A stretch of 64,000 nt of DNA. Origin: an uncultured Nitrososphaeraceae archaeon (lineage in GTDB: Archaea; Thermoproteota; Nitrososphaeria; Nitrososphaerales; Nitrososphaeraceae). Below are positions 1-64,000 of the stretch, one piece after another. Each line of letters opens with the position of its first letter. Positions within the stretch are counted from its first letter, which is position 1. The notes below the pieces were generated by a model. It saw only the letters and a list, made by a program, of their open reading frames with translations, was not told the DNA's origin and searched no databases. The stretch is from assembly GCA_963825865.1 (NCBI GenBank), contig CAWGVG010000062.1, forward strand, positions 64,001 to 128,000, read 5' to 3'. The position numbers and the translations under genes are program-made.

Positions 1-147
1 ACTGATATCTTAACGTAGTAATAATAATGTGTATCTCTATAATAAATTGGTATTGTAATCGTAGTGTCTTTCCAATTAGTTTTTAATGTTTTACAATCAT
101 CTATGGAAGACTAGTACCATCTTATTATCTATATAGCAAATAGAAAG

Positions 148-339
148 TCAAGCTGGCTGTCTTCCGCCTGTAAAGCTAACGAATTCCGCAATTAACTTGA
201 TCATAAAAGCTATCCCCCCGACAACGCCCAAGCCAAGGAGTACTAGCCGTAAATGTGTCATATAGTCATCTTTGCTCGTCTTCTTTGCTAGTTTCAATGT
301 CTGAAACATTTCCAAAACTTTATGTTCAATGAAAGCCAA
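148..339 (-). CDS. secE: Protein translocase subunit SecE/Sec61-gamma
   Basis: 63 aa; LKLAKKTSKDDY followed by one transmembrane helix (LVLLGLGVVGGIAFMIKLI), the typical Sec61-gamma layout. Confidence 0.85.
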   Translation of the reverse strand: MAFIEHKVLEMFQTLKLAKKTSKDDYMTHLRLVLLGLGVVGGIAFMIKLIAEFVSFTGGRQPA

Positions 340-772
340 AAAGCCTCATTTCTTATCCTTCTTACGTAGTATTTGAACTTTACCGTCTGTTACTCATTTC
401 AATCGAGGTCTTTTACTAGTCTATATCTTATAATAGTTATTATACTAGGAAGAGTGCAGTATCATATCTTTTTGATTGTTATTAATAAATCTTCAGAAGA
501 TGTTTTCTAACTATTTTTGTTCTCATAGGTAGACAATGACCATCGATCTTATTATCACACTATTATATTTCTACCTCTCCAATGCCATATACTCTTTCTT
601 CACAAATAACATGTTTGTGATATAAAATGGTCTTAACTGTTCGGGTCAGGAATGTTCCCAACTTCCCTTTAAGGTGACAGAACCAAATTTAAAAAAAGCT
701 GCCATTTTTTCAGATGAAAATACTGCATAATTCATTTCTGAATATGATATTTTATGTTTTACCGTCTACCTT

Positions 773-1243
773 TTATCTTGAAAGAGATGGATGAATTACA
801 TATATTGGATCTTTTTCTGTCCTCTGCATTTCAACGAATGTCTCAGTGTTTTGGATTCCTTCAATTTTGCCAATGCGCTCAATGACGACATTGTGCAGTT
901 CCTCGAGCGTACGCGCGCTCACGCTAACGATCATATCAAACCTACCTGTGACCTCAGATAATGATCTAATTTCTGTGACCTTTAACAATTCAGAATGAAT
1001 AGGTTCTTTTAATTTTGGATCTCTGTTAATGCCGACTGTCGCCTTTACATTGATACCAAGTATGCCTTCATTGACTATGACTGTAAATTTTTTTATGAGG
1101 CTACGTTTTTCAAGACGTTTTATTCTACTATAAAGAACAGATGCATTAACATTGAGTTTTTTGCTAAGATGCGGTACAGAAATACTTGCATCTTTGGTCA
1201 GTTCAGATAATATCCTCATATCTAACTCGTCAAATCTTTGCAA
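773..1243 (-). CDS. Lrp/AsnC family transcriptional regulator
   Basis: N-terminal DELDMRILSEL HTH with RIKRLEK; C-terminal RAM domain VTGRFDMIV. Confidence 0.9.
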   Translation of the reverse strand: MQRFDELDMRILSELTKDASISVPHLSKKLNVNASVLYSRIKRLEKRSLIKKFTVIVNEGILGINVKATVGINRDPKLKEPIHSELLKVTEIRSLSEVTGRFDMIVSVSARTLEELHNVVIERIGKIEGIQNTETFVEMQRTEKDPIYVIHPSLSR

Positions 1244-1427
1244 ATTTTATCCTCTTTAGTGTTCGCAGACTACATTAATAAATGTAATTTTTGAAAATTT
1301 TATAAATCTGGTAAACTACTAATCGCTATTGTTCAACGTTGGCATTACAATTAATCTATCACAATAGCTATTATATTTAGAGGCGCAAGAGCAAATATTA
1401 TATAATTTACGGCAGGATTGTGAATAG

Positions 1428-1937
1428 ATGTTTGGCTTAAGCAGGGGACGATTAAAGCCTGGTGAATATGTCTTTGTAGTTCAAAAAGAGCACAATTATA
1501 ATACACTAGTTATCGGAGCTGTTCAATCGATAACAGGGAGCAAAATTCAGGTAAGAGGCACTTATGTTCGCCCTATAGGCTTAATCGAGAGTATAGAATC
1601 AGGACGTATTGCAGGTAGGCCTAAAGAAGTTCTTAGCAATCCAGACCCAAACAATTGCATTTTTATGTTGATTGATAGGGTTGAAACTGGAAGCTTTAAC
1701 CAAGAGATTGACCAGAGTGCTAACAAAATAACATGGATAAACGAAAAGCGTTTTTTTGTTCTTGATGGTTGGATAAGGGAGAGTCTTCCAGATATGTTTG
1801 CAGATGTATTAAGAGCATATACAGAGCACGAGCGAATGCAAGCAAGAGCTGTTCTTCTAGAAAAGATGAACTCACTCTATGATAAAGATCTTAAGGATCA
1901 CCTTTATGCAGTTGCGAGGAGCACAAAAGTTCTGTAA
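1428..1937 (+). CDS. Conserved hypothetical protein
   Basis: Intact 169 aa ORF with TATA-like element upstream; no recognisable motif. Confidence 0.7.
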   Translation: MFGLSRGRLKPGEYVFVVQKEHNYNTLVIGAVQSITGSKIQVRGTYVRPIGLIESIESGRIAGRPKEVLSNPDPNNCIFMLIDRVETGSFNQEIDQSANKITWINEKRFFVLDGWIRESLPDMFADVLRAYTEHERMQARAVLLEKMNSLYDKDLKDHLYAVARSTKVL

Positions 1938-1943
1938 ATACTT

Positions 1944-1957
1944 GAAAGTTTTATATT
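1944..1957 (+). promoter_or_regulatory. BRE/TATA promoter element for rpl12
   Basis: GAAAG followed by TTTTATATT about 30 nt upstream of the ATG at 1986. Confidence 0.5.
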
Positions 1958-1985
1958 ATGGTCATAGATAGACCTTCTTTTGATC

Positions 1986-2298
1986 ATGGAATATGTCTAT
2001 GCCGCTTTATTGTTACACAAATTAAAGCAAAGCGTAACAGAAGATAATGTCAAGAATGTTATAACGGCAACAGGTACCGCTCCTGATGACGTTAAGGTGA
2101 AAGCATTAGTTGGAGCTTTGAGCGAAATAAATATAGATGAGGCTTTAAAGGCAGCTCCACTAACAACGGTTGCATCTGGCAGCTCCTACCGCTGATACGG
2201 CGACAGCTGGCTCCGGAACTCCACCAAAGGAGGAAGAGAAGAAGGAAGAGAAGAAGGAGGAAGAGGCATTAGAAGGGCTTTCGGCTTTATTCGGCTAA
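1986..2298 (+). CDS. rpl12: 50S ribosomal protein L12 (P1/P2 type); frameshift near 2175-2190
   Basis: MEYVYAALLLH N-terminus; the acidic tail EEEKKEEKKEEEALEGLSALFG* continues in another frame to TAA at 2296-2298. Confidence 0.92.
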
Positions 2299-2340
2299 TT
2301 TATCAATATCTAAACTTCTATTGTTGTAGGAAGAGGGGGT

Positions 2341-3237
2341 TTACTGAAAGTCATAACCCTTCTTCTTTGTTTCATCTTTCAGTATTTTTGCTTTGGTGTA
2401 TGCCCTCCTGAGAACAAACTCTGCAGTATCTGACGACATATATCCTGATTCTGCAGCCAATGCGACTGCATCATGTTGTGCTCTTACTAATAATGGTTTG
2501 ACCGTTTCCGTTGTAATATAGCCCGCTTCTATTGATAATGCAATGGCTTCCTGGAATGACCTTTCAAATTCTTTACGATATTCCTTCAAGTCTATCTTTA
2601 GATCGCTTTCTTCGAAAAGAAGACCTTCAGCGATTGCAGAATTAACAGCAATTCCTGCTTCAATTGGTTTAATATTGAGCTTGCTCATTAATGATGCAAG
2701 TTTTGGAGAAATGACATTGCCTGGCCTTGTCGTCACAGTGTCCTTAGTTACCCATATACTTCCCTGATCTATTTTCGTAGGAACATTTGCCTCCTTGAAT
2801 TCTGAAAGGACTGGGCCAGGACTAATGCCCGTATTTCCTGCAGGAATTATGATTTCCTTTGTAGCAATATCTCCGCCCTTTGCTGGTAGAAATATCTTAT
2901 TTTGGTTCAGAATCAAGTTGAGTTTAAATGCATTGATGTTAGTAAACATCAATGCGCACTGGCCTTCCAATTCCTTGCTCAGATTCGCTAGACCTTGTAC
3001 ACTCGTTATTTTTTCAAATGCTCTTTGCGCAACCTTGTTTTTTATTACTAGAATCTTTATGTTATCTCGAAATTTTTTACGGATCGTCATCAGTTGTGTA
3101 GCACGAACCCCTGTCATCTTTGAAAGTGCAATAACATCATAGTTCTTCGGAAGCTCCTGTAGCTCATGGTACATCAACCTCTTCTTCTTTGGATAACTTT
3201 TACGCTCTTTTTTGGCTGTTGTTACTTGAGCGATCAT
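2341..3237 (-). CDS. rpl10: 50S ribosomal protein L10 (P0)
   Basis: PAKGGDIA, IPAGNTGISPGP and KLNIKPIEAG motifs of archaeal P0. Confidence 0.95.
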   Translation of the reverse strand: MIAQVTTAKKERKSYPKKKRLMYHELQELPKNYDVIALSKMTGVRATQLMTIRKKFRDNIKILVIKNKVAQRAFEKITSVQGLANLSKELEGQCALMFTNINAFKLNLILNQNKIFLPAKGGDIATKEIIIPAGNTGISPGPVLSEFKEANVPTKIDQGSIWVTKDTVTTRPGNVISPKLASLMSKLNIKPIEAGIAVNSAIAEGLLFEESDLKIDLKEYRKEFERSFQEAIALSIEAGYITTETVKPLLVRAQHDAVALAAESGYMSSDTAEFVLRRAYTKAKILKDETKKKGYDFQ

Positions 3238-3239
3238 TA

Positions 3240-3916
3240 TTATCGGTCAGCCTTCTTTTCTTTTTCTTCTTTCAGTGTCGTCAGTTTCGCTGCCTTACCC
3301 ATAGTAAACTTTACCATTGCATTACGAAGGTTCTTTTCGCCTTGTGGCAGTTTTTTTTCAATTGTAGCGATAACAGTGCTAGCATTTGATGTCAGTTGAC
3401 TATCGTCCATTTCTTCATCACCAATTTTGGCAGATACATTAAGCTGATTTTTTGCTCTTACGCGAACCGAACTTTTCAAACGAGTCGTAATTGCTTCTAT
3501 TGGTGCGCCGTATGGCATTGGTGTAGGCATTTTTCCTTTAGGGCCTAGAAATTGTCCCAATGAGCGCCCAACTGTCGCCATAAATGCTGTATCAGAGAGA
3601 AAAAAGTCATATGCTTTTACCGTTTTTCGTGCTTCCTTCTTGTTAGTCCCCAACCTGTCCAATTCTTCCGGTTCTATTACTCTATCAACTTCTGCCTTAC
3701 GCGATCTTGTAACCATATCACCGGATGCGATCACACATATATTTGCCTCGCGGCTGGTCTGTTCGGTAATGTCACTACCTCATTAAGATTAAATCCCTTT
3801 TTGACGTCTATATCCTTCAGAACAAGTGTTAATTCGACTGATTGTTTGAAGCCACGCTTTGTTCCGCCCTCTCTAGCCCGTTTCATTAGCTCTTTAAGTT
3901 GGCTATCGTTTAACAT
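3240..3916 (-). CDS. rpl1: 50S ribosomal protein L1; frameshift near 3735-3750
   Basis: KRGFKQSVEL in the first fragment; LGPKGKMPTP and KFTMGK in the second. Confidence 0.93.
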
Positions 3917-4128
3917 ACTTCGGTACAGATTGTCTTTGAATAGAAAGCTACTTAAAATCGTTTAGCAATAGCAGTGTACAAATATTTATCTTAGTGCCCG
4001 TTGCTGATTTTATAAATTAGGTTAATGACAACAGTAAATACAATGCACACTATGACGATATATATATATATATATAGAATGGCAATTGATGAGACGATAA
4101 TGTTCTCTTTCGACCACCCATTGAAAGG

Positions 4129-4217
4129 TGGCGGGCCCGGTGGGCTTCGATCCCACGACTTCCGGCTCTCCTCGAATTTAGAAGGCAGGCGCTCTATCCA
4201 TGCTGAGCTACGGGCCC
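4129..4217 (-). tRNA. tRNA-Arg(TCT) with an 11-nt intron at 37/38 (plus-strand 4168-4178) and encoded CCA
   Basis: Minus strand reads GGGCCCG TA GCTC..GAGC G CCTGC CTTCTA [AATTCGAGGAG] A GCCGG AAGTC GTGGG ATCGAAG CCCAC CGGGCCC G CCA; the cloverleaf folds. Confidence 0.92.
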
Positions 4218-4530
4218 GCATAGATAGGCCTACTCTATACTTACTAATTTTTGTATTACAAAGTATCCTAACATGGGTAACGTGAAGAAAAATAGCCTTT
4301 ATAAAATGTTTAGATTTAAATATATATCATTTTACACTCTGAGTCACGTGTCATAGTTGCAAAAGATGCTGCTACAGCAGTTATTAAAAAGTGAAAAACA
4401 TTGTGTTACTATAAGAAGTCTTTATCCGTTCAGTTTTTATAATAAAAAAACTATAATAATTAGACGCTCTTAATTAAGAAACCGCAATCATACCAAAAGG
4501 TTATACTGGTGTAAAAACATGTGATAACAA

Positions 4531-5765
4531 ATGGCAATACACATTGGTATTAATGATGATAATAAAGCTGAGTTACAAAGCAATAACAGAGGATACTCTT
4601 CTAACCACCTGAAACAACTAACAGAGGTATTAGATATATATGATAAAAGGAACAATACTAACAAAAAATAATCGAAATACTTCAGAGAAGGAAACAACAG
4701 AGGAAAAAAGGGTTCTTTTATCAACAATTCAAAAAGATCTTCGAGAGATTTACCTCAGACTAGATAGAACTAAATCCATACTTCATACTGCAGGCAGCAT
4801 AGATGTGGGAAATACGCCACATAAAGTAATAGAGGAAACGAAGGCGTACAAACTTTTACACTACCGTCCATGGGTTAGCAAGCCAGTAAAAACACCGCTT
4901 TTAGTCATTTACGCATTGATCAACAAATCATACGTATTGGATTTGCAACAAGATAAAAGCTGGGTTCGTAATTTGTTAAGACAAGGTTTCAATGTTTATC
5001 TAGTGGATTGGAAAACACCGACACGTGCTGACAAGTATGTGTCATTTGACGATTATGTAAATTGTTATATCGATGACTGCGTAGAACTTGTCAGAAGAAA
5101 GAATTCTATCGATAAGATAACTTTACATGGCTATTGTATGGGCGCCACAATGTCCGTGATTTATACCACCCTATACCAAGAAAAAGTTAGGAATCTGGCT
5201 GCCATAGCACCGGTGATTGATACTGAAAAAGACACTACCGTACTTAGTAATTTTTCAAAACATATAGACATCGATAAAATTTTTGATTCCTTTGGATATT
5301 TACCTCCTGAGCAACTTTATGCATGCTATTCAACATTGAAGCCATTTAGGCAGGGAATAAATAAGTACTTCAACTTGGTAGAGAATATTGATAACGAGCA
5401 ATTTGTTCAGAACTTTCTTCGAATAGAGAAGTGGCTTTATGACACACCTCCTATCGCAGGCGAAACTATTAGGCAATGGATAAAAGATATTTATCAAAAG
5501 AACCTTCTTGTAAACAATGAGATGAAGATAGGTAACGAAGTTATCGATCTAACAAAAATTAAAATTCCTCTTCTTACAATAGTTGCTGAAGAGGATCATC
5601 TCGTATCGCCAGAGTGCAGCGCTGCCATTAAATAACGCAGTTTCAAGCATGGATAAGAGATTAATGCGCTTCCAGACGGGTCATGTAGGCCTCATCGCTA
5701 GCACTTATTCTCAGAATAATGTTCTTCCAAAAGTTGGACAATGGCTCAAATCTAGATCACAATAA
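4531..5765 (+). CDS. phaC: Class III polyhydroxyalkanoate synthase PhaC; frameshifts near 4665 and 5625
   Basis: PLLVIYALINKSYVLDLQ, lipase box GYCMG, catalytic Asp in AEEDHLV and His in TGHVG (second fragment). Confidence 0.92.
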
Positions 5766-5915
5766 GAGTTGTTTTAATAATAAAAACGATTTTACTTACT
5801 AATTGTCCCTGATGTATTGCAACTATGAATTTGTGCACCACATATGCATATTTGGTTTTTTATCTGCGATTTCTATTTCTTTATAGAGGAGATATTATCG
5901 ACGCGTTTTTTAAAT

Positions 5916-6230
5916 TTACTTGGTTTCATTAGATGACTTTCGTCCTCTATCTATCGGTATCAATATGACTTGTACTAGGTCGCCCTCTTCAATATTCAAA
6001 GCCTGTCTTTCAGCTTCTGGAATAGATATCCGGCCCCCTGTTTGGACAGTTGTTTTAAACATAGCGTTGTAATGTGTCATGCCTTGGAGCATAGAAAAGA
6101 AGTTCTGCATAGCATCGTGTTGAACCGACGAAAAATATTTTATAAAGTCTCGTTGAACTTCACTTCCTTTTTCAACTGCTTTTTTAAAAGCATCCGCAGT
6201 ATCATTTGGTGCGCCAGTATTGTCGCTCAT
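5916..6230 (-). CDS. AbrB/SpoVT-domain regulator, PhaR-like
   Basis: C-terminal FKTTVQTGGRISIPEAERQALNIEEGDLV AbrB fold; convergent with phaC. Confidence 0.8.
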   Translation of the reverse strand: MSDNTGAPNDTADAFKKAVEKGSEVQRDFIKYFSSVQHDAMQNFFSMLQGMTHYNAMFKTTVQTGGRISIPEAERQALNIEEGDLVQVILIPIDRGRKSSNETK

Positions 6231-6503
6231 TAAAAGGGTGTTGTATTACCATTTATTTAACATTATATAACATTTTTATTGAATAACGAATGTCATACCT
6301 TCCTATCTCGAATCAGAAATGATGGATCATATAGAATAGAAAGAAGATGCTGGTAGGTTATGTCCTTCATACTTTGCAACCTAAGTCTATTAATGGACAA
6401 GAATTATTTTCGATGAGGAAACAGATAATCAGTCCCAAAACCGTATCTATAACAGATCGGCATGATAATATTTGTTTTGTACCCAAATAGAAATCTATAA
6501 TAT

Positions 6504-6800
6504 ATGCCTAAACTTTTATTTGTATTAGATATTCGTATGCTTATGTCTTACAGCGACCCTGTAAATGAACAGTTAAAGCGATTTGAAAATTTAAAACAAA
6601 GGCTAGAAGGTCCAGAGTTACAACTAGAAATAACAACGAATTTAGACAAATTCAGAGAGCAAAATCGGCTAATTCATTCAGATATTATAAAGGAAGCTAT
6701 TGACAAAATGGAATTGTTAATCATAGATGAAGATTTGATAAATGCGCTAGGCTACAAGATGTATATCGAACGTTTAATATCATTATTGCAACTTATCTGA
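6504..6800 (+). CDS. Hypothetical protein
   Basis: Helical, charged ORF; the true start is probably the internal ATG at 6543. Confidence 0.5.
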   Translation: MPKLLFVLDIRMLMSYSDPVNEQLKRFENLKQRLEGPELQLEITTNLDKFREQNRLIHSDIIKEAIDKMELLIIDEDLINALGYKMYIERLISLLQLI

Positions 6801-6962
6801 ATATTTTATGTTTAAAGACAGCTTTCACATTTTACAAGCATTTTCAATTAATTTTATTATATGTGACAAATTCTGCTGCTTTAACAAGACGCAGTATTCG
6901 ATTGTTGTAAAAGAGCTTTAAGAGTTACCTATTCTTAACAACGTACTTACGTACTCATTATC

Positions 6963-7281
6963 CTACTGTAGTGGATTAATCGAATGTCCAATAATGATAT
7001 TTCCTTTCATTACAATGCAGCATGCACATTTTTGCTGCCAAACAGATCCTGGCTTCTTCGTGTTTACAGATTGAACATATACAGGCCTGCGCCGTAATAC
7101 TATCGATCTTCTTCTTTTCCTTGGACTTTACATCAACATATAGCCATAATGCAACAAGTGGTAAACCGATCGAGAAAAATACGATGATTGTTCGAATAGG
7201 AATGCGTAAAACAAATAATGAGATGCCAAAGCATACTGTACCGATCCCAAGGGCTAAAAGCCAACGTGTTGTAATATTCAT
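6963..7281 (-). CDS. Two-TM membrane protein with Cys/His-rich C-terminus; frameshift near 7035
   Basis: Two hydrophobic helices, then CICSICKH..C; the shifted frame gives KCACCIVMKGNIIIGHSINPLQ*. Confidence 0.65.
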
Positions 7282-7549
7282 ATTGTGACTTATAATATAT
7301 ATGTCACTCTTCTTTAATAACTTCTATACTCGTACTCGCATTTTTTTGCAGCTGTTTTACTTTCTCAAGTATTTTTCTCTCCAAGTAAAAAGCCTATATA
7401 GCCGCGGATGATATAGTCTTAAGATGCCATTCTAGATTGTTACTGATACTTCTTACCACATTTTATATGATATACCTTTTTTTTGTTTCTATATTTTTTG
7501 TTTACAATCACAATAACATCATACAACCTCGTTTAATCCTCATTATAAG

Positions 7550-8398
7550 TCACTTTATTGATGCGAGAGATTCCAGTAGAATCCTTGCTGCTAAATACGC
7601 TGTTATATTGTTAACATCAAAATCAGGAGAAAGTTCCACTATATCGATTCCGACAATTCCACTGCCCACAGCTTGTTTTAAAAGATATATAAGATCGACG
7701 CTCGATAAACCGCCAGGAGTAGGTACCGAGACTCCCGGAGCAAATGCTGGATCAAGGCAATCCAGATCAATAGAAACATACTTTTTGTCGGACATTCTAG
7801 ACATAAGCCTTTCAGCAATCTTTAAAACCCCTGCTTCTGCAATATCCATAGGTGTAATAATTTCTAATCCAACCTTCGCTGCATTTTCCATTTCTTCAGG
7901 CTCAGCGGCTCTAATTCCTATTAACATGCTTTTTTTAAAATCTAGTGATTGTGTAGAGTCTGTTAGTATAGATCCGTAATAATTTCTCGTTGATGAAACA
8001 AAGTCTGGATGAGCATCAAAGTAAAGTAGACCAATTTCACCCAATGCATTTCCAATTGCTTGTAAAGCTACAGTTGTAATAGAATGGTCACCACCGATAA
8101 TAATTGGTATTTTATTATCTGACACTAAATCAAAAATTAATTGATACAGGTCTTCTCTCTTGACATTACCCACATCTAATACTCGTTTATTATCAAGACT
8201 ACCCCGCATAGGAGAGATAGGAATAATTTTACCAGCTCTTTTGAAAAACTCTGACTCATTTGAGGCGAGACGAAGAATATCTGGACCTTTACTTGTGCCT
8301 TTGCGTTTCGCGTGGGATTTTGATTCATCTGGCACACCAATTAAGACGATATCAGCATCTGTGATTGTATCAGCAGTAGAACGATAAAAATGAACCAT
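7550..8398 (-). CDS. speB: Agmatinase / ureohydrolase family
   Basis: GGDHS, DAHPD and DLDCLDPAFAPG metal-binding motifs. Confidence 0.88.
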   Translation of the reverse strand: MVHFYRSTADTITDADIVLIGVPDESKSHAKRKGTSKGPDILRLASNESEFFKRAGKIIPISPMRGSLDNKRVLDVGNVKREDLYQLIFDLVSDNKIPIIIGGDHSITTVALQAIGNALGEIGLLYFDAHPDFVSSTRNYYGSILTDSTQSLDFKKSMLIGIRAAEPEEMENAAKVGLEIITPMDIAEAGVLKIAERLMSRMSDKKYVSIDLDCLDPAFAPGVSVPTPGGLSSVDLIYLLKQAVGSGIVGIDIVELSPDFDVNNITAYLAARILLESLASIK

Positions 8399-8562
8399 GG
8401 ATTATTATTAATCGATCTACAATTCCAACTTATAATATATAAGATGCTGCTTACGAAAAAATAATATCATGGCACAATGGTGTGGCGTTTGAATTCTTTA
8501 ACTTCGGAAAAATATCTTAAAATAAAAGGCTTTTATCTGGTTAATATATCGTATTCACTAAT

Positions 8563-8988
8563 ATGGGTAGAATGAAAAATGCATCAAACAGATCCAGTGA
8601 AGAAGAAACCCTGCCAAGCTGGGCCGAAGATGAAATTAGATCTGTCCAATTTGGAGAACCTGAAATCATTGTAAGAACAGGATATATCCTCGATATTTAT
8701 GAGAAGGGTTATAAAATAGATATTCAGCTTTATGAAGCTCTACCTGATGGTAGAACTATTATTGAGGATTTGGATGTTCCTAAATCGATGAAGATTTCCA
8801 GCTTTATGAAAGGTTTTGTTTATGAATTTAAAATAAAAATGTTCAGGGGGCCTTTGAGTGTAAAACTTGTTGAATTATTGAAAATAAAATTTGCGCTTGA
8901 AATGGATGCAGTTTATAGATTTGAACTGCAAGAATTGCAGATGATGGACGTAGAGTCCGACCAGCCGTCAACCACGTATTCAGACTAA
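8563..8988 (+). CDS. Conserved hypothetical protein
   Basis: Intact acidic ORF with TTTATCT/TTAATATA upstream. Confidence 0.7.
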   Translation: MGRMKNASNRSSEEETLPSWAEDEIRSVQFGEPEIIVRTGYILDIYEKGYKIDIQLYEALPDGRTIIEDLDVPKSMKISSFMKGFVYEFKIKMFRGPLSVKLVELLKIKFALEMDAVYRFELQELQMMDVESDQPSTTYSD

Positions 8989-9218
8989 AATGCTGCATCT
9001 GACTGGAATATCTTCCTCATCTGACTATTTCGGTCCTGTTAGAAACCTTACAAGAGTATTTCCTAATATTTTAGATTCATCAGGTAGCAAATTTCACTAA
9101 ATTGGATCAAGTGTGCAATTGAAAGCACGCGTTGTTGGTTACAAAAAAGTCTATTGTCGCCTGTCTTTCAGATCCCGATGATCTGCTTGTTATCGCAATT
9201 ACTTGTCGATCTTGTTTT

Positions 9219-10351
9219 CTATGTTTTATTATCTTCATGTTCATCAATAATCTTCTTTTTATTACTAGTGGTTTCAGAAGCATTATTATTTCTATCAGCA
9301 ATTAATGAGTCGGACCAGAGTTTTGTATTTCTGACGGCAGAACTTTTACCTATTGTTAGCTTCATCAATGCAATCCACATCATAATAAGTGGTATATGGT
9401 ACGACGCAATTCTCCATGCTATGATGACGTTTAATTGAGAATTGTTTACCACATCTTTAAAAGATGGAATACCGTTTAGGTTAGAGATATATGCCCAAAT
9501 TCCTAATTCTGCCAATCCGGACCCACCTATCGTAATTGGCAGTGTTGATAATGCAGTAGATGCGGAAGTTGCCAATAATGACTCGAATAAACCAATACGA
9601 GATCCTACTGAATTTGCAAGTACCATAAATGATACTCCCTGAAGTAAGAATGCCACGAAAGTTATTGCAACTCCTACTACAAAAATTTTGGCAGCTCTTA
9701 CAGAGTTAAAATTTTCTCTACTCATTTTACATACATCTCCTATTGCCGTATTGGCCGAATTGATCATTCGATCTGCCTTTTCTTTAGCTAAGAATAACCT
9801 TAATATTTTCATTGTAAAAAATGGTAAACGGAGATTACGTTTTGCAGAAAAAATGACCAGCAATAGCCAAAACATTAGAGTAGGAATAGCAACTAGCACT
9901 ATTGAAATTCCAATAAAATAGCCACCATTATAAATTGCTACTGCTCCAGCTATAAATGCAAGCATGGTACCTACAAAAACATCAGCAATGATTTCCATCG
10001 TTGTAACCCATGCTGCCTTTTCCGGCTGGTACTCCGTTCTTTGTTAAGAATGCGATTCTTACTATTTCTCCTCCAACAAATGACGGAGTTGTTTGTGTTA
10101 CGAATTCGCCTGCTAATCTGGCTGCAATTATCTTGCCAGTAGAACTTATATCATGGCCAATAAACTCTGTAATAAAGTATTTGAATCGAAGTGCTTGTAA
10201 CATAATTTTACCCATGACAGAAGCTGACAGAGGCTATGAATGGGAGTAGGCCTACCGCAAGTAGATCGCTAGGCGAGACACGAGTTAAGAAGAACATGAT
10301 TAGCAATGGCACAACACTTGCGGGTATTGCGAGCAGTCTCCACTTCAACAT
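9219..10351 (-). CDS. Lysylphosphatidylglycerol-synthase TM-domain (UPF0104, flippase-like) membrane protein; two frameshifts
   Basis: TPSFVGGEIVR, LPITIGGSGLAE and WRIASY motifs; N-terminus MLKWRLLAIPA begins at ATG 10351. Confidence 0.8.
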
Positions 10352-10807
10352 TATTCATTGACCTGGGTCATATAATAATTAATAGAAAGTAATTGACTAC
10401 TGCAGTAGACTTTCAAGTAAGGAGACATTAGGAACGAATGTTGCACCCTCCTAAATTCTCTGCATGAATATCCAAAGAAGATGTCTCAACCTGAACAGAA
10501 AAATCTATTAGGATTAATTCGTGTCATTTAATCCCACTAGATATACTAACACTGATACAATTGCTTTTATCTGATCGCAAGATTCTTTAAGACTTTATGA
10601 ATTTCTTGAATTTGACATCATAACGATGCCAATTATGACCAAATGCGCAAGGAAAGGATATTTAACAGTATAATCATATCTTATCGTTTATCTTATAATC
10701 TTTCTGCTCTCTCTTGTAAAGCCGTTCAAATTATTATACAGTAGTTCTAGTCCATGTTAGAAAGTAAACATACAAACATAGCGATGACTGATTATTATCA
10801 ACGTTAT

Positions 10808-11565
10808 ATGGATGCCTTATTTATTACTGGTACAGCCGGTTCTGGCAAATCACTTCTTACAGCCAGATTACTACAATGGTATAAAGAAAACCCTTCATTT
10901 CCAATCACTCTCAACCTTGACCCGGGGGCCATAAATCTGCCTTATGAGCCGGATGTAGATATTAGAGATTATATAGACATTAGGGCATTAATGGAAAGTT
11001 ACAATCTTGGACCAAACGGCTCGTTAGTTATGGCAAGTGATATGATTGCTACAAGATTAGATGAGATTCAAAAGGAAGTAGATATCTTGAATCCAGATTA
11101 CGTTATAGTTGATACCCCGGGCAGATCGAGCTATTTGCATTCAGACCAAGCGGCCAGTATTTTATATCAAATTTCCATTCCGATAACAGTGCAATGCTAT
11201 TCATATTTGACGGCATTTTAGTATCATCTCCTATCAACTATGTTTCAATAGCCCTGTTGGCATCATCAATAAAACTGAGACTAAAGACTGCTCAGGTTAA
11301 TGTCCTAACAAAACGAGATCTGATTGTTAAAAGATTAAAAGATATCTTGGAGTGGTCATCTTCTAACCTTGCATTGGAATGTGCCCTCAATAACGAAAAA
11401 GATTCTGAATATTCTCTCTTAAGTAAAGATTTGGCAAGAGGTATGAGCAAAGGCGGATTTATGCAGAGTCTCATAGCTGTTTCTAGTGTGACTAGTCAGG
11501 GCCTGAACAACCTATCTGCAGCTTTGGCCAGAATCCTTAATCAAGGAGAGGAAGTTAGAGATTGA
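10808..11565 (+). CDS. GPN-loop GTPase; frameshift near 11120
   Basis: GTAGSGKS Walker A, NLDPG, LGPNG (GPN loop) and DTPG. Confidence 0.9.
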
Positions 11566-12524
11566 ACATGAGAACACCATTGTCATGTACTGCGGTTGCG
11601 TCGTCTTCTACCGCTAATTTAGGTCCAGGTTATGACGTATTCGGTCTAGGTCTTGATGCGTTTAGAGACAGAGTCAAGATTACCAGAAGTCAAGACAAAT
11701 CAAGGCAAATATCTATAGAAATGACAGGAGAATTTGGCAAGTCAATTTCGTCTGATGCGGAAGCCAATTCTGCTGGTTTAGTAGTAAAAAAGATGTCTGA
11801 AGATTTTGATATACATTACGGCCTTAACATTAAAGTTGTAAAAGGGGTCCCAGCAGGATTTGGAATGGGCAGGAGCGCTGCATCAGCAGGAGCAGCTGCA
11901 GTAGCATTTGATAGATTATTCTACCTTAAAATCGAGAAAACGAAATTAGTAGAATATGTGGCTGAAGGCGAGATTGCTAGTGCAGGAACAAAGCACTACG
12001 ATAACGTTTCAGGATTGATACTTGGCGGATTTGTCATTGTTAGAACCAATCCAGACTAGAATTTATCAGGATAGACCCCCCAAAAGATCTTGTTTTTGTT
12101 ATCGCAATTCCACTAATAAAACTACCAGAGAGAAAGACTGAATTTGCAAGAAGTGTATTGCCTAAAGACGTCCCATTTAGAAGTGTTATTCACAATGTAT
12201 CAAATGCTCGCCAATGTTGTTGCAGGATTTATTTTGAAAGATATACGAATGATTGCAAAAGGCATAGATGATATCATAGTGGAGCCCGCAAGAAGGCACT
12301 TAATTCCGGGTTATGATGCAGTTAAAAAGAATGCCTTGGAATCTGGCGCTCTTGCAGTAGCAATTAGTGGTGCAGGGCCATCAATGATTTCATTTTTGAA
12401 AACTGGTAAAAATAAAAAGCTTGTCGCAGAGTCAATGGAGCCGGTTTTAGCGAAGTAAAAATAAAAAGCAGAACCTTTGTCTGCCATGCAAGGCAGCAGA
12501 GCCAAAGTAGTATCAATAAAATAG
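11562..12524 (+). CDS. thrB: Homoserine kinase; several frameshifts
   Basis: STANLGPGYDVFG, PAGFGMG..SAAS GHMP loop, HYDNV and ISGAGPS. Confidence 0.9.
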
Positions 12525-12536
12525 CGAAAAATGACT

Positions 12537-13403
12537 CTACTTCTTCTTGCCTTTGTTCAAGAACTCAGACATCATTTTCTGCCTGTCTTCATGGGCAAAG
12601 CATAGCGCCCAGCCATAAATTTCCAAACGGAGTCCTGTATCAATATCTGCATCCATTCCTTTGTTGATTAGCATTTTACTAATTTTGACAGCAGTGAAGC
12701 TATTCTTTGTAATTTCCTTCGCAAGAGCCAGACATTCTTCCATTAGCTTTTTATTAAGAATCTTTAGCTAGTTCGTTTGCTCTTTCTTTTTCACTAGATG
12801 CATTGTCTTTAGGCGCCTCTGGTTGTAATTGATCTTCTGGTCCTAAACTAACCACTTTGTTAACAAGACCAATTTGTGTCTGCCTCTTCTGCTGTGATCA
12901 TTTTACCCGTGAAGACCAGTTCTTTTGCCTTTGCTGGGCCAACAATTCTTAATAGTCGTTGTGATCCACCCCATCCTGGTGGAATACCTATTGTGACTTC
13001 AGGCTGGCCAATTTTAGCATTACTCGAGGCAATTCTGATATCACAGACCAAAGCCAGTTCACAACCGCCTCCTAATGCAAATCCGTTAATTGCAGCAATA
13101 ACTGGTTTATCTAATTTTTCTATTTTATTGAGTACTGCTTGAGCTGAAGTTGCATATTTTTCGGCCCTGATTGGAGTCAATGTTGACCATATACGCTATA
13201 TCTGCCCCTGCACAGAAAGATCTTTCTCCAGCACCCGTAATGATTAGAGCTTTTATACCGTCATCACTACTAACGATGTCAATTGTACGCGATAATTCAG
13301 CTATAACATCTGTGTTTACAGCATTTAGGGCGTCTGGTCTGTTAATTTTGATGATAGCAATATCTCCCAGTGGTTCAAGTTGGATATATTTCATAGTAGA
13401 CAT
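12537..13403 (-). CDS. Crotonase-family 3-hydroxypropionyl-CoA dehydratase / crotonyl-CoA hydratase (3HP/4HB cycle); frameshifted into three ORFs
   Basis: [25 protein letters not shown] and [19 protein letters not shown]. Confidence 0.88.
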
Positions 13404-13575
13404 AAAGAAAAAGGCACTATATCTTTAAATTAAACCTTATCAATTGAGTATGCTTATTTGTTTCAATTACGAGCAGGGATAGGGATACGTATTAGCGGAT
13501 GAATAAAGACCCATTAACTTATATAACATATGGAGTCACACAGGAAGATTTAAACAGAAGTGAATTTTTGCTCCG

Positions 13576-15281
13576 TTAGGCACCTGCCATACCATTACGA
13601 AGTTCAACTGCCTTGTGATTATCACCTTCTGCTTCAGCAACCGCTTTATGCATTTCAGACAATGCACAACCCATTTCAGCTTCCGGTTTACCTCTTCTCA
13701 TCAAACCTCTGTAAAGACCAGCTTCCAGAGTTTGCCCATGTGCTTTTTCCCATTCTTCTACAGGGATACTGAATTTCTTTTGGATTCTGTCTCTGTACCA
13801 TTCAGGAATAACATTGAAGGCACAGAAAGGGATAATTCTAAGGTCTGGTGTCAGGTAGTGAATATCACATCTCTGCAATCTTTCAAGGTCTTCATTGTAT
13901 TTGTCCTGAAAGTGCATCATTCCTAAGAATAGTGATCTTACATGCCATGATCCGACTGAATCAAAGTTACGCTTTAGCAATATGCTTGAGAACATCTTAG
14001 CAAGGTCAAGACCGTATGGTTGCTTGCTTCTGTCAACAAACTGGCTCAGCTTCGTACAACTCCTAACATTGTCCAGTACCTATTGGCACCGGATTTAATT
14101 TCATCTGACTTTTCTTCAAAGTATTCTAGCAAACCTTTAAGATCAACAAATGCGGTCAACGGGATTAATTTCTTTGTCTGAGTGTCTTCAAAAATGTATG
14201 TACCTGCACCGCAGGCAAAGTGAATTGATAGTTCATATTTTGGTTTCTTGCTGAAAGCTTCAATAATATTCGTTAGAGGCATGCATGATGGAACCGGGAA
14301 CCATGCATCTGTAGTGACTTCGCCATTTGTTTGCTCTTCAATTCGTTCAATGCAATCAGGAATTGTTATTCTATATTTTTCACGCTCCTTCTTTGTCATT
14401 CGACCTGTTAGTGATACTGGTTGGAAATTGACTGCATGAACAACATCTAAGTTCTTTTGAGCATGTCTAATGATTCCACCCAATTCATGATCATTGATTG
14501 ATTTAATTACAGTTGGTACAAATACTACTGTCATGCCACACTTTCTAGCAGATTCTAGAGCATACGGTATTTCCCAATGATTCTTGGGATTAGTTCTAGG
14601 AGTAACACCATCAAATGAGAGATAGAGATTATTTACACCTGCCATTCTTACCTGTCGCATAGTTTCTGGAGATAGGGCCAATTTAATACCATTAGTATTG
14701 AGCTGAACGTGATCTACCCCTTCTTCCTTCATTAACTTGATAACTTCAGTTATGTCGTCTCTGAGCATTGGTTCTCCTCCCGTAATCTGAATAGAATTGC
14801 CTGCTATCGGTCTTTCCGCTTTCAGAGTCTTCATCATTGCTCTCACTTGTTCATGATTTGGTTCATAGAGATAAGCGCCTTCAAGTCCTTTCTTAACATA
14901 GAAAAAACAATACCAACATGTTAGATCGCATCTATTGGTAACAATCATGTTAGCCAAACCAGAATGTGAAAGGTGGTTTGTACAGAGACCACAGTTAGTG
15001 GGACATGCACATTTGTCTATCATAACGTTTGGAGCCTGAGCACCTTTTCCATCCATCCAATATGTGCTAAATTTCTTGTACATCTCATACGATCCAAAGT
15101 ACAATTCCTCACATTCCCCATGGGTTGGGCAAGTCTTAGTCATGTATACCTTGCCTTCTCTTTCAAAAACTTCTGCATCTAATATCATATTACAGTCTGG
15201 ACAGATACTTTGCGTATACCTAATTGTTTTTCTAACAGATGTGTTCTGATTAGACAGATTAGAAATTTGTATTAAATCCAT
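13576..15281 (-). CDS. tes: Tetraether lipid synthase (GDGT macrocyclase, radical SAM); frameshift near 14045
   Basis: N-terminal CPDC..CPTHG, CPTNCGLC, radical SAM CDLTCWYC, HFACG; C-terminal MHFQDKYNEDLERLQRCDIHY..IIPFC. Confidence 0.9.
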
Positions 15282-15453
15282 ATCTATTACCTAAAGTGTT
15301 GTTTAACAAGTCGGTACTTTTTTATATATAAAGATACCCTCACGATTCATAAGGTGTTTAGTTAGCTGTCAGCAAAATACATGGCATCATCAACGGGAAT
15401 TAAGCATAAAACAAGCTTATATTACAGCATAGAATTCACTTTTGTCATAAATA

Positions 15454-16254
15454 ATGAGTATAAGCGACAAGTCAAGGAAAGCAATGGAAAGCCTTGGCTT
15501 GACAGGTTATGAGATTAAAGTTTACCTATCGCTTGTAGAAATAGGGTCAATGATAGCTTCTGACATCAGTAAAAAATCAGGAGTTCCATACTCTAAAATT
15601 TACGAAGTTCTAAACAGTTTGGAAGACAAAGGCTGGCTGGAATCTGACAGTTCCAGACCACAGAAATTCTTTCCCAAATCGCCATTAACTGCACTTGAAG
15701 TTATGCGAATGCGCATTGAAAGCGGTATTAAGGATAATGAAAGCTTGATTATTAGCGAATTGATGCCAATCTATGAAAAGAGTGGCATAAAAGAACGGCC
15801 AGAAATCTGGGTCGTCAGAGGAATTTACAATATTGCTGCCAAAGTAAGCGAGATTATTCAAACCTGCCAGCAGGAACTGCTGATAGCCTTACCTCAAGTT
15901 GCCGAAGATGTAGCAAAACCAGTACAGCCAATGTTGAGAATGTTACATGAAAGAGGAGTAAAAATAACGGTTCTTGCTTCTGAAGAAACCAATCCAGATA
16001 CGGTACGTGCCATATCAAGAGTTGCAGATGTTAAACTTAAAAATAACATGTTCGGAGGTGGCGTAATTGGTGATAGCAAACAGGTGATGATATTGTTAGG
16101 CGAAGGAAGAGGTGAGAAAGGAAGCTTTGAACCAATTGCTATTTGGGCAGAGCATACAGGTCTTGCAAGATTTGCAAAGGATTATTTTCACTATCTATGG
16201 GTAGATGCAAGTAACAAGGAAAAGAATAGCAGTCATAACAAGAAAAGTAGATAA
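15454..16254 (+). CDS. TrmB family transcriptional regulator
   Basis: LGLTGYEIKVYLSL..SGVPYSKIYEVLNSLEDKGW wHTH plus C-terminal effector domain. Confidence 0.9.
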   Translation: MSISDKSRKAMESLGLTGYEIKVYLSLVEIGSMIASDISKKSGVPYSKIYEVLNSLEDKGWLESDSSRPQKFFPKSPLTALEVMRMRIESGIKDNESLIISELMPIYEKSGIKERPEIWVVRGIYNIAAKVSEIIQTCQQELLIALPQVAEDVAKPVQPMLRMLHERGVKITVLASEETNPDTVRAISRVADVKLKNNMFGGGVIGDSKQVMILLGEGRGEKGSFEPIAIWAEHTGLARFAKDYFHYLWVDASNKEKNSSHNKKSR

Positions 16255-16361
16255 ATCAATAATACTTCCGTCGTAAGCATTGGTTACATTTATCTTTTAA
16301 TTTTATAGGACCACACTCATTTAATTATCGATAGTAACTTGTAAAGATTATTGCAAAAAGA

Positions 16362-16649
16362 TCAAAGTGGAACTTCATTTAACAACTGAATCGAAGCATT
16401 TGAAGGCAATATTGCATGTAAGGCAAAAAGGCAGAAGTAGTCAAAGTTTCTTTTGCCAAAACGCTCAGTGTTACACACACTTTTTGTTGACCAGATGCCC
16501 AGAATAGGGAGATATAGGAAGATCGTCGTTTTTATGTTGCAATATTGATAATCTAAATGGACAAACGATGACGAAACTAGCCCTACTGACTTATGAAGTG
16601 GATCTTGAGTTAGGAGTTTGTCCTGTAGTTCAAGATTGTTATTATTCAC
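16362..16649 (-). CDS. Small hypothetical, possibly Zn-binding; C-terminus probably frameshifted
   Basis: Cys-containing ORF; an alternative frame at the 3' end gives CLTCNIAFKC. Confidence 0.45.
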   Translation of the reverse strand: MNNNNLELQDKLLTQDPLHKSVGLVSSSFVHLDYQYCNIKTTIFLYLPILGIWSTKSVCNTERFGKRNFDYFCLFALHAILPSNASIQLLNEVPL

Positions 16650-16783
16650 TTTTTTCTAATGATCATACGCTCTTATCAAATAGAATAAAGTTTGACTAAT
16701 TATTAATGAGAACTTAACCAACAATACTTTGAATCGATAATAAAGAGTAAAATAGGAAAGGAGCAGTATAAAATATATTTCAA

Positions 16784-17038
16784 ATGACAAAAACCTGTTT
16801 AAAGTGCCAAAAGACATTTAATGAAAACACAATTGATGATCCTAATGCAGAGAAATATCCTTCTTGTCAGGATTGCTGGAAAGAATGGGGAGATTACGCT
16901 GTAATGGTCATGAATGAAATGAGACTAGACATGTCTCTTCCAGAGCATAGAAGGACACTTCGGAAATATGAAAAAATATTCTTCGGTTTAGAAAAGCCAG
17001 AAGGAGAATTGCAAAAGAATCCTGACAAACGACCATAG
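16784..17038 (+). CDS. Fe(II)-trafficking / oxidative damage protection protein, YggX-like
   Basis: CWKEW..VMVMNEMRLDMSLPEHRRTL..IFF matches the YggX pattern. Confidence 0.75.
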   Translation: MTKTCLKCQKTFNENTIDDPNAEKYPSCQDCWKEWGDYAVMVMNEMRLDMSLPEHRRTLRKYEKIFFGLEKPEGELQKNPDKRP

Positions 17039-17050
17039 TGACGGTACAAG

Positions 17051-17516
17051 TTATTTTATTTTTAATATTTTTAACGCAGGCTTAGGAATAATCTCTAGCA
17101 GTTCGTATCTGTTTGGAAAAGAGAGAATTACCTCTTTTAAGCAATCAGCCAGTTTTTCCTTCTGCTTATCTTGAAGTGAGCAGAAGACATTGATTAGAGA
17201 TTCAATATTTAAATTTTCAATAGCTTTGGGGTTCATTAATATTTCTTCGCAGTAAATTCTGACCATATTACTTATTCTCACTCCGTCAAACTCAGATAAA
17301 ACCTCCATCCATGTTTTCATTAATACAGATAATACGCTGGCTTCTATTGTAGAAGCCGCTTTTAATACCATGGATATGGTTTCATGTTTATCACGCTCTT
17401 CCATTAAATAGAATTCCCGCAGTTGGTTTGAAGCATTGATTTTCTTAGAAAATCTGGAAGGTTTGCAAGAATTTTAATAATGTTTCCAGCCATCTTTGAG
17501 TTAATAGACACTGCAT
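17051..17516 (-). CDS. Hypothetical helical protein; N-terminus frameshifted
   Basis: 117 aa ORF with a plausible extension to ATG 17516. Confidence 0.55.
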
Positions 17517-17604
17517 GTTCTAATTCATAGGAAGTTATTTAAAAGATATAATTCAAACTATTTTTAAACTAGCTTAAATAAGGACGTATTTGAACAAGCC
17601 TTAT

Positions 17605-18613
17605 ATGCCGTGTCTAGTAATAGTCGGAGGATTTTTTGGGGATGAAGGAAAAGGAAAGATTATCGCATATCTTGCTAAAAAGGACAATGTTTCGATTGCA
17701 GTCAGAGGGGGGGTAGGTCCTAATGCAGGTCATACGTTTTCTTTCAGAGGTATAACATACAAAGTTCGAATGCTGCCCTAGTGCAGCGCTAAATCCATCT
17801 ACCAGACTATTGATAGGGGCCGGAGTGTTAATTAATCCAGAAATTTTGTTAAATGAGATTGGAATGTTCAACGCAGCTGACAGAACTTTTGTTGATTCGC
17901 AATGTGGCATTATTGAAAAAGGTCATATTGATGAGGATAATGCGGAACATCATCTTAAAGTTGATATAGGTACAACAGGAACTGGTACCGGTCCTGCAAA
18001 TGCAGATAGAGCGTTGCGAACTTTGAAACTGGCAAAAGATCTTCCAGAATTATCAGTATATATGGATAATGTGAGCAATTCTGTTAATTATGCCTTAGAT
18101 AATAATAGCAATATAATCATCGAAGGCACGCAGGGGACTTTTCTATCCTTATATCATGGAGGATATCCTTATGTAACTTCTAAGGATGTTTCCGCTTCAG
18201 GCATTTGTTCTGACGTAGGAATTGGTCCAAAAAAAGTTGATGAGGTTCTTGTTGTTTTCAAAGCATACGTCACACGCGTCGGTGGAGGTCCCTTGCAAAA
18301 CGAGATTAGTAGCGAGGATATTAATAGACGTGGTTGGGAAGAATTCGGGAGTGTGACTGGGAGACAAAGAAGGGCTTCGCCTTTTAACATGGATCTCGCA
18401 AAGAAAGCAATTACATTGAACAGTGCAACTCAGTTAGCAATTACCAAACTCGATGTGGTCTTTCCTGAAAGTGCTGGGATAAGGGAATTCGCAAAATTAG
18501 AAGCACAATCTAGATTGTTTATCGAGAATATAGAAGCAGAAACAGGATTGAGAGTAACACTGATAGGAACCGGTGTAGATTTAAATGATGTAATTGACCG
18601 TAGAGGGAGATGA
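17605..18613 (+). CDS. purA: Adenylosuccinate synthetase (short archaeal form); frameshift near 17778
   Basis: GDEGKGK, GPNAGHT, EGTQG and SVTGRQRR. Confidence 0.95.
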
Positions 18614-19078
18614 ATGATTCTTGGGTGCGGCCATCGTCTTGACTCATTCCTATGGTAATTGTGATCACCTTACAATCGAAATTTCGAACATGTCCCTAAG
18701 CTATTTTCAATTCGGCCAACGGCGTTTTTACTTTGACACTCAAATAAGTTTTGATTTTATGAACTTGATGTAGTCTTCACCGAATTCCCTTGGCTGATAT
18801 TTTTAGTCTTTATTGATGTCAGAGGGACTTTTCTTTATAGCATGCCTTTGTTTTAGATCCAAGGTGGCATACTTAACATTACTATGTGTATACCAGAATG
18901 ACGAGGAATCGTCTGCAATTATTAATAAGATAAAATCTTGCTTGATTTATTTATTTTTGGGTTCTCAGTTTATTATTACAATTACAATTAATCATGTATA
19001 TGAAATACGAATCTATAAAATTATAGCATTAGTTGCGCAGATGAGTTTAATAGTGTACTTAATAAGAATAATGACAAA

Positions 19079-19780
19079 TTGCAACTCAAATCTCCCTTCT
19101 ACATTGAACTATGCAACATGAAAGATTTCGGCAGGCTAGTATGTGCATTAGAACGTGCCCCTTTACCGGCTTTTTCGTTAATTTTAAATAATGAACATGT
19201 ATTTGCAGTCCAAACTGATTTTATAAACGGTAGACCTGTCATTTATTTTGTTAAAAGCCTGCAAATCAAAGATGGCCAGTATCTCGCCTACAGAGTTACT
19301 GGAGGCACGGAAGAAGTTATAGTGGTTGATTCAGTCGCCAATCCAACTTTTGTTTATTCACCGATAATTAACATCGATACGTTTCCTCGCACTCTTACAA
19401 AAACAGCAAGGATTGACAAGAAATCTGGATATATATCGATAAAATTGAGGGATTTAGCGAGTCTTGCCAAAGTTGCAGCCTATAAGACAATCTATGACGA
19501 ACCCCCACTACCACTATTCCTCTTTAAGGAAAATAGTAACAACAACAGTCATTATAGAAAATTTGTAATCGGAGCTGCAATGAGTCTAAGTGAATCTGAT
19601 ACTATATCATACTTTTATTATATTCTTCTTGATGAAGAACCAAAAGATCCCTTTTTACGTTTCTCTAGCCAGAAGGTGGAACAACCATCTTTTTCTAATA
19701 GAATAGACGAACACGGTCATATCTATCTAAAGTTGATCAAGCTTGCTAATAATCACCCGCTGGTCGGAATCTATGGCTAA
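19079..19780 (+). CDS. Conserved hypothetical protein
   Basis: Intact 233 aa ORF overlapping the pyrF start. Confidence 0.7.
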   Translation: MQLKSPFYIELCNMKDFGRLVCALERAPLPAFSLILNNEHVFAVQTDFINGRPVIYFVKSLQIKDGQYLAYRVTGGTEEVIVVDSVANPTFVYSPIINIDTFPRTLTKTARIDKKSGYISIKLRDLASLAKVAAYKTIYDEPPLPLFLFKENSNNNSHYRKFVIGAAMSLSESDTISYFYYILLDEEPKDPFLRFSSQKVEQPSFSNRIDEHGHIYLKLIKLANNHPLVGIYG

Positions 19781-20535
19781 ACTGTCTTCATTCCGTGAAA
19801 GAATAGATAACAGTTCAAAATACAAAAACAGCCAAATAGTTCTATCCCTCGATCCATCCCCCAGGAGCGATCTGATAAGATTCGTCAAAGAGACAATTAC
19901 TCTTCTCAAAAAGCATATCTGTGCAATCAAGATCAACTTTCATCTTATCTTACCATTATCTATCTCCCAGATATCAGAAATAAATGACCTAGTCCATTCT
20001 TACGAATTGCAATCTATTGCAGATATAAAGTTAAATGATATTATCAGTACCTAACGAAATTGCTATTGGCTATCTTTTGAAAATGGGTTTCGACGCAGTA
20101 ATAGTTAATCCATTAATCGGAAAAAATGCGTTGCAATTTGCAGTAAATCAGGCTCACAAAATGAATGCGGGTATTATCGCATTAATATATATGAGCCATC
20201 CTGGAGCAAAGGAAGGCTTTGGCATTAATGTAATAAAGCAGGCCAAAAATAGTAATAATAAAATTACGTCTATGTATAAAGTGTTTCTCGAGTATGCCTA
20301 CACGTCTCAAGTAGACGGTATTGTAGTTGGTGCTACACAAATAGATATTTTGAAAGAAATATCTAGCCAAAGGAAGGCTCCTATTTATTCGCCAGGATTT
20401 GGGACGCAGGGGGGAGATATAAAACAGGCTGCTAAGAGTGGTACTGATTACTTTATTATCGGCAGTTCAATTATTGGATCAAAAGATCCTTTAAATGTGG
20501 TCAAAGAGATACAACGTCAAATTTATTGTATTTAG
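19773..20535 (+). CDS. pyrF: Orotidine 5'-phosphate decarboxylase; frameshift near 20045
   Basis: LSLD, AIKIN, ADIKLNDI active site, VVGAT and SPGFGTQGG. Confidence 0.93.
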
Positions 20536-20969
20536 TATTTATTAACACAATTTCCTTCCAAAAAGATTTTGGCATCTTTTAAGAGATTCTTTGCATTCAT
20601 ATAAGTTAGTTGGTTCATTGCCTTGTCATATCTCGTCCATGCGTGTCCAATATGTTCATTAGAGAGTATAACTTTTCTTGTATTAGTTTTACTAATGTAG
20701 AAAATAACCTCTTTTTGAATTGATTTTCGTCCACGTTTGTAACGATATTCTATTTTCTTTCTAAAACCTTTCAGAAACTCTACATCTTGAACTCCAGTTT
20801 CTTCGAGTATTTCTCGACGGGCAGTCTGTAATTCATCTTCCTCTGCTTCTATATTTCCCTTTGGAAAATCCCAATGGCCTGATACATAGTGTAATAGTAA
20901 AAATTCTTTTTCACCAGACCCTTTATCAATCGAAAACATGATTGCGCCTGAAGATCGTTCATATGCCAA
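20532..20969 (-). CDS. NUDIX hydrolase, Ap4A hydrolase-like
   Basis: GHWDFPKGNIEAEEDELQTARREILEETG Nudix box and LSNEH; likely TTG start at 20969. Confidence 0.88.
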   Translation of the reverse strand: MAYERSSGAIMFSIDKGSGEKEFLLLHYVSGHWDFPKGNIEAEEDELQTARREILEETGVQDVEFLKGFRKKIEYRYKRGRKSIQKEVIFYISKTNTRKVILSNEHIGHAWTRYDKAMNQLTYMNAKNLLKDAKIFLEGNCVNKY

Positions 20970-21007
20970 TGACTTAGGTTTGATCCTTATTATCATAAGA
21001 ATCTTCT

Positions 21008-21124
21008 TCAATCTGTTATATTTTGTGGCATATAATCATGAAGATCTTTCCACTCCTGCAGTGTCATCCAATAGTTGCAATACCATTTTTGTGAACCTGA
21101 ATTATAATCTCCATGCTCGGGCAT
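21008..21124 (-). CDS. Small protein, 38 aa (MPEHGDYNSGSQKWYCNYWMTLQEWKDLHDYMPQNITD)
   Basis: Read by hand, below the ORF track cutoff; ATG start, TATTAAAA box ~27 nt upstream, fills the uppS-NUDIX gap. Confidence 0.6.
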   Translation of the reverse strand: MPEHGDYNSGSQKWYCNYWMTLQEWKDLHDYMPQNITD

Positions 21125-21194
21125 TTAAGTATCCAACTATTTCTTCCTATTTTAATACAATCTATATCAGTTAATCCATAGGTGGGTAAACATA

Positions 21195-21992
21195 TTATTT
21201 GCCAAATCTTCGTATTCTGCGTTGGTAAGTTCTGATGGCTCGCATTAAATCGATTTTACGAAACCCCGGCCAAAATACATCCATAAACACTAATTCGCTA
21301 TATGCACTCTGCCATACAAGAAAGCCGCTTAGACGTTTTTCTCCGGATGTTCTTAGTATTAAATCAGGTTCTGGCTGCGGTAAATGGGATGTGTATAGAC
21401 ATGATTCAATTACCTTTTCATCAATATCCTCCTCTTTGATTTTCCCAGATTTAACCATTAATACAATTTTCTTTATAGCGTCAACAAGTTCTTTTTGTCC
21501 CCCATAAGCAATAGCGATATTGAGAAACATAGAATTATATTCCGCAGTGACTTTCTCAAGTTTGATCAAAATATCTTGCAGCGATCTTGGCAGAAGATTG
21601 ACATTTCCTATTGCCTTAATTTTCATTTTGCGTTTATGTATTCTTGAATCTTTATACAGTTTCTCGAGCTTTATGTGTAAGACCTTGTATATGTTGTCTA
21701 GTTCTTCGTCTTTTCTCTCCAAATTCTCGTTTGATAAAACGTATAATGTCGTAATCTTGATACGAAGATCATGTATCCAATTCAAAAGATCTTCTGCTTT
21801 ATCAGCACCCATAAAATGACCACTGTTTATTCCAACAAAGTTGTATTTTGCCCATCTTCGATTGCCGTCTAAGATTATGGCAATATGGTTAGGAAGTGAA
21901 TCCTTCAGAATTTGTGATTCTAATCGCTGTTCATAGATACTATAAAGACCGCTATGTTTAAGAATAGATTCTACAAAAGCCTTACTTCCCAA
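21195..21992 (-). CDS. uppS: cis-prenyltransferase (polyprenyl diphosphate synthase)
   Basis: HIAIILDGNRRWA, AIAYGG, RTSGEKRLSGF and RRFG. Confidence 0.95.
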   Translation of the reverse strand: MGSKAFVESILKHSGLYSIYEQRLESQILKDSLPNHIAIILDGNRRWAKYNFVGINSGHFMGADKAEDLLNWIHDLRIKITTLYVLSNENLERKDEELDNIYKVLHIKLEKLYKDSRIHKRKMKIKAIGNVNLLPRSLQDILIKLEKVTAEYNSMFLNIAIAYGGQKELVDAIKKIVLMVKSGKIKEEDIDEKVIESCLYTSHLPQPEPDLILRTSGEKRLSGFLVWQSAYSELVFMDVFWPGFRKIDLMRAIRTYQRRIRRFGK

Positions 21993-22101
21993 ATCCTATA
22001 TCTCCATTTGTCTACATCATTTAACAGGTCAAACAATGATTTTATTGTTATTATAAAAGAAATTTATTAGAATTAGAAGGTCGTTTTGATATTTGTTGCT
22101 A

Positions 22102-23262
22102 TCAATGCTTCAAGGCTTCTCCCCCTTTCTTATTTCTAAAATATTGGAATAAGAAAGTGGCCGCTACCAATGTTGTGGCTAAACCTATGAGAAGAGATGA
22201 AATCAATGTAAATGGACTCGTACGTTCGGTTAAAACTGATGTAAATTGCAGGATAGGAAAATAGAGCAATGCAAGTACTACTAGACGTAAGATATCTGAC
22301 ATGGCCGTTACACTTCCCTTAAACCAGTTGCTTAACAGTGTACCTACAAATATCGTGGCAATACCAATCCACAGGAGTGTAATGGTACCGTGAACAAAGC
22401 TCCCGACAATTACTCTATCTTTAAGTATATTCATAACCCCCATATTAGGTGTGATCGCTTCTGGAGGAATACTTGAAACTCCGTTCGCTAATGATGCAAG
22501 TATAATCAGCACGCCAGCAAAAGCTGAGAATATTTTAATGAAGGCGGTGGGCGTGGGTCTTCCAAGAGAAACTAATGCTTTGTCTATATCGAATGCACGA
22601 ATAATGAAAGCACCACCTAGTATACTCAATGCTAAAGCTATAGCCTCCCTTGTTAACCCGAAAACTGTAGCAAGACCGCTCGCAACTAATAATGCCCCCG
22701 GAACCCCTAGAAAGAATTTTGAATACCGCGGGTCGTAAACGAGCATTTTAATGTATCTACCTAGAACTGCATAGGAATATTCAACACTCCGGCTATGTTT
22801 GATAATTATACGTTGAATAGATATGACTGGAATCATTGCTTGAATGATGGGGATAACTGTCTCATCGTCCTCACCGTCAGAGACGAGTACTGCTGCATCT
22901 GCCTTATACTTTGTAAGAATGTTCTGAATCTCCAAACTAATCTTTTCATCTGCTTCGATTCCACGATTAAACTTTCCGGCAACGAGAGCGACCTCCGAGT
23001 TATATCCCTTTGCAATAAGCTCTTCATACGTTTTAATTGCTCCAAAAATAGCATTAGCATCTGAATCTTCCGGATCTTCTATTGCTAATCTGGTTCCTGC
23101 GCTAATACAATGATCTCTACCTACAATAGGGGTTTCTATACCTCCCTTGGAACCAATATCATCATCTCTATCTATGCATAAAACAAGAATTCTACTATGG
23201 GTTGAAGATTTGGAGAAACTACTCCTTTGGGACATATCATCAGCATTAGATAGTGGAGACAT
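22102..23262 (-). CDS. DUF373 family membrane protein
   Basis: LVLCIDRDDDIG, DPEDSDAN and VSDGEDDE followed by multiple TM helices. Confidence 0.88.
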   Translation of the reverse strand: MSPLSNADDMSQRSSFSKSSTHSRILVLCIDRDDDIGSKGGIETPIVGRDHCISAGTRLAIEDPEDSDANAIFGAIKTYEELIAKGYNSEVALVAGKFNRGIEADEKISLEIQNILTKYKADAAVLVSDGEDDETVIPIIQAMIPVISIQRIIIKHSRSVEYSYAVLGRYIKMLVYDPRYSKFFLGVPGALLVASGLATVFGLTREAIALALSILGGAFIIRAFDIDKALVSLGRPTPTAFIKIFSAFAGVLIILASLANGVSSIPPEAITPNMGVMNILKDRVIVGSFVHGTITLLWIGIATIFVGTLLSNWFKGSVTAMSDILRLVVLALLYFPILQFTSVLTERTSPFTLISSLLIGLATTLVAATFLFQYFRNKKGGEALKH

Positions 23263-23766
23263 CTCTCATTACAACCTACAATATAATTTACCTATTAATT
23301 AATTTATTTAACATTACTTTGGGGCAGTAAGATGCAGTTTTTTAGGATATTATTCTTGATCGAACTGATTTCTTCTGTTGTAATGAGAAATAACAAGAAA
23401 GCAGAACTTACCCCGACAGAGTGTATTGTATAATTTCTATAATCACTTATGGTTTTTTTTACCCCGCTTTCTTTGCTACTATTAGAATGAATCTGAACGT
23501 TGGATCCATATTAAGGTCCGCTCTTGTTATTTTCACTGCTTGCTATATCTATAATGACAAAGTTTAGATGAGGTTACGTGGGAGCAAGAATTGTAAATTT
23601 TTTTAGAGACGCTAGCATCAATAGGATTCGCCGCAGATATAATGATCTAAACTCTTCAATAGCAGTAGGTACTGGTTTCGTTTCATTACACTATAAGGCA
23701 CTTGTGATGTTCCGACCAATTATGCAAGGAGATCCTAAAAAAGAATAGATCATATGATTATATGGA

Positions 23767-24123
23767 ATGAACATCGATAGTGTTGAAGAAGTTTTAGAAT
23801 CAGAGTTAAAAATATCAAAGGAAGAAGCGAAACTATTCATATTAATCATACACAGTGGTAGAATGGATACAAGAAAAATAACTCAGATGCTCAATTGGTC
23901 TGTAACTGAAGCTGATGCGGTAGCAAAGTCACTTATCAGTAGAGGAATGATTATCGACATTACAAATACAGAATATGAATCTCTTCATCCAAGATTTGCT
24001 GTTACCAACCGATATAGAAGACGATGTGAAGAAGAGAACACCCCTTTTACAAAAAACTTAAAAGTGGATAAAATTGGCTTTATACTAGAGCGTCCTTATA
24101 ATGATGCAAGAAGAACTAAATAA
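23767..24123 (+). CDS. TrmB-like winged-helix protein
   Basis: LKISKEEAKLFILI..LISRGMI..YESLHP wHTH pattern. Confidence 0.6.
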   Translation: MNIDSVEEVLESELKISKEEAKLFILIIHSGRMDTRKITQMLNWSVTEADAVAKSLISRGMIIDITNTEYESLHPRFAVTNRYRRRCEEENTPFTKNLKVDKIGFILERPYNDARRTK

Positions 24124-24145
24124 GGTGTTTTTCAGACTCAAGTAA

Positions 24146-24569
24146 ATGGTCTGCATCAGGTCCAACAGGCATTGATAAGGTAGTATATTTTGGTGTCATT
24201 AATGTAAATGAGAACGCTAGAACTATTGGTGCTGTAGATATCTGGCGTAGCGTAATTACCAAGGAACTATTTTGTGAAGAAAAACGATTAGGAATTTTGG
24301 AGATAGTGGATTATATTGGTATGTCGACAATTGACAAGAATAAAAAATGGGCAGTTGCAATAAGCAGAAAAAAAACTGGCACGGATAAATGGAAGTTAGT
24401 AAAATTGATTAAAGAAGGTAAATTCAAGTTTATAGATACGGATGATGAAACTCCAATAGAGGTTGACGTTAAAGACTATAAAATTATGGACAGTGAATGG
24501 TGGAGCTTTCTTGTTGAGAAAAACATAAATCATAATATAGAAGTAAATACGGAAACAAATGCAAAATGA
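24146..24569 (+). CDS. Conserved hypothetical protein; frameshift just after the start
   Basis: The frame of the 24297 ORF stays open upstream (ASGPTGIDKVVYFGVIN..) almost to ATG 24146. Confidence 0.6.
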
Positions 24570-24880
24570 TGGTTGGAAATGGACATGATGATAACATTCC
24601 TGTTATTTTTGTAAAAAGTGCAAGAGGAGGCGAAATAGCCAGTAAGCTAGTGGGTTATTTTGTTATTAAAGGTAAAGAATTTAGATTTACAGCAATTGCG
24701 TTTGGAAGGATTGGCGGACATAACATTAGCCTTACTTTAGCAAAAAAAACAGTAGAAAACATTAAGAAAATGGGAATAGATTCTGAACTATTGCAATTGA
24801 CCATCCAACGCAGATTAATTGAAGGTGATGTAATTCTACCAGAAGGGCTAAAAATGCCAGGACTAGAGATAAATTTTCAT
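24566..24880 (+). CDS. Conserved hypothetical protein
   Basis: FRFTAIAFGRIGGHNISL core; the track's read-through to 25042 is antisense to mtnP, so the true end is probably near 24880. Confidence 0.55.
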
Positions 24881-25680
24881 AGCAGTGCTCCTTCAAGTGC
24901 GTTTCCGCATCTACACTTGATTCTTTTAACGGAAATTTCTGGTATCAATTCTGCGATTAATTTTTTTGTCTTCTCCACATTCTTGTTTAGCAATTCTATA
25001 ACCTCCTTAGAACTTACTGGTAAAGGGGCCCACACATCATAATCCGTAACTGTAGCTATCGAAACGTAGCAGATTTCTGCTTCCCTCGCAAGAGGGCATT
25101 CAGGCACAAGTGTCATTCCTATAATATCTGCCTTCATAACATCCCTGAAAAATTGAGACTCGGCCCTTGTTGAAAATCTTGGTCCTTCTATGCAAACATA
25201 GGTCGCTTTTTTATGATAAGTATACTCCATTTTATTTAGATAGTTTGACACCACTTGACGCAGCTCAGGACAGAACGGATCGGCAACTGAGATATGACAA
25301 ACCTCTCCTCCATCATAAAACGTATAATTCCTTCCTTTCGTAAAGTCAACAAACTGATCGGGAATTGCAATGTCCCCGGGCTTGTATTCATTTTTCATGC
25401 TTCCTACTGTTGTTGGAGCGATAATTCTTTTTACACCAAGCTGCTTTAATGCCCAGATATTTGCACGGCTGTTAACTTTATGAGGTGGAATTCGATGTCC
25501 TTTTCCGTGTCTTGGGATGAAGGCCACTTTTCTACCTGCGAATTCTCCAATAGTGATAAGATCAGAAGGTTCACCGAACGGAGTATAAACTTTAATATCC
25601 TTCTTCTCATTAAAAAGCCCAGAATCATATACACCCGTTCCTCCTATAATTCCAATGTCACTGAAGTATTTTGTAGCCAT
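24877..25680 (-). CDS. mtnP: S-methyl-5'-thioadenosine phosphorylase
   Basis: IGIIGGTG, PRHG, EGPRFSTRAES, GMT and TDYD. Confidence 0.95.
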   Translation of the reverse strand: MATKYFSDIGIIGGTGVYDSGLFNEKKDIKVYTPFGEPSDLITIGEFAGRKVAFIPRHGKGHRIPPHKVNSRANIWALKQLGVKRIIAPTTVGSMKNEYKPGDIAIPDQFVDFTKGRNYTFYDGGEVCHISVADPFCPELRQVVSNYLNKMEYTYHKKATYVCIEGPRFSTRAESQFFRDVMKADIIGMTLVPECPLAREAEICYVSIATVTDYDVWAPLPVSSKEVIELLNKNVEKTKKLIAELIPEISVKRIKCRCGNALEGALL

Positions 25681-25683
25681 TGT

Positions 25684-26227
25684 TTAGCCATACACTGTCA
25701 ATGAATATACATCATAACCCATCTTTCTCAACTTGTTCGCTCCATCGAGTGCTGCTTAATTCTATTACAATTGCAAAACCAGCAACTTTGCCACCTAATT
25801 CTTCTACCAGACGAGCGGCAGCAATAGCCGTTCCACCTGTTGCAATTAGATCATCCGCAATCAAAATTCTCTGATCGTGATTTAATGCATCTTTTTGAAT
25901 TTCCATCACCGCACTGCCGTATTCAATATCATATGATTTTTTGATTGTTTGACCTGGTAACTTGCCAGCCTTTCGGATCATAATCATACCTTTGCCGAAC
26001 TTTAATGCTAAAGCAGTTGCTATTACAAAGCCTCGTGATTCTATCCCACCAATGTAATCAATTTTAAATTTTCTGAACCTACAGTAAAACTCATCTGAAA
26101 TATAATTCAAGGCTCCATTGTTACGGAAAACTGGATTAATGTCTCTAAACAGAATTCCCTGCCTAGGAAAATCTGGGCAATTATGTATTAATTTATGCAG
26201 ATCAATTCGATTTGCAGTCATAGACAT
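25684..26227 (-). CDS. apt: Adenine phosphoribosyltransferase; C-terminal frameshift
   Basis: PDFPRQGILFRDI, ESRGF, RKAGKLPG and DDLIATGGT PRPP loop. Confidence 0.95.
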
Positions 26228-26409
26228 TATACAGCCAAAATCTCAGTATAAAAAATGTTTCAATTGAATACTTTTTAACATGTTTATAAAATAGTATTTT
26301 AATACAGGTAGTTGATTCCTATGTTCTGAAACATGTGTTTTTCATATCCACACGTTTTTAATAAATCTTGACAATACATAAATAACATCAGTAATATATG
26401 TACTTTAGT

Positions 26410-27921
26410 ATGCCTATTAGGAATGGTGCCGAATACATTCAAAGCCTCAGAGGCAGAAACCTCAAAGTCTATTTGTTTGGAGAATTAGTTAAAGAACCTG
26501 TAGACCATCCAATGATTCGGCCTTCTATTAATGCAGTGGCGGAAACATACGATATAGCAAATGAAGAGCCGGAAATTGCTTCTGTACAATCCTCCCTAAC
26601 TGGCTCGAAGGTGAATAGATTTTTACATATTACTGAGAATACGATGGATTTGGTCAACCAAAATAAGATGCAGAGGAAGCTTGGTCAGCTCACTGCAACT
26701 TGCTTTCAGCGTTGCGTCGGTATGGATGCTTTGAATTCATTATACTCTACTACTTTTGAAATGGACACAAAGTATCGCACTATATATCATAAACGCCTAA
26801 TTGAGTTTATCAAAATGATTCAGGACGAGAACTTTGTTATTGGTGGTGCGATGACGGACGTAAAAGGCGACCGCAGCCTGTCACCATCACAACAAGAAGA
26901 TCCTGATATGTTTGTTCATATAGTAAAAAGAGACGAAAAGGGTATATATATTACGGGCGCAAAAGCACATCAGACAGGTTGCATTAATTCTCATTGGATT
27001 ATTGTTATGCCAACAATGAGACTCCGGCCAGAAGACAAAGATTATGCCATTGTTGGTGCGGTACCGGCAGATGCAAAGGGCATTACATATATTTACGGTA
27101 GACAATCTTGTGACACACGAAGTATGGAGGAGGGCGACCTAGATGCAGGAAACGCGAAGTTCTCAGGACAGGAAGCCATGATAATCTTTGACAATGTATT
27201 CATACCTAATGAACTAATTTTTATGCACGGCGAATACGATTTTGCCGCGATGTTGATCGAACGCTTCACATGTTACCACAGAAGAAGCTATGTATGTAAA
27301 ACCGGTCTAGGAGATGTTCTCATAGGAGCATCAGCTGCTATTGCAGATTACAATGGTGTAGCAAACGCCTCTCATATTAAGGACAAGTTGGTAGAGATGA
27401 CACATCTGAATGAAACAATATTTGCAGCAGGAATTGCATCCTCATACCAGGCACACAAAACGGCTTCAGGTAATTATCAAAATGATGACATGCTAGCAAA
27501 CGTATGTAAACACAATGTGACCAGATTCCCATATGAGATTAGCAGATTGGCACAAGACATAGCCGGTGGACTGATGGTAACGATGCCATCTGAGAAGGAT
27601 TTCAGGAGTGCTGAAACTGGTCCACTATTAGAAAAATATCTAAGAGGTAGAAAAGGTGTCTCTACCGAAAATAGAGTAAGAATATTGAGACTAATTGAAA
27701 ACATGACACTTGGACGTAATGCTGTTGGATATCTAACCGAATCAATGCATGGTGCAGGCTCACCCCAAGCCCAGAGAATACAGATTGCACGTCAAATGCA
27801 ACTTGAATACAAAAAGAAACTCGCCAAAAATCTTGCTAACGTTGCAGAAGGTGAAGCAAACGAACTTACTCAAGAGCAATCAGAGTACTTTGACAGAATA
27901 TTTGGCAAAAATAGAACATAG
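26410..27921 (+). CDS. abfD: 4-hydroxybutyryl-CoA dehydratase (3HP/4HB cycle)
   Basis: TCFQRCVGMD, MTDVKGDRS, YHRRSYVCK and ESMHGAGSPQAQR. Confidence 0.95.
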   Translation: MPIRNGAEYIQSLRGRNLKVYLFGELVKEPVDHPMIRPSINAVAETYDIANEEPEIASVQSSLTGSKVNRFLHITENTMDLVNQNKMQRKLGQLTATCFQRCVGMDALNSLYSTTFEMDTKYRTIYHKRLIEFIKMIQDENFVIGGAMTDVKGDRSLSPSQQEDPDMFVHIVKRDEKGIYITGAKAHQTGCINSHWIIVMPTMRLRPEDKDYAIVGAVPADAKGITYIYGRQSCDTRSMEEGDLDAGNAKFSGQEAMIIFDNVFIPNELIFMHGEYDFAAMLIERFTCYHRRSYVCKTGLGDVLIGASAAIADYNGVANASHIKDKLVEMTHLNETIFAAGIASSYQAHKTASGNYQNDDMLANVCKHNVTRFPYEISRLAQDIAGGLMVTMPSEKDFRSAETGPLLEKYLRGRKGVSTENRVRILRLIENMTLGRNAVGYLTESMHGAGSPQAQRIQIARQMQLEYKKKLAKNLANVAEGEANELTQEQSEYFDRIFGKNRT

Positions 27922-28823
27922 GACAAAAGGAAAACGAGGGTTCTGTAAACTTGTCGTCGGATAACGGTCTTAGATAAGAGAGGTATTGTAATAGCCTTGA
28001 TAGTTTTGAATTCATAATCTCAATATCTTTTCTTTCATAACACAACTGATATATAGATATCCATTTATTACAACCAAACCTATTTGAGTGGCTTTAGCTA
28101 AAAGCTCATTTACTAGTTTGGCCAAAGCCTGTGCTATATATTAGTAAAATGACACAAAGCAGTAGTGCCAACAAAATATGATAATTGCTATAACCAACAC
28201 TTTATTGTGACTTTATCTATCAGCAGATCCTGTTAGGGATCGATATAAAATAGGCATTTAAGATAGTTTTGAGAAACAAATAAGACTAGTTTCCAGAGAA
28301 AAATATATCGTAAAAAAAGTAGAAGCTATGTAAATAGTTTTAATAGATAGTATGCTTTACAGGCTAAATAGGAAAAGACAAAGCTAATTGTATGTAGCCT
28401 AAGGAAAGACATGAGTCCAGATTCAGAGATTTTTAGTTACTTCCAGTTAGCAGAAATGGTTAAGAAGCGTCCTACTAAAATCATGAAATAACAAGAAATT
28501 GAATGTATACTAGAATTATTATAAAAAGAGACATCAAATTATATCCAATAAGTCAGATGGCTTTTTATCAAAACAAGCGTTGCATATATAATTTTCACGC
28601 TAGAAATGACCCCTTTATCTTTGTTTCTCAAGATTTTATCCTATAATCCGTGAACGCGTAGAGATATGTCTGTAATACAAATAGTTGTAAAAACCAATCG
28701 AACTGGATTCCATTTTTTACAGTATTAGATTCCTTTCTCGTCTTCATCTAAGGTCGATTAAAGCGTACAAAACGATTATGTATGAGTGAAGTGTATATTA
28801 CAATAGTCGACGGGGTTAACTGA

Positions 28824-29249
28824 TTGAAATTAAGTGATGCTGATTTAGAGGACGTGACAGGTAAGAGTTTTAGAATCATAATCGACAATGGAAAAGATGG
28901 CATACTTCAATCCAAACTCTGGAAGGAGCTTGATCTCACCAGTCGTGACGGCTCTCGTGTAGCGATTCGCCTTGAGAAACGCTCTCTAATAAAAAGGCAG
29001 AAAATCCTCCAAAATGGACGATGGACTTACAAACTTTTTGCTGTCAAATTACCTGTTGGAACACAATCCATAGATCAAGTGCCGTGTTTAACTTGCCCAG
29101 TCGAACATATGTGCTCCGTTGATGCACCTTACAGCCCTAATAATTGCAATTTAATTGAAGATTGGATTTTATTTTCATTTGATGGTTCAGGTAAACAACA
29201 ACCGCTAAATAAACAAGACCTTTCAAAAAGTAAAATCAGAAGAGTATGA
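28824..29249 (+). CDS. Transcription factor E beta subunit (RPC34-like wHTH plus Fe-S domain)
   Basis: GILQSKLWKELDLTSRDGSR wHTH, then PCLTCPVEHMC..PNNC..IEDW four-Cys cluster. Confidence 0.8.
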   Translation: MKLSDADLEDVTGKSFRIIIDNGKDGILQSKLWKELDLTSRDGSRVAIRLEKRSLIKRQKILQNGRWTYKLFAVKLPVGTQSIDQVPCLTCPVEHMCSVDAPYSPNNCNLIEDWILFSFDGSGKQQPLNKQDLSKSKIRRV

Positions 29250-29670
29250 ACTCATCATTAGAGAAGTGAAGGCGACGACAGAGCATCAAAAGAACAGGTA
29301 GCAAAGCACAGCCAAAAAATGATGATAAATCTAGCGAAGACATAGGTTTATGGACGAATCTAGCGTCTATGTCGCCGATATAAGAAAGGTCAAACGTAAT
29401 TTCAATATCGATCGATTATCGAAAAATATGCAAACGTCATTATCCAATTGTTGTTGGTTCATCCGGTTACATAGCCTTGTTTGGCAAGCTCAGTGAGGGA
29501 TACATGGTTAGTTGCTGCTCATAAATATAAGGGATATTTTTGATTTACGACTATGTACCGGAAATCACAGGAATGATAATACTTATAGTGTGCAAGTCTA
29601 TTATTAATTACATAATGTATTATATTGCAGTTGAAATTCAACTAATGTAATATTAATCAATGGATCATAA

Positions 29671-30648
29671 ATGAAAACCCAATTTGCTCACCATCTTGTA
29701 TGTCTTCAGCATACTGAAAAACAACCTCGTCTTTCATTAGAAATTCTTCATATGGTAGATGAAAATGAATGTCTAGAGGGTTTTCTGAAATGTAATGATT
29801 GCGAAACCATATATCCAATAATTGAAGGGGTTGCAATTGTAGTAAAAGATTTTGTAAAATATGCTGAAGACAGAAGATCGGTTTATGGTAGGTGGCTATT
29901 GAACAGCAAAACAGCAAAGATGAAGAACTTTCTCAAAGAAAGTGCCACACATTTGTCATCTCCTAGTGCTAAAAATGACCGATATGAAGAGGGTGGTATT
30001 TGGTTTGTTCCATATAGATGGGTTCAATATGATCATTCTAGCGAGGATAGACTTCTTAGCACACTTCGTTGGCATTTGAAACCAAATGATCTTTATAATA
30101 GGGTTGCCCATGGAATAACCCCCAAAATGGACGGAGTAGCCCTTGATATGGCGTGTTCAATGGGTTATAGCACATTACAGCTAGCAAAAAAATATGCATT
30201 TGTAATTGGCATTGATTTATCCTTTTCTTTTATTCTAGAAGCCAGAAAAAGAATGTATAAATCAAAACAAGGAAACGTTGAGTTTTGTATTGCTAATTCA
30301 TTAAACACTCCATTTAATCCATTGAAATTTGATTTGATACTTGCGCTTAATTTACTGGAATTAGTCAAACCAAAGGAATTATTATCTTCAATCCATTGGT
30401 TACTAAAACCACACGCAGATGTTATATTGACAGACCCCTATGACTTCAACCGGGATCCTCAACCAAAGGAAACTTTCGATGCTCAGTCTTTCAGAACGCT
30501 AGTTGAAGATTCAGGATTTGAAATCGGTGAAAAAAGCATTAGAAATGAATCTTTCATTCCATGGATATTAAAAGTAAACGAACGTGCTTATCTTTTTTAC
30601 TTTGTAGATTATATCAAGGCAAAAAAACTTTCAAAACATAAATTTTAA
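29671..30648 (+). CDS. Class I SAM methyltransferase with N-terminal Trm112-like domain
   Basis: [22 protein letters not shown] Trm112-like segment; LDMACSMG and GIDLS SAM-binding motifs. Confidence 0.8.
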
Positions 30649-31070
30649 TGGCCATATTTAGTCTTACAAGTGGAATTTCAACTATATAACCTGATATTAA
30701 TATGACTATAGATAACTTTGAATATCAAAGATGAAGTATACATAAATTTATTAACCTGATCGTGATACATGTTCAGATTTGCTTCCGCAGTACATCGATC
30801 AAAATATATACTCAAAATATATACTATACTAAGAGTTGAATCGGCAGATTACCTAATCAAAAGCGATTGTAATGTTATTGAAGCGAGTAGTCTAATAGTT
30901 TGCGTTAGAATGTATGAGAACATAGCAAAAGGTAGAAAATATGATTTATGCCAAATAATACATCAAAGAATGCACGGATATTCTTAGCCGGCCCCTTTGC
31001 AACACGATTGTGATGCTGCTACTGCTATTGCCAAAGATATTCGAATAATAGTGCCCTTCTTACTTCCTGG

Positions 31071-31920
31071 TTACCTATAGCATTCAGAAAACATATTTTT
31101 GCGTCCAGATTTATCTCTGTATATCCTTCCAAACTCCGCCATTACAGAGAGTTGTTTTCCATTAAAAACTGTGCCATCTTTACAAACGAGTTTATCTTCA
31201 ATACAACAACTTGCACAAATCCCTATTCCACATTTCATATATCGTTCAAGACTAGCCTGAATGGGTAATGAATACGCTAGAAGCAATATCAAAAACCTTT
31301 TTCATCATTAATTCCGGTCCACAAGTATAAACATATCGAACGTTTCTTATTTAAGATCTCAGTCATGGCATCAGTCGCGTATCCTTTAACTCCATAATCA
31401 CCATCTTCTGTAGCTGACAATTATTTCATGTTTTGTTTCACGCAAGAACATCATTGCTTGTATTTTCAAAAAACACCTTCTCTTTTTGAACTTGCCCCAA
31501 TAATTATAGTAGTGTACAATTTTCGTTTCGTTCAATTTTTGTGGCTAGCCTTAATTAAAGGTACAAGTCCTGTTCCTCCACCAACTAATAGTACTGTTTT
31601 TAGCACTCGATGCCAATTTTGAAATTGATTGCCATAAGGACCACGAATCCCAAGCATCTCACCATTTCGTTTATTGAACAGCGCTGTCGACCCAAATCCA
31701 TGTTTGCGTATTGTGATCAGCGGCCGGTCTTTCTTATCGGACAACCATAACACTCATGGGAACTTCTTCTGACCCCCGGAATCCAGACCATTACGAAACT
31801 GGCCGGGTTTTGCCTTGGAAGATACTATTATCCTTAAAGACAATAGTCTTGACAGTAAGAGTTTCTATTTAGACCCGTTCAATAACAACAGCTTCTTATA
31901 ATGTTAATATTTATGGGCAA
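31071..31920 (-). CDS. pyrK: Dihydroorotate dehydrogenase electron transfer subunit; many frameshifts
   Basis: RGPYGN, GGGTGLVP, CGPE and ERYMKCGIGICASC..VCKDGTVF [2Fe-2S] motif across fragments. Confidence 0.88.
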
Positions 31921-31926
31921 GTCCTA

Positions 31927-32844
31927 CTAACTCCGTGAGTTTTTCAATCCCTTTTCTATCCAAATATCTTTTAAGACCCAGACATATTTACTCAAATGCC
32001 CCAAATCCTTCGATATCCAATCACAGTACCTAATTGTATTGCTGATGCCCCTGCGAGCATAAACTCTACAGCATCTTCCCAAGTGAATATTCCACCACAT
32101 CCAATTACCGGAATGCGACATTTTTAGAAATTTCAAAAACACATCTGACGCCTATGGGTTTTACTCGATTTGCCTGACAGTCCACCAATTTTATTACTCA
32201 GCACCGGGCATTCCAGTTTCAAGTTGATAGTCATGGCACGAATTGTATTGATTGCAGTAATCGCATCAGCTCCTGCATCTTTTGCAACCCTTGCAATTTC
32301 AAGCTAGGTCTACATTTCCAAGGCCAACTTTAACAATCAACCGGCTTAGTGTATTAGACTTTATAGTCTTTACAATCTTGGTTACCATATCAGGATCATC
32401 TCCAACCTCCATGCCCATTTTGGCTACATGTGGACATGATAGATTAATTTCATAACCAAGAATATTCAGGTCATCAAATTTATTTATCATTGATGGAAAA
32501 TCGTCATGAGATGAACCAACCAAACTGACTATAATCGGAACATATTGGTTATTCGCGATTTCCTTCGAAAATGCATCTGCTCCCGGGTTTGCAAGACCCA
32601 CAGCATTCAGATAACTACCACCTTCCAAAGAGACAACAGTAGGATTTCTATAACCCTCTATGGGCTTGATACTAATTGATTTGCTCACTATCGCTCCAAC
32701 CTCTGCGTTATAAAGCCTATTGAAAATATCCTGAGAAATACCTAAAAAACCAGAAGCAAGCATAGTGGGATTACGAAGCTTTATGCCTGCAAGACTTACA
32801 GAGAGGAATTCATCATGTGCCTGTGGCTGTTGCCTCCTTTTCAA
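31927..32844 (-). CDS. pyrD: Dihydroorotate dehydrogenase 1B catalytic subunit; several frameshifts
   Basis: [13 protein letters not shown] and EINLSCPH; AINT and GGLSG in downstream frames. Confidence 0.9.
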
Positions 32845-33124
32845 TCTTCAACGCATCCCCCAGAACTTGGGAACATGTTAATGAAGCATCTAGGATTCAT
32901 TCTCTCGAACAAACTGCTTTTTATCTGTAATTTATTTAATCGGTCGTTATCTTTCAAAGAATTATTGAATTCATTTATCATATGTAAAAAAGGAAGGTTA
33001 TTGTTATTAACGTTGATTGTTATGCTCTTTGCATGCAGTAAGACAGAGTCCCTATTGATCATTAGATCTTTCGGAATTCTTAACGCCGGTATATTGGCCA
33101 TACGGAACGTAAACATCGTTCCAT
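32841..33124 (-). CDS. Hypothetical protein upstream of pyrD
   Basis: ORF coupled to the pyrD start; start uncertain. Confidence 0.45.
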
Positions 33125-33433
33125 ATTAGTCCCTTTGTAAGTGAAAATTTGTTACATCCAGTTTCAATCATATCCAAACTAATGACCTTATTTTCACTTG
33201 TAATTACTTTCTTGCCAAATCAGTTTTTATATTTAGGCATTTTCTAATAAATAAATAAATAAAATTATTCAGGAAATATCATGTAAGATAAGCAGACAAA
33301 TCTTATCAATAAAAAGAGGAATCAGGAGAGAAGGATGTCCTAAATATCAAACTAATAGAGAAACAAAATTACCTAGGTCAGACAATATAAGATTACTCTA
33401 CATACAATACATTATCTAATTGTGCAAATTTAG

Positions 33434-34505
33434 CTAAAACCTATTTATTACTGACCTAAAACCACAATATTTTTCGGTAGCTAACATTGCTTCCTTTATG
33501 TTATTAAGTGAATATCTCTGACTAACTATCCTTGATAGATTGACTTTTTTATCTACTACAAGTCGAACAGCTTTTTGAAGCATAGTGGGTGTAGAGCTAA
33601 AGCTACCAGTAATGGAAATTTGATTATAATGAAGCCAATTGGGATTTAATGGAATACTTTTGTCATTCGGCATACCTGCAAATATATTAATTTTTGAGTT
33701 CTTACTTGCGATTTTTATTGCTAAACTTAAAGCTATAGGATTACTTGTAGCAATTATGACAATATTAGCACCAATTCCATGTGTGAAGTCTAAAATCTTA
33801 TACATTGTCTCATTACTATCACTACCAATTACCGTGCGATCTGCTCCCATAGATTTTGCTTTTTGTATTCTTGCTGGGATTTTGCCAACCAGAATGGTTT
33901 TCGCCCCATATAATTTTTTTGATAACTGAAGATGAAGCAATCCTATCGGTCCGTCTCCTATTATAACAACCGAGCTTTCTTTTGTAACTGCACCGATATG
34001 AAAAAAACCGTTTAAACAGCAAGCTAATGGTTCAAGCAAAGCTGCCTCTTTCGCTACTTAGAGTATCTGGTATCGAGATTAGACCGCCGATGCGGAGAAT
34101 TTCTTCTGGTATCTTAACGTATTCTGCAAAACCTCCATCAATAGTCGATCCTATTTCCCTTAGATTTATACAGAGATTGTATTGTTTATTATGGCAGTAT
34201 TCACAGATTAAGCAAGGTATTATGGGTGAAACAGCTACTCTTGTACCAGCTTTGATCACTTTTCCCTTAGCCATAGTTATCGTTTCCATGCTTTCACCAC
34301 AAAGTTCATGTCCTAATATTATAGGGGGTGTAACTTTCTGATGTCCATTTCTAAATACTCTTGCATCATATCCGCATATTGCACATGCTTTTACTCTTAA
34401 TATAACGCCTTTTTTATCAGGCTTTGAAAATGGTATGTCTCCTATGGCTATGTTATTCGGACTATAAAACACAGCAGCATGCATCTTTTTTGGAGGTGAA
34501 AACAA
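33434..34505 (-). CDS. Zn-dependent medium-chain alcohol/sugar dehydrogenase; frameshift near 34040
   Basis: ICGYD, LGHE, structural-Zn CLICEYC..C, EPLAC and GDGPIG. Confidence 0.9.
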
Positions 34506-35158
34506 CTAGGTAAGGTAGTTTATTCGACAAATGTAAAAAGGATTATGCTGCCTTTCAATAGCGATAACAAGGATAGGGTAGAGGGCATAAAGATCTTCTA
34601 GGATAATATTTTTGGTATCTAAAGAGATTTGAAACTAAAAAGTGGCTTGGAATTGAACATTTTGTATGTATTTTTGTAATCTAAAAGAAGCAATAAGAAA
34701 ACCGTTGGCAATAGATGCCAAAGAGTCGTAAGACTAAGTATGTGTTGCTAAGCCATAGAAAAAGATGCTGCCTACAGCTAATTTATTCATGGAATATGAC
34801 AGTCACAAGTTATAGGACCTGTAAATACACTCTAGCAGATAATAATTGTAATGAGTAAGACAGAAAAAACATATTAATAGATCAGAACACAGAAGTACTA
34901 TTGAAAAAAACTTGTTCTGGACAAGCTTTCATAATAATTGGGCTCCTCGGCGAGGAATGAAAATAATATTAATAATGTATGGACCGAGGTATTTTATATC
35001 TGTTAAGTTTTCTGGTAGCAGCTGGAGAAAGGGGATTTAGTTTGAATGAACTTGAAAAGCTAGTCGTCTTCTTTCATCATACATTTCATCATATGTATAA
35101 TTTCTCTAGACAATCTTTGAGCTTTACATGTATGCCATAGACCGTTATTCTAAAGACT

Positions 35159-35989
35159 ATGAAACTCGCCTTTAGTACTAACGCATTCAAAAAATATTCC
35201 TTAGTAGAATCGATCAAAGCAATTGCAGATATAGGTTACGATGCAATAGAAATACTCTGTGATATTCCACACGCCTATCCGCCTAATTTTACAGGGAAAA
35301 AAATTCAAACAGTTAGAGAACTTATATCAAAATTCAATATTCAAATTTCTAATCTAAATGCATTTACACTCTATGCTATTACAGACCTTTATCATCCATC
35401 TTGGATAGAAAATAATGAACATCTAAGAGAATTACGTATTCAACACACTATTAACTGCATACAACTAGCAAAAAAGATTGGCTCCAAGAACCTCTCAACT
35501 GAACCTGGTGGACCCGTTGATAGAAATAGCAGCAACTATGTGAGAAAACTTAAACTCTTCATTGATGGACTGGCTAGGGCAGCGCTGATTGCGGAAGAAG
35601 AGGAAGTAATGCTTCTTGTAGAACCTGAGCCTAACCTCCTGTTAGAAAACTCTAGACAGTTTCTGAACTTTATCAAAGATGTAAATTCTGATTCTGTCAG
35701 ACTTAACTTTGATATCGGGCATTTTTATTGCGTAAGAGAAGATCCCGTAAAGATGATTTATGAATTGTCAGATTATATCGAGCATTTTCATCTTGCTGAT
35801 ATTGCTGATAATAGGATACATAATCATCTAATACCTGGACAAGGAGCCATTGATTTCCGGTCAGTTTTTAAGGCAATAGACAAAATCGGATATAAGGGAT
35901 TTGTAACGGTTGAACTGTACCTGTACCAAGATAATCCAGTATATGCAGCAAATACGGCATACAAATATCTCAAGGATATTATTGTATAA
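35159..35989 (+). CDS. Sugar phosphate isomerase/epimerase (xylose isomerase-like TIM barrel)
   Basis: VEPEP, NFDIGH, HFHLAD, HLIPGQGAIDF and TVEL. Confidence 0.88.
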   Translation: MKLAFSTNAFKKYSLVESIKAIADIGYDAIEILCDIPHAYPPNFTGKKIQTVRELISKFNIQISNLNAFTLYAITDLYHPSWIENNEHLRELRIQHTINCIQLAKKIGSKNLSTEPGGPVDRNSSNYVRKLKLFIDGLARAALIAEEEEVMLLVEPEPNLLLENSRQFLNFIKDVNSDSVRLNFDIGHFYCVREDPVKMIYELSDYIEHFHLADIADNRIHNHLIPGQGAIDFRSVFKAIDKIGYKGFVTVELYLYQDNPVYAANTAYKYLKDIIV

Positions 35990-36082
35990 ATCTTGTAACA
36001 TGACGATCTCACTAGTTAATATGTTACACTGGAAAAGCAATAATAACACCTGCAGTTTGTGTTAAAATGCGGATAGTTTTAA

Positions 36083-36646
36083 ATGCCAAATCGGAAAGTG
36101 AAGGAAGATAAGCCAAGGAAAAAGCTTAGAATGAAACAGATTCTATTACCTCCAATTGCGGCAGGTGTTGCTACACTTATAGGTTTAGTTATAATGCATT
36201 TTGTTCCACCTCCTGCCATACTTGGTACATGTTTAAAGCCTGACAGCGTGGATGCATTCAACGTCTATCCTAGAATTGAGATTATTGTGGACAAGCAGCC
36301 AAAACTGCTCCCTAGCGATATTGGAAAGCAGCCAAAAAACGGCGGAGAATGTCTGCGCGTAATACATACTGATAAAATTGGCAACGTGTTTCACATACAA
36401 TATTTAAGGCCAATTCGACTATCGATGGAAGATTTTATGAAAATATATTCTTATGATAATAGGACAATAACCGTAATAGATAATTCATCAGGGAGTTCAG
36501 AAAGGCAAATCTTAACACTTAGAAACTATGATATTCAATATTCGTACTTCTCTGAAAAAGGGGAATTTACAAAAGTAGAAAATCCATCGAAGATACCTCC
36601 TTTTACAAATAACTTGGTTGCTAGATTGAATTTAACCTCCAAATAG
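36083..36646 (+). CDS. Membrane-anchored hypothetical protein
   Basis: Basic N-terminus, one TM helix, extracellular domain with CLRVIHTD. Confidence 0.65.
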   Translation: MPNRKVKEDKPRKKLRMKQILLPPIAAGVATLIGLVIMHFVPPPAILGTCLKPDSVDAFNVYPRIEIIVDKQPKLLPSDIGKQPKNGGECLRVIHTDKIGNVFHIQYLRPIRLSMEDFMKIYSYDNRTITVIDNSSGSSERQILTLRNYDIQYSYFSEKGEFTKVENPSKIPPFTNNLVARLNLTSK

Positions 36647-36675
36647 ATATAAATAGAGAGGATTTTGCTCTTGAT

Positions 36676-37710
36676 TTGATCATTTTGGCAAGGAAATCTG
36701 CCGCAATTATTCGAGGCGATGGAACGGGACCAGAACTTGTGAAGGCAATGATCAAAGTTTTGAGGATATGTAATACTAAGATCGAATTGATTCCATGCGA
36801 TGCAGGATCTGAATGGTGGCAAAAAGTAAACGGAACGTCCTATATTTCTCCAGAGGTTTGGAAGTTACTTGAAGACAGTGATGCCTGTTTTAAAGGACCT
36901 ACTACTACAATTCCCGTTCCAAATGCTCCTCGCAGTGTTGCAGTAAGTATTAGACAAAAGTTTGAATTATATGCCAATATACGGCCTATTAAAACTTATA
37001 GGAATTCTGAAAAACAGTTAAACTTTGTCTGTGTACGTGAAGCAACTGAAGGCTTGTATGCCGGAATTGAATTCAAAATCAGCGACGACTCAGCTATTGC
37101 AATTCGTAAGATAACTAGAAAGGGATGTGAAAGAGTTGTCAAAAAAGGATTCCAAGTTGCAAAAGATATGGACATTAAGAAAATTTTTGCAATTACAAAA
37201 AGAAATATCTTAAAAGAAACAGATGGAATATTCTGGGCATCCGTGGAAAAGACGCAAAAAGAGTTCAAAAATATCGAGATTGAGGAATATTATATTGACA
37301 ATATGACACAACAGATTGTCAAGAATCCAGAGAGATTCAATAACAGTATCTTGCTTAGCACCAATTTATTCATGGATATAATTTCAGAATGCGCATCAGG
37401 ACATGCTGGTTCTATAGGAAATATATACTCTGGCAATTATGGGGATGCTTACGCAATGTTTGAACCTGCACATGGTAGTGCTCCAAAATACGCTGGTAAG
37501 AATAAGGTAAATCCTGTTGCGACCATTTTATCAGGCGCATGGATGGTAGAATACCTTGGGGAGGAACACATTTCTAGGGCAATCTTTAAAGCTACAGAAG
37601 ATGTTATCAACGAAAACAAATACGTTACCTACGATCTAGGTGGTAATGCTACTCTCTCTCAAATGGCGGATCGAATAGCAACAAGGGCAGACGAATTATT
37701 GAAAAAGTAA
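36676..37710 (+). CDS. Isocitrate/isopropylmalate dehydrogenase family protein
   Basis: GDGTGPE, NIRP, REATEGLY, KRNI and FEPAHGSAPKY. Confidence 0.92.
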   Translation: MIILARKSAAIIRGDGTGPELVKAMIKVLRICNTKIELIPCDAGSEWWQKVNGTSYISPEVWKLLEDSDACFKGPTTTIPVPNAPRSVAVSIRQKFELYANIRPIKTYRNSEKQLNFVCVREATEGLYAGIEFKISDDSAIAIRKITRKGCERVVKKGFQVAKDMDIKKIFAITKRNILKETDGIFWASVEKTQKEFKNIEIEEYYIDNMTQQIVKNPERFNNSILLSTNLFMDIISECASGHAGSIGNIYSGNYGDAYAMFEPAHGSAPKYAGKNKVNPVATILSGAWMVEYLGEEHISRAIFKATEDVINENKYVTYDLGGNATLSQMADRIATRADELLKK

Positions 37711-37718
37711 CCTCTTTA

Positions 37719-38243
37719 TCATTTAAAACTTAACTCGAGTATCGAGAGAGTTTCAAAAAATAACTTCTTTTCCCTTATTGTCCTTCTCTTTAATTTCATT
37801 TCTATTATTAACTCATCTATTTTCGAAATGTTTGATAAAGTTGAAATTACTATTAACATTTTACCATTTTGACTCAAAACTGAAACAGCAGATTTTATGA
37901 GATGTAACGTTGTTTCTATACCAGAAGAACCACCATGTATTGCCGGTTCCTTTTTTTTATCGTCCTCATCTGGTAAGTAAGGCGGATTGGTAACAATCAA
38001 GTCAAATCTAAATCGAAAAACAGAGGCTGCATCACAACAAGCGAGCATAGCATTGTTTGGCAGATTATCTTTGCAGTATTTTAGCGATTCGAAACTAATG
38101 TCAGTTCCAGCGACAATTTTAAAATTTTCATAAAGAGTTTTTAGAACAATTCCTGATCCAACCCCAATTTCTAATGCGGAGTTGCCCCTGTATTCTTCAA
38201 CGGAGTCTCTCATAAGAAAACTATCATCGGATGGCAGATACAA
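37719..38243 (-). CDS. HemK2/MTQ2-type protein methyltransferase
   Basis: YLPSDDS, EIGVGSG and NPPY. Confidence 0.88.
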   Translation of the reverse strand: MYLPSDDSFLMRDSVEEYRGNSALEIGVGSGIVLKTLYENFKIVAGTDISFESLKYCKDNLPNNAMLACCDAASVFRFRFDLIVTNPPYLPDEDDKKKEPAIHGGSSGIETTLHLIKSAVSVLSQNGKMLIVISTLSNISKIDELIIEMKLKRRTIREKKLFFETLSILELSFK

Positions 38244-38502
38244 TGTCTATTCAATTGTATTTATGATAGTTAGTAAGATATAGTTTCTTCATGATTATTT
38301 ACCATTGGCAGTTGTTGGAATTGTATGATTTTTGGACAAATAGAATAATTAAAAAGTTGAGAAGTCTAGGGTTATAATGATTGGAATTTTATCAGCATAA
38401 ATGATGGTATTCCACTCATGCTACATGTATTGACTTGAATGTTAAAAACTCCATGATAATTAATTGTATATATATAATATATATATATGCTGTTACTTAT
38501 CA

Positions 38503-39246
38503 TTATAACGATGGGTTGAATTTTTCAATTTCTATCAAGTCAGCTAATTCTATTAACACTCCTGAGTTTAACTCGTCTATTCTTGTGCCACCAAAGTTAG
38601 ATTTAATACCAAATTTCTTTGCCACTGATGATGCTTTCTTATTTCTTTGAGAAAATATATAGTTCAAATTCCTGATAGTTCTCCTTGTTATTCGCTGATA
38701 TCGCGGAATTAATTTTATAACTACGGATTCGACAGAAGGCTCAGGATCAAACGCTTCTTTATTTACGCTAAATAATTTCTGTAAAGTGAAACAATGCTGA
38801 GCTACAACTGAGATTGCACGATAATTTTTTTCTCCGGGCTTAGCTTGCAATTTATCAGCGAATTCTCTTTGTATCATAAGTATAGCTCTATCGAATTTCT
38901 GTGATGTTAACCAATGAAAAGCATCTTTACTTTTAGAATAAGGAAGATTCGATATAAAGACATCAAATTTAAGGTCGAGTGTTTTAAAAAGATCCACATT
39001 TAATAACTGCAAGTTTGATAAAGTAAAAACTTGTTTTCTTGCTCTTGCGAATAATACTTTGTCGATTTCAAATGAAATTACTGACTTGGCATATTTACAA
39101 AGTTCATACGTTAAAATCCCATTTCCGGTGCCTCCTTCACAAACGATTTCATTTTCACTAATTTGAGATGCTTCAATAACTTTTGCAAGAATTTTAATAT
39201 CTATAAGCATATGCTGGCCAAGAGATCTTCTCTTTGACCATTTCAT
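38503..39246 (-). CDS. rsmA: 16S rRNA dimethyladenosine transferase
   Basis: LGQH, EGGTGNG, SNLPY and FDPEPSVES. Confidence 0.92.
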   Translation of the reverse strand: MKWSKRRSLGQHMLIDIKILAKVIEASQISENEIVCEGGTGNGILTYELCKYAKSVISFEIDKVLFARARKQVFTLSNLQLLNVDLFKTLDLKFDVFISNLPYSKSKDAFHWLTSQKFDRAILMIQREFADKLQAKPGEKNYRAISVVAQHCFTLQKLFSVNKEAFDPEPSVESVVIKLIPRYQRITRRTIRNLNYIFSQRNKKASSVAKKFGIKSNFGGTRIDELNSGVLIELADLIEIEKFNPSL

Positions 39247-39857
39247 TTTCTGACAAAGAGGTTCATTCTAGCTTCGCCAGATATTTCATCGATAATCCTT
39301 TTTGCAATCAGTTTCGCAAGATCTCGTAATCCCACTCTGTTCTGAATGTCTACAAACGATTCAAACTTTTTCTTTTCCCGTTCCTTAATTATAGTCATCA
39401 TATATGTTTTTCCTATGCCGGGAATCAATTCGAGAGCATGGATTCTCGGTGTGATTGGCTGTGCCACATTAACATAAGACACAAATCGCTTCTCATTTCT
39501 AATCACTGTTTTTTCCACGATGTTTGTGAGTTCATTTTTTGCAGTCTGAGATATATCATTGTATTCAAGTCTACCAAGGACACTCGTTACTTTATCGCGA
39601 CCCTCTCTTCCAATATATACGCGCTCTCCAACTTCAAAATTCATATTTTGAACACCAAGTAACTCTAACAAGGTTAGCCGTTCTTCACCAATAGCCTGAA
39701 TGATAATGCCTTCTCTTCCTCTTACTGTAGTTGATTTTCCTCTTTGCAGGAAATCTAGGACATAAGCATATTCCTCATATTTTCTCTGAGATTGTTCTAG
39801 CCCAGAGCTTGGCTCCGTAGTTCTATCACCCTGGTAGTGTTGCGGCGATGATGGCAA
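39243..39857 (-). CDS. DUF655 RNA-binding protein
   Basis: EEYAYVLDF and HALELIPGIGK; conserved rpl21e-rpo4-DUF655-rsmA order. Confidence 0.9.
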   Translation of the reverse strand: MPSSPQHYQGDRTTEPSSGLEQSQRKYEEYAYVLDFLQRGKSTTVRGREGIIIQAIGEERLTLLELLGVQNMNFEVGERVYIGREGRDKVTSVLGRLEYNDISQTAKNELTNIVEKTVIRNEKRFVSYVNVAQPITPRIHALELIPGIGKTYMMTIIKEREKKKFESFVDIQNRVGLRDLAKLIAKRIIDEISGEARMNLFVRK

Positions 39858-39897
39858 TACTTATTCTTCCTGCATAATATATTGACTTGCTTTTTAT

Positions 39898-40230
39898 TTA
39901 ACTTTCAGCATTCATTTGAAGTATATTTATCATTTTTTCGAGCGTAGCAGTAAGAATAAGTTTTTTCCATCCAAATGTAAATGCTCTCAATTCTTCCAAA
40001 GACGTAGGCATTATATTTACAACCTCAACTGCTTCTTCTTCTTTTAATTCGCATTGCTGAATTAGCTGTTTTACCATTTTTTGAGCCATCTTCGAATTCG
40101 TCTTTGCAAATTTTCCGACATAGTCAAATGTCCATCTCTGGATCTGATCCATGTCATCTGGCTTGACTCGTTCTAATATTTCCTTCACCTCTGGTAATGT
40201 AATTACTTCTTTCTTGATGATATCTGTCAC
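39898..40230 (-). CDS. rpo4: RNA polymerase subunit Rpo4 (F)
   Basis: ITLPEVKEIL and VVNIMPTSLEELR; gene order. Confidence 0.9.
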   Translation of the reverse strand: MTDIIKKEVITLPEVKEILERVKPDDMDQIQRWTFDYVGKFAKTNSKMAQKMVKQLIQQCELKEEEAVEVVNIMPTSLEELRAFTFGWKKLILTATLEKMINILQMNAES

Positions 40231-40529
40231 TCTGCATTAACCTTCTCTCTAACTAATGGCTTGATATGGTTAAGCCTAGTTTGCAAAATCTTTTGCTTTT
40301 CACCAACCATTATTACTACCTTTAAGGTTCTTCTTCCCACCTCTTTAATAACTCCTACTTTGCCTTGAAATCTTCTGTGAGGGGTTGTTTTATGTTCTCT
40401 TGGATCTACATCCACGATAACCTTGTCACCAATTTTGTAATCAATTAGCAGGTATGATAAGCCCCTTGCGACGTTATCTTTTGTCATAATGGAACGAGCC
40501 TTTCTTCGAGTACCATGCGATTGTGGCAT
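40227..40529 (-). CDS. rpl21e: 50S ribosomal protein L21e
   Basis: SHGTRRKAR, PHRRFQGKVG and HIKP. Confidence 0.95.
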   Translation of the reverse strand: MPQSHGTRRKARSIMTKDNVARGLSYLLIDYKIGDKVIVDVDPREHKTTPHRRFQGKVGVIKEVGRRTLKVVIMVGEKQKILQTRLNHIKPLVREKVNAE

Positions 40530-40561
40530 GAGGAACCACTACTTAATGGCTTAATTTAATA

Positions 40562-41566
40562 TTATCTAATCGTTCGGGTACCTGGTTCATATGGGTCCGC
40601 AACCCCTTGTTCAGATAACATAAAAAGTACTTCTCTTTCTGGGTGGCAGGGGCTGTCAACCATTCTTGCAATCCGGTTCTTTCCAGAGCGTTTTAGATAT
40701 ACTCTATAAGTGCTAGTATGCGCCACAACGTGGCCGCCAGTTGGTTTAAATGCATCGCCAAATATTGCATCAGGAGACGATTGAATTTGATTAGTTGCCA
40801 AAACTGCCACAGCATAAGTTTCAGCAATTCTTACTAACATGTGCATAAATTTATTGAGTCGTTGTTGTCTTTCTGATAATGTAGCTCTTCCAAGATATTC
40901 AGATCTATAGAGGGCTACCGCAGAATCTACTATCAGTAATTTCACGTTATTGGCATCAATAATAGGTCCAATTTCTTCAATAATCAATTCCTGATGGGCG
41001 CTATTGTATACTTTTGCAACTATGATGTGTTCAAGTGCAGAGTCCGGATCCAGATTTCTTGCCAAGGCAATCGAGACTATTCTTTCAGGTCTAAAGGTAT
41101 TTTCCGTATCAATATATAGCGCCTTACTAGTTATTCCGTCGTTGGACTTCTTTTGCTGAACCATTATACATAAAGTATGACAGAGCTGAGTCTTACCTGT
41201 TCCATACTCACCGTAGATTTCTGTGACTGCCCTTGTCTCTATCCCTCCATCAAAAAGATCATTCAAGTTTTTTGATCCTGTGGAAATCCGTTCTTCTTTC
41301 TTTCTTTTGTCATAAAGCTTCGTAGCCGTAATAAAGCTTTTATCAATAATTCCTAGCTCTTCGAGCCTAACTCTTGCCTTGTTGCAAAGATATACAGCCT
41401 TATCCATTTCCATGCCGGTAGTTTCTGAAATGGCCACTGGTCCTCTTACAACTAAATCTTTAATTGATTTGAATCCAGATTCTTCTAAACGGTCTTTTGT
41501 GGCTAATCCAATTTCCTCGATACTATCTATATCTAATGTTCTACTAAGGTCATTATCTTCTGCCAA
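40562..41566 (-). CDS. radA: DNA recombinase RadA
   Basis: N-terminal HhH domain, GEYGTGKTQ, YIDTENTFRPER, RSEYLGR..RQQ and RMVDSP. Confidence 0.92.
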   Translation of the reverse strand: MAEDNDLSRTLDIDSIEEIGLATKDRLEESGFKSIKDLVVRGPVAISETTGMEMDKAVYLCNKARVRLEELGIIDKSFITATKLYDKRKKEERISTGSKNLNDLFDGGIETRAVTEIYGEYGTGKTQLCHTLCIMVQQKKSNDGITSKALYIDTENTFRPERIVSIALARNLDPDSALEHIIVAKVYNSAHQELIIEEIGPIIDANNVKLLIVDSAVALYRSEYLGRATLSERQQRLNKFMHMLVRIAETYAVAVLATNQIQSSPDAIFGDAFKPTGGHVVAHTSTYRVYLKRSGKNRIARMVDSPCHPEREVLFMLSEQGVADPYEPGTRTIR

Positions 41567-41979
41567 TGTTCATTAATCCAACTGATCTGGCTACTAATTA
41601 GTTTTAAGTAAGTCCATTATTGATATCCTATTCAAAATTGTTGAATCATGCATAATTAAAATTATATGGAATCTGTTTGTATTTAATCGAAGAAAAAATA
41701 TATTTTGCAATCTTAAGTATAAGTCAATCAATCAATCATAGTCTGTGTTCCATAGCATAGTTGTTATATTGCCACAGGTTTAGATTACTTGTTCTGATTC
41801 TGCTTTTTCATTCTTCATTTTGCTGCTAATAAATGATAGAAATGAGTTGGAGGCTGTGCTCATATATGTAGTAATAATTTCTATAACCTACTATTACTAT
41901 GCTATAATGCTCTTTCAAGATGCAACAATTAAATAAAGAAAATTATCCCTGTTCCTTGACTGAAACCCTGGTGTTATGA

Positions 41980-42649
41980 ATGATAGTTGACCTGAATCTT
42001 GAGGGAAAAGATGTAGTGGTTATCGGTGGTGGAACAGAAGGTGTTAGAAAAGTCCGTGGCCTATTAGGTCAGAATTGTAAAATTACCCTTATAAGCAATC
42101 GTTTGAATCGTTATCTTACGGATTTAGGAAAGCAAGGGCAAATTGAAATCGTGAAAAGAAAGATAAAGGATGCAAGCATACTTGATAATTACAAAAATTC
42201 TTTTTTGGTTTTAGCTCGTTACTGATGATAAAATACTAAATCGTAAGCTTGTAGAAAAAGGACGTTCTATGGGTTCCTTTGTATATGCGGCAGATTATCC
42301 CCTTTTTAGCGACTTTTCGTATGCCTCAATTATTAATATCGAGGGAATTATGCAAATTGCAATTTCTACTTCAGGCAGGAGCCCAATTATGGCTCGAAAG
42401 ATAAGGATTAAGGTAGAGCGGATATTGTGCAGAATTATCAAAAAATCAGACATTGAAAATACAAAGTTGCAGGATTTCGCACGTACTGCCGCAAAACCAA
42501 GTATAAAAACCGTAGAAGAAAGAAAAGAATTTTTATATTCCTTGATGCATAATGTAGACATACAGAATCTTATCAAGGAAGATAGGGTTGACGATGCTAA
42601 AACCGTAACACTCGAACTCTTGCATAAATGGAAGAAAGAGAGACAATAA
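41980..42649 (+). CDS. sirC: Precorrin-2 dehydrogenase / ferrochelatase (SirC/Met8-like); frameshift near 42218
   Basis: VVVIGGG Rossmann motif and IAISTSGRSP; upstream of hemA. Confidence 0.85.
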
Positions 42650-43942
42650 ATGACAATGTCTATCGTTGCACAGTCTTTACAGGTAATTAATGCTAGGGTA
42701 ACCTACAGAAACGCCCCAATTCATCTTCTTGAAAGATTCACTTTCAAAGATCTTGATAGCTCCTACAAGACATTTTTAGAAAAAGCAGGCTTGAAAGAAT
42801 GTGTCATCATACAGACATGCAACAGAGTTGAAGTTTTCGCGGCCAGTAAGCATTTAGATGAACAAAAATTACTGGAAGAATGGGGTTCTGCAGTTGGATT
42901 ATCCAATAAAGAGTTTACAAATATTGTCGAAATTGATAAAGATAAAGATGTTGTACTGCATCTGTTAAAACTAGCATCAGGATTGGATTCATTAGTCGTT
43001 GGCGAAGATCAAGTACTCGGACAGATAAAACGAGCGTTTGAATTCTCTCGTAAAAATCGTTATGTCGGTCCTAATCTTTCGATAATATTTGACAGAGCAC
43101 TTAAAGTTGGAAGCAGGATCAGAACAAATACGGCTCTAAACAAAGGCAGCGTTTCAATTGGATCAATAGCGGTAAATTTGGCAGAAAGATACTTTGACAA
43201 TTTGAAAAATAGACGTGTTATGCTCATTGGTTCGGGGGAAGGAGCAAGCCTTATTGCAAAATCATTGAAACAACGTAATGTAAATTTTATGATCACAAGC
43301 AGGACATTTGAAAGGGCTAAATCATTTGCAGATACAGTGGCAGGTAACCCCATTCCATTTGAAAATGCAGTTGAAAATTTCGGCCATGTTGATTTAATTT
43401 TTGTTTCTACTACTGCCCCCTATTATCTGATTACACATGATCGAATTGAAAAAGCTATGGGTAGTCGAGAAGAAGGAATGATGATCTTTGACCTTTCAAA
43501 TCCCAGAACTGTAGAAGAAAAGGTTGCAATAATCAAGAAAGTCAAATTGATAAATATGGATCAGATTGCAGAGATTGTAGAAAAGAACATAAGAGCTCGT
43601 AAGAGTGAGATCCAATCCGCAGAGAAAATAATTGATGATGAAATCAACTCAGTAGATACTATCCTAAAGAGAAAGAAGGCCGAGCCAATAGTGGTTTCCG
43701 TGTTCAAGAATGTAGATATCATTAGAGATCGTGAATTGAAAAAGGCACTTTCTATGCTCGGAAAGAAAATAGGACCTGAAGAGTCTAAAACAATCGAACA
43801 ACTTTCACATGCTATTGTGGAAGGAATTCTTTCTACTCCAATGAATAACCTTAGAAAGGAAATAGAAGTATGTAATGGAAATGAAGAAGAGATAATGAAG
43901 ATGGCAGCAAAGTTGTTCAAATATGAAGACAAACACCAGTAG
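42650..43942 (+). CDS. hemA: Glutamyl-tRNA reductase
   Basis: QTCNRVE, SGLDSLVVGEDQVLGQ and DLSNPR. Confidence 0.96.
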   Translation: MTMSIVAQSLQVINARVTYRNAPIHLLERFTFKDLDSSYKTFLEKAGLKECVIIQTCNRVEVFAASKHLDEQKLLEEWGSAVGLSNKEFTNIVEIDKDKDVVLHLLKLASGLDSLVVGEDQVLGQIKRAFEFSRKNRYVGPNLSIIFDRALKVGSRIRTNTALNKGSVSIGSIAVNLAERYFDNLKNRRVMLIGSGEGASLIAKSLKQRNVNFMITSRTFERAKSFADTVAGNPIPFENAVENFGHVDLIFVSTTAPYYLITHDRIEKAMGSREEGMMIFDLSNPRTVEEKVAIIKKVKLINMDQIAEIVEKNIRARKSEIQSAEKIIDDEINSVDTILKRKKAEPIVVSVFKNVDIIRDRELKKALSMLGKKIGPEESKTIEQLSHAIVEGILSTPMNNLRKEIEVCNGNEEEIMKMAAKLFKYEDKHQ

Positions 43943-44933
43943 GAGAGATAATACCTCGGCCTTTCCAGCTGTTAGATTAAGGCGTTTAAGACGAAATGAT
44001 GCAATACGTGACCTTCTGCAGGAAGTTCATCTTTCAGTTAAGGATTTAATTTGCCCATTGTTTATTCAAGAAGGAATCAAAAAACATCAACCTATTGAAT
44101 CAATGCCTGCAATTCAAAGAATGCCGCTTTCTAAAACTATTGAAGAGGTACAAGCACTTTCTGACCTTGGTATTAGAGCAATTATTCTGTTTGGCGTCCC
44201 ATCTTTTAAAGATGATAAAGCAACTTCTGCGTTTAATGATAATGGAATCGTGCAACAATCAACTGAATTAATACGCAAACACTTCGGAGATAAAATTGCC
44301 ATTATTACAGACGTCTGTCTATGCCAATATACTTCACATGGTCATTGTGGAATTGTATTGGATAAAAAAGTAGATAATGATATTAGCATTAATACACTAG
44401 CAAAAGTTGCTGTAAGCCACGCAAGAGCAGGTGCAGATATAGTTGCTCCATCAGCTATGATGGATGGGCAAATAAGAGCTATCCGTGAAGGTTTGGATGA
44501 AGCTAGATTTAGTGATATTGCAATAATTGGATATTCTGCAAAACATGCATCTCCATTATATGCACCCTTTAGAGATGCCGCTCATTCTACTCCTGAATTT
44601 GGTGACAGAAGGACATATCAACTGCCATTTACCAATGCTAGAGACGCAATGCGAGAAATAGAAATGGATATCGATGAAGGTGTGGACATTATCATGATTA
44701 AACCTGCCATTGCATACCTAGATCTGATTTATCAGGCAAAAAAGAATACTAATTTGCCAATTTCTGCATATAGTGTTTCAGGGGAATATGCACTGATTAA
44801 GGCAGCCGCTATGGAGGGGTGGATTGATGAAGATGCTGTAATGACAGAATTCCTGACATCTATCAAAAGAGCAGGTGCAGATATGATAATCACATACCAC
44901 GCAAAGAAAATGGCTGAATTACTCAATGAATAA
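43923..44933 (+). CDS. hemB: Porphobilinogen synthase
   Basis: DVCLCQYTSHGHCG, APSAMMDG, MIKPA and YSVSGEY. Confidence 0.96.
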   Translation: MKTNTSRRDNTSAFPAVRLRRLRRNDAIRDLLQEVHLSVKDLICPLFIQEGIKKHQPIESMPAIQRMPLSKTIEEVQALSDLGIRAIILFGVPSFKDDKATSAFNDNGIVQQSTELIRKHFGDKIAIITDVCLCQYTSHGHCGIVLDKKVDNDISINTLAKVAVSHARAGADIVAPSAMMDGQIRAIREGLDEARFSDIAIIGYSAKHASPLYAPFRDAAHSTPEFGDRRTYQLPFTNARDAMREIEMDIDEGVDIIMIKPAIAYLDLIYQAKKNTNLPISAYSVSGEYALIKAAAMEGWIDEDAVMTEFLTSIKRAGADMIITYHAKKMAELLNE

Positions 44934-45491
44934 GTTATTGTTTGTGCCCGTTATATACGTAAATAGTTTTTCTCTTCTCTGCTGACAACCCAATTTCAAA
45001 GAATTCGCAGATGGATAATATCCTTGCTGTTAGATTGAGAATTTAAAGATTTCCTTGCTGTCATCCTGACTTAAAAACTGTTAGAAGTAAACAGGGCCCA
45101 AGGTAGATTCCAATAGTACTATTACTCCGTAGATAAAGAGGTTACTTATAATTTATTTTTAATAGAGTTATTAAATTAACTAATAACTACCTCCTACACA
45201 ATACAAATATAAGAATAATCAAACGTATTGTTCCCATAGGATTAAACTCTGCAAAATTGAGTCAGAATTGATTCACATTCCACCGGATTGCTTCAATCTA
45301 ACTGAAATCCCTTTCCTACACTATGTGATCGGTAATTAGTGAACTTCGACCATGTGATTTTTAAAAAGTAAAGCCGCCAAATAATAGGTAGTTATCATAT
45401 CATTTGAAGGAGAGATACCTTTTTCAGGCAAGTTGTTTAGATTGTATAATGCAATTTAAATAACTTCATCTGTTATAATAGATCGACAGTA

Positions 45492-45836
45492 ATGAAAAAA
45501 GATTCTATAGTTTCAAGAATTGAAGCCTCGCAAGACGGCAGCCCTTATGTGTATATTACATTTAGTGATCCCAATGACTACAAACCAGGAGGAGAAAAGC
45601 AGCAGCAAAATCCTTTTGGTCCCAATGTCATGGCATTCACATCTCCAGAGGATTTGATGAAAAATTTACCTAAGGCTATGGGAAACATTTCTAAAATGAT
45701 GGGTGGTGGAGGTGGTATAATCACTGATTCACCTACTTTTAAAATGAGTATGAAAGAGTATGAGGATATGAACATAAAAGTTGGTGATAAAGTCACGTTA
45801 GAAATTAAAAAATCAGATAGCGGTAGTGGAATATAG
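45492..45836 (+). CDS. Conserved hypothetical protein
   Basis: Intact ORF, TTTAAATA upstream, beta-barrel-like C-terminus IKVGDKVTLEI. Confidence 0.7.
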   Translation: MKKDSIVSRIEASQDGSPYVYITFSDPNDYKPGGEKQQQNPFGPNVMAFTSPEDLMKNLPKAMGNISKMMGGGGGIITDSPTFKMSMKEYEDMNIKVGDKVTLEIKKSDSGSGI

Positions 45837-45983
45837 GGCTAATAGAAGTTACTACTATATACATAAAGCTGATGACCTGACAAGGTCATTACTACCAAGC
45901 CTTATTCCCTTTTTTTATATATCAATACCTGACCGTATGTACATGTCACATGTTTGTCAGCGATAGCATAATCATATAAATTA

Positions 45984-46145
45984 TTACTGCCCACTTGCAG
46001 CCTGCATCTTTCGGATTAGTTGATACATATTGTTATGACATTGACATTCACAAATTCTTGTGGTTTTTGAACCATCGATAATTTCTATTTTATCGCCTTC
46101 GCATAAACCGTGCTCGTTTTGGATACACTTTTCTGATTTATCCAC
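45984..46145 (-). CDS. Small Cys/His protein, 53 aa, with C-x4-H-x2-C and CxCxCH motifs
   Basis: Read by hand: VDKSEKCIQNEHGLCEGDKIEIIDGSKTTRICECQCHNNMYQLIRKMQAASGQ*; GTG start, TTTATAAT upstream. Confidence 0.6.
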   Translation of the reverse strand: MDKSEKCIQNEHGLCEGDKIEIIDGSKTTRICECQCHNNMYQLIRKMQAASGQ

Positions 46146-46197
46146 TATCTACAATAACCAACGAACTATTATAAATAATAATTACCTGTGTTAGCAT

Positions 46198-46449
46198 ATG
46201 GGAAAAAACGAACCGGAACAACAACAAGGAATGGCATCAGCAACTCAGTGGGCAGATCTTATCGGACAGCTTTTCGATAGACTAACAGGAAAAGGAGCGG
46301 TAATATCATATAGTTTTAAAAACTTGGAAGTAGACATTCCAAAAGCAGCAGGTCCACAAGGGCAGACATTGGGTAGTGCTAAATGGGTGGTTAATGGTGA
46401 GTTAGTCATAAAAGCTCAAGCTCAGACATCCAGTGAAATAGGGAGATAA
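46198..46449 (+). CDS. Conserved small hypothetical protein
   Basis: WADLIGQLFDRLTGK..AKWVVNG; divergent from the Cys/His small ORF. Confidence 0.65.
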   Translation: MGKNEPEQQQGMASATQWADLIGQLFDRLTGKGAVISYSFKNLEVDIPKAAGPQGQTLGSAKWVVNGELVIKAQAQTSSEIGR

Positions 46450-46462
46450 ATAACAAAGAATA

Positions 46463-47508
46463 GAATCTCTTGCGTAATTAGCAGCTATAGTCTAACACCC
46501 TACTTGTTTTAGCCGTCTTCTTAGATTGAAATGCTGTCAGACTGTATAACTCTGAAGTTCAGGAGACCGGATATTATATCAGATACGTTATTGTACTTCC
46601 TTAATCTGTTTCTAAATTTAGTACCCATTATTCCAAACTTTTTGATCTTACATATGGTATGTTCTACTATGATCCTTAGCCTAGAATGATTCTTGTTGTA
46701 AGTTCTTTCATCACATGAAAGCAATGTACCCTTTTTCTTTTTGATACGAAGTACAGACTTTACAGTGGGAAAGTCCTTTTCAATGCCAAGATAACCAAGA
46801 ATCAACTATGTTTTCAACTTGTGATGGAGTTATAGAATGATTGTGTTTGTAAATGTCATAATCATGTTTTCTTCCACTTCTGTGACCTGTCTTATGCAGT
46901 ATCAATCCTTCACTGTTTACCATCAATTGTGTCTTGACAGTATGTTTCTTCTTTCTACCTGAATAGTAACTCTTCCTTCTTCTTTTGTTCTTAGGTCTTG
47001 GAATTTCTTGTTCTGTAGAGTCTATGAAAGCCTTGAATCCAGGAAAGTACTCTTCTACTTCATCTATAGTTCTTAATCTCCTAGTACGTTTGTATATCTT
47101 CTTTGGCAATGGAATACACTCCTTGATAAGTGGTTCCATCATTGATATATCTCTACAAACATTGCTTTGATCAAGGTCAAACAGAAATCCTGATAATGTA
47201 TATGTAATGTATAATCTGTAGTATACTAGAAGCATAACGAATCTTTCTTTAACTTTAAGCTTAAATGGTCTACCAGCACCTATATCCCGTATTCTCGTCC
47301 TTGATAGAAGACGTCTTCTTTCGTGCTCTTCGTAGTTATGTTCAATTTCGTTACAAATGGATTCAAATTCAGATACAGTTACTCCGGTAAATGACCTGAA
47401 TATCAAAGGTTTCTTACATAATTTGCTATAGGACATCAAAGAGCTTGTCAGATAGATATCCTATGTGAAGAGGAATATAGCTCTAAGCTTCTAATTACAC
47501 AAGAGATC
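46463..47508 (-). mobile_element. IS5-family-like insertion sequence, about 1.05 kb
   Basis: 22-bp imperfect terminal inverted repeats ATCTCTTG(C/T)GTAATTAG(C/A)AGCT at 46465-46486 and 47486-47507; TA on both flanks. Confidence 0.85.
46521..47439 (-). CDS. IS5-family DDE transposase (HTH_Tnp_4 plus DDE_Tnp_4); frameshift near 46800
   Basis: FRSFTG, GRPFKL, FIDSTEQ, YYSGRKKKHTVK, D.GYLG and RIIVEH. Confidence 0.88.
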
Positions 47509-47777
47509 TAGTATACCAATTCCGATCCTTGAGGTGAAATACAGAAGAAGTAGAGATTACAAAGAAAGGTCGGATCGGAATCAGTATATATGGGTTTCTT
47601 CTCGTTAATCTCTAAATCTCTCGGATAGATATGGACACACAAAATAATAAACTTTTCAGATGATAGTTTGTTTGCATCCTTCGAAAAGTCATTTCTAAAT
47701 AATGTTGCATTCGAATCTCTTACTATTTCTCTAATTAAAAATATTATTACTATCAGATGTTCTTCCTCCGGCTCCAT
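47508..47777 (-). CDS. Hypothetical protein, possibly truncated by the IS
   Basis: Stop codon coincides with the IS right end. Confidence 0.3.
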   Translation of the reverse strand: MEPEEEHLIVIIFLIREIVRDSNATLFRNDFSKDANKLSSEKFIILCVHIYPRDLEINEKKPIYTDSDPTFLCNLYFFCISPQGSELVY

Positions 47778-48157
47778 CTTTGATTTGTCAGTATTATCAG
47801 ATTCAAAATGTATTTGGAATGCTATTGGGTGGCCATTATCAGTTACTTGTATTGTTGTGTTTGCTGATTGTGAAGAGATAATAGAAACATTACTTAAATA
47901 CTAACACCTCGGTATATAAATGAATTAGCAGAAGAATTAGCCCATGATGCAGAAACAACTGTTCCTATAATCAATAAAAATGTTCCTACGATTAAAACGT
48001 TGTAACATAACCTAATGCTACCAGATAGGTTGTTGTTGTTGATTGATGATTGTAAATGCTGCCTCTACATTAAGGCCATTCCTTAACAGCCAGCCAGTAA
48101 ATCGCTTTTTATGCAATGTCCCGGCTGCTATCTTCCTCTTTCTGTAAATTACTATCG

Positions 48158-48547
48158 TCAACCGTCAATATGCGATAAGATTTTTGTCTGCATCTGAGAC
48201 TTAGAAGTAGCTCCAACAAAGCCGTCCACATTATTGCCATTCTTGAAAATAGCTATGGTGGGTATGCTCCGTATTCCAACAGCATTTGCAATTCTAGGAT
48301 TTTCATCCACATTCACCTTTCCAAACACAACCTTTCCGGAAAGTTCGCGTGCAAGTTGTTCTATTATCGGAGATACCATTCTGCAAGGACCACACCAAGG
48401 CGCCCAAAAATCAACTACCAATAGAGGATATTTATTTACAGATTCAGCAAAGTTAGCGTCTGTTACTATAATAGGAGTATCAATTACCACTACCTTAGCA
48501 TTACTACTATTATTATTCCTAGCTAAATCGTTCATCTTTTTTGCCAT
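48158..48547 (-). CDS. trxA: Thioredoxin (5' end abuts a rearrangement junction)
   Basis: DFWAPWCGPC active site and IRSIPT. Confidence 0.92.
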   Translation of the reverse strand: MAKKMNDLARNNNSSNAKVVVIDTPIIVTDANFAESVNKYPLLVVDFWAPWCGPCRMVSPIIEQLARELSGKVVFGKVNVDENPRIANAVGIRSIPTIAIFKNGNNVDGFVGATSKSQMQTKILSHIDG

Positions 48548-48570
48548 AATATTACTTGGTTCATCATCCC

Positions 48571-49574
48571 GCGTAGATATTACTTGGTATAATGGAAATC
48601 AGAGGCAAAATAATTTTGTGATATCTGTTTCAAATGACGGCACTGCTTTTACGAATGTATTTACTGGGAAGAGTAGTGGAACAACTTTATCATCAGAGAA
48701 ATACAATTTACCTGCAAATACAGTTGGCCGATACGTAAGAATTACAGTCAATGGAAATACTCAAAATAACTATGCAAGCATAACAGAAATTGATGTTTAT
48801 GGAAGTAGTGGAGGTGCAGATACAACACCGCCAACAGTTGTCAGTACAAATCCAACTAACAACGCCACAGCAGTTCCAGTCAATGCATCTATAACTGCAA
48901 CATTTAGCGAACCAGTAAATAGTTCAACTATTACTGCTACTACTTTTACATTAAAGAGTGAAAACACTACTACCACTCCTGCTACCACCAAAAATGTTGT
49001 AGGTACAGTGTCTCTAAGTTCAGATGGCAAAACTGCTAGCTTTAAACCATCCTCAAACTTAGCCTTTTCTACCAAGCATATCGCTACAATTACTACAGGA
49101 GTAAAAGATCTTGCAGGTAATGCAATGACATTGCCTAAATCATGGTCATTTACTACTACTGCTGCTGCAGCCAACACCTGTACTAATCTTGCAATCAGTG
49201 ATGTCATAGCCAGCGGCAATGATTCTTCTGTTAATCTACCAAAAAATACCATAGATAACAACCTCAATACAAGGTGGTCAAACCTTGGTATTGGTTCATG
49301 GATAAGGCTTGACCTGGGCATACAGAAGGTTATCTGCAGCGTAGATATTGCTTGGTATAATGGAAATCAGAGGCAAAATAATTTTGTGATATCTGTTTCA
49401 AATGACGGAAGTACTTTTACGAATGTATTTACTGGGAAGAGTAGTGGAACAACTTTATCATCAGAGAAATACAATTTACCTGCAAATACAGTTGGCCGAT
49501 ACGTAAGAATTACAGTCAATGGAAATACTCAAAATAACTATGCAAGCATAACAGAAATTGATGTTTATGGAAGT
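48571..49574 (+). repeat. 236-bp near-identical direct repeat (48571-48806 and 49339-49574)
   Basis: About 4 mismatches by eye; encodes the duplicated discoidin segment. Confidence 0.9.
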
Positions 49575-50619
49575 GGCATAAGCACACCACAGCCACCTAT
49601 CGCAGATAAAAGTTACGACATTAATGTCAGTAATAAAATATTTTCCACTTACACCACAGGGAACAGTCGATGTTGATGTAACAGGAGAAACAACTCTTCA
49701 AGGAGTAAGTTATGAACACATTAGGCAGAAAACTATAGACATAACTGATAACTTAGTAGCAAGCTTAGAGAAAGCATCTACTTATCTTGGCTATAAAGAT
49801 TCTTTTGCAAAACCTGCCCTTCGTTATCACATTTTTGATACGATAGAGCATAAAGAACCAGTTCCAATTGCACCAAGACCTGGAAATCCGATAATTAATT
49901 ACAACGGAATAATGCTGGCACATGATATTTGTAATTATGTAGACAACAAAAATGTAAGGGAGGTATGGCTATTTGCATATCAAGGATTCCCTACTATAAA
50001 ATTGGTGGTTATGGAATCAAAAATGTCAGGACCTTTTGGAGACATAAGTAATCCTGGTGGAATAGATGATATGCCCCATTGTAAGCATACGTATATAGTA
50101 TACACGTTCAGTTATGGTAGAACTACAGCTGAAGCAGTAGAAGTCTGGGGCCACCAGTTAGAACATGAATTTAGTGCTATTAACCTTGATCTCTTTAGAA
50201 ACAAATTTCAAGGACTACCACATCCTGCCAATAAGACTGAAAATCCTGAAATGATTCCTGGCAGATGTGGTAGTGTTCACAATCCACCTAATGCAATACA
50301 TGAATATGACAGATGGAATTTAAGTTCATGGCCATCGGATTGTCTAGATTGGAATCCGGATGGTTTAGGAAAACTATCACAAATTAGCTGTCAAAATTGG
50401 GGCTGTGTTTTTCCAACTTGTGAAGTATATTTGTTTGACTTCTGGTGTAAACAATCTGACGCTAACCAGCCTCAACTTAAATATAATATATGGAACTCGC
50501 AGAATATGCCAGGCATAAACAACACGAAAACTTATCAAGGCCAACCTCTCAGAAGCTGGTGGGATGTATATGGTGATTTTGACAATGTTATGGCAAACAG
50601 CAGAAGGTTGACTAGATAG
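48571..50619 (+). CDS. 5'-truncated modular protein: partial F5/8 type C (discoidin), Big_5 Ig-like, F5/8 type C, then a putative metallopeptidase-like domain; frameshift near 49625
   Basis: VDIxWYNGNQRQNNFVISVS..GRYVRITVNGN..ASITEIDVYG twice; DTTPPTVVSTNP..ITATFSEPV..GVKDLAGN; C-terminal EVWGHQLEH. Confidence 0.75.
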
Positions 50620-50695
50620 TTTTGTCTTGCAGTATCTATAGAAGCTAGCTCTATCTCACTGGCTATTAGATAAATAAAGAATAAATCATAACAAT

Positions 50696-50857
50696 ATGTT
50701 AATAAGGAAACTTATAAAATATGAAATCAATACTAATAGATTATTTGTTGTAATTGTAGTAGCAGTAGCATTAGTGATGATGTCTGCAACCATTCGTTCA
50801 TCTATGCAACAAAGCAGCAGGCAACCATTTAAAAGAATAAAATGTAAATTATTGTAA
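50696..50857 (+). CDS. Possible 53 aa single-TM peptide
   Basis: ORF read by hand containing LFVVIVVAVALVMMSA; no homology recognised. Confidence 0.25.
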   Translation: MLIRKLIKYEINTNRLFVVIVVAVALVMMSATIRSSMQQSSRQPFKRIKCKLL

Positions 50858-51017
50858 ACCAATATTGGGAATTATTGTCTCATGTATCTAACTATAGGAA
50901 TATTTACAATAATAATAGCATATTTTGTATGATTTTAATCATATTTGTTTATTATGCATAATAATATATTGTTAGCATTCTTTATATATAAAAATTAGTT
51001 ATAGTCTTTATGATGCC

Positions 51018-51947
51018 TTGTCAACCATTAAAAAATATACAATATTCAACTATCCTAATGGAATAGTAAATGCTCAAGTTGCAGCAATAGCTTTTGCACA
51101 TACTATCATAAAATGTATATTTTTTGGAATAGTAGCAGTTACCGCTATTACAATAGTATCATTTGAAGTATTCCCATTGACAGCGGTTCCTTTAGTTACA
51201 ATAAGAAGAGAAGTACAGAATGTTGTTGCTCCTACTATTGACAATATTATTTATGGAAAATTAGAAGATGAGCATACTATAGGGTTAGTACCAACAACAA
51301 CAACAGTAGCAGCAGTATTTAAACAAACAATAAATAATATGGAATATTTTCAATCATCTAAAAATAATAATGATGATGATAATAATAAACTTGTTCATCA
51401 AGGTTTTAGAATAAAAAAAGTTGTTATTACCATGTTAGATGTAGAGGCTAAGAAAAAAGGTATCTCATTAAGTAATCTGGTCAATAAAATATTAGAAAAT
51501 CATGTTACGTGTGATATGTATTTTGAAGAATTAGGATTTATTCTGGTAAGCAAAGATTTTCTCCGAAAGGTGTTTGGTAGAATAAAAGAAGAGGAAGATG
51601 TACAAAATTATCTTATTGACGACAGCAGAGAACTTGGCCTAATAGCGGCTAAGGAATACATACCTTACTTTTATTCTGAATCCAATGATGATACTCTTGT
51701 TCAATTTCTAGACAAATGGTTTTGTAAGTTTCAATGTCATCAGCATAGAGTAGATAATGATAATAATTATAATAATCGACAACACCATTATTTTATAGTT
51801 AACCATGATATAAACATGAATTTCTCAATTGCTTTGAAAGCATTCCTAGAAGCATTAATTGAACCAATAATCAAAAGACCTGTTAAATTTAATAATCTTA
51901 CACCAAATACAATTTCATTTTCATTTGAAACGTTACCAAACTGTTGA
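51018..51947 (+). CDS. RHH-like regulator with C-terminal ligand-binding-like domain; start uncertain
   Basis: FRIKKVVITMLDVEAKKKGISLSNLVNKIL ribbon-helix-helix pattern; HDINMNFS C-terminus. Confidence 0.55.
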   Translation: MSTIKKYTIFNYPNGIVNAQVAAIAFAHTIIKCIFFGIVAVTAITIVSFEVFPLTAVPLVTIRREVQNVVAPTIDNIIYGKLEDEHTIGLVPTTTTVAAVFKQTINNMEYFQSSKNNNDDDNNKLVHQGFRIKKVVITMLDVEAKKKGISLSNLVNKILENHVTCDMYFEELGFILVSKDFLRKVFGRIKEEEDVQNYLIDDSRELGLIAAKEYIPYFYSESNDDTLVQFLDKWFCKFQCHQHRVDNDNNYNNRQHHYFIVNHDINMNFSIALKAFLEALIEPIIKRPVKFNNLTPNTISFSFETLPNC

Positions 51948-52478
51948 ACAATGTTTTCATGGATCTGGCAGACATAAAAAATAGATTTTCTTGCAGTCTC
52001 TGCTTTACAAGTGCCGCTGTAGTCGATGGTGATATCAGGTTTGTTTCCTTTCTTGTTGCCTAAGCAGGAAAATTGAAAGCCATAGTAATTTGAGAAGGAG
52101 AATGTTGAAAGCTTGAGCACAAGAATTGAAAAGCGGCGAAGGAGCAAAATAGCAGTGAAAAGCTAAAAAAAACACTTGTGAAATGGCTTATGCTCGAGAT
52201 AGCAAAAACACCAATATGTGTGTCTTACAATTTTAATAAACAATGATTTGACAGAGCAGTACTTAGTTAGTGGTTGCCCGAACTTGGTTGACCGTGTTCA
52301 TCACTTCTGTTAGGTTGCCTGTTTGCACTACCTGATGGATGAATAAAACTTGTAGCGACGTAATACTCAATTCTTATGATTGGTTACAAGTATCGAATCT
52401 TGGAAATACCTTACAACTACTCCAGACTAGGTTATCTGTTTTTGTATTTTTATATCTCTTATAGCATTGCTGAAATTT

Positions 52479-52952
52479 CTATTTGGTTTCTTCAGTTTTA
52501 TTATCACTTTCCTCGTCTTTATTTTGGTTATTTTTCTCAAGGTCTTTTCTTCTTGCTTCAATAATTTCATTAATCTCATAAGCTTTTTTCTTAAACTCCT
52601 CAGCATCTTTCATAGCCTTATTGAGTTGCTGATTTAATTCATCTTGGAGCGATTCTGTTTCCTTTATACGTTTACTTAATTCTATAATATTTTTTATATT
52701 TTGGTTTATTCCACTTTCTAATGAGAATATTTTATTCCTCATCATAACAAAAAATTCTGCATAATTCAGTGTAGTTTTTTGAAGGTGATGTATATCCGAA
52801 AATACGCGTTCTAACATCATCTTTACTTTGAAATCACCATACGTGATTGATGTATAATATTCATGAGCATCTTTATTCTGTGAATCATAATTTTCTTGGT
52901 TGGTTTTTCGCATATTTTCAACTTGTTTTTTATATCCATCATCAAAACTCAT
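52479..52952 (-). CDS. Coiled-coil hypothetical protein
   Basis: Heptad-rich, charged C-terminal half. Confidence 0.55.
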   Translation of the reverse strand: MSFDDGYKKQVENMRKTNQENYDSQNKDAHEYYTSITYGDFKVKMMLERVFSDIHHLQKTTLNYAEFFVMMRNKIFSLESGINQNIKNIIELSKRIKETESLQDELNQQLNKAMKDAEEFKKKAYEINEIIEARRKDLEKNNQNKDEESDNKTEETK

Positions 52953-52959
52953 TTCATTT

Positions 52960-53052
52960 TCAACCTGCTTGTTGTTGGATCCACAATTCTACAGCCTCCT
53001 CCAATGCTACGCTGATAGTCCCTTTTTTCATCCCCTTGTTATCTGCTGCTGC
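52960..53052 (-). pseudogene. 5'-truncated ribbon-helix-helix (CopG-like) gene remnant
   Basis: AAADNKGMKKGTISVALEEAVELWIQQQAG* preceded by an in-frame stop. Confidence 0.45.
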
Positions 53053-53629
53053 CTATATTTTAGATAAACTGAAGTCAGAAAATCAGCAATTGTATCGCAA
53101 ATTAAGGCTAAATGTTGTATGTGACAAAAAATGTGCGCGAGTTACCAGGAAAATATTATTTCAAGAGGAGTGCTCACATGCTCAAACTAATCGGGGGGTG
53201 GTAGATTAGCTTTCCGGTGTGGTGTATACTGTCCTTGTTGTTCCACAAAACTCAGGACACGGCCTAGAGATAACAAATGGCGTGCTAAACTGTTAATCGG
53301 AATCACAAGACATTAACTAACTCCATTGGCGGTAGTTTGTTTATTTTCTTTAGACCAGTTAGAATGGTTATGGTTCCAATTTGGTTTATACCCTTCTTTT
53401 AATAATAATATTTTCTTACATTTCTTAATCATTTAATCAAAATGTAATGTATTGTATTTGTATTTTTATATATACATTAGTCGTTATTCTTTTAGAAGCT
53501 ATACGCAAAGCGAAAAGAATCAAAATATTTCATGGCATTGAAGATGTAATAAATACAGAACTACAATTCTTCTCTAATGCATGAATTGATACTTGTATGA
53601 ATAACAACACCCCTGAGCAGAACAGTGTG

Positions 53630-53995
53630 TTAATTAGAGACAAGATTCCATGTTATTCTTCTATCATCTATTTCTATATTTGTCACAGGATCCACTGATG
53701 ATTCTATTACAATTTCTTGACCAACTTTATCTTCTATATACTCTTGAAAGTCTTTGATATCGTAAAACTCTCTATATGGTCTTCCTGATTCGAAAAGTCC
53801 GTTTATGTGTGTGTTAGTAGTATTATCATCGTGTACTTTTTTAGATGTTGAAAAATCTACAGGTGTTTTAAATGCAATTCCTATAATATAGTCTATAAAC
53901 CAAACGTCTTGGTCTTCTATTATATATGCATACTCTGCATTAGCAGCGTTACCAGTAGTAGCAGCAGATCTATCAGAATCTCTGTTTTGACTCAT
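53630..53995 (-). CDS. Acidic hypothetical protein
   Basis: Intact 121 aa ORF with TTTAAT upstream. Confidence 0.55.
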   Translation of the reverse strand: MSQNRDSDRSAATTGNAANAEYAYIIEDQDVWFIDYIIGIAFKTPVDFSTSKKVHDDNTTNTHINGLFESGRPYREFYDIKDFQEYIEDKVGQEIVIESSVDPVTNIEIDDRRITWNLVSN

Positions 53996-54318
53996 CCTAG
54001 TATACTAGAGATACAATGATTAAATGCTTATCATAATCTTCTTTTCGTATACTAATATTAATAAACAGGTCCTAGGATCAATATGCATCTGAGCCATATT
54101 TAGAACATTACCGTTTTCAGCAGAGCCATATATGAGGATACCTCTGGCGTCTTTGTGTGATAAGCTGACGCTCATTTTTGCTATTTTCAGTTGTTTGCAT
54201 AACAGGGTTGGGTTCTGTATTTCTTGAGCTCGTTATAGTTATACTCTTTATCGGGCTTTATTGTTAACTTATCGGGTCGTCCAACTGCCTGTTAACTGTT
54301 GGGTCATAAATCTGTAGT

Positions 54319-54504
54319 TTAACCTTTTGGTTGACGACTTTTATCAGCATAATCCCAAAGCTCTTTGGTACATTTCTCACACAGATCCATACTTTCAGAT
54401 AAATTGCTAATGTATCCAAATGCCTTATCAGTGGTTTCATCTATTTTTCCACATCTATCACATTTGAAAATTTTAGCCATTTTTGACATATCTATGACGT
54501 TCAA
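54319..54504 (-). CDS. Small zinc-finger protein, MGE/virus-like
   Basis: FKCDRCGK..MDLCEKC, two CxxC pairs. Confidence 0.6.
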   Translation of the reverse strand: MNVIDMSKMAKIFKCDRCGKIDETTDKAFGYISNLSESMDLCEKCTKELWDYADKSRQPKG

Positions 54505-54670
54505 ACTGAAAAGGATATCTATAAGAATAGTCGCCTCTTCCTCGGTTTAAAAAGCTGTAAAAAAGAATCAGATAGTCAGATATTATATACTTCTTTTATA
54601 TCTAATTTTTCGATTATATGATCCAGAAGGCAGTTTACTATCGCTTTATATTCTAAACTATTGGTTAACT

Positions 54671-54955
54671 CTAAGGCGAGTTAGCCGTTATTCCACCAGC
54701 ACTAGCGGATGCTCCCCCAGGACCAGCACTAGCTGTGGCACTGACACTTGCAGAATCATTTGTTGATGTAAAGTTTCTGCTTAAATCGCTAAACAAATTA
54801 TAGGAAATATTATGCTGTCCAGTCTCATTGTCATTACCCTGTTTGTTTAATGTAAAATTATTGGCAAGTACATAGTTAGATGATAATACATTTGAGAATG
54901 ATGTAAATATAACTATCATAAAAGTTATACTCAAGCATACTCGCAAACTTATCAT
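54671..54955 (-). CDS. Small secreted low-complexity protein
   Basis: Signal-peptide-like N-terminus; Ala/Ser/Gly tail. Confidence 0.45.
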   Translation of the reverse strand: MISLRVCLSITFMIVIFTSFSNVLSSNYVLANNFTLNKQGNDNETGQHNISYNLFSDLSRNFTSTNDSASVSATASAGPGGASASAGGITANSP

Positions 54956-55192
54956 ATGACTCAGATATCTAACTGAGAAAGTAATGGTCTATTCGTAATA
55001 TAAATCCTATGTAAATAAATTTCGGATTTAAAATATTTACATAATCTATGAATACGACTCATATAAAGATTTTAAAAATACAAGAATTCTGAGAAAATCT
55101 GACCATCTAACAATCTAAGACGAATTCTAATAGCTGTTAGCAACGTAGATATATTTCAGAATATCTTATAAACATTCTTCTATGTTTGGAGA

Positions 55193-56863
55193 GTGGATAA
55201 AACGTTGAATACATTCTTCTTAGTAATTATAATCTTAATCACATTTATGTCCCAATTCTCCTCTTTGATCATACCTCTTCATGCACAAACAGTTGCAAAA
55301 GAACATGGCGCCAATGATAATAGTAATTTAGCGAGTATCGATATCAATTCTGGAATCAAAGTAGCTAGTTATCCTATAGGTGTTGCAGTCAATCCTTCGA
55401 CAAATAAAATATATGTGACAAATGAATATTCTAATACTGTATCTATAATAGATGTAAATACAGACAAAGTTGACGGAACTATTAATGTAGGAAGTTTTCC
55501 ATATGGGATAGGTTTTAACCCTCTCAATAACAGAATATATGTAAGTAATAGAGGCAATGGAACTGTCCCTGGTACTGTCTCTATTATAGACGGCTCAACC
55601 AATAGCCCAATCGCTAATGCCTCTGTGGGGAAGAGTCCTTTAGGTGTTGCAGTCAATCCTTCGAATAGTTTCATATATGTAACTAATTTGGACTCTGGTA
55701 CAGTTTCAAAAATAGATGGCATAAATAATAATTTGAAAAGTACAATAAAAGTAGGTACTGGGCCCTATGGCATTGCAGTCAATCCTATCAGTAATAAAAT
55801 ATATGTAACTAATATTGGAGATAACACAGTTTCTGTTATAAATGGTACAACTGACCAGTTGGTTAGTACAATAAAACAACTACCTACTGGTATTAAACCA
55901 GCAGGTATAGCAATTAATACTTCTACTAATAGGATGTATGTGACTGATCTTAAATCTGGATCTGTTTTTATTATAGATACTTTAACAGATAAGCCAGTCA
56001 ACACTATAAAGGTAGGAAAAATTCCTGCTGGTTTAGAAGTAAATCCTATCAGTAATAAAATATATGTAACTAATATTGGAGATAACACAGTTTCTGTTAT
56101 AGACGGCAAAAAGAATCAAACTATAAACACCATAGCAGTGAATCCAATTTTAAAGGCAAATTTCAAAGACAACGATCCTTTAAAAAATTTACCAGTTAAC
56201 GTCGGATTTCCAGATATTACAAGTTTTGTATCAATCGATCCGGCTACTAATATGGTGTATGTAACAAATACTGCATCCAACACTATTTCAATGATAGACG
56301 GGAATAAGGATGCTGGAGCAGTAAGATTGAATTTCAATATTAATCCGCCTAATTCTGGTGATGTAGAATGCGACGGAGTAAAGAATTTAGAAGGAAATTC
56401 TACATTATATACTAGAGGACAGGTCATTCGATGTGTAGCTAATCCAAATCGTGCATATAGTTTTGATTCTTGGTCTAATATAGCCAACAATTTAAATAAT
56501 CCATTGACTGTTCAGATTTCACAAATTGGAACGCTCACTGCTAACTTTGTTCCAACATATCCTCCAGAAACATATTTCTTTATAATATTGGGAGTTATAG
56601 GCGCTGTGCCAATATTTTTGGGATGGCTTAATAGAGAGAGGCAAAGACATCGCCTCACTAGATACTTGACAAGGATTGAAACCACACATGATAGACTCTT
56701 TGAAGGCAACAAACAGGACTATGTTATGCAGCTACAACAGATAAGTAAGGAAATACTAGATTTATTTAAAAGAGGGAAAATATCTGATTCATATTACAAT
56801 ATTTTATATAGAAAGGCCATGGATTACATATCTTTGGCTTACAGCAGTGACAGAAATACCTAG
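55193..56863 (+). CDS. Membrane-anchored YVTN beta-propeller surface protein
   Basis: Signal peptide, about 7 PxGxAVNP..IYVTN..TVSVIDG repeats, YSFDSWS module, TM helix and cytoplasmic tail. Confidence 0.88.
   Translation: MDKTLNTFFLVIIILITFMSQFSSLIIPLHAQTVAKEHGANDNSNLASIDINSGIKVASYPIGVAVNPSTNKIYVTNEYSNTVSIIDVNTDKVDGTINVGSFPYGIGFNPLNNRIYVSNRGNGTVPGTVSIIDGSTNSPIANASVGKSPLGVAVNPSNSFIYVTNLDSGTVSKIDGINNNLKSTIKVGTGPYGIAVNPISNKIYVTNIGDNTVSVINGTTDQLVSTIKQLPTGIKPAGIAINTSTNRMYVTDLKSGSVFIIDTLTDKPVNTIKVGKIPAGLEVNPISNKIYVTNIGDNTVSVIDGKKNQTINTIAVNPILKANFKDNDPLKNLPVNVGFPDITSFVSIDPATNMVYVTNTASNTISMIDGNKDAGAVRLNFNINPPNSGDVECDGVKNLEGNSTLYTRGQVIRCVANPNRAYSFDSWSNIANNLNNPLTVQISQIGTLTANFVPTYPPETYFFIILGVIGAVPIFLGWLNRERQRHRLTRYLTRIETTHDRLFEGNKQDYVMQLQQISKEILDLFKRGKISDSYYNILYRKAMDYISLAYSSDRNT
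55781..56101 (+). repeat. 60-bp identical direct repeat within the YVTN gene (55781-55840 and 56042-56101)
   Basis: AATCCTATCAGTAATAAAATATATGTAACTAATATTGGAGATAACACAGTTTCTGTTATA occurs twice. Confidence 0.85.
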
Positions 56864-57289
56864 GAGTCTGCTTCTCTTGTCCAGATATGTTTCTTAGGAT
56901 TATTGCTACCAATAATTGGTAACTTACTTATTCCGAATATGCTACACACCAATCTGAGAGTTCATTTTTCTAGCCTGTTAAATTGTCAAGAAATAACTCT
57001 TGATGCAAACAAGAATAGAACCATGACTGATAACAATTTATACTGCTGAGTCTGAGCTTCCGGTAATAGACGAGATATAGCTACATTGTTGTGTTGTTAT
57101 TCACTTTGACCTATTATTTCACTTGTTTTATTATCAGCAGTTTATTTTCTATTGGTTTTTTAATAAAGCAATTTATATTGGATAATGGGAAGGTCTATGT
57201 ACTCTTTTACGCTGCTCGCTAATTTCTACTCAGCCACAATGTTCAACAAATTGTATATATATACTTAATATTTATCAAATATATTACTA

Positions 57290-58509
57290 TTGCCAGAGCA
57301 TAAAGTAAGCTCAAAGATTGCAGTTGTTATTCTTGCTATAGTGGTAGGTGTTATACTAGTAGCGTATTTACCAAATTCATCTTTTAGTCAAGTATCATCG
57401 CCATTTCTTCCAGGAAGTCACAGAAATGCTGCAATAATAATAATAATAATAATAATAGCAATCACACAATTATACATGGCAATAATAATAATAATAATAA
57501 TAAAACATTAAGCTCTCAAGCAGGCAATCTATATTCATATTCTCTAAATAAAAAAGTAATAAACACAGCAAAACCAAAATCATTAGCATCACAAACAAAG
57601 ACTATAGAAGTTACAGCAAACCTTTCTCAGAAAGGGTTAGACAAATTCGGTATAAAGGAAATATATCTAACCAAGAAGGGTGGTAGAGAATGGTATATCA
57701 ATATGGCTGATCCAGGAAATGATCCTATATTTTCTACTGGATTTAGTCAGACCCTCATCAAACAAAATAGCAGTAGTAGTAATACCAATGACAGTCGTGA
57801 TAATGGTAATAATAATAATAATAATAATAATGGTACTAGTTGGAACAGTACTAGTTATTGGCGCATTACTAATCCGCAAGTTAGAATGCATGTTACTACT
57901 CCTCCAGGTTCTGCTCAATGGAAAAATGTAGAGATAACTGGATATGTTAAAGTAAATGCGACAAACATTACTGGAGCCCATCATCACCAGAAAGATATAC
58001 CCAATCATATTGCATGGCTTGCCAGAAGTGGCGTACATACTGACAACGCCCCATGTAATGGCACAGATCTGTCAGGTGGAATACGCGATGATGGTAGTGT
58101 GGGGTGGAAAAAAGAGATATGGTTTACAGGCGGTTATACAAATGAATCTGCTCAAGCCAAACCTACGGATTCAATAGTTGGCAGGTGGATTGGTTGGAAA
58201 GCTGTAGTGTATAACATAAACAATGAGACAGCAGTAAAAATGGAGTCATACCTAGACGATAAGAATAACAACCATTGGGTAAAAGTAACAAACCTTACGG
58301 ATAGCGGTGGATGGAATGCTGATACTTCTGACAAGAAATTCTATAAAGCTAATTGTGGTAAACCCAAAGACTACGTAATAACAAGTTCTGGCCCTATGGT
58401 AATCTTCAGAGCAGATAACATGATATTGGATTTTAAGAACCTTAGTGTTAGGGAGATTGAGCCTCCTCCTCTTCCTACTCATACTCATAAGCAGTACTAT
58501 ACTCAATAA
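57290..58509 (+). CDS. Secreted Trp-rich beta-sandwich (putative carbohydrate-binding) protein with poly-Asn linkers; frameshift near 57430
   Basis: Signal/TM segment in the 57290 frame; the other frame runs poly-N..DKFGIKEIYLTKKGGREWYINM into the 57703 ORF (WKNVEITGY, WIGWKAVVYN). Confidence 0.7.
57432..57830 (+). repeat. Three (AAT)n microsatellite tracts
   Basis: Runs of about 7-8 AAT near 57432, 57481 and 57808. Confidence 0.85.
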
Positions 58510-58760
58510 CATAAGTTCATAGACTTCTAGAGAGAGATACTTGACTATATCCAGATTGAACCGTTTTGTTCTATAATACTCTGCAATAGCCTTCTTCAAA
58601 TCAGTAAGTCGTGGATAGTATTTTGATACTAACAGATCATGCTTTCCCTGTCTTCAACATTCTTCTATTGCATTGAATTCAGGAGATCCCTTAGGAAAAT
58701 ATACAACCCTTAGCATGTTATTTCTCTCTTTTAGGTATGCTCTTACCATCTTACACCGCC
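58502..58760 (-). pseudogene. IS630-family transposase 3' remnant
   Basis: YFPKGSPEFNAIEEC*RQGK..YYRTKRFNLDI; TGA where the conserved Trp is expected; 5' part missing. Confidence 0.75.
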
Positions 58761-58769
58761 ATATCTCTT

Positions 58770-59280
58770 CTCCCGATAGGGGGCATGAATCTCTACCGTT
58801 TATCTTTGTCAGAGTAATGTGGTTACAAAATACCTTCCTTTGAAAAAGTTTTCTCTCTTCAACTCTATCGAAGATTAACGTACTTTGGTTTAAGGCCAGC
58901 TTGTTTTCTGTTTCAGCAAACACTATCGGTTCATCATCTGTCTTAGTTATACAGATTTTAATGTAGTGTGAACCTTTTCCATGCTGTCTGAAGCGGATTG
59001 TAAAACATGTTTAGCCGTTACAAAGTCCACTGCATGAAGGTCAGATTGTGATTGAATGTCTACAAAAAAACCTGTTCCGAGAGGGATAACTCCATGATTT
59101 TTTCTTCAAAAATTCGTATTGTTCAATGTAAGCAAATGTAGCTTCTCGTACTTACAAACCAATATGTGCAGATTCAAGAATCTTTTTTGGTTGACCTGTT
59201 TGAGGATCTATCACATACTGTCCTGTTCTTGGGTCTAAAAGATATTCCTGGCTTAAGTGCTTTTGCTTGAAGAAAATCAT
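58770..59280 (-). pseudogene. Degraded ORF with trypsin-like serine protease N-terminal motifs
   Basis: PLGTGFFV..FVTAKHVL at about 59090-59000; interrupted by stops and frameshifts. Confidence 0.4.
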
Positions 59281-59353
59281 AAACTTCGTCATTAACTCTG
59301 AAACCAACTGGTGTCAGTTTGTTTTTCTTAGGCTTAGTGTTAGGTGTTGACAT

Positions 59354-59843
59354 TTATCACTTTATCACTTATCACGCAAGGTAAATCCGGATTCTTTTTA
59401 AGGCTGAGCATAAAATGCCCTAAAGCGCGAACCAAATGGACCTCAATTGGTATTAATTGGTTCTGACAATGTTTTTTTATGAAAGAAATTCTTCCAGTGC
59501 TGCCTTTATACACTATCTTATATTTTTTGATTTTATAAAAACTATGTATAGAACTGGGGAAAACTGGCAAAAAACAAACTTTTTCTGGTTGACTTTTTCC
59601 GGAAAATTTTGTTATCACTTTATAGAATGTTATCACTAACCAAGGTTCTTATCACAAATACCGGGACTTATCACGCAAATCATGCCTTATCACGAAAACA
59701 CGTCTTACCACCTAGGGTATGAGTTATCACTCTGAAAATTTTTATCACTCTTATCACTCTTATCACGTCCGTTAACTTTATCACAGAAAAATCTTATGTG
59801 ATAATGTAAATCTTATCACGGATCTCATCTTTTTTTGTGATAT
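59354..59843. repeat. TTATCAC heptamer array (iteron-like) in two clusters flanking an AT-rich core
   Basis: 14 exact direct copies, one TTACCAC variant and one exact inverted copy; main cluster periodicity 18-19 bp. Confidence 0.9.
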
Positions 59844-60299
59844 AAGGCATAAGCAATGATTCAAAGTGCGGTAAATGAGTATTGGAAACTAATAGCAATT
59901 GATTCACTTGAAAGTTCTATCAATGCAGAAAGACTGTCAGATGCAGAACAGCCTGTATTAGCATAGCTATGTAATGCTCAGTAAAGTAATCTTGTGATGA
60001 TATGTACTGTTGTTGTCCTCCATACATAAAGGATGCAGGATAATGAGTTGTCCCCGGTAAAGAGACATTATTATTATAAATTAAAGAACTTTCCTCGTAA
60101 CTGCTTATCGCAGCAAAGGCTATGTTTATTGCCTGATTATGTATCTACAGGTAATAATATTAACAATTAGTATTGATGAATCTGTTCTATTCATGATGTT
60201 ACCGCACAAAACATTGATCAGGATTTAATAATAATGTCACCATTTTGGTGTATTGGTCAAGGATATTTTTATATATAGATAGGAACTGACATTAAAAAT

Positions 60300-60623
60300 G
60301 TGCTGCAAATAATAGCTTTAATCTTTATTGTATTCCTTATGGTGATTAACACTTATAGTGTATACGCCCCCGGATATCCTCCCCCTATTCCACCAAAAAT
60401 CTACCAAAAGCCATCTTCAGGGCTTTCCCAATTAGTAAATAAGACCTTGACAAATAGTACGAATAATACTAACGTTACAGTACCATCCTCCGGGATTTAC
60501 CAATTAGAAAGATGTGTACAAGGCAACTCATCTTATGCCATGTTTAAATCATGTTTAGCATCATTGTCGACAAACAACCGAACAGACATAGGCCATTTGA
60601 CTAATCAATCAGCATCACATTGA
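60300..60623 (+). CDS. Small secreted hypothetical protein
   Basis: Signal peptide, Pro-rich segment, N-x-S/T sequons and a Cys pair. Confidence 0.55.
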   Translation: MLQIIALIFIVFLMVINTYSVYAPGYPPPIPPKIYQKPSSGLSQLVNKTLTNSTNNTNVTVPSSGIYQLERCVQGNSSYAMFKSCLASLSTNNRTDIGHLTNQSASH

Positions 60624-60794
60624 AAACCTGCGCGTACTAGGCTCCAGCGATTTAGATGCAAGCCGGTAACTTCTAGAATTAAAATATAGATATAGACTAT
60701 ATGCAACTGCGGCTGGGTCTGTCCTAATACGTTTCATGCTATCCATCATGACTAAGGGCCTATCCCAAAATTATCCTCCTGTAATAGAACCTGG

Positions 60795-60930
60795 CGCGAG
60801 GCGCCATGAATTTCAGACTGACCATGGGTACAAAACTCAATGTGAAATTGCCGGAATGAAGCCAATAAATATAGAAATATTAATGGGGCATTCAGTAGGC
60901 ATCTCTGACTCGTACACACATCACAAATAG
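60795..60930 (+). pseudogene. Tyrosine recombinase/integrase C-terminal remnant
   Basis: RHEFQTDHG-YKTQCEIAGMKPINIEILMGHSVGISDSY; LMGH and the catalytic Tyr region are present, the HxxR arginine is deleted. Confidence 0.7.
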
Positions 60931-61025
60931 GATAACCAAGGTAAAACAATCCGCGATATAGCAAAAGAGGTTAGAATGTCATTCAGGGACATAGTATCTA
61001 TTTTGAATAAGGCTGATAACATCAA
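60931..61025 (+). pseudogene. HTH domain fragment
   Basis: NQGKTIRDIAKEVRMSFRDIVSILNK, in frame directly after the integrase-fragment stop; no start codon. Confidence 0.55.
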
Positions 61026-61130
61026 AACAGCGAATTTTACAAATCTTGATCCTCCCTCGATTATGACGTTACGGTTGAACACTTGAAAGAAAATCCTATA
61101 GAGAAATTGTATTTGATCACTCTGGTATAT

Positions 61131-61998
61131 TTATGTTATTTTATCATCATTATTTTTATTAGTTAAAAATCTGCGCATTATATCAAATACTACAGATGGT
61201 TTCTCAGAAAACGGTGCATGACCTGTATTTTCTACCATTTGAAGTTTGCTGTGTTTTTTGAGTAGTTCATGAAACTTTTCAGAATGTGCAACTGGTATTA
61301 GCTTATCAGCAGCACCACATATGATCAGAGTTGGTATATTCTCAATCCTTTGTAATTCTGATGATTCAATATGTGTTTTTGTACTATTTTCAAAAGCTGA
61401 TTTAAATGCATATTTCGCCCCTGTCAAGTTAATTCTTTTGATAAAACCGTCAACAATAGTAGGATGGAGTAACGCTGGATTTCCAAGCATCTGTTCGAAT
61501 ACATTTTTTACACTTTCAAATGTTGGATTTAATGCAGCATTAAGGTATTGTTCAAGTAGGGGTGTTGGTTCCTTGAGCATTCCAGAAGGGTCTATGAGAA
61601 TAAGCTTTTCTATCAGATCTTGACCTTCTATGGCTACTTTTGGCTATATATCCTCCAAGTGAATGACCTACTATTATTGTTTTGCAACTATCATCATCGC
61701 TATCATCATCATTTCTCCAAATTTGCTTACAATCAATGAAGTCTCTAATGAATTTGCTAAAATACTCTATTGTGTAGTCTAGTGTTACGGGTTTATCACT
61801 ACCACCAAAACCTATGAGGTCAACGGCTACTATTGGATGGAAATATCTGGATAAAGCATCAGGGATATCCAACCATCTATCCGATGATGATCCGAGACCA
61901 TGGATAAATAAAATATTTTTCTTTTTCGAACTATTGCGTTTTTCAGATTTCAGATACCTTATCTCGAAATCATTTAGCATTACTTTATTCTCCTTCAC
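61131..61998 (-). CDS. Alpha/beta hydrolase; frameshift near 61640
   Basis: FIHGLG, DLIGFGGSDKP, GHSLGG nucleophile, GAADKLIP and GHAPFSEKP. Confidence 0.88.
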
Positions 61999-62237
61999 TT
62001 ATTCCACCTAATGGTACGTCGGGTCTCTTGCTGCTATAAATATTTGACGATTGGGTACAAGGAGGAAGTTAAGGCGAAAGAACTATAGCCTCGGAGGTAC
62101 CTCTCCGTTCTATAGTCATAGTTGAACGCGAGAGGACATCTGCTGAAATACTTCGTTTAATGTTTCATTGGTGACTCGGCCGTTAGGAGTATGATCAAAT
62201 CCCTCTTTGTGTCAAGCATTAGCCACTAAGCTTAAAG

Positions 62238-63644
62238 CTAGGCGCCGACTGTTCTGTCATCCTTTTTTCCTCTAGTCTCGCTAATCACCAACTCTAAATA
62301 TTGTATAACTTCGTTATCATCTAACATTGAAGATTCTACTGCTGTTTCTTTTTCCATAGAATCTGCGTGTTTATGGATTAGTTTTACAACCTTTCCTATA
62401 ATCTCTGCGTTCTCTTGTGCATTACCTAAAGTATCTAGCAGAGCATACTCCTTTGCATATTTTCTGGCTAAATGACGCAATTCTGCATCTTGGGCCACTG
62501 ACAGCGCGACAGAGTATATTCCTATGCTAAAAAGAAAAGAAGCAAGCACAACAAAGGCACGTTGGATTGCTCCAAAGGGTGGATAAGAATTGTTGGTTAT
62601 CCAGTTATTGGTCGTTGGAGAAATTAAAATGGTTGAAAATGCTGCTATAATCAAATAGTTAATGATCTTACGAGAAGAGGTAATTTGCCGTCCAAGAGTT
62701 TTTGCTACTAAAATATATGCAAAAGCTATTACAAAATCAGCTACAACCCATCCTGCGGTACCTATTACCCTAAAGATAAGGAAGCTGGGGTCCATATATA
62801 CAAATTCACTTGCAGTTGACTTTAATAATTGAGGAGCAAATATCCCAAATAAAAAAAGTACAGGTGGTAAAATTATAAGTGTCCAAAATGTTGCTCTTCC
62901 TATCTGATCCTTAAAATAACGAAGGAAATATGCAACAGCAACTGTTTCTGCGATAGCAATAGCAGTAACTTGAGGGACAAGAAACCCATAGAGATGAATC
63001 ACAAGTTCTATTCTAGATAAGTGTCTGCTTGCCATAGAATTGCTAGAGTGGAAATTTGGATCTATGGAGGGTGGTCTTGAAAAGACTAATTCCTTTGTAT
63101 CAAATGCAGTAGTAACTGTCACGCTGATGCAAAGGAGCATCGATGATACAGCAAATGCCAATATCATGATATTGTGTCGTTTATTGACACTCGACTTGAA
63201 CCATGACAAGAATTTGTAAGTGCGAAAACCAAAGAACAAGATGGCTACTGCACTTATTAAGACAATTAGAATCAGCAGGTAAGTGCTATATTGTGAAAAT
63301 AACACCATTTCAACAATGATAGCTCCAAAGATGACTAAAAGTGCATAAAGAAAAATAGGTGTTGCCTTGTACAGCCTATTAAAAAACGAAGGAGCCTCAA
63401 GGTTTTTGCGCAATGCAACCATATAATCTCTAAGGGCATACAGACCTGCAAAAAATACAGTGATACTCATTGTTATAAATAATATTACACCAAAAGAAGA
63501 ATTAAGAGGCTTTCCCAAAACGTCAAGAAAGGTGCCAAAGATTACATCGGTAATTATTATGGCCCAAGCAATAAACGTCATCAAATAAGTTTTTTTGTTG
63601 ATGATACTTGTAGTGACTATCAACGGTATTTTTGTAGTCGACAC
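62238..63644 (-). CDS. Multi-pass membrane protein (about 10 TM) with cytoplasmic C-terminal tail
   Basis: Many hydrophobic helices; SYPPFG and SVAQDAELR..LGNAQ..VIQYLELVISE tail. Confidence 0.75.
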   Translation of the reverse strand: MSTTKIPLIVTTSIINKKTYLMTFIAWAIIITDVIFGTFLDVLGKPLNSSFGVILFITMSITVFFAGLYALRDYMVALRKNLEAPSFFNRLYKATPIFLYALLVIFGAIIVEMVLFSQYSTYLLILIVLISAVAILFFGFRTYKFLSWFKSSVNKRHNIMILAFAVSSMLLCISVTVTTAFDTKELVFSRPPSIDPNFHSSNSMASRHLSRIELVIHLYGFLVPQVTAIAIAETVAVAYFLRYFKDQIGRATFWTLIILPPVLFLFGIFAPQLLKSTASEFVYMDPSFLIFRVIGTAGWVVADFVIAFAYILVAKTLGRQITSSRKIINYLIIAAFSTILISPTTNNWITNNSYPPFGAIQRAFVVLASFLFSIGIYSVALSVAQDAELRHLARKYAKEYALLDTLGNAQENAEIIGKVVKLIHKHADSMEKETAVESSMLDDNEVIQYLELVISETRGKKDDRTVGA

Positions 63645-63671
63645 GTCATTATATACTCTCCTATATGCGTT

Positions 63672-63908
63672 TCAGCAAATTGCCCGTGAAAATGTCACGT
63701 TATCGATATCAAAAGATATGTCTTTTGAAACAAGGGGTAGTTCTTGTCGTTGTTGCTGTTGTGCTATTGCAGCCTGATTTTGGTTTAATAACATTAATGA
63801 GCTAAGAAAAAATACGCCGGTAGCAACAATAAGAATGGTAAGAGACATTATTGCTGTCATATACAATGAAAGATGAAACGAAGAAGAATTACCTTTTTTT
63901 TCATTCAT
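63672..63908 (-). pseudogene. Truncated N-terminus of a secreted protein, probably a hydrolase
   Basis: Signal peptide plus KDISFDIDNVTFS, then an abrupt stop. Confidence 0.35.
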
Positions 63909-64000
63909 TGCGAAATCTAAGCAGCATTGGTATCTAGTCGTCTTGTCGTTAACTGCATCAATATATTTGGAGAAAATCAGCCAGGGATTATCGAAATGTC

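Follow-up and report, generated by a model that had tools for sequence, protein, structure and literature searches.

In the ParG/parH system of TP228 and the ParR/parC systems of R1, pSK41 and pB171, dimers of a ribbon-helix-helix (RHH) protein occupy short-repeat arrays that double as operator and centromere, and the periods of ParG/parH and ParR/parC arrays are 8–11 or 20 bp. The parH site of TP228 is built of degenerate 4-bp boxes with AT-rich spacers, as described in the available part of PMC3130281. In Sulfolobales, the RHH protein SegB has a cluster of sites ahead of the operon that encodes it and further sites dispersed along the chromosome (bioRxiv 10.1101/2025.02.07.637068, partial text). 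Omega, the ParB protein of plasmid pSM19035, belongs to type Ib partition and is a global repressor in Firmicutes plasmids. It places one RHH dimer on each 7-bp WATCACW heptad in arrays of 7–10 that overlap promoters, according to the accessible sections of PMC9499535. Finally, TIGR arrays are composed of two alternating 8–12-nt repeats with mostly 9-nt spacers and lie adjacent to a Nop-domain Tas gene (PMC12045711, in the portion at hand).

The window analysed here comprises 64,000 nt of DNA from an uncultured Nitrososphaeraceae archaeon (GCA_963825865.1, contig CAWGVG010000062.1). Our analysis revealed that an array of the heptad TTATCAC, a conserved spacer of 242–244 bp, a second set of heptads and a small minus-strand gene constitute one module. 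In gene orientation, the order runs from a distal GTGATAA array through the spacer to 2–3 contiguous GTGATAA words at the putative transcription start and ATG, and then into the gene. Its layout recalls the repressor/centromere arrays of bacterial plasmids and, in the literature searched, is undescribed in soil ammonia-oxidising archaea. We propose, at a rough probability of 45%, that the array is a binding-site lattice for the RHH-like protein predicted from the module itself, with a regulatory rather than a segregational role.

The closest analogue is the omega/ParB heptad system of pSM19035. As far as the available text on omega goes, the two share a small RHH-type protein (here predicted), a non-palindromic 7-bp site built around ATCAC and repeated mostly in one direction, with a few inversions, in arrays of 7–13 units, and contiguous heptads over the protein's own promoter (here predicted). 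Among the 16 heptads within 59354–59819, 15 fit WATCAC and 10 fit WATCACW. Nearly the same word in a bacterial plasmid system would mean either convergence or very deep homology in RHH–DNA recognition. However, omega heptads are contiguous, at least four gapless ones being needed for ParA activation in that same text, whereas here the distal heptads follow each other at 18–19-bp steps with free spacers and the proximal set consists of three heptads at 7–8-bp steps. Omega also has a delta/ParA partner, which is absent from the loci of this module, and differs from the present system in its lack of any detectable sequence relation (no Pfam family at E ≤ 10), whereas here the host is archaeal, the location is chromosomal, and the protein carries an inter-helix insert of ~25 residues and a Q-rich tail.

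Other systems share fewer traits. ParG/parH resembles the module in combining a short constant word with variable spacers, but ParG and ParR have a partner NTPase (ParF or ParM) in their operon and none is present here. SegB would be alike as an archaeal, site-specific RHH binder of DNA (here predicted); in the partial text on it, however, the site is a 13-bp palindrome, TCTAGA-S-TCTAGA, the gene is accompanied by that of the ParA-like SegA and no heptad lattice is reported. The autorepressors CopG, MetJ and Arc and the RHH antitoxins agree in predicted fold and dimer and in a short-repeat operator at their own promoter, but their operators comprise 2–4 sites without a distal 13-unit array, while here neither a toxin nor a rep gene follows and no Pfam RHH model recognises the sequence.

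The distal array and its recurrence

The distal array (59612..59819) consists of 12 exact TTATCAC heptads and one variant. On the + strand, 11 exact copies start at 59612, 59630, 59649, 59668, 59687, 59724, 59742, 59751, 59760, 59778 and 59813 and the one-base variant TTACCAC at 59705, all reading GTGATAA-wise in the orientation of the minus-strand gene; the inverted exact copy lies on the minus strand at 59798. The periods are, in order, 18, 19, 19, 19, 18, 19, 18, 9, 9 and 18, the 9-bp steps being confined to the triple at 59742–59766 and all others being of 18 or 19 bp. Heptad positions and periods given in an earlier note on this DNA were all reproduced; the three proximal heptads and the small gene had been missed there. 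Tandem Repeats Finder detected no 18–19-bp period; its output was limited to the 9-bp triple and, at 59353–59375, a triple of 8-bp units. The array spacers are thus unrelated to one another, which agrees with the earlier view that the long ones all differ and that this is no simple tandem duplication. A degenerate inverted copy, GTGATAT (59837..59843), with one mismatch to the heptad, is found at the outer edge of the array; it is shared by the C33 copy and had been overlooked.

The TTATCAC array is confirmed as a real feature. Both strands of the window together carry 26 heptads, versus a mean of 12.83 (sd 3.70, maximum 22) in 100 shuffles, none of which reached 26, and 15 of these heptads fall in 59354–59819. 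The whole genome (4.98 Mb) contains 953 heptads. All nine clusters of at least three heptads coincide with module copies or fragments or with a solo array on contig C42, all 20 heptad pairs 11–12 nt apart belong to those arrays, and 13 of the 14 contiguous pairs are located at module copies; the remaining one, C14:104223, looks like a chance tandem. The 18/19-bp spacing is no assembly artefact, and independent soil-run contigs (two records) span 59615–59863 with no gaps. A coding tandem repeat, for which the periods should be multiples of 3 within a single ORF, is out, as no ORF of at least 40 aa crosses the array and the 18/19-bp mix is repeated gap-free in the soil contigs.

The module recurs in contigs from soil metagenomes and at no fewer than four further places in the genome itself. 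It is complete on C33 and C14, reduced to the gene start and spacer on C10, and fragmentary on C15 and at a second C33 site, while C42 has a solo array. The array copies are found at G000:C33:83194-83395 (12 exact heptads) and C14:31580-31749 (nine exact heptads), the latter having lost units and having two mutated heptads. In metagenome contigs, nine loci were retrieved; all have the proximal heptads, and the distal array is present in three of the five with enough upstream DNA. Arrays are shorter in L026, L032 and L034, and those of relatives are less regular, with steps of 17–27 bp. Array size ranges from 0 to 13. The close relative L033 has no array, which shows that the gene can do without one. 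Breaks of metagenome contigs fall within the module. The earlier note would have been contradicted by relatives that lack comparable arrays, a binding protein and transcripts; comparable arrays and a candidate binding protein were both found.

Concerning the wider distribution, a DNA search with 59150–59830 in 40 relatives gave no match outside G000. Among 301 genomes of the order, a three-heptad pattern matched G000 and G174 only (reversed control pattern: four genomes), the G174 match being an exact 18-bp tandem repeat of another kind. Contig collections were searched for loci with a narrower protein alignment, A2, which yielded none in genome contigs, the nine metagenome loci, and one weak, apparently spurious match in viral contigs (IMG/VR); a search of genome contigs with P0022 likewise gave none. 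A 17-mer of the conserved block described below matched genome contigs 68 times, roughly as often as chance predicts; six of these matches come from an unrelated repeat in one bacterial MAG. Distant protein homologues occur in eight of 237 other genomes of the Nitrososphaeraceae family. In L118, GTATATT heptads abut the ATG, and in L116, TTTCATG-type repeats precede the start codon at 10–11-bp steps; the operator repeat changes along with the protein in these distant homologues. A literature search found no description of the motif or of such arrays in Thaumarchaeota, in line with the statement of the earlier note on Nitrososphaerales. PMC6563490 uses 'RHH' solely to label annotations and mentions 'iteron' nowhere but among its references; its supplementary tables may list elements of related genomes.

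A module that is present in several copies and in unrelated contexts would also suit a mobile element, in which a transposase, integrase or accessory factor binds the heptads as end- or arm-type sites and moves the ~0.6–1.3-kb module; the ends of Tn7 and Mu, with multiple subterminal sites, offer the model. On C14, the module sits between a RIO-kinase gene and a DUF6659 gene that converge on it and are 1.6 kb apart; in G010, the nearest genus, only ~0.3 kb separates the two. Fragments of transposases, of the IS630 and other types, are found in the vicinity, and the ends of metagenome contigs within the module point in the same direction. However, there is a single array per module and not one per end, no terminal inverted repeats or target duplications were noticed where copies diverge (alignments read without a dedicated search), no recombinase gene is common to the copies, and the heptads stand exactly at the gene's start codon, a better fit for an operator. 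We consider this explanation very unlikely.

In rolling-circle plasmids with CopG, copy-control regions likewise combine direct repeats at a regular step with a small RHH gene. Together with the conserved-loop hairpin nearby and a weak integrase-like fragment at 60736–60930 (as judged by eye only), the repeats could point to an integrated plasmid or virus with a replication origin of the iteron type, as the earlier note had proposed. Iterons, however, are direct repeats of 17–22 bp conserved over most of the unit, whereas here 7 of 18–19 bp are conserved and Tandem Repeats Finder sees no unit of that length. Furthermore, none of the copies has a gene for Rep, a primase, a helicase or Orc1/Cdc6 in its neighbourhood, the copies are flanked by chromosomal housekeeping genes, genes downstream of the small gene in metagenome loci look chromosomal (by reading of translations), and no viral contig bears the family beyond the spurious-looking IMG/VR match. 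Such an origin is highly improbable.

The heptads are constrained and the spacers are not. None of the three substitutions between the C62 and C33 arrays falls in a heptad, two to four of ~25 do so between C62 and the homologous part of C14, and all six variants listed for soil contigs inside the array are in spacers. Pooled, at most 4 of 31 substitutions hit heptads against 43.5% expected (binomial 3e-4, the events being not fully independent). This bears on the possibility that the array was amplified once, has no present function and persists for lack of time. The breakage of every gene copy in the assembly, the lost units and two mutated heptads of the C14 array, and surroundings rich in IS fragments and split genes could be taken as signs of such decay. 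Against it, substitutions avoid the heptads, and intact genes with the same heptads exist in close soil populations. Exact heptads between spacers that no longer resemble each other require selection, at least in the past. We find a functionless array scarcely credible.

Proximal heptads, spacer and small gene

Three further TTATCAC copies, starting at 59354, 59362 and 59369 (operator-like set at 59354..59375, minus strand), extend at 8- and 7-bp steps up to the ATG at 59353. Proximal and distal heptads are one word in one orientation, the 13-unit array being matched by three contiguous copies at the ATG. Two to three contiguous heptads precede the start codon in nine of nine metagenome loci and in the C33, C14 and C10 copies. 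Such GUGAU words can be thought of as Shine-Dalgarno-like, but this reading is disfavoured because distant homologues have other repeats at that place.

Alignments showed the spacer between the two sets (59376..59611, minus strand) to be conserved and non-coding. Measured between their starts, the array heptad closest to the gene and the first proximal heptad are 242–244 bp apart in five of six copies; the remaining copy, L032, has the homologous heptad at 244 bp and an additional one at 218 bp. At least three indel events separate the two lineages, with a net difference of 1 bp after cancelling. This conservation was observed in two sequence lineages only. The most conserved block, TTTTATGCTCAGCCTTAAAAAGAATCC in gene orientation (59389..59415, minus strand), is defined by invariant alignment columns, and in six of six copies its anchor word stands 37 nt away from the first proximal heptad; judging from sequence, the block is likely the BRE/TATA promoter of the small gene. 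Its interpretation as an N-terminal coding extension was dropped, as only some copies have the ATG of the block in the reading frame of the gene.

In addition, a TATA-like box, TTTTATAAAAA (59532..59542, minus strand), keeps its position in nine of ten aligned copies. It may be an upstream promoter, ~78 bp from the last array heptad, with a putative function and direction. Between the two promoter-like blocks lies a hairpin (59429..59463), with the stem GAACCAA/TTGGTTC in the window copy and a near-invariant loop, GACCTCAAT on the + strand or ATTGAGGTC in gene orientation. The hairpin around this loop is the minimum-free-energy fold in eight to nine of ten copies, with modest z-scores. Its stem was found in five versions with compensating changes, GAACCAA/TTGGTTC, GTGTAT/ATACAC, GTACC/GGTAC, GGAAAG/CTTTCC and GAATAG/CTATTC, as judged by per-copy folds, the MAFFT alignment A4 setting the stems out of register.

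The one-way orientation of the heptads and the TATA-like box in the spacer would also be compatible with a transcribed small-RNA array, which might yield guides resembling those of TIGR or box C/D systems or serve as a GUGAU sponge, GUGAU being complementary to part of the 16S rRNA 3' end. The earlier note had regarded this as its less likely reading. Spacers of 11–12 nt are near the upper limit given for TIGR spacers in the available part of PMC12045711, and the TIGR arrays described there alternate short constant words with variable 9–12-nt stretches over 5–15 units. In contrast to them, the present array has one 7-nt repeat type, some gaps of 0–2 nt that leave units spacerless, no box C/D pairing and no adjacent Nop-domain gene, the genome's only one (Nop5-like) being on contig C5. 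An Rfam scan of 56000–64000 gave no match at E ≤ 1, and a tRNA scan of the whole window no genes; none of the 24 sequencing runs listed with this locus is an RNA run. Moreover, the same heptads form the contiguous operator-like set at the start codon, and the repeats of distant homologues at the same place are non-GUGAU. A small-RNA array is exceedingly improbable.

The earlier note had said that no cognate gene was visible. In fact, a candidate binder is encoded ~260 bp from the array, broken in the window copy: a pseudogene of a small RHH-like protein (59044..59353, minus strand) that has lost 5 bp after 59254, shifting the frame, and is interrupted at 59152–59154 by a TAA stop where relatives read TTA. 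Soil contigs retain the 5 bp and have A at 59153. Intact relatives encode proteins of 85–127 aa. The gene is broken at all five loci of the assembly, the window's 13-unit array being intact, and closely related soil populations have intact genes with the same heptads. The window array is either a relic or served by a gene copy outside the assembly, which is 82% complete. The region of the window around it holds many IS fragments and split genes.

The protein family is small, with 20 matches in one search and 22 representatives at E ≤ 1e-3 among 1.84 billion. Conserved across its members are one strand (VGFRV) and, after it, two helices with an insert between them. The AlphaFold2 model of an intact relative, P0003 (mean pLDDT 71.5), shows the same strand-helix-insert-helix order, with short strands at residues 12–13 and 19–20, helices at 22–36 and 66–95 and an insert of 25–30 residues between the helices; the N-terminal β-strand and two helices expected of an RHH protein are thus present in the model. 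A homodimer model scored 0.66 against 0.00 for the best control (pLDDT 81–82), and three runs agreed in at least 95% of contacts; 20 of 30 proteins with structures solved as pairs attained the mark applied, compared with one of 23 solved as single chains. In the modelled interface, two strands pair antiparallel around residue 17 (contacts 17-17, 19-15 and 20-16), and helix 2 adds the contacts 70-70 and 74-74. This is the layout of an RHH dimer as modelled, and the pass may reflect likeness to solved RHH dimers.

Sequence-based searches gave no RHH assignment. Pfam returned no families for five full-length members at E ≤ 10 or for the window's fragments at E ≤ 0.1, and the four matches of a PDB sequence search at E ≤ 10 include no RHH chain. 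By structure, Foldseek against PDB found nothing at E ≤ 0.001. In a wide VIA-align search, most of the top 27 rows were RHH proteins, with Z of 3.4–5.1, a range the tool calls non-diagnostic; these rows comprise MazE, MatP, KacA, TacA, ParD, PutA-RHH, PrpA, FitA, TraM, NikR and pCXC100 ParB, which we take to be RHH from their entry titles. ESM Atlas gave MetJ (0.91) and CB_ParB_C (0.90), which are leads only. No longer or fused forms of the protein were found at E ≤ 0.001, weak evidence according to the search tool. The family is unannotated, and its members are modelled as RHH dimers.

Predicted role of the lattice

The notion of a protein-binding lattice, already put forward in the earlier note, gained from these comparisons: the array's word also stands at the start codon and likely promoter of the neighbouring RHH-like gene, heptads are kept while spacers drift, and the architecture is found again in relatives. 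Outside the module, the 4.98-Mb genome is practically devoid of heptad pairs. It is probable that the heptads are the sites of this protein family. Each protein dimer would insert a two-stranded β-ribbon into the major groove of one heptad. On the contiguous proximal heptads, just downstream of the TATA-like block, cooperative binding would shut the protein's own promoter (auto-operator). The distal array would provide 4–13 more same-orientation sites at a fixed distance, as an auxiliary operator or a loading/centromere-like pad, concentrating the protein and looping onto the promoter; it may also control the upstream TATA-like promoter and a hairpin transcript.

A number of observations speak against a lattice for the module's own protein. 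Broken genes next to an intact array would suit a relic or a different binder equally well. Steps of 7–11 bp allow direct dimer–dimer contacts in omega, MetJ, Arc and ParR. The 18–19-bp step is too long for such contacts, and the distal array therefore needs an extra assumption, either bridging by the insert or Q-rich tail or dimers that act singly. The Pfam, PDB and Foldseek results lend the protein no RHH identity, the arrays of relatives are shorter and less regular or, in L033, absent, and looping presupposes a fixed distance that is known from only two sequence lineages.

A centromere-like or nucleoid-organising site, where the RHH-like protein coats the array and segregates or anchors DNA and the proximal heptads are autoregulatory only, comes close to the partition site that the earlier note had envisaged. 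It would be in keeping with the several arrays scattered over the genome and with the lead CB_ParB_C and pCXC100 ParB among the fold rows. Partial texts provide precedents: omega-type arrays of RHH-bound short repeats are centromere and operator at once (PMC9499535), parH of ParG is an array of tetramer boxes with AT-rich spacers (PMC3130281), and archaeal SegB has ~35–49 chromosomal sites (bioRxiv 10.1101/2025.02.07.637068). However, no ParA/SegA-type ATPase is encoded among 11 ORFs at the window copy or 101 ORFs within 8 kb of eight other sites, and array steps of 18–19 bp do not match the requirement of omega, in the text available, for at least four gapless heptads. The array is also missing from some close copies (L033, C10) and the genes are broken in this genome. 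We regard a segregational role as unlikely.

To our knowledge, regulation and DNA-organising proteins of ammonia-oxidising archaea have hardly been studied experimentally. If the lattice of the module's own protein is an operator only, it would provide a useful annotation of an unannotated protein family and its regulatory DNA; should the distal part exceed an auxiliary operator, it would point to a new DNA-anchoring device in archaea. More speculatively, the module could be a self-contained cassette spread through the chromosomes of one lineage of soil ammonia-oxidising archaea, in which a polymerising protein performs NTPase-independent DNA anchoring or silencing and a hairpin transcript takes part in the control. 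The protein would then polymerise on an 18.5-bp lattice with about four sites per superhelical turn, and an undescribed kind of archaeal chromosome-organising or selfish element would have been encountered; we judge this quite unlikely. The pairing of a compact family of ~90 residues with an exact 7-bp site makes a binding lattice directly testable. The natural site geometries comprise 7–8-bp, 9-bp and 18–19-bp steps, and natural variants exist with 0, 4 and 13 sites.

Anatomy and recurrence of the heptad module

Exact copies of the heptad TTATCAC were located by motif scan on the plus strand at 59612, 59630, 59649, 59668, 59687, 59724, 59742, 59751, 59760, 59778 and 59813, with an inverted copy at 59798 (minus strand) and the variant TTACCAC, read from the sequence, at 59705 (plus strand). 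The scan bears out the periods given in an earlier note on this DNA. The window contains 26 heptad matches, compared with 12.83 ± 3.70 in dinucleotide shuffles (0 of 100 reached 26), and 15 of the 26 fall within 59354-59819. Tandem Repeats Finder did not report an 18-19-bp unit in the array, detecting just two triples, one of 9 bp and one of 8 bp (59353-59375); the long spacers are thus mutually unrelated and, as previously noted, the array is no simple tandem duplication. It also appears to be non-coding, as the frame-breaking periods had implied, since no ORF of at least 40 aa crosses it in an ORF scan. Independent soil runs yield contigs that span 59615-59863 with no gap and reproduce the mixture of 18- and 19-bp steps, which is therefore no assembly artefact. 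In one soil contig the array is shortened (59674 joined to 59758), so that the number of units varies in nature.

Also present, but absent from the earlier note, are a small minus-strand ORF (59044-59353) and three proximal heptads (59354, 59362 and 59369, spaced by 8 and then 7 bp) that run right up to its ATG at 59353. In the orientation of this gene, where the heptad reads GTGATAA, the module consists of the distal array, a conserved spacer, two to three contiguous heptads and the ATG. Within the spacer lie a TATA-like box at 59532-59542, a hairpin at 59429-59463 and, at 59389-59415, a nearly invariant block whose distance to the first proximal heptad is 37 nt in every copy compared. The hairpin loop, ATTGAGGTC in gene orientation, is nearly invariant among the copies on contigs C33, C14 and C15 of the same assembly (G000) and the soil loci L026, L032 and L034, and the stem occurs in five different sequences, each still complementary. 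Rfam gave no match for this hairpin, which could be a small RNA, a leader element or a DNA structure, on either strand.

Window positions 58763-60030 are duplicated at C33:82340-83616 (1.28 kb, 96% identity; 12 exact heptads in the array), the segment beginning within a fragmentary IS630-type transposase (DDE_3, 58654-58923, minus strand) and extending through the module. Further copies in the assembly are found at C14:31599-32091 (nine exact heptads) and C10:52006-52264 (gene start and spacer only), with fragments on C15, at C33:28835-29004 and on C30 (6237-6299). A solo array of five TTATCAC (C42:5326-5437; steps of 18, 19, 31 and 43 bp) has IS fragments nearby, no spacer homology to the module and no small gene beside it. 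All nine soil-metagenome loci encoding relatives of the small protein carry proximal heptads. Four of them start at contig ends 20-41 nt upstream of these; among the five with more upstream DNA, distal heptads number four in L026, four exact plus variants in L032 and two plus a variant in L034, the array is missing from L033 despite a flank common to L032, and homology stops earlier in L030. The nearest array heptad lies 242-244 bp, start to start, from the first proximal heptad in five of six copies; the sixth, L032, has its homologous heptad at 244 plus an additional one at 218. Three or more indels between the two lineages cancel out in this distance. A 17-base module word also present in six contigs (L036, L047, L063, L078, L080 and L099) of one Chthoniobacterales-labelled MAG, where it lies inside an unrelated dispersed repeat of ~150 bp, was dismissed as chance overlap.

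Substitutions avoid the heptads. Between the window and C33 arrays 0/3 are inside heptads, between the window and the homologous part of the C14 array 2-4 of ~25, and all six variants of soil contigs within the array are in spacers. The pooled count is at most 4/31, against 43.5% expected (binomial ~3e-4, the events not being fully independent), and indicates that selection acts on the heptads. Throughout the genome, 13 of 14 contiguous heptad pairs are at module copies, and all 20 pairs spaced 11-12 nt apart belong to module copies or to the solo array on C42.

The small gene and its predicted product

The C33 copy of the small ORF encodes 68 aa, and a search with this version retrieved 20 proteins of 47-105 aa, all from soil metagenomes. 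A profile search across 1.84 billion representatives gave 22 at E<=1e-3. In full-length members (85-127 aa) a basic N-terminus leads into a strand (VGFRV/VGFRC) and a first helix; a conserved insert of ~25 residues separates these from a second helix, and a Q-rich tail often follows. The window gene has suffered a 5-bp deletion after 59254, the 5 bp being present in the C33 copy and in contigs of three soil runs, and carries TAA at 59152-59154; soil contigs have A at 59153, which we read as restoring TTA (Leu), as in intact relatives. The gene is broken or truncated at all five loci of the assembly, which is 82% complete. The meaning of such pseudogene calls is limited, because many ordinary genes are also split. 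Frameshifts or stops interrupt an alpha/beta hydrolase gene in the window (61131-61998, minus strand), Nop5 (C5:131680-132356) and, near module-related sites, asparaginase, Kae1 and thioredoxin-reductase-like genes, reflecting either indel errors in the assembly or a pseudogene-rich genome.

No Pfam family matched the small protein, even at E<=10, and a PDB sequence search gave no useful chain match. The AlphaFold2 model of a family member is strand-helix-insert-helix (mean pLDDT 71.5). Foldseek returned zero matches for it at E<=0.001. In a structure search independent of Foldseek, ribbon-helix-helix (RHH) proteins made up most of the best 27 rows (MazE, MatP, KacA, TacA, ParD, the PutA RHH domain, PrpA, FitA, TraM, NikR and pCXC100 ParB), at Z 3.4-5.1, which the tool flags as non-diagnostic. 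ESM Atlas look-alikes, taken as leads only, included MetJ (0.91) and, at 0.90, a centromere-binding RHH domain of ParB. A two-copy complex model scored 0.66 (best control 0.00; pLDDT 81-82; at least 95% of contacts shared between runs), passing a mark attained by 20/30 proteins solved as pairs and 1/23 solved as single chains. Its predicted symmetric interface pairs the N-terminal strands antiparallel, centred on residue 17, with added helix-2 contacts, and is laid out like an RHH dimer; resemblance to solved RHH dimers may account for the pass. Taken together, the fold and search results lead us to term the protein RHH-like and to place it in no curated family.

A putative operator array and its alternatives

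Weak relatives were found by profile search in 8/237 other genomes of the family, in four other genera, and intact examples have other direct repeats ahead of the start codon. L118 has GTATATT heptads at 7-bp steps directly against the ATG, L116 four TTTCAYN words spaced by 10-11 bp, and L117 GTTCAC words. The repeat seems to change together with the protein, as expected if each protein recognises the repeats at its own promoter. Reading the proximal GTGATAA as a mere ribosome-binding word is disfavoured, because the distant homologues carry different direct repeats there. At L116, L117 and L123 (genomes G016 and G314, of two other genera) a second small gene precedes the distant homologue, with direct repeats between them; we read its translation as RHH-like (strand, helix, then a ...LLNYYE... 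helix).

The protein-binding lattice proposed in the earlier note stands as regards anatomy, recurrence and constraint on the heptads, all of which are observed; binding, repression and looping we infer. The heptads are probably sites occupied by the RHH-like dimer of the module. Given a TATA-like block 37 nt upstream, transcription would start at or just before the proximal heptads, and the dimer bound there, at or just past the start, would repress its own gene. The distal array, oriented like the proximal heptads and constant in its distance from them, would serve as an auxiliary operator or loading pad looping to the promoter. To this scheme as a whole we assign a probability of roughly 0.45. 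The 18-19-bp step exceeds the reach of dimer-dimer contacts known from other RHH arrays and counts against this reading, as does the dead gene beside an intact array in this assembly. The main rival keeps the same RHH-like binder and regards the array as a centromere-like or nucleoid-anchoring site, which we consider rather unlikely.

The closest known system is omega, the ParB of plasmid pSM19035, an RHH protein that places one dimer on each WATCACW heptad; its heptads form contiguous runs of 7-10 that overlap promoters, and activation of its ParA requires at least four of them without gaps (PMC9499535). WATCAC is fitted by 15/16 heptads of the window module, but the distal array is non-contiguous and there is no ParA. 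SegB is also an RHH protein, from archaea, and its sites are scattered over the chromosome, yet its target is a 13-bp palindrome and its partner is SegA (bioRxiv 10.1101/2025.02.07.637068). The iteron origin suggested earlier fails on poor conservation across the unit and a missing initiator. The small-RNA possibility fares no better, as TIGR arrays require two alternating repeats and a Tas gene (PMC12045711), and the locus has neither. In agreement with the earlier note, which knew no description of the motif in Nitrososphaerales, we found the motif, protein family and module undescribed in the literature searched, including passages of a survey of thaumarchaeal integrated elements (PMC6563490). 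RHH proteins with short-repeat operator arrays are a known type. The module is testable and its family unannotated; the window copy has decayed and its function is proposed by inference.

Genomic surroundings and other repeats

The assembly contains an archaeal amoA gene, consistent with placement among ammonia-oxidising archaea. Genes for Rep, primase, Orc1/Cdc6, ParA, Cas and Nop-domain proteins were absent from the 11 ORFs around the window copy and from 101 ORFs lying up to 8 kb from eight further sites. The earlier note, which saw no cognate Rep, Par, Cas or Nop-domain gene, is borne out for Rep, ParA, Cas and Nop-domain genes, but it overlooked the small RHH-like gene at the proximal heptads. 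Neighbours of the sites include transposase fragments and housekeeping genes, among them those for CCA-adding enzyme, an aconitase-type isomerase, the proteasome, ribosomal protein L44e and Kae1. On C14 the convergent RIO-kinase and DUF6659 genes that flank the module are 1.6 kb apart, against ~0.3 kb in the nearest genus, and the module is therefore accessory DNA. Casual inspection revealed no inverted ends or target duplications where the likeness of the copies ends.

A short dispersed repeat at 59952-60090, possibly a MITE or IS end, recurs on at least six other contigs (C7, C12, C13, C37, C54 and C60; 72-96% identity). A 64-aa ORF at 60736-60930 (plus strand) matches no Pfam family at E<=0.1; to our eye its C-terminus resembles the end of a tyrosine recombinase. 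Two other short-motif families were observed in the assembly. ATTTGAC arrays have 6-7 copies at 9-21-bp steps with unlike spacers (C21:173218-173290, inverted at C22:88127-88199), and form a perfect 11-bp tandem at C60:168606-168667. GTTAACA arrays, with a palindromic core, have 6-7 copies at 12-44-bp steps (C26:6416-6547 and C30:4204-4338); the two are inverted homologues, and that on C30 lies ~1.9 kb from the TTATCAC-module fragment of the same contig.
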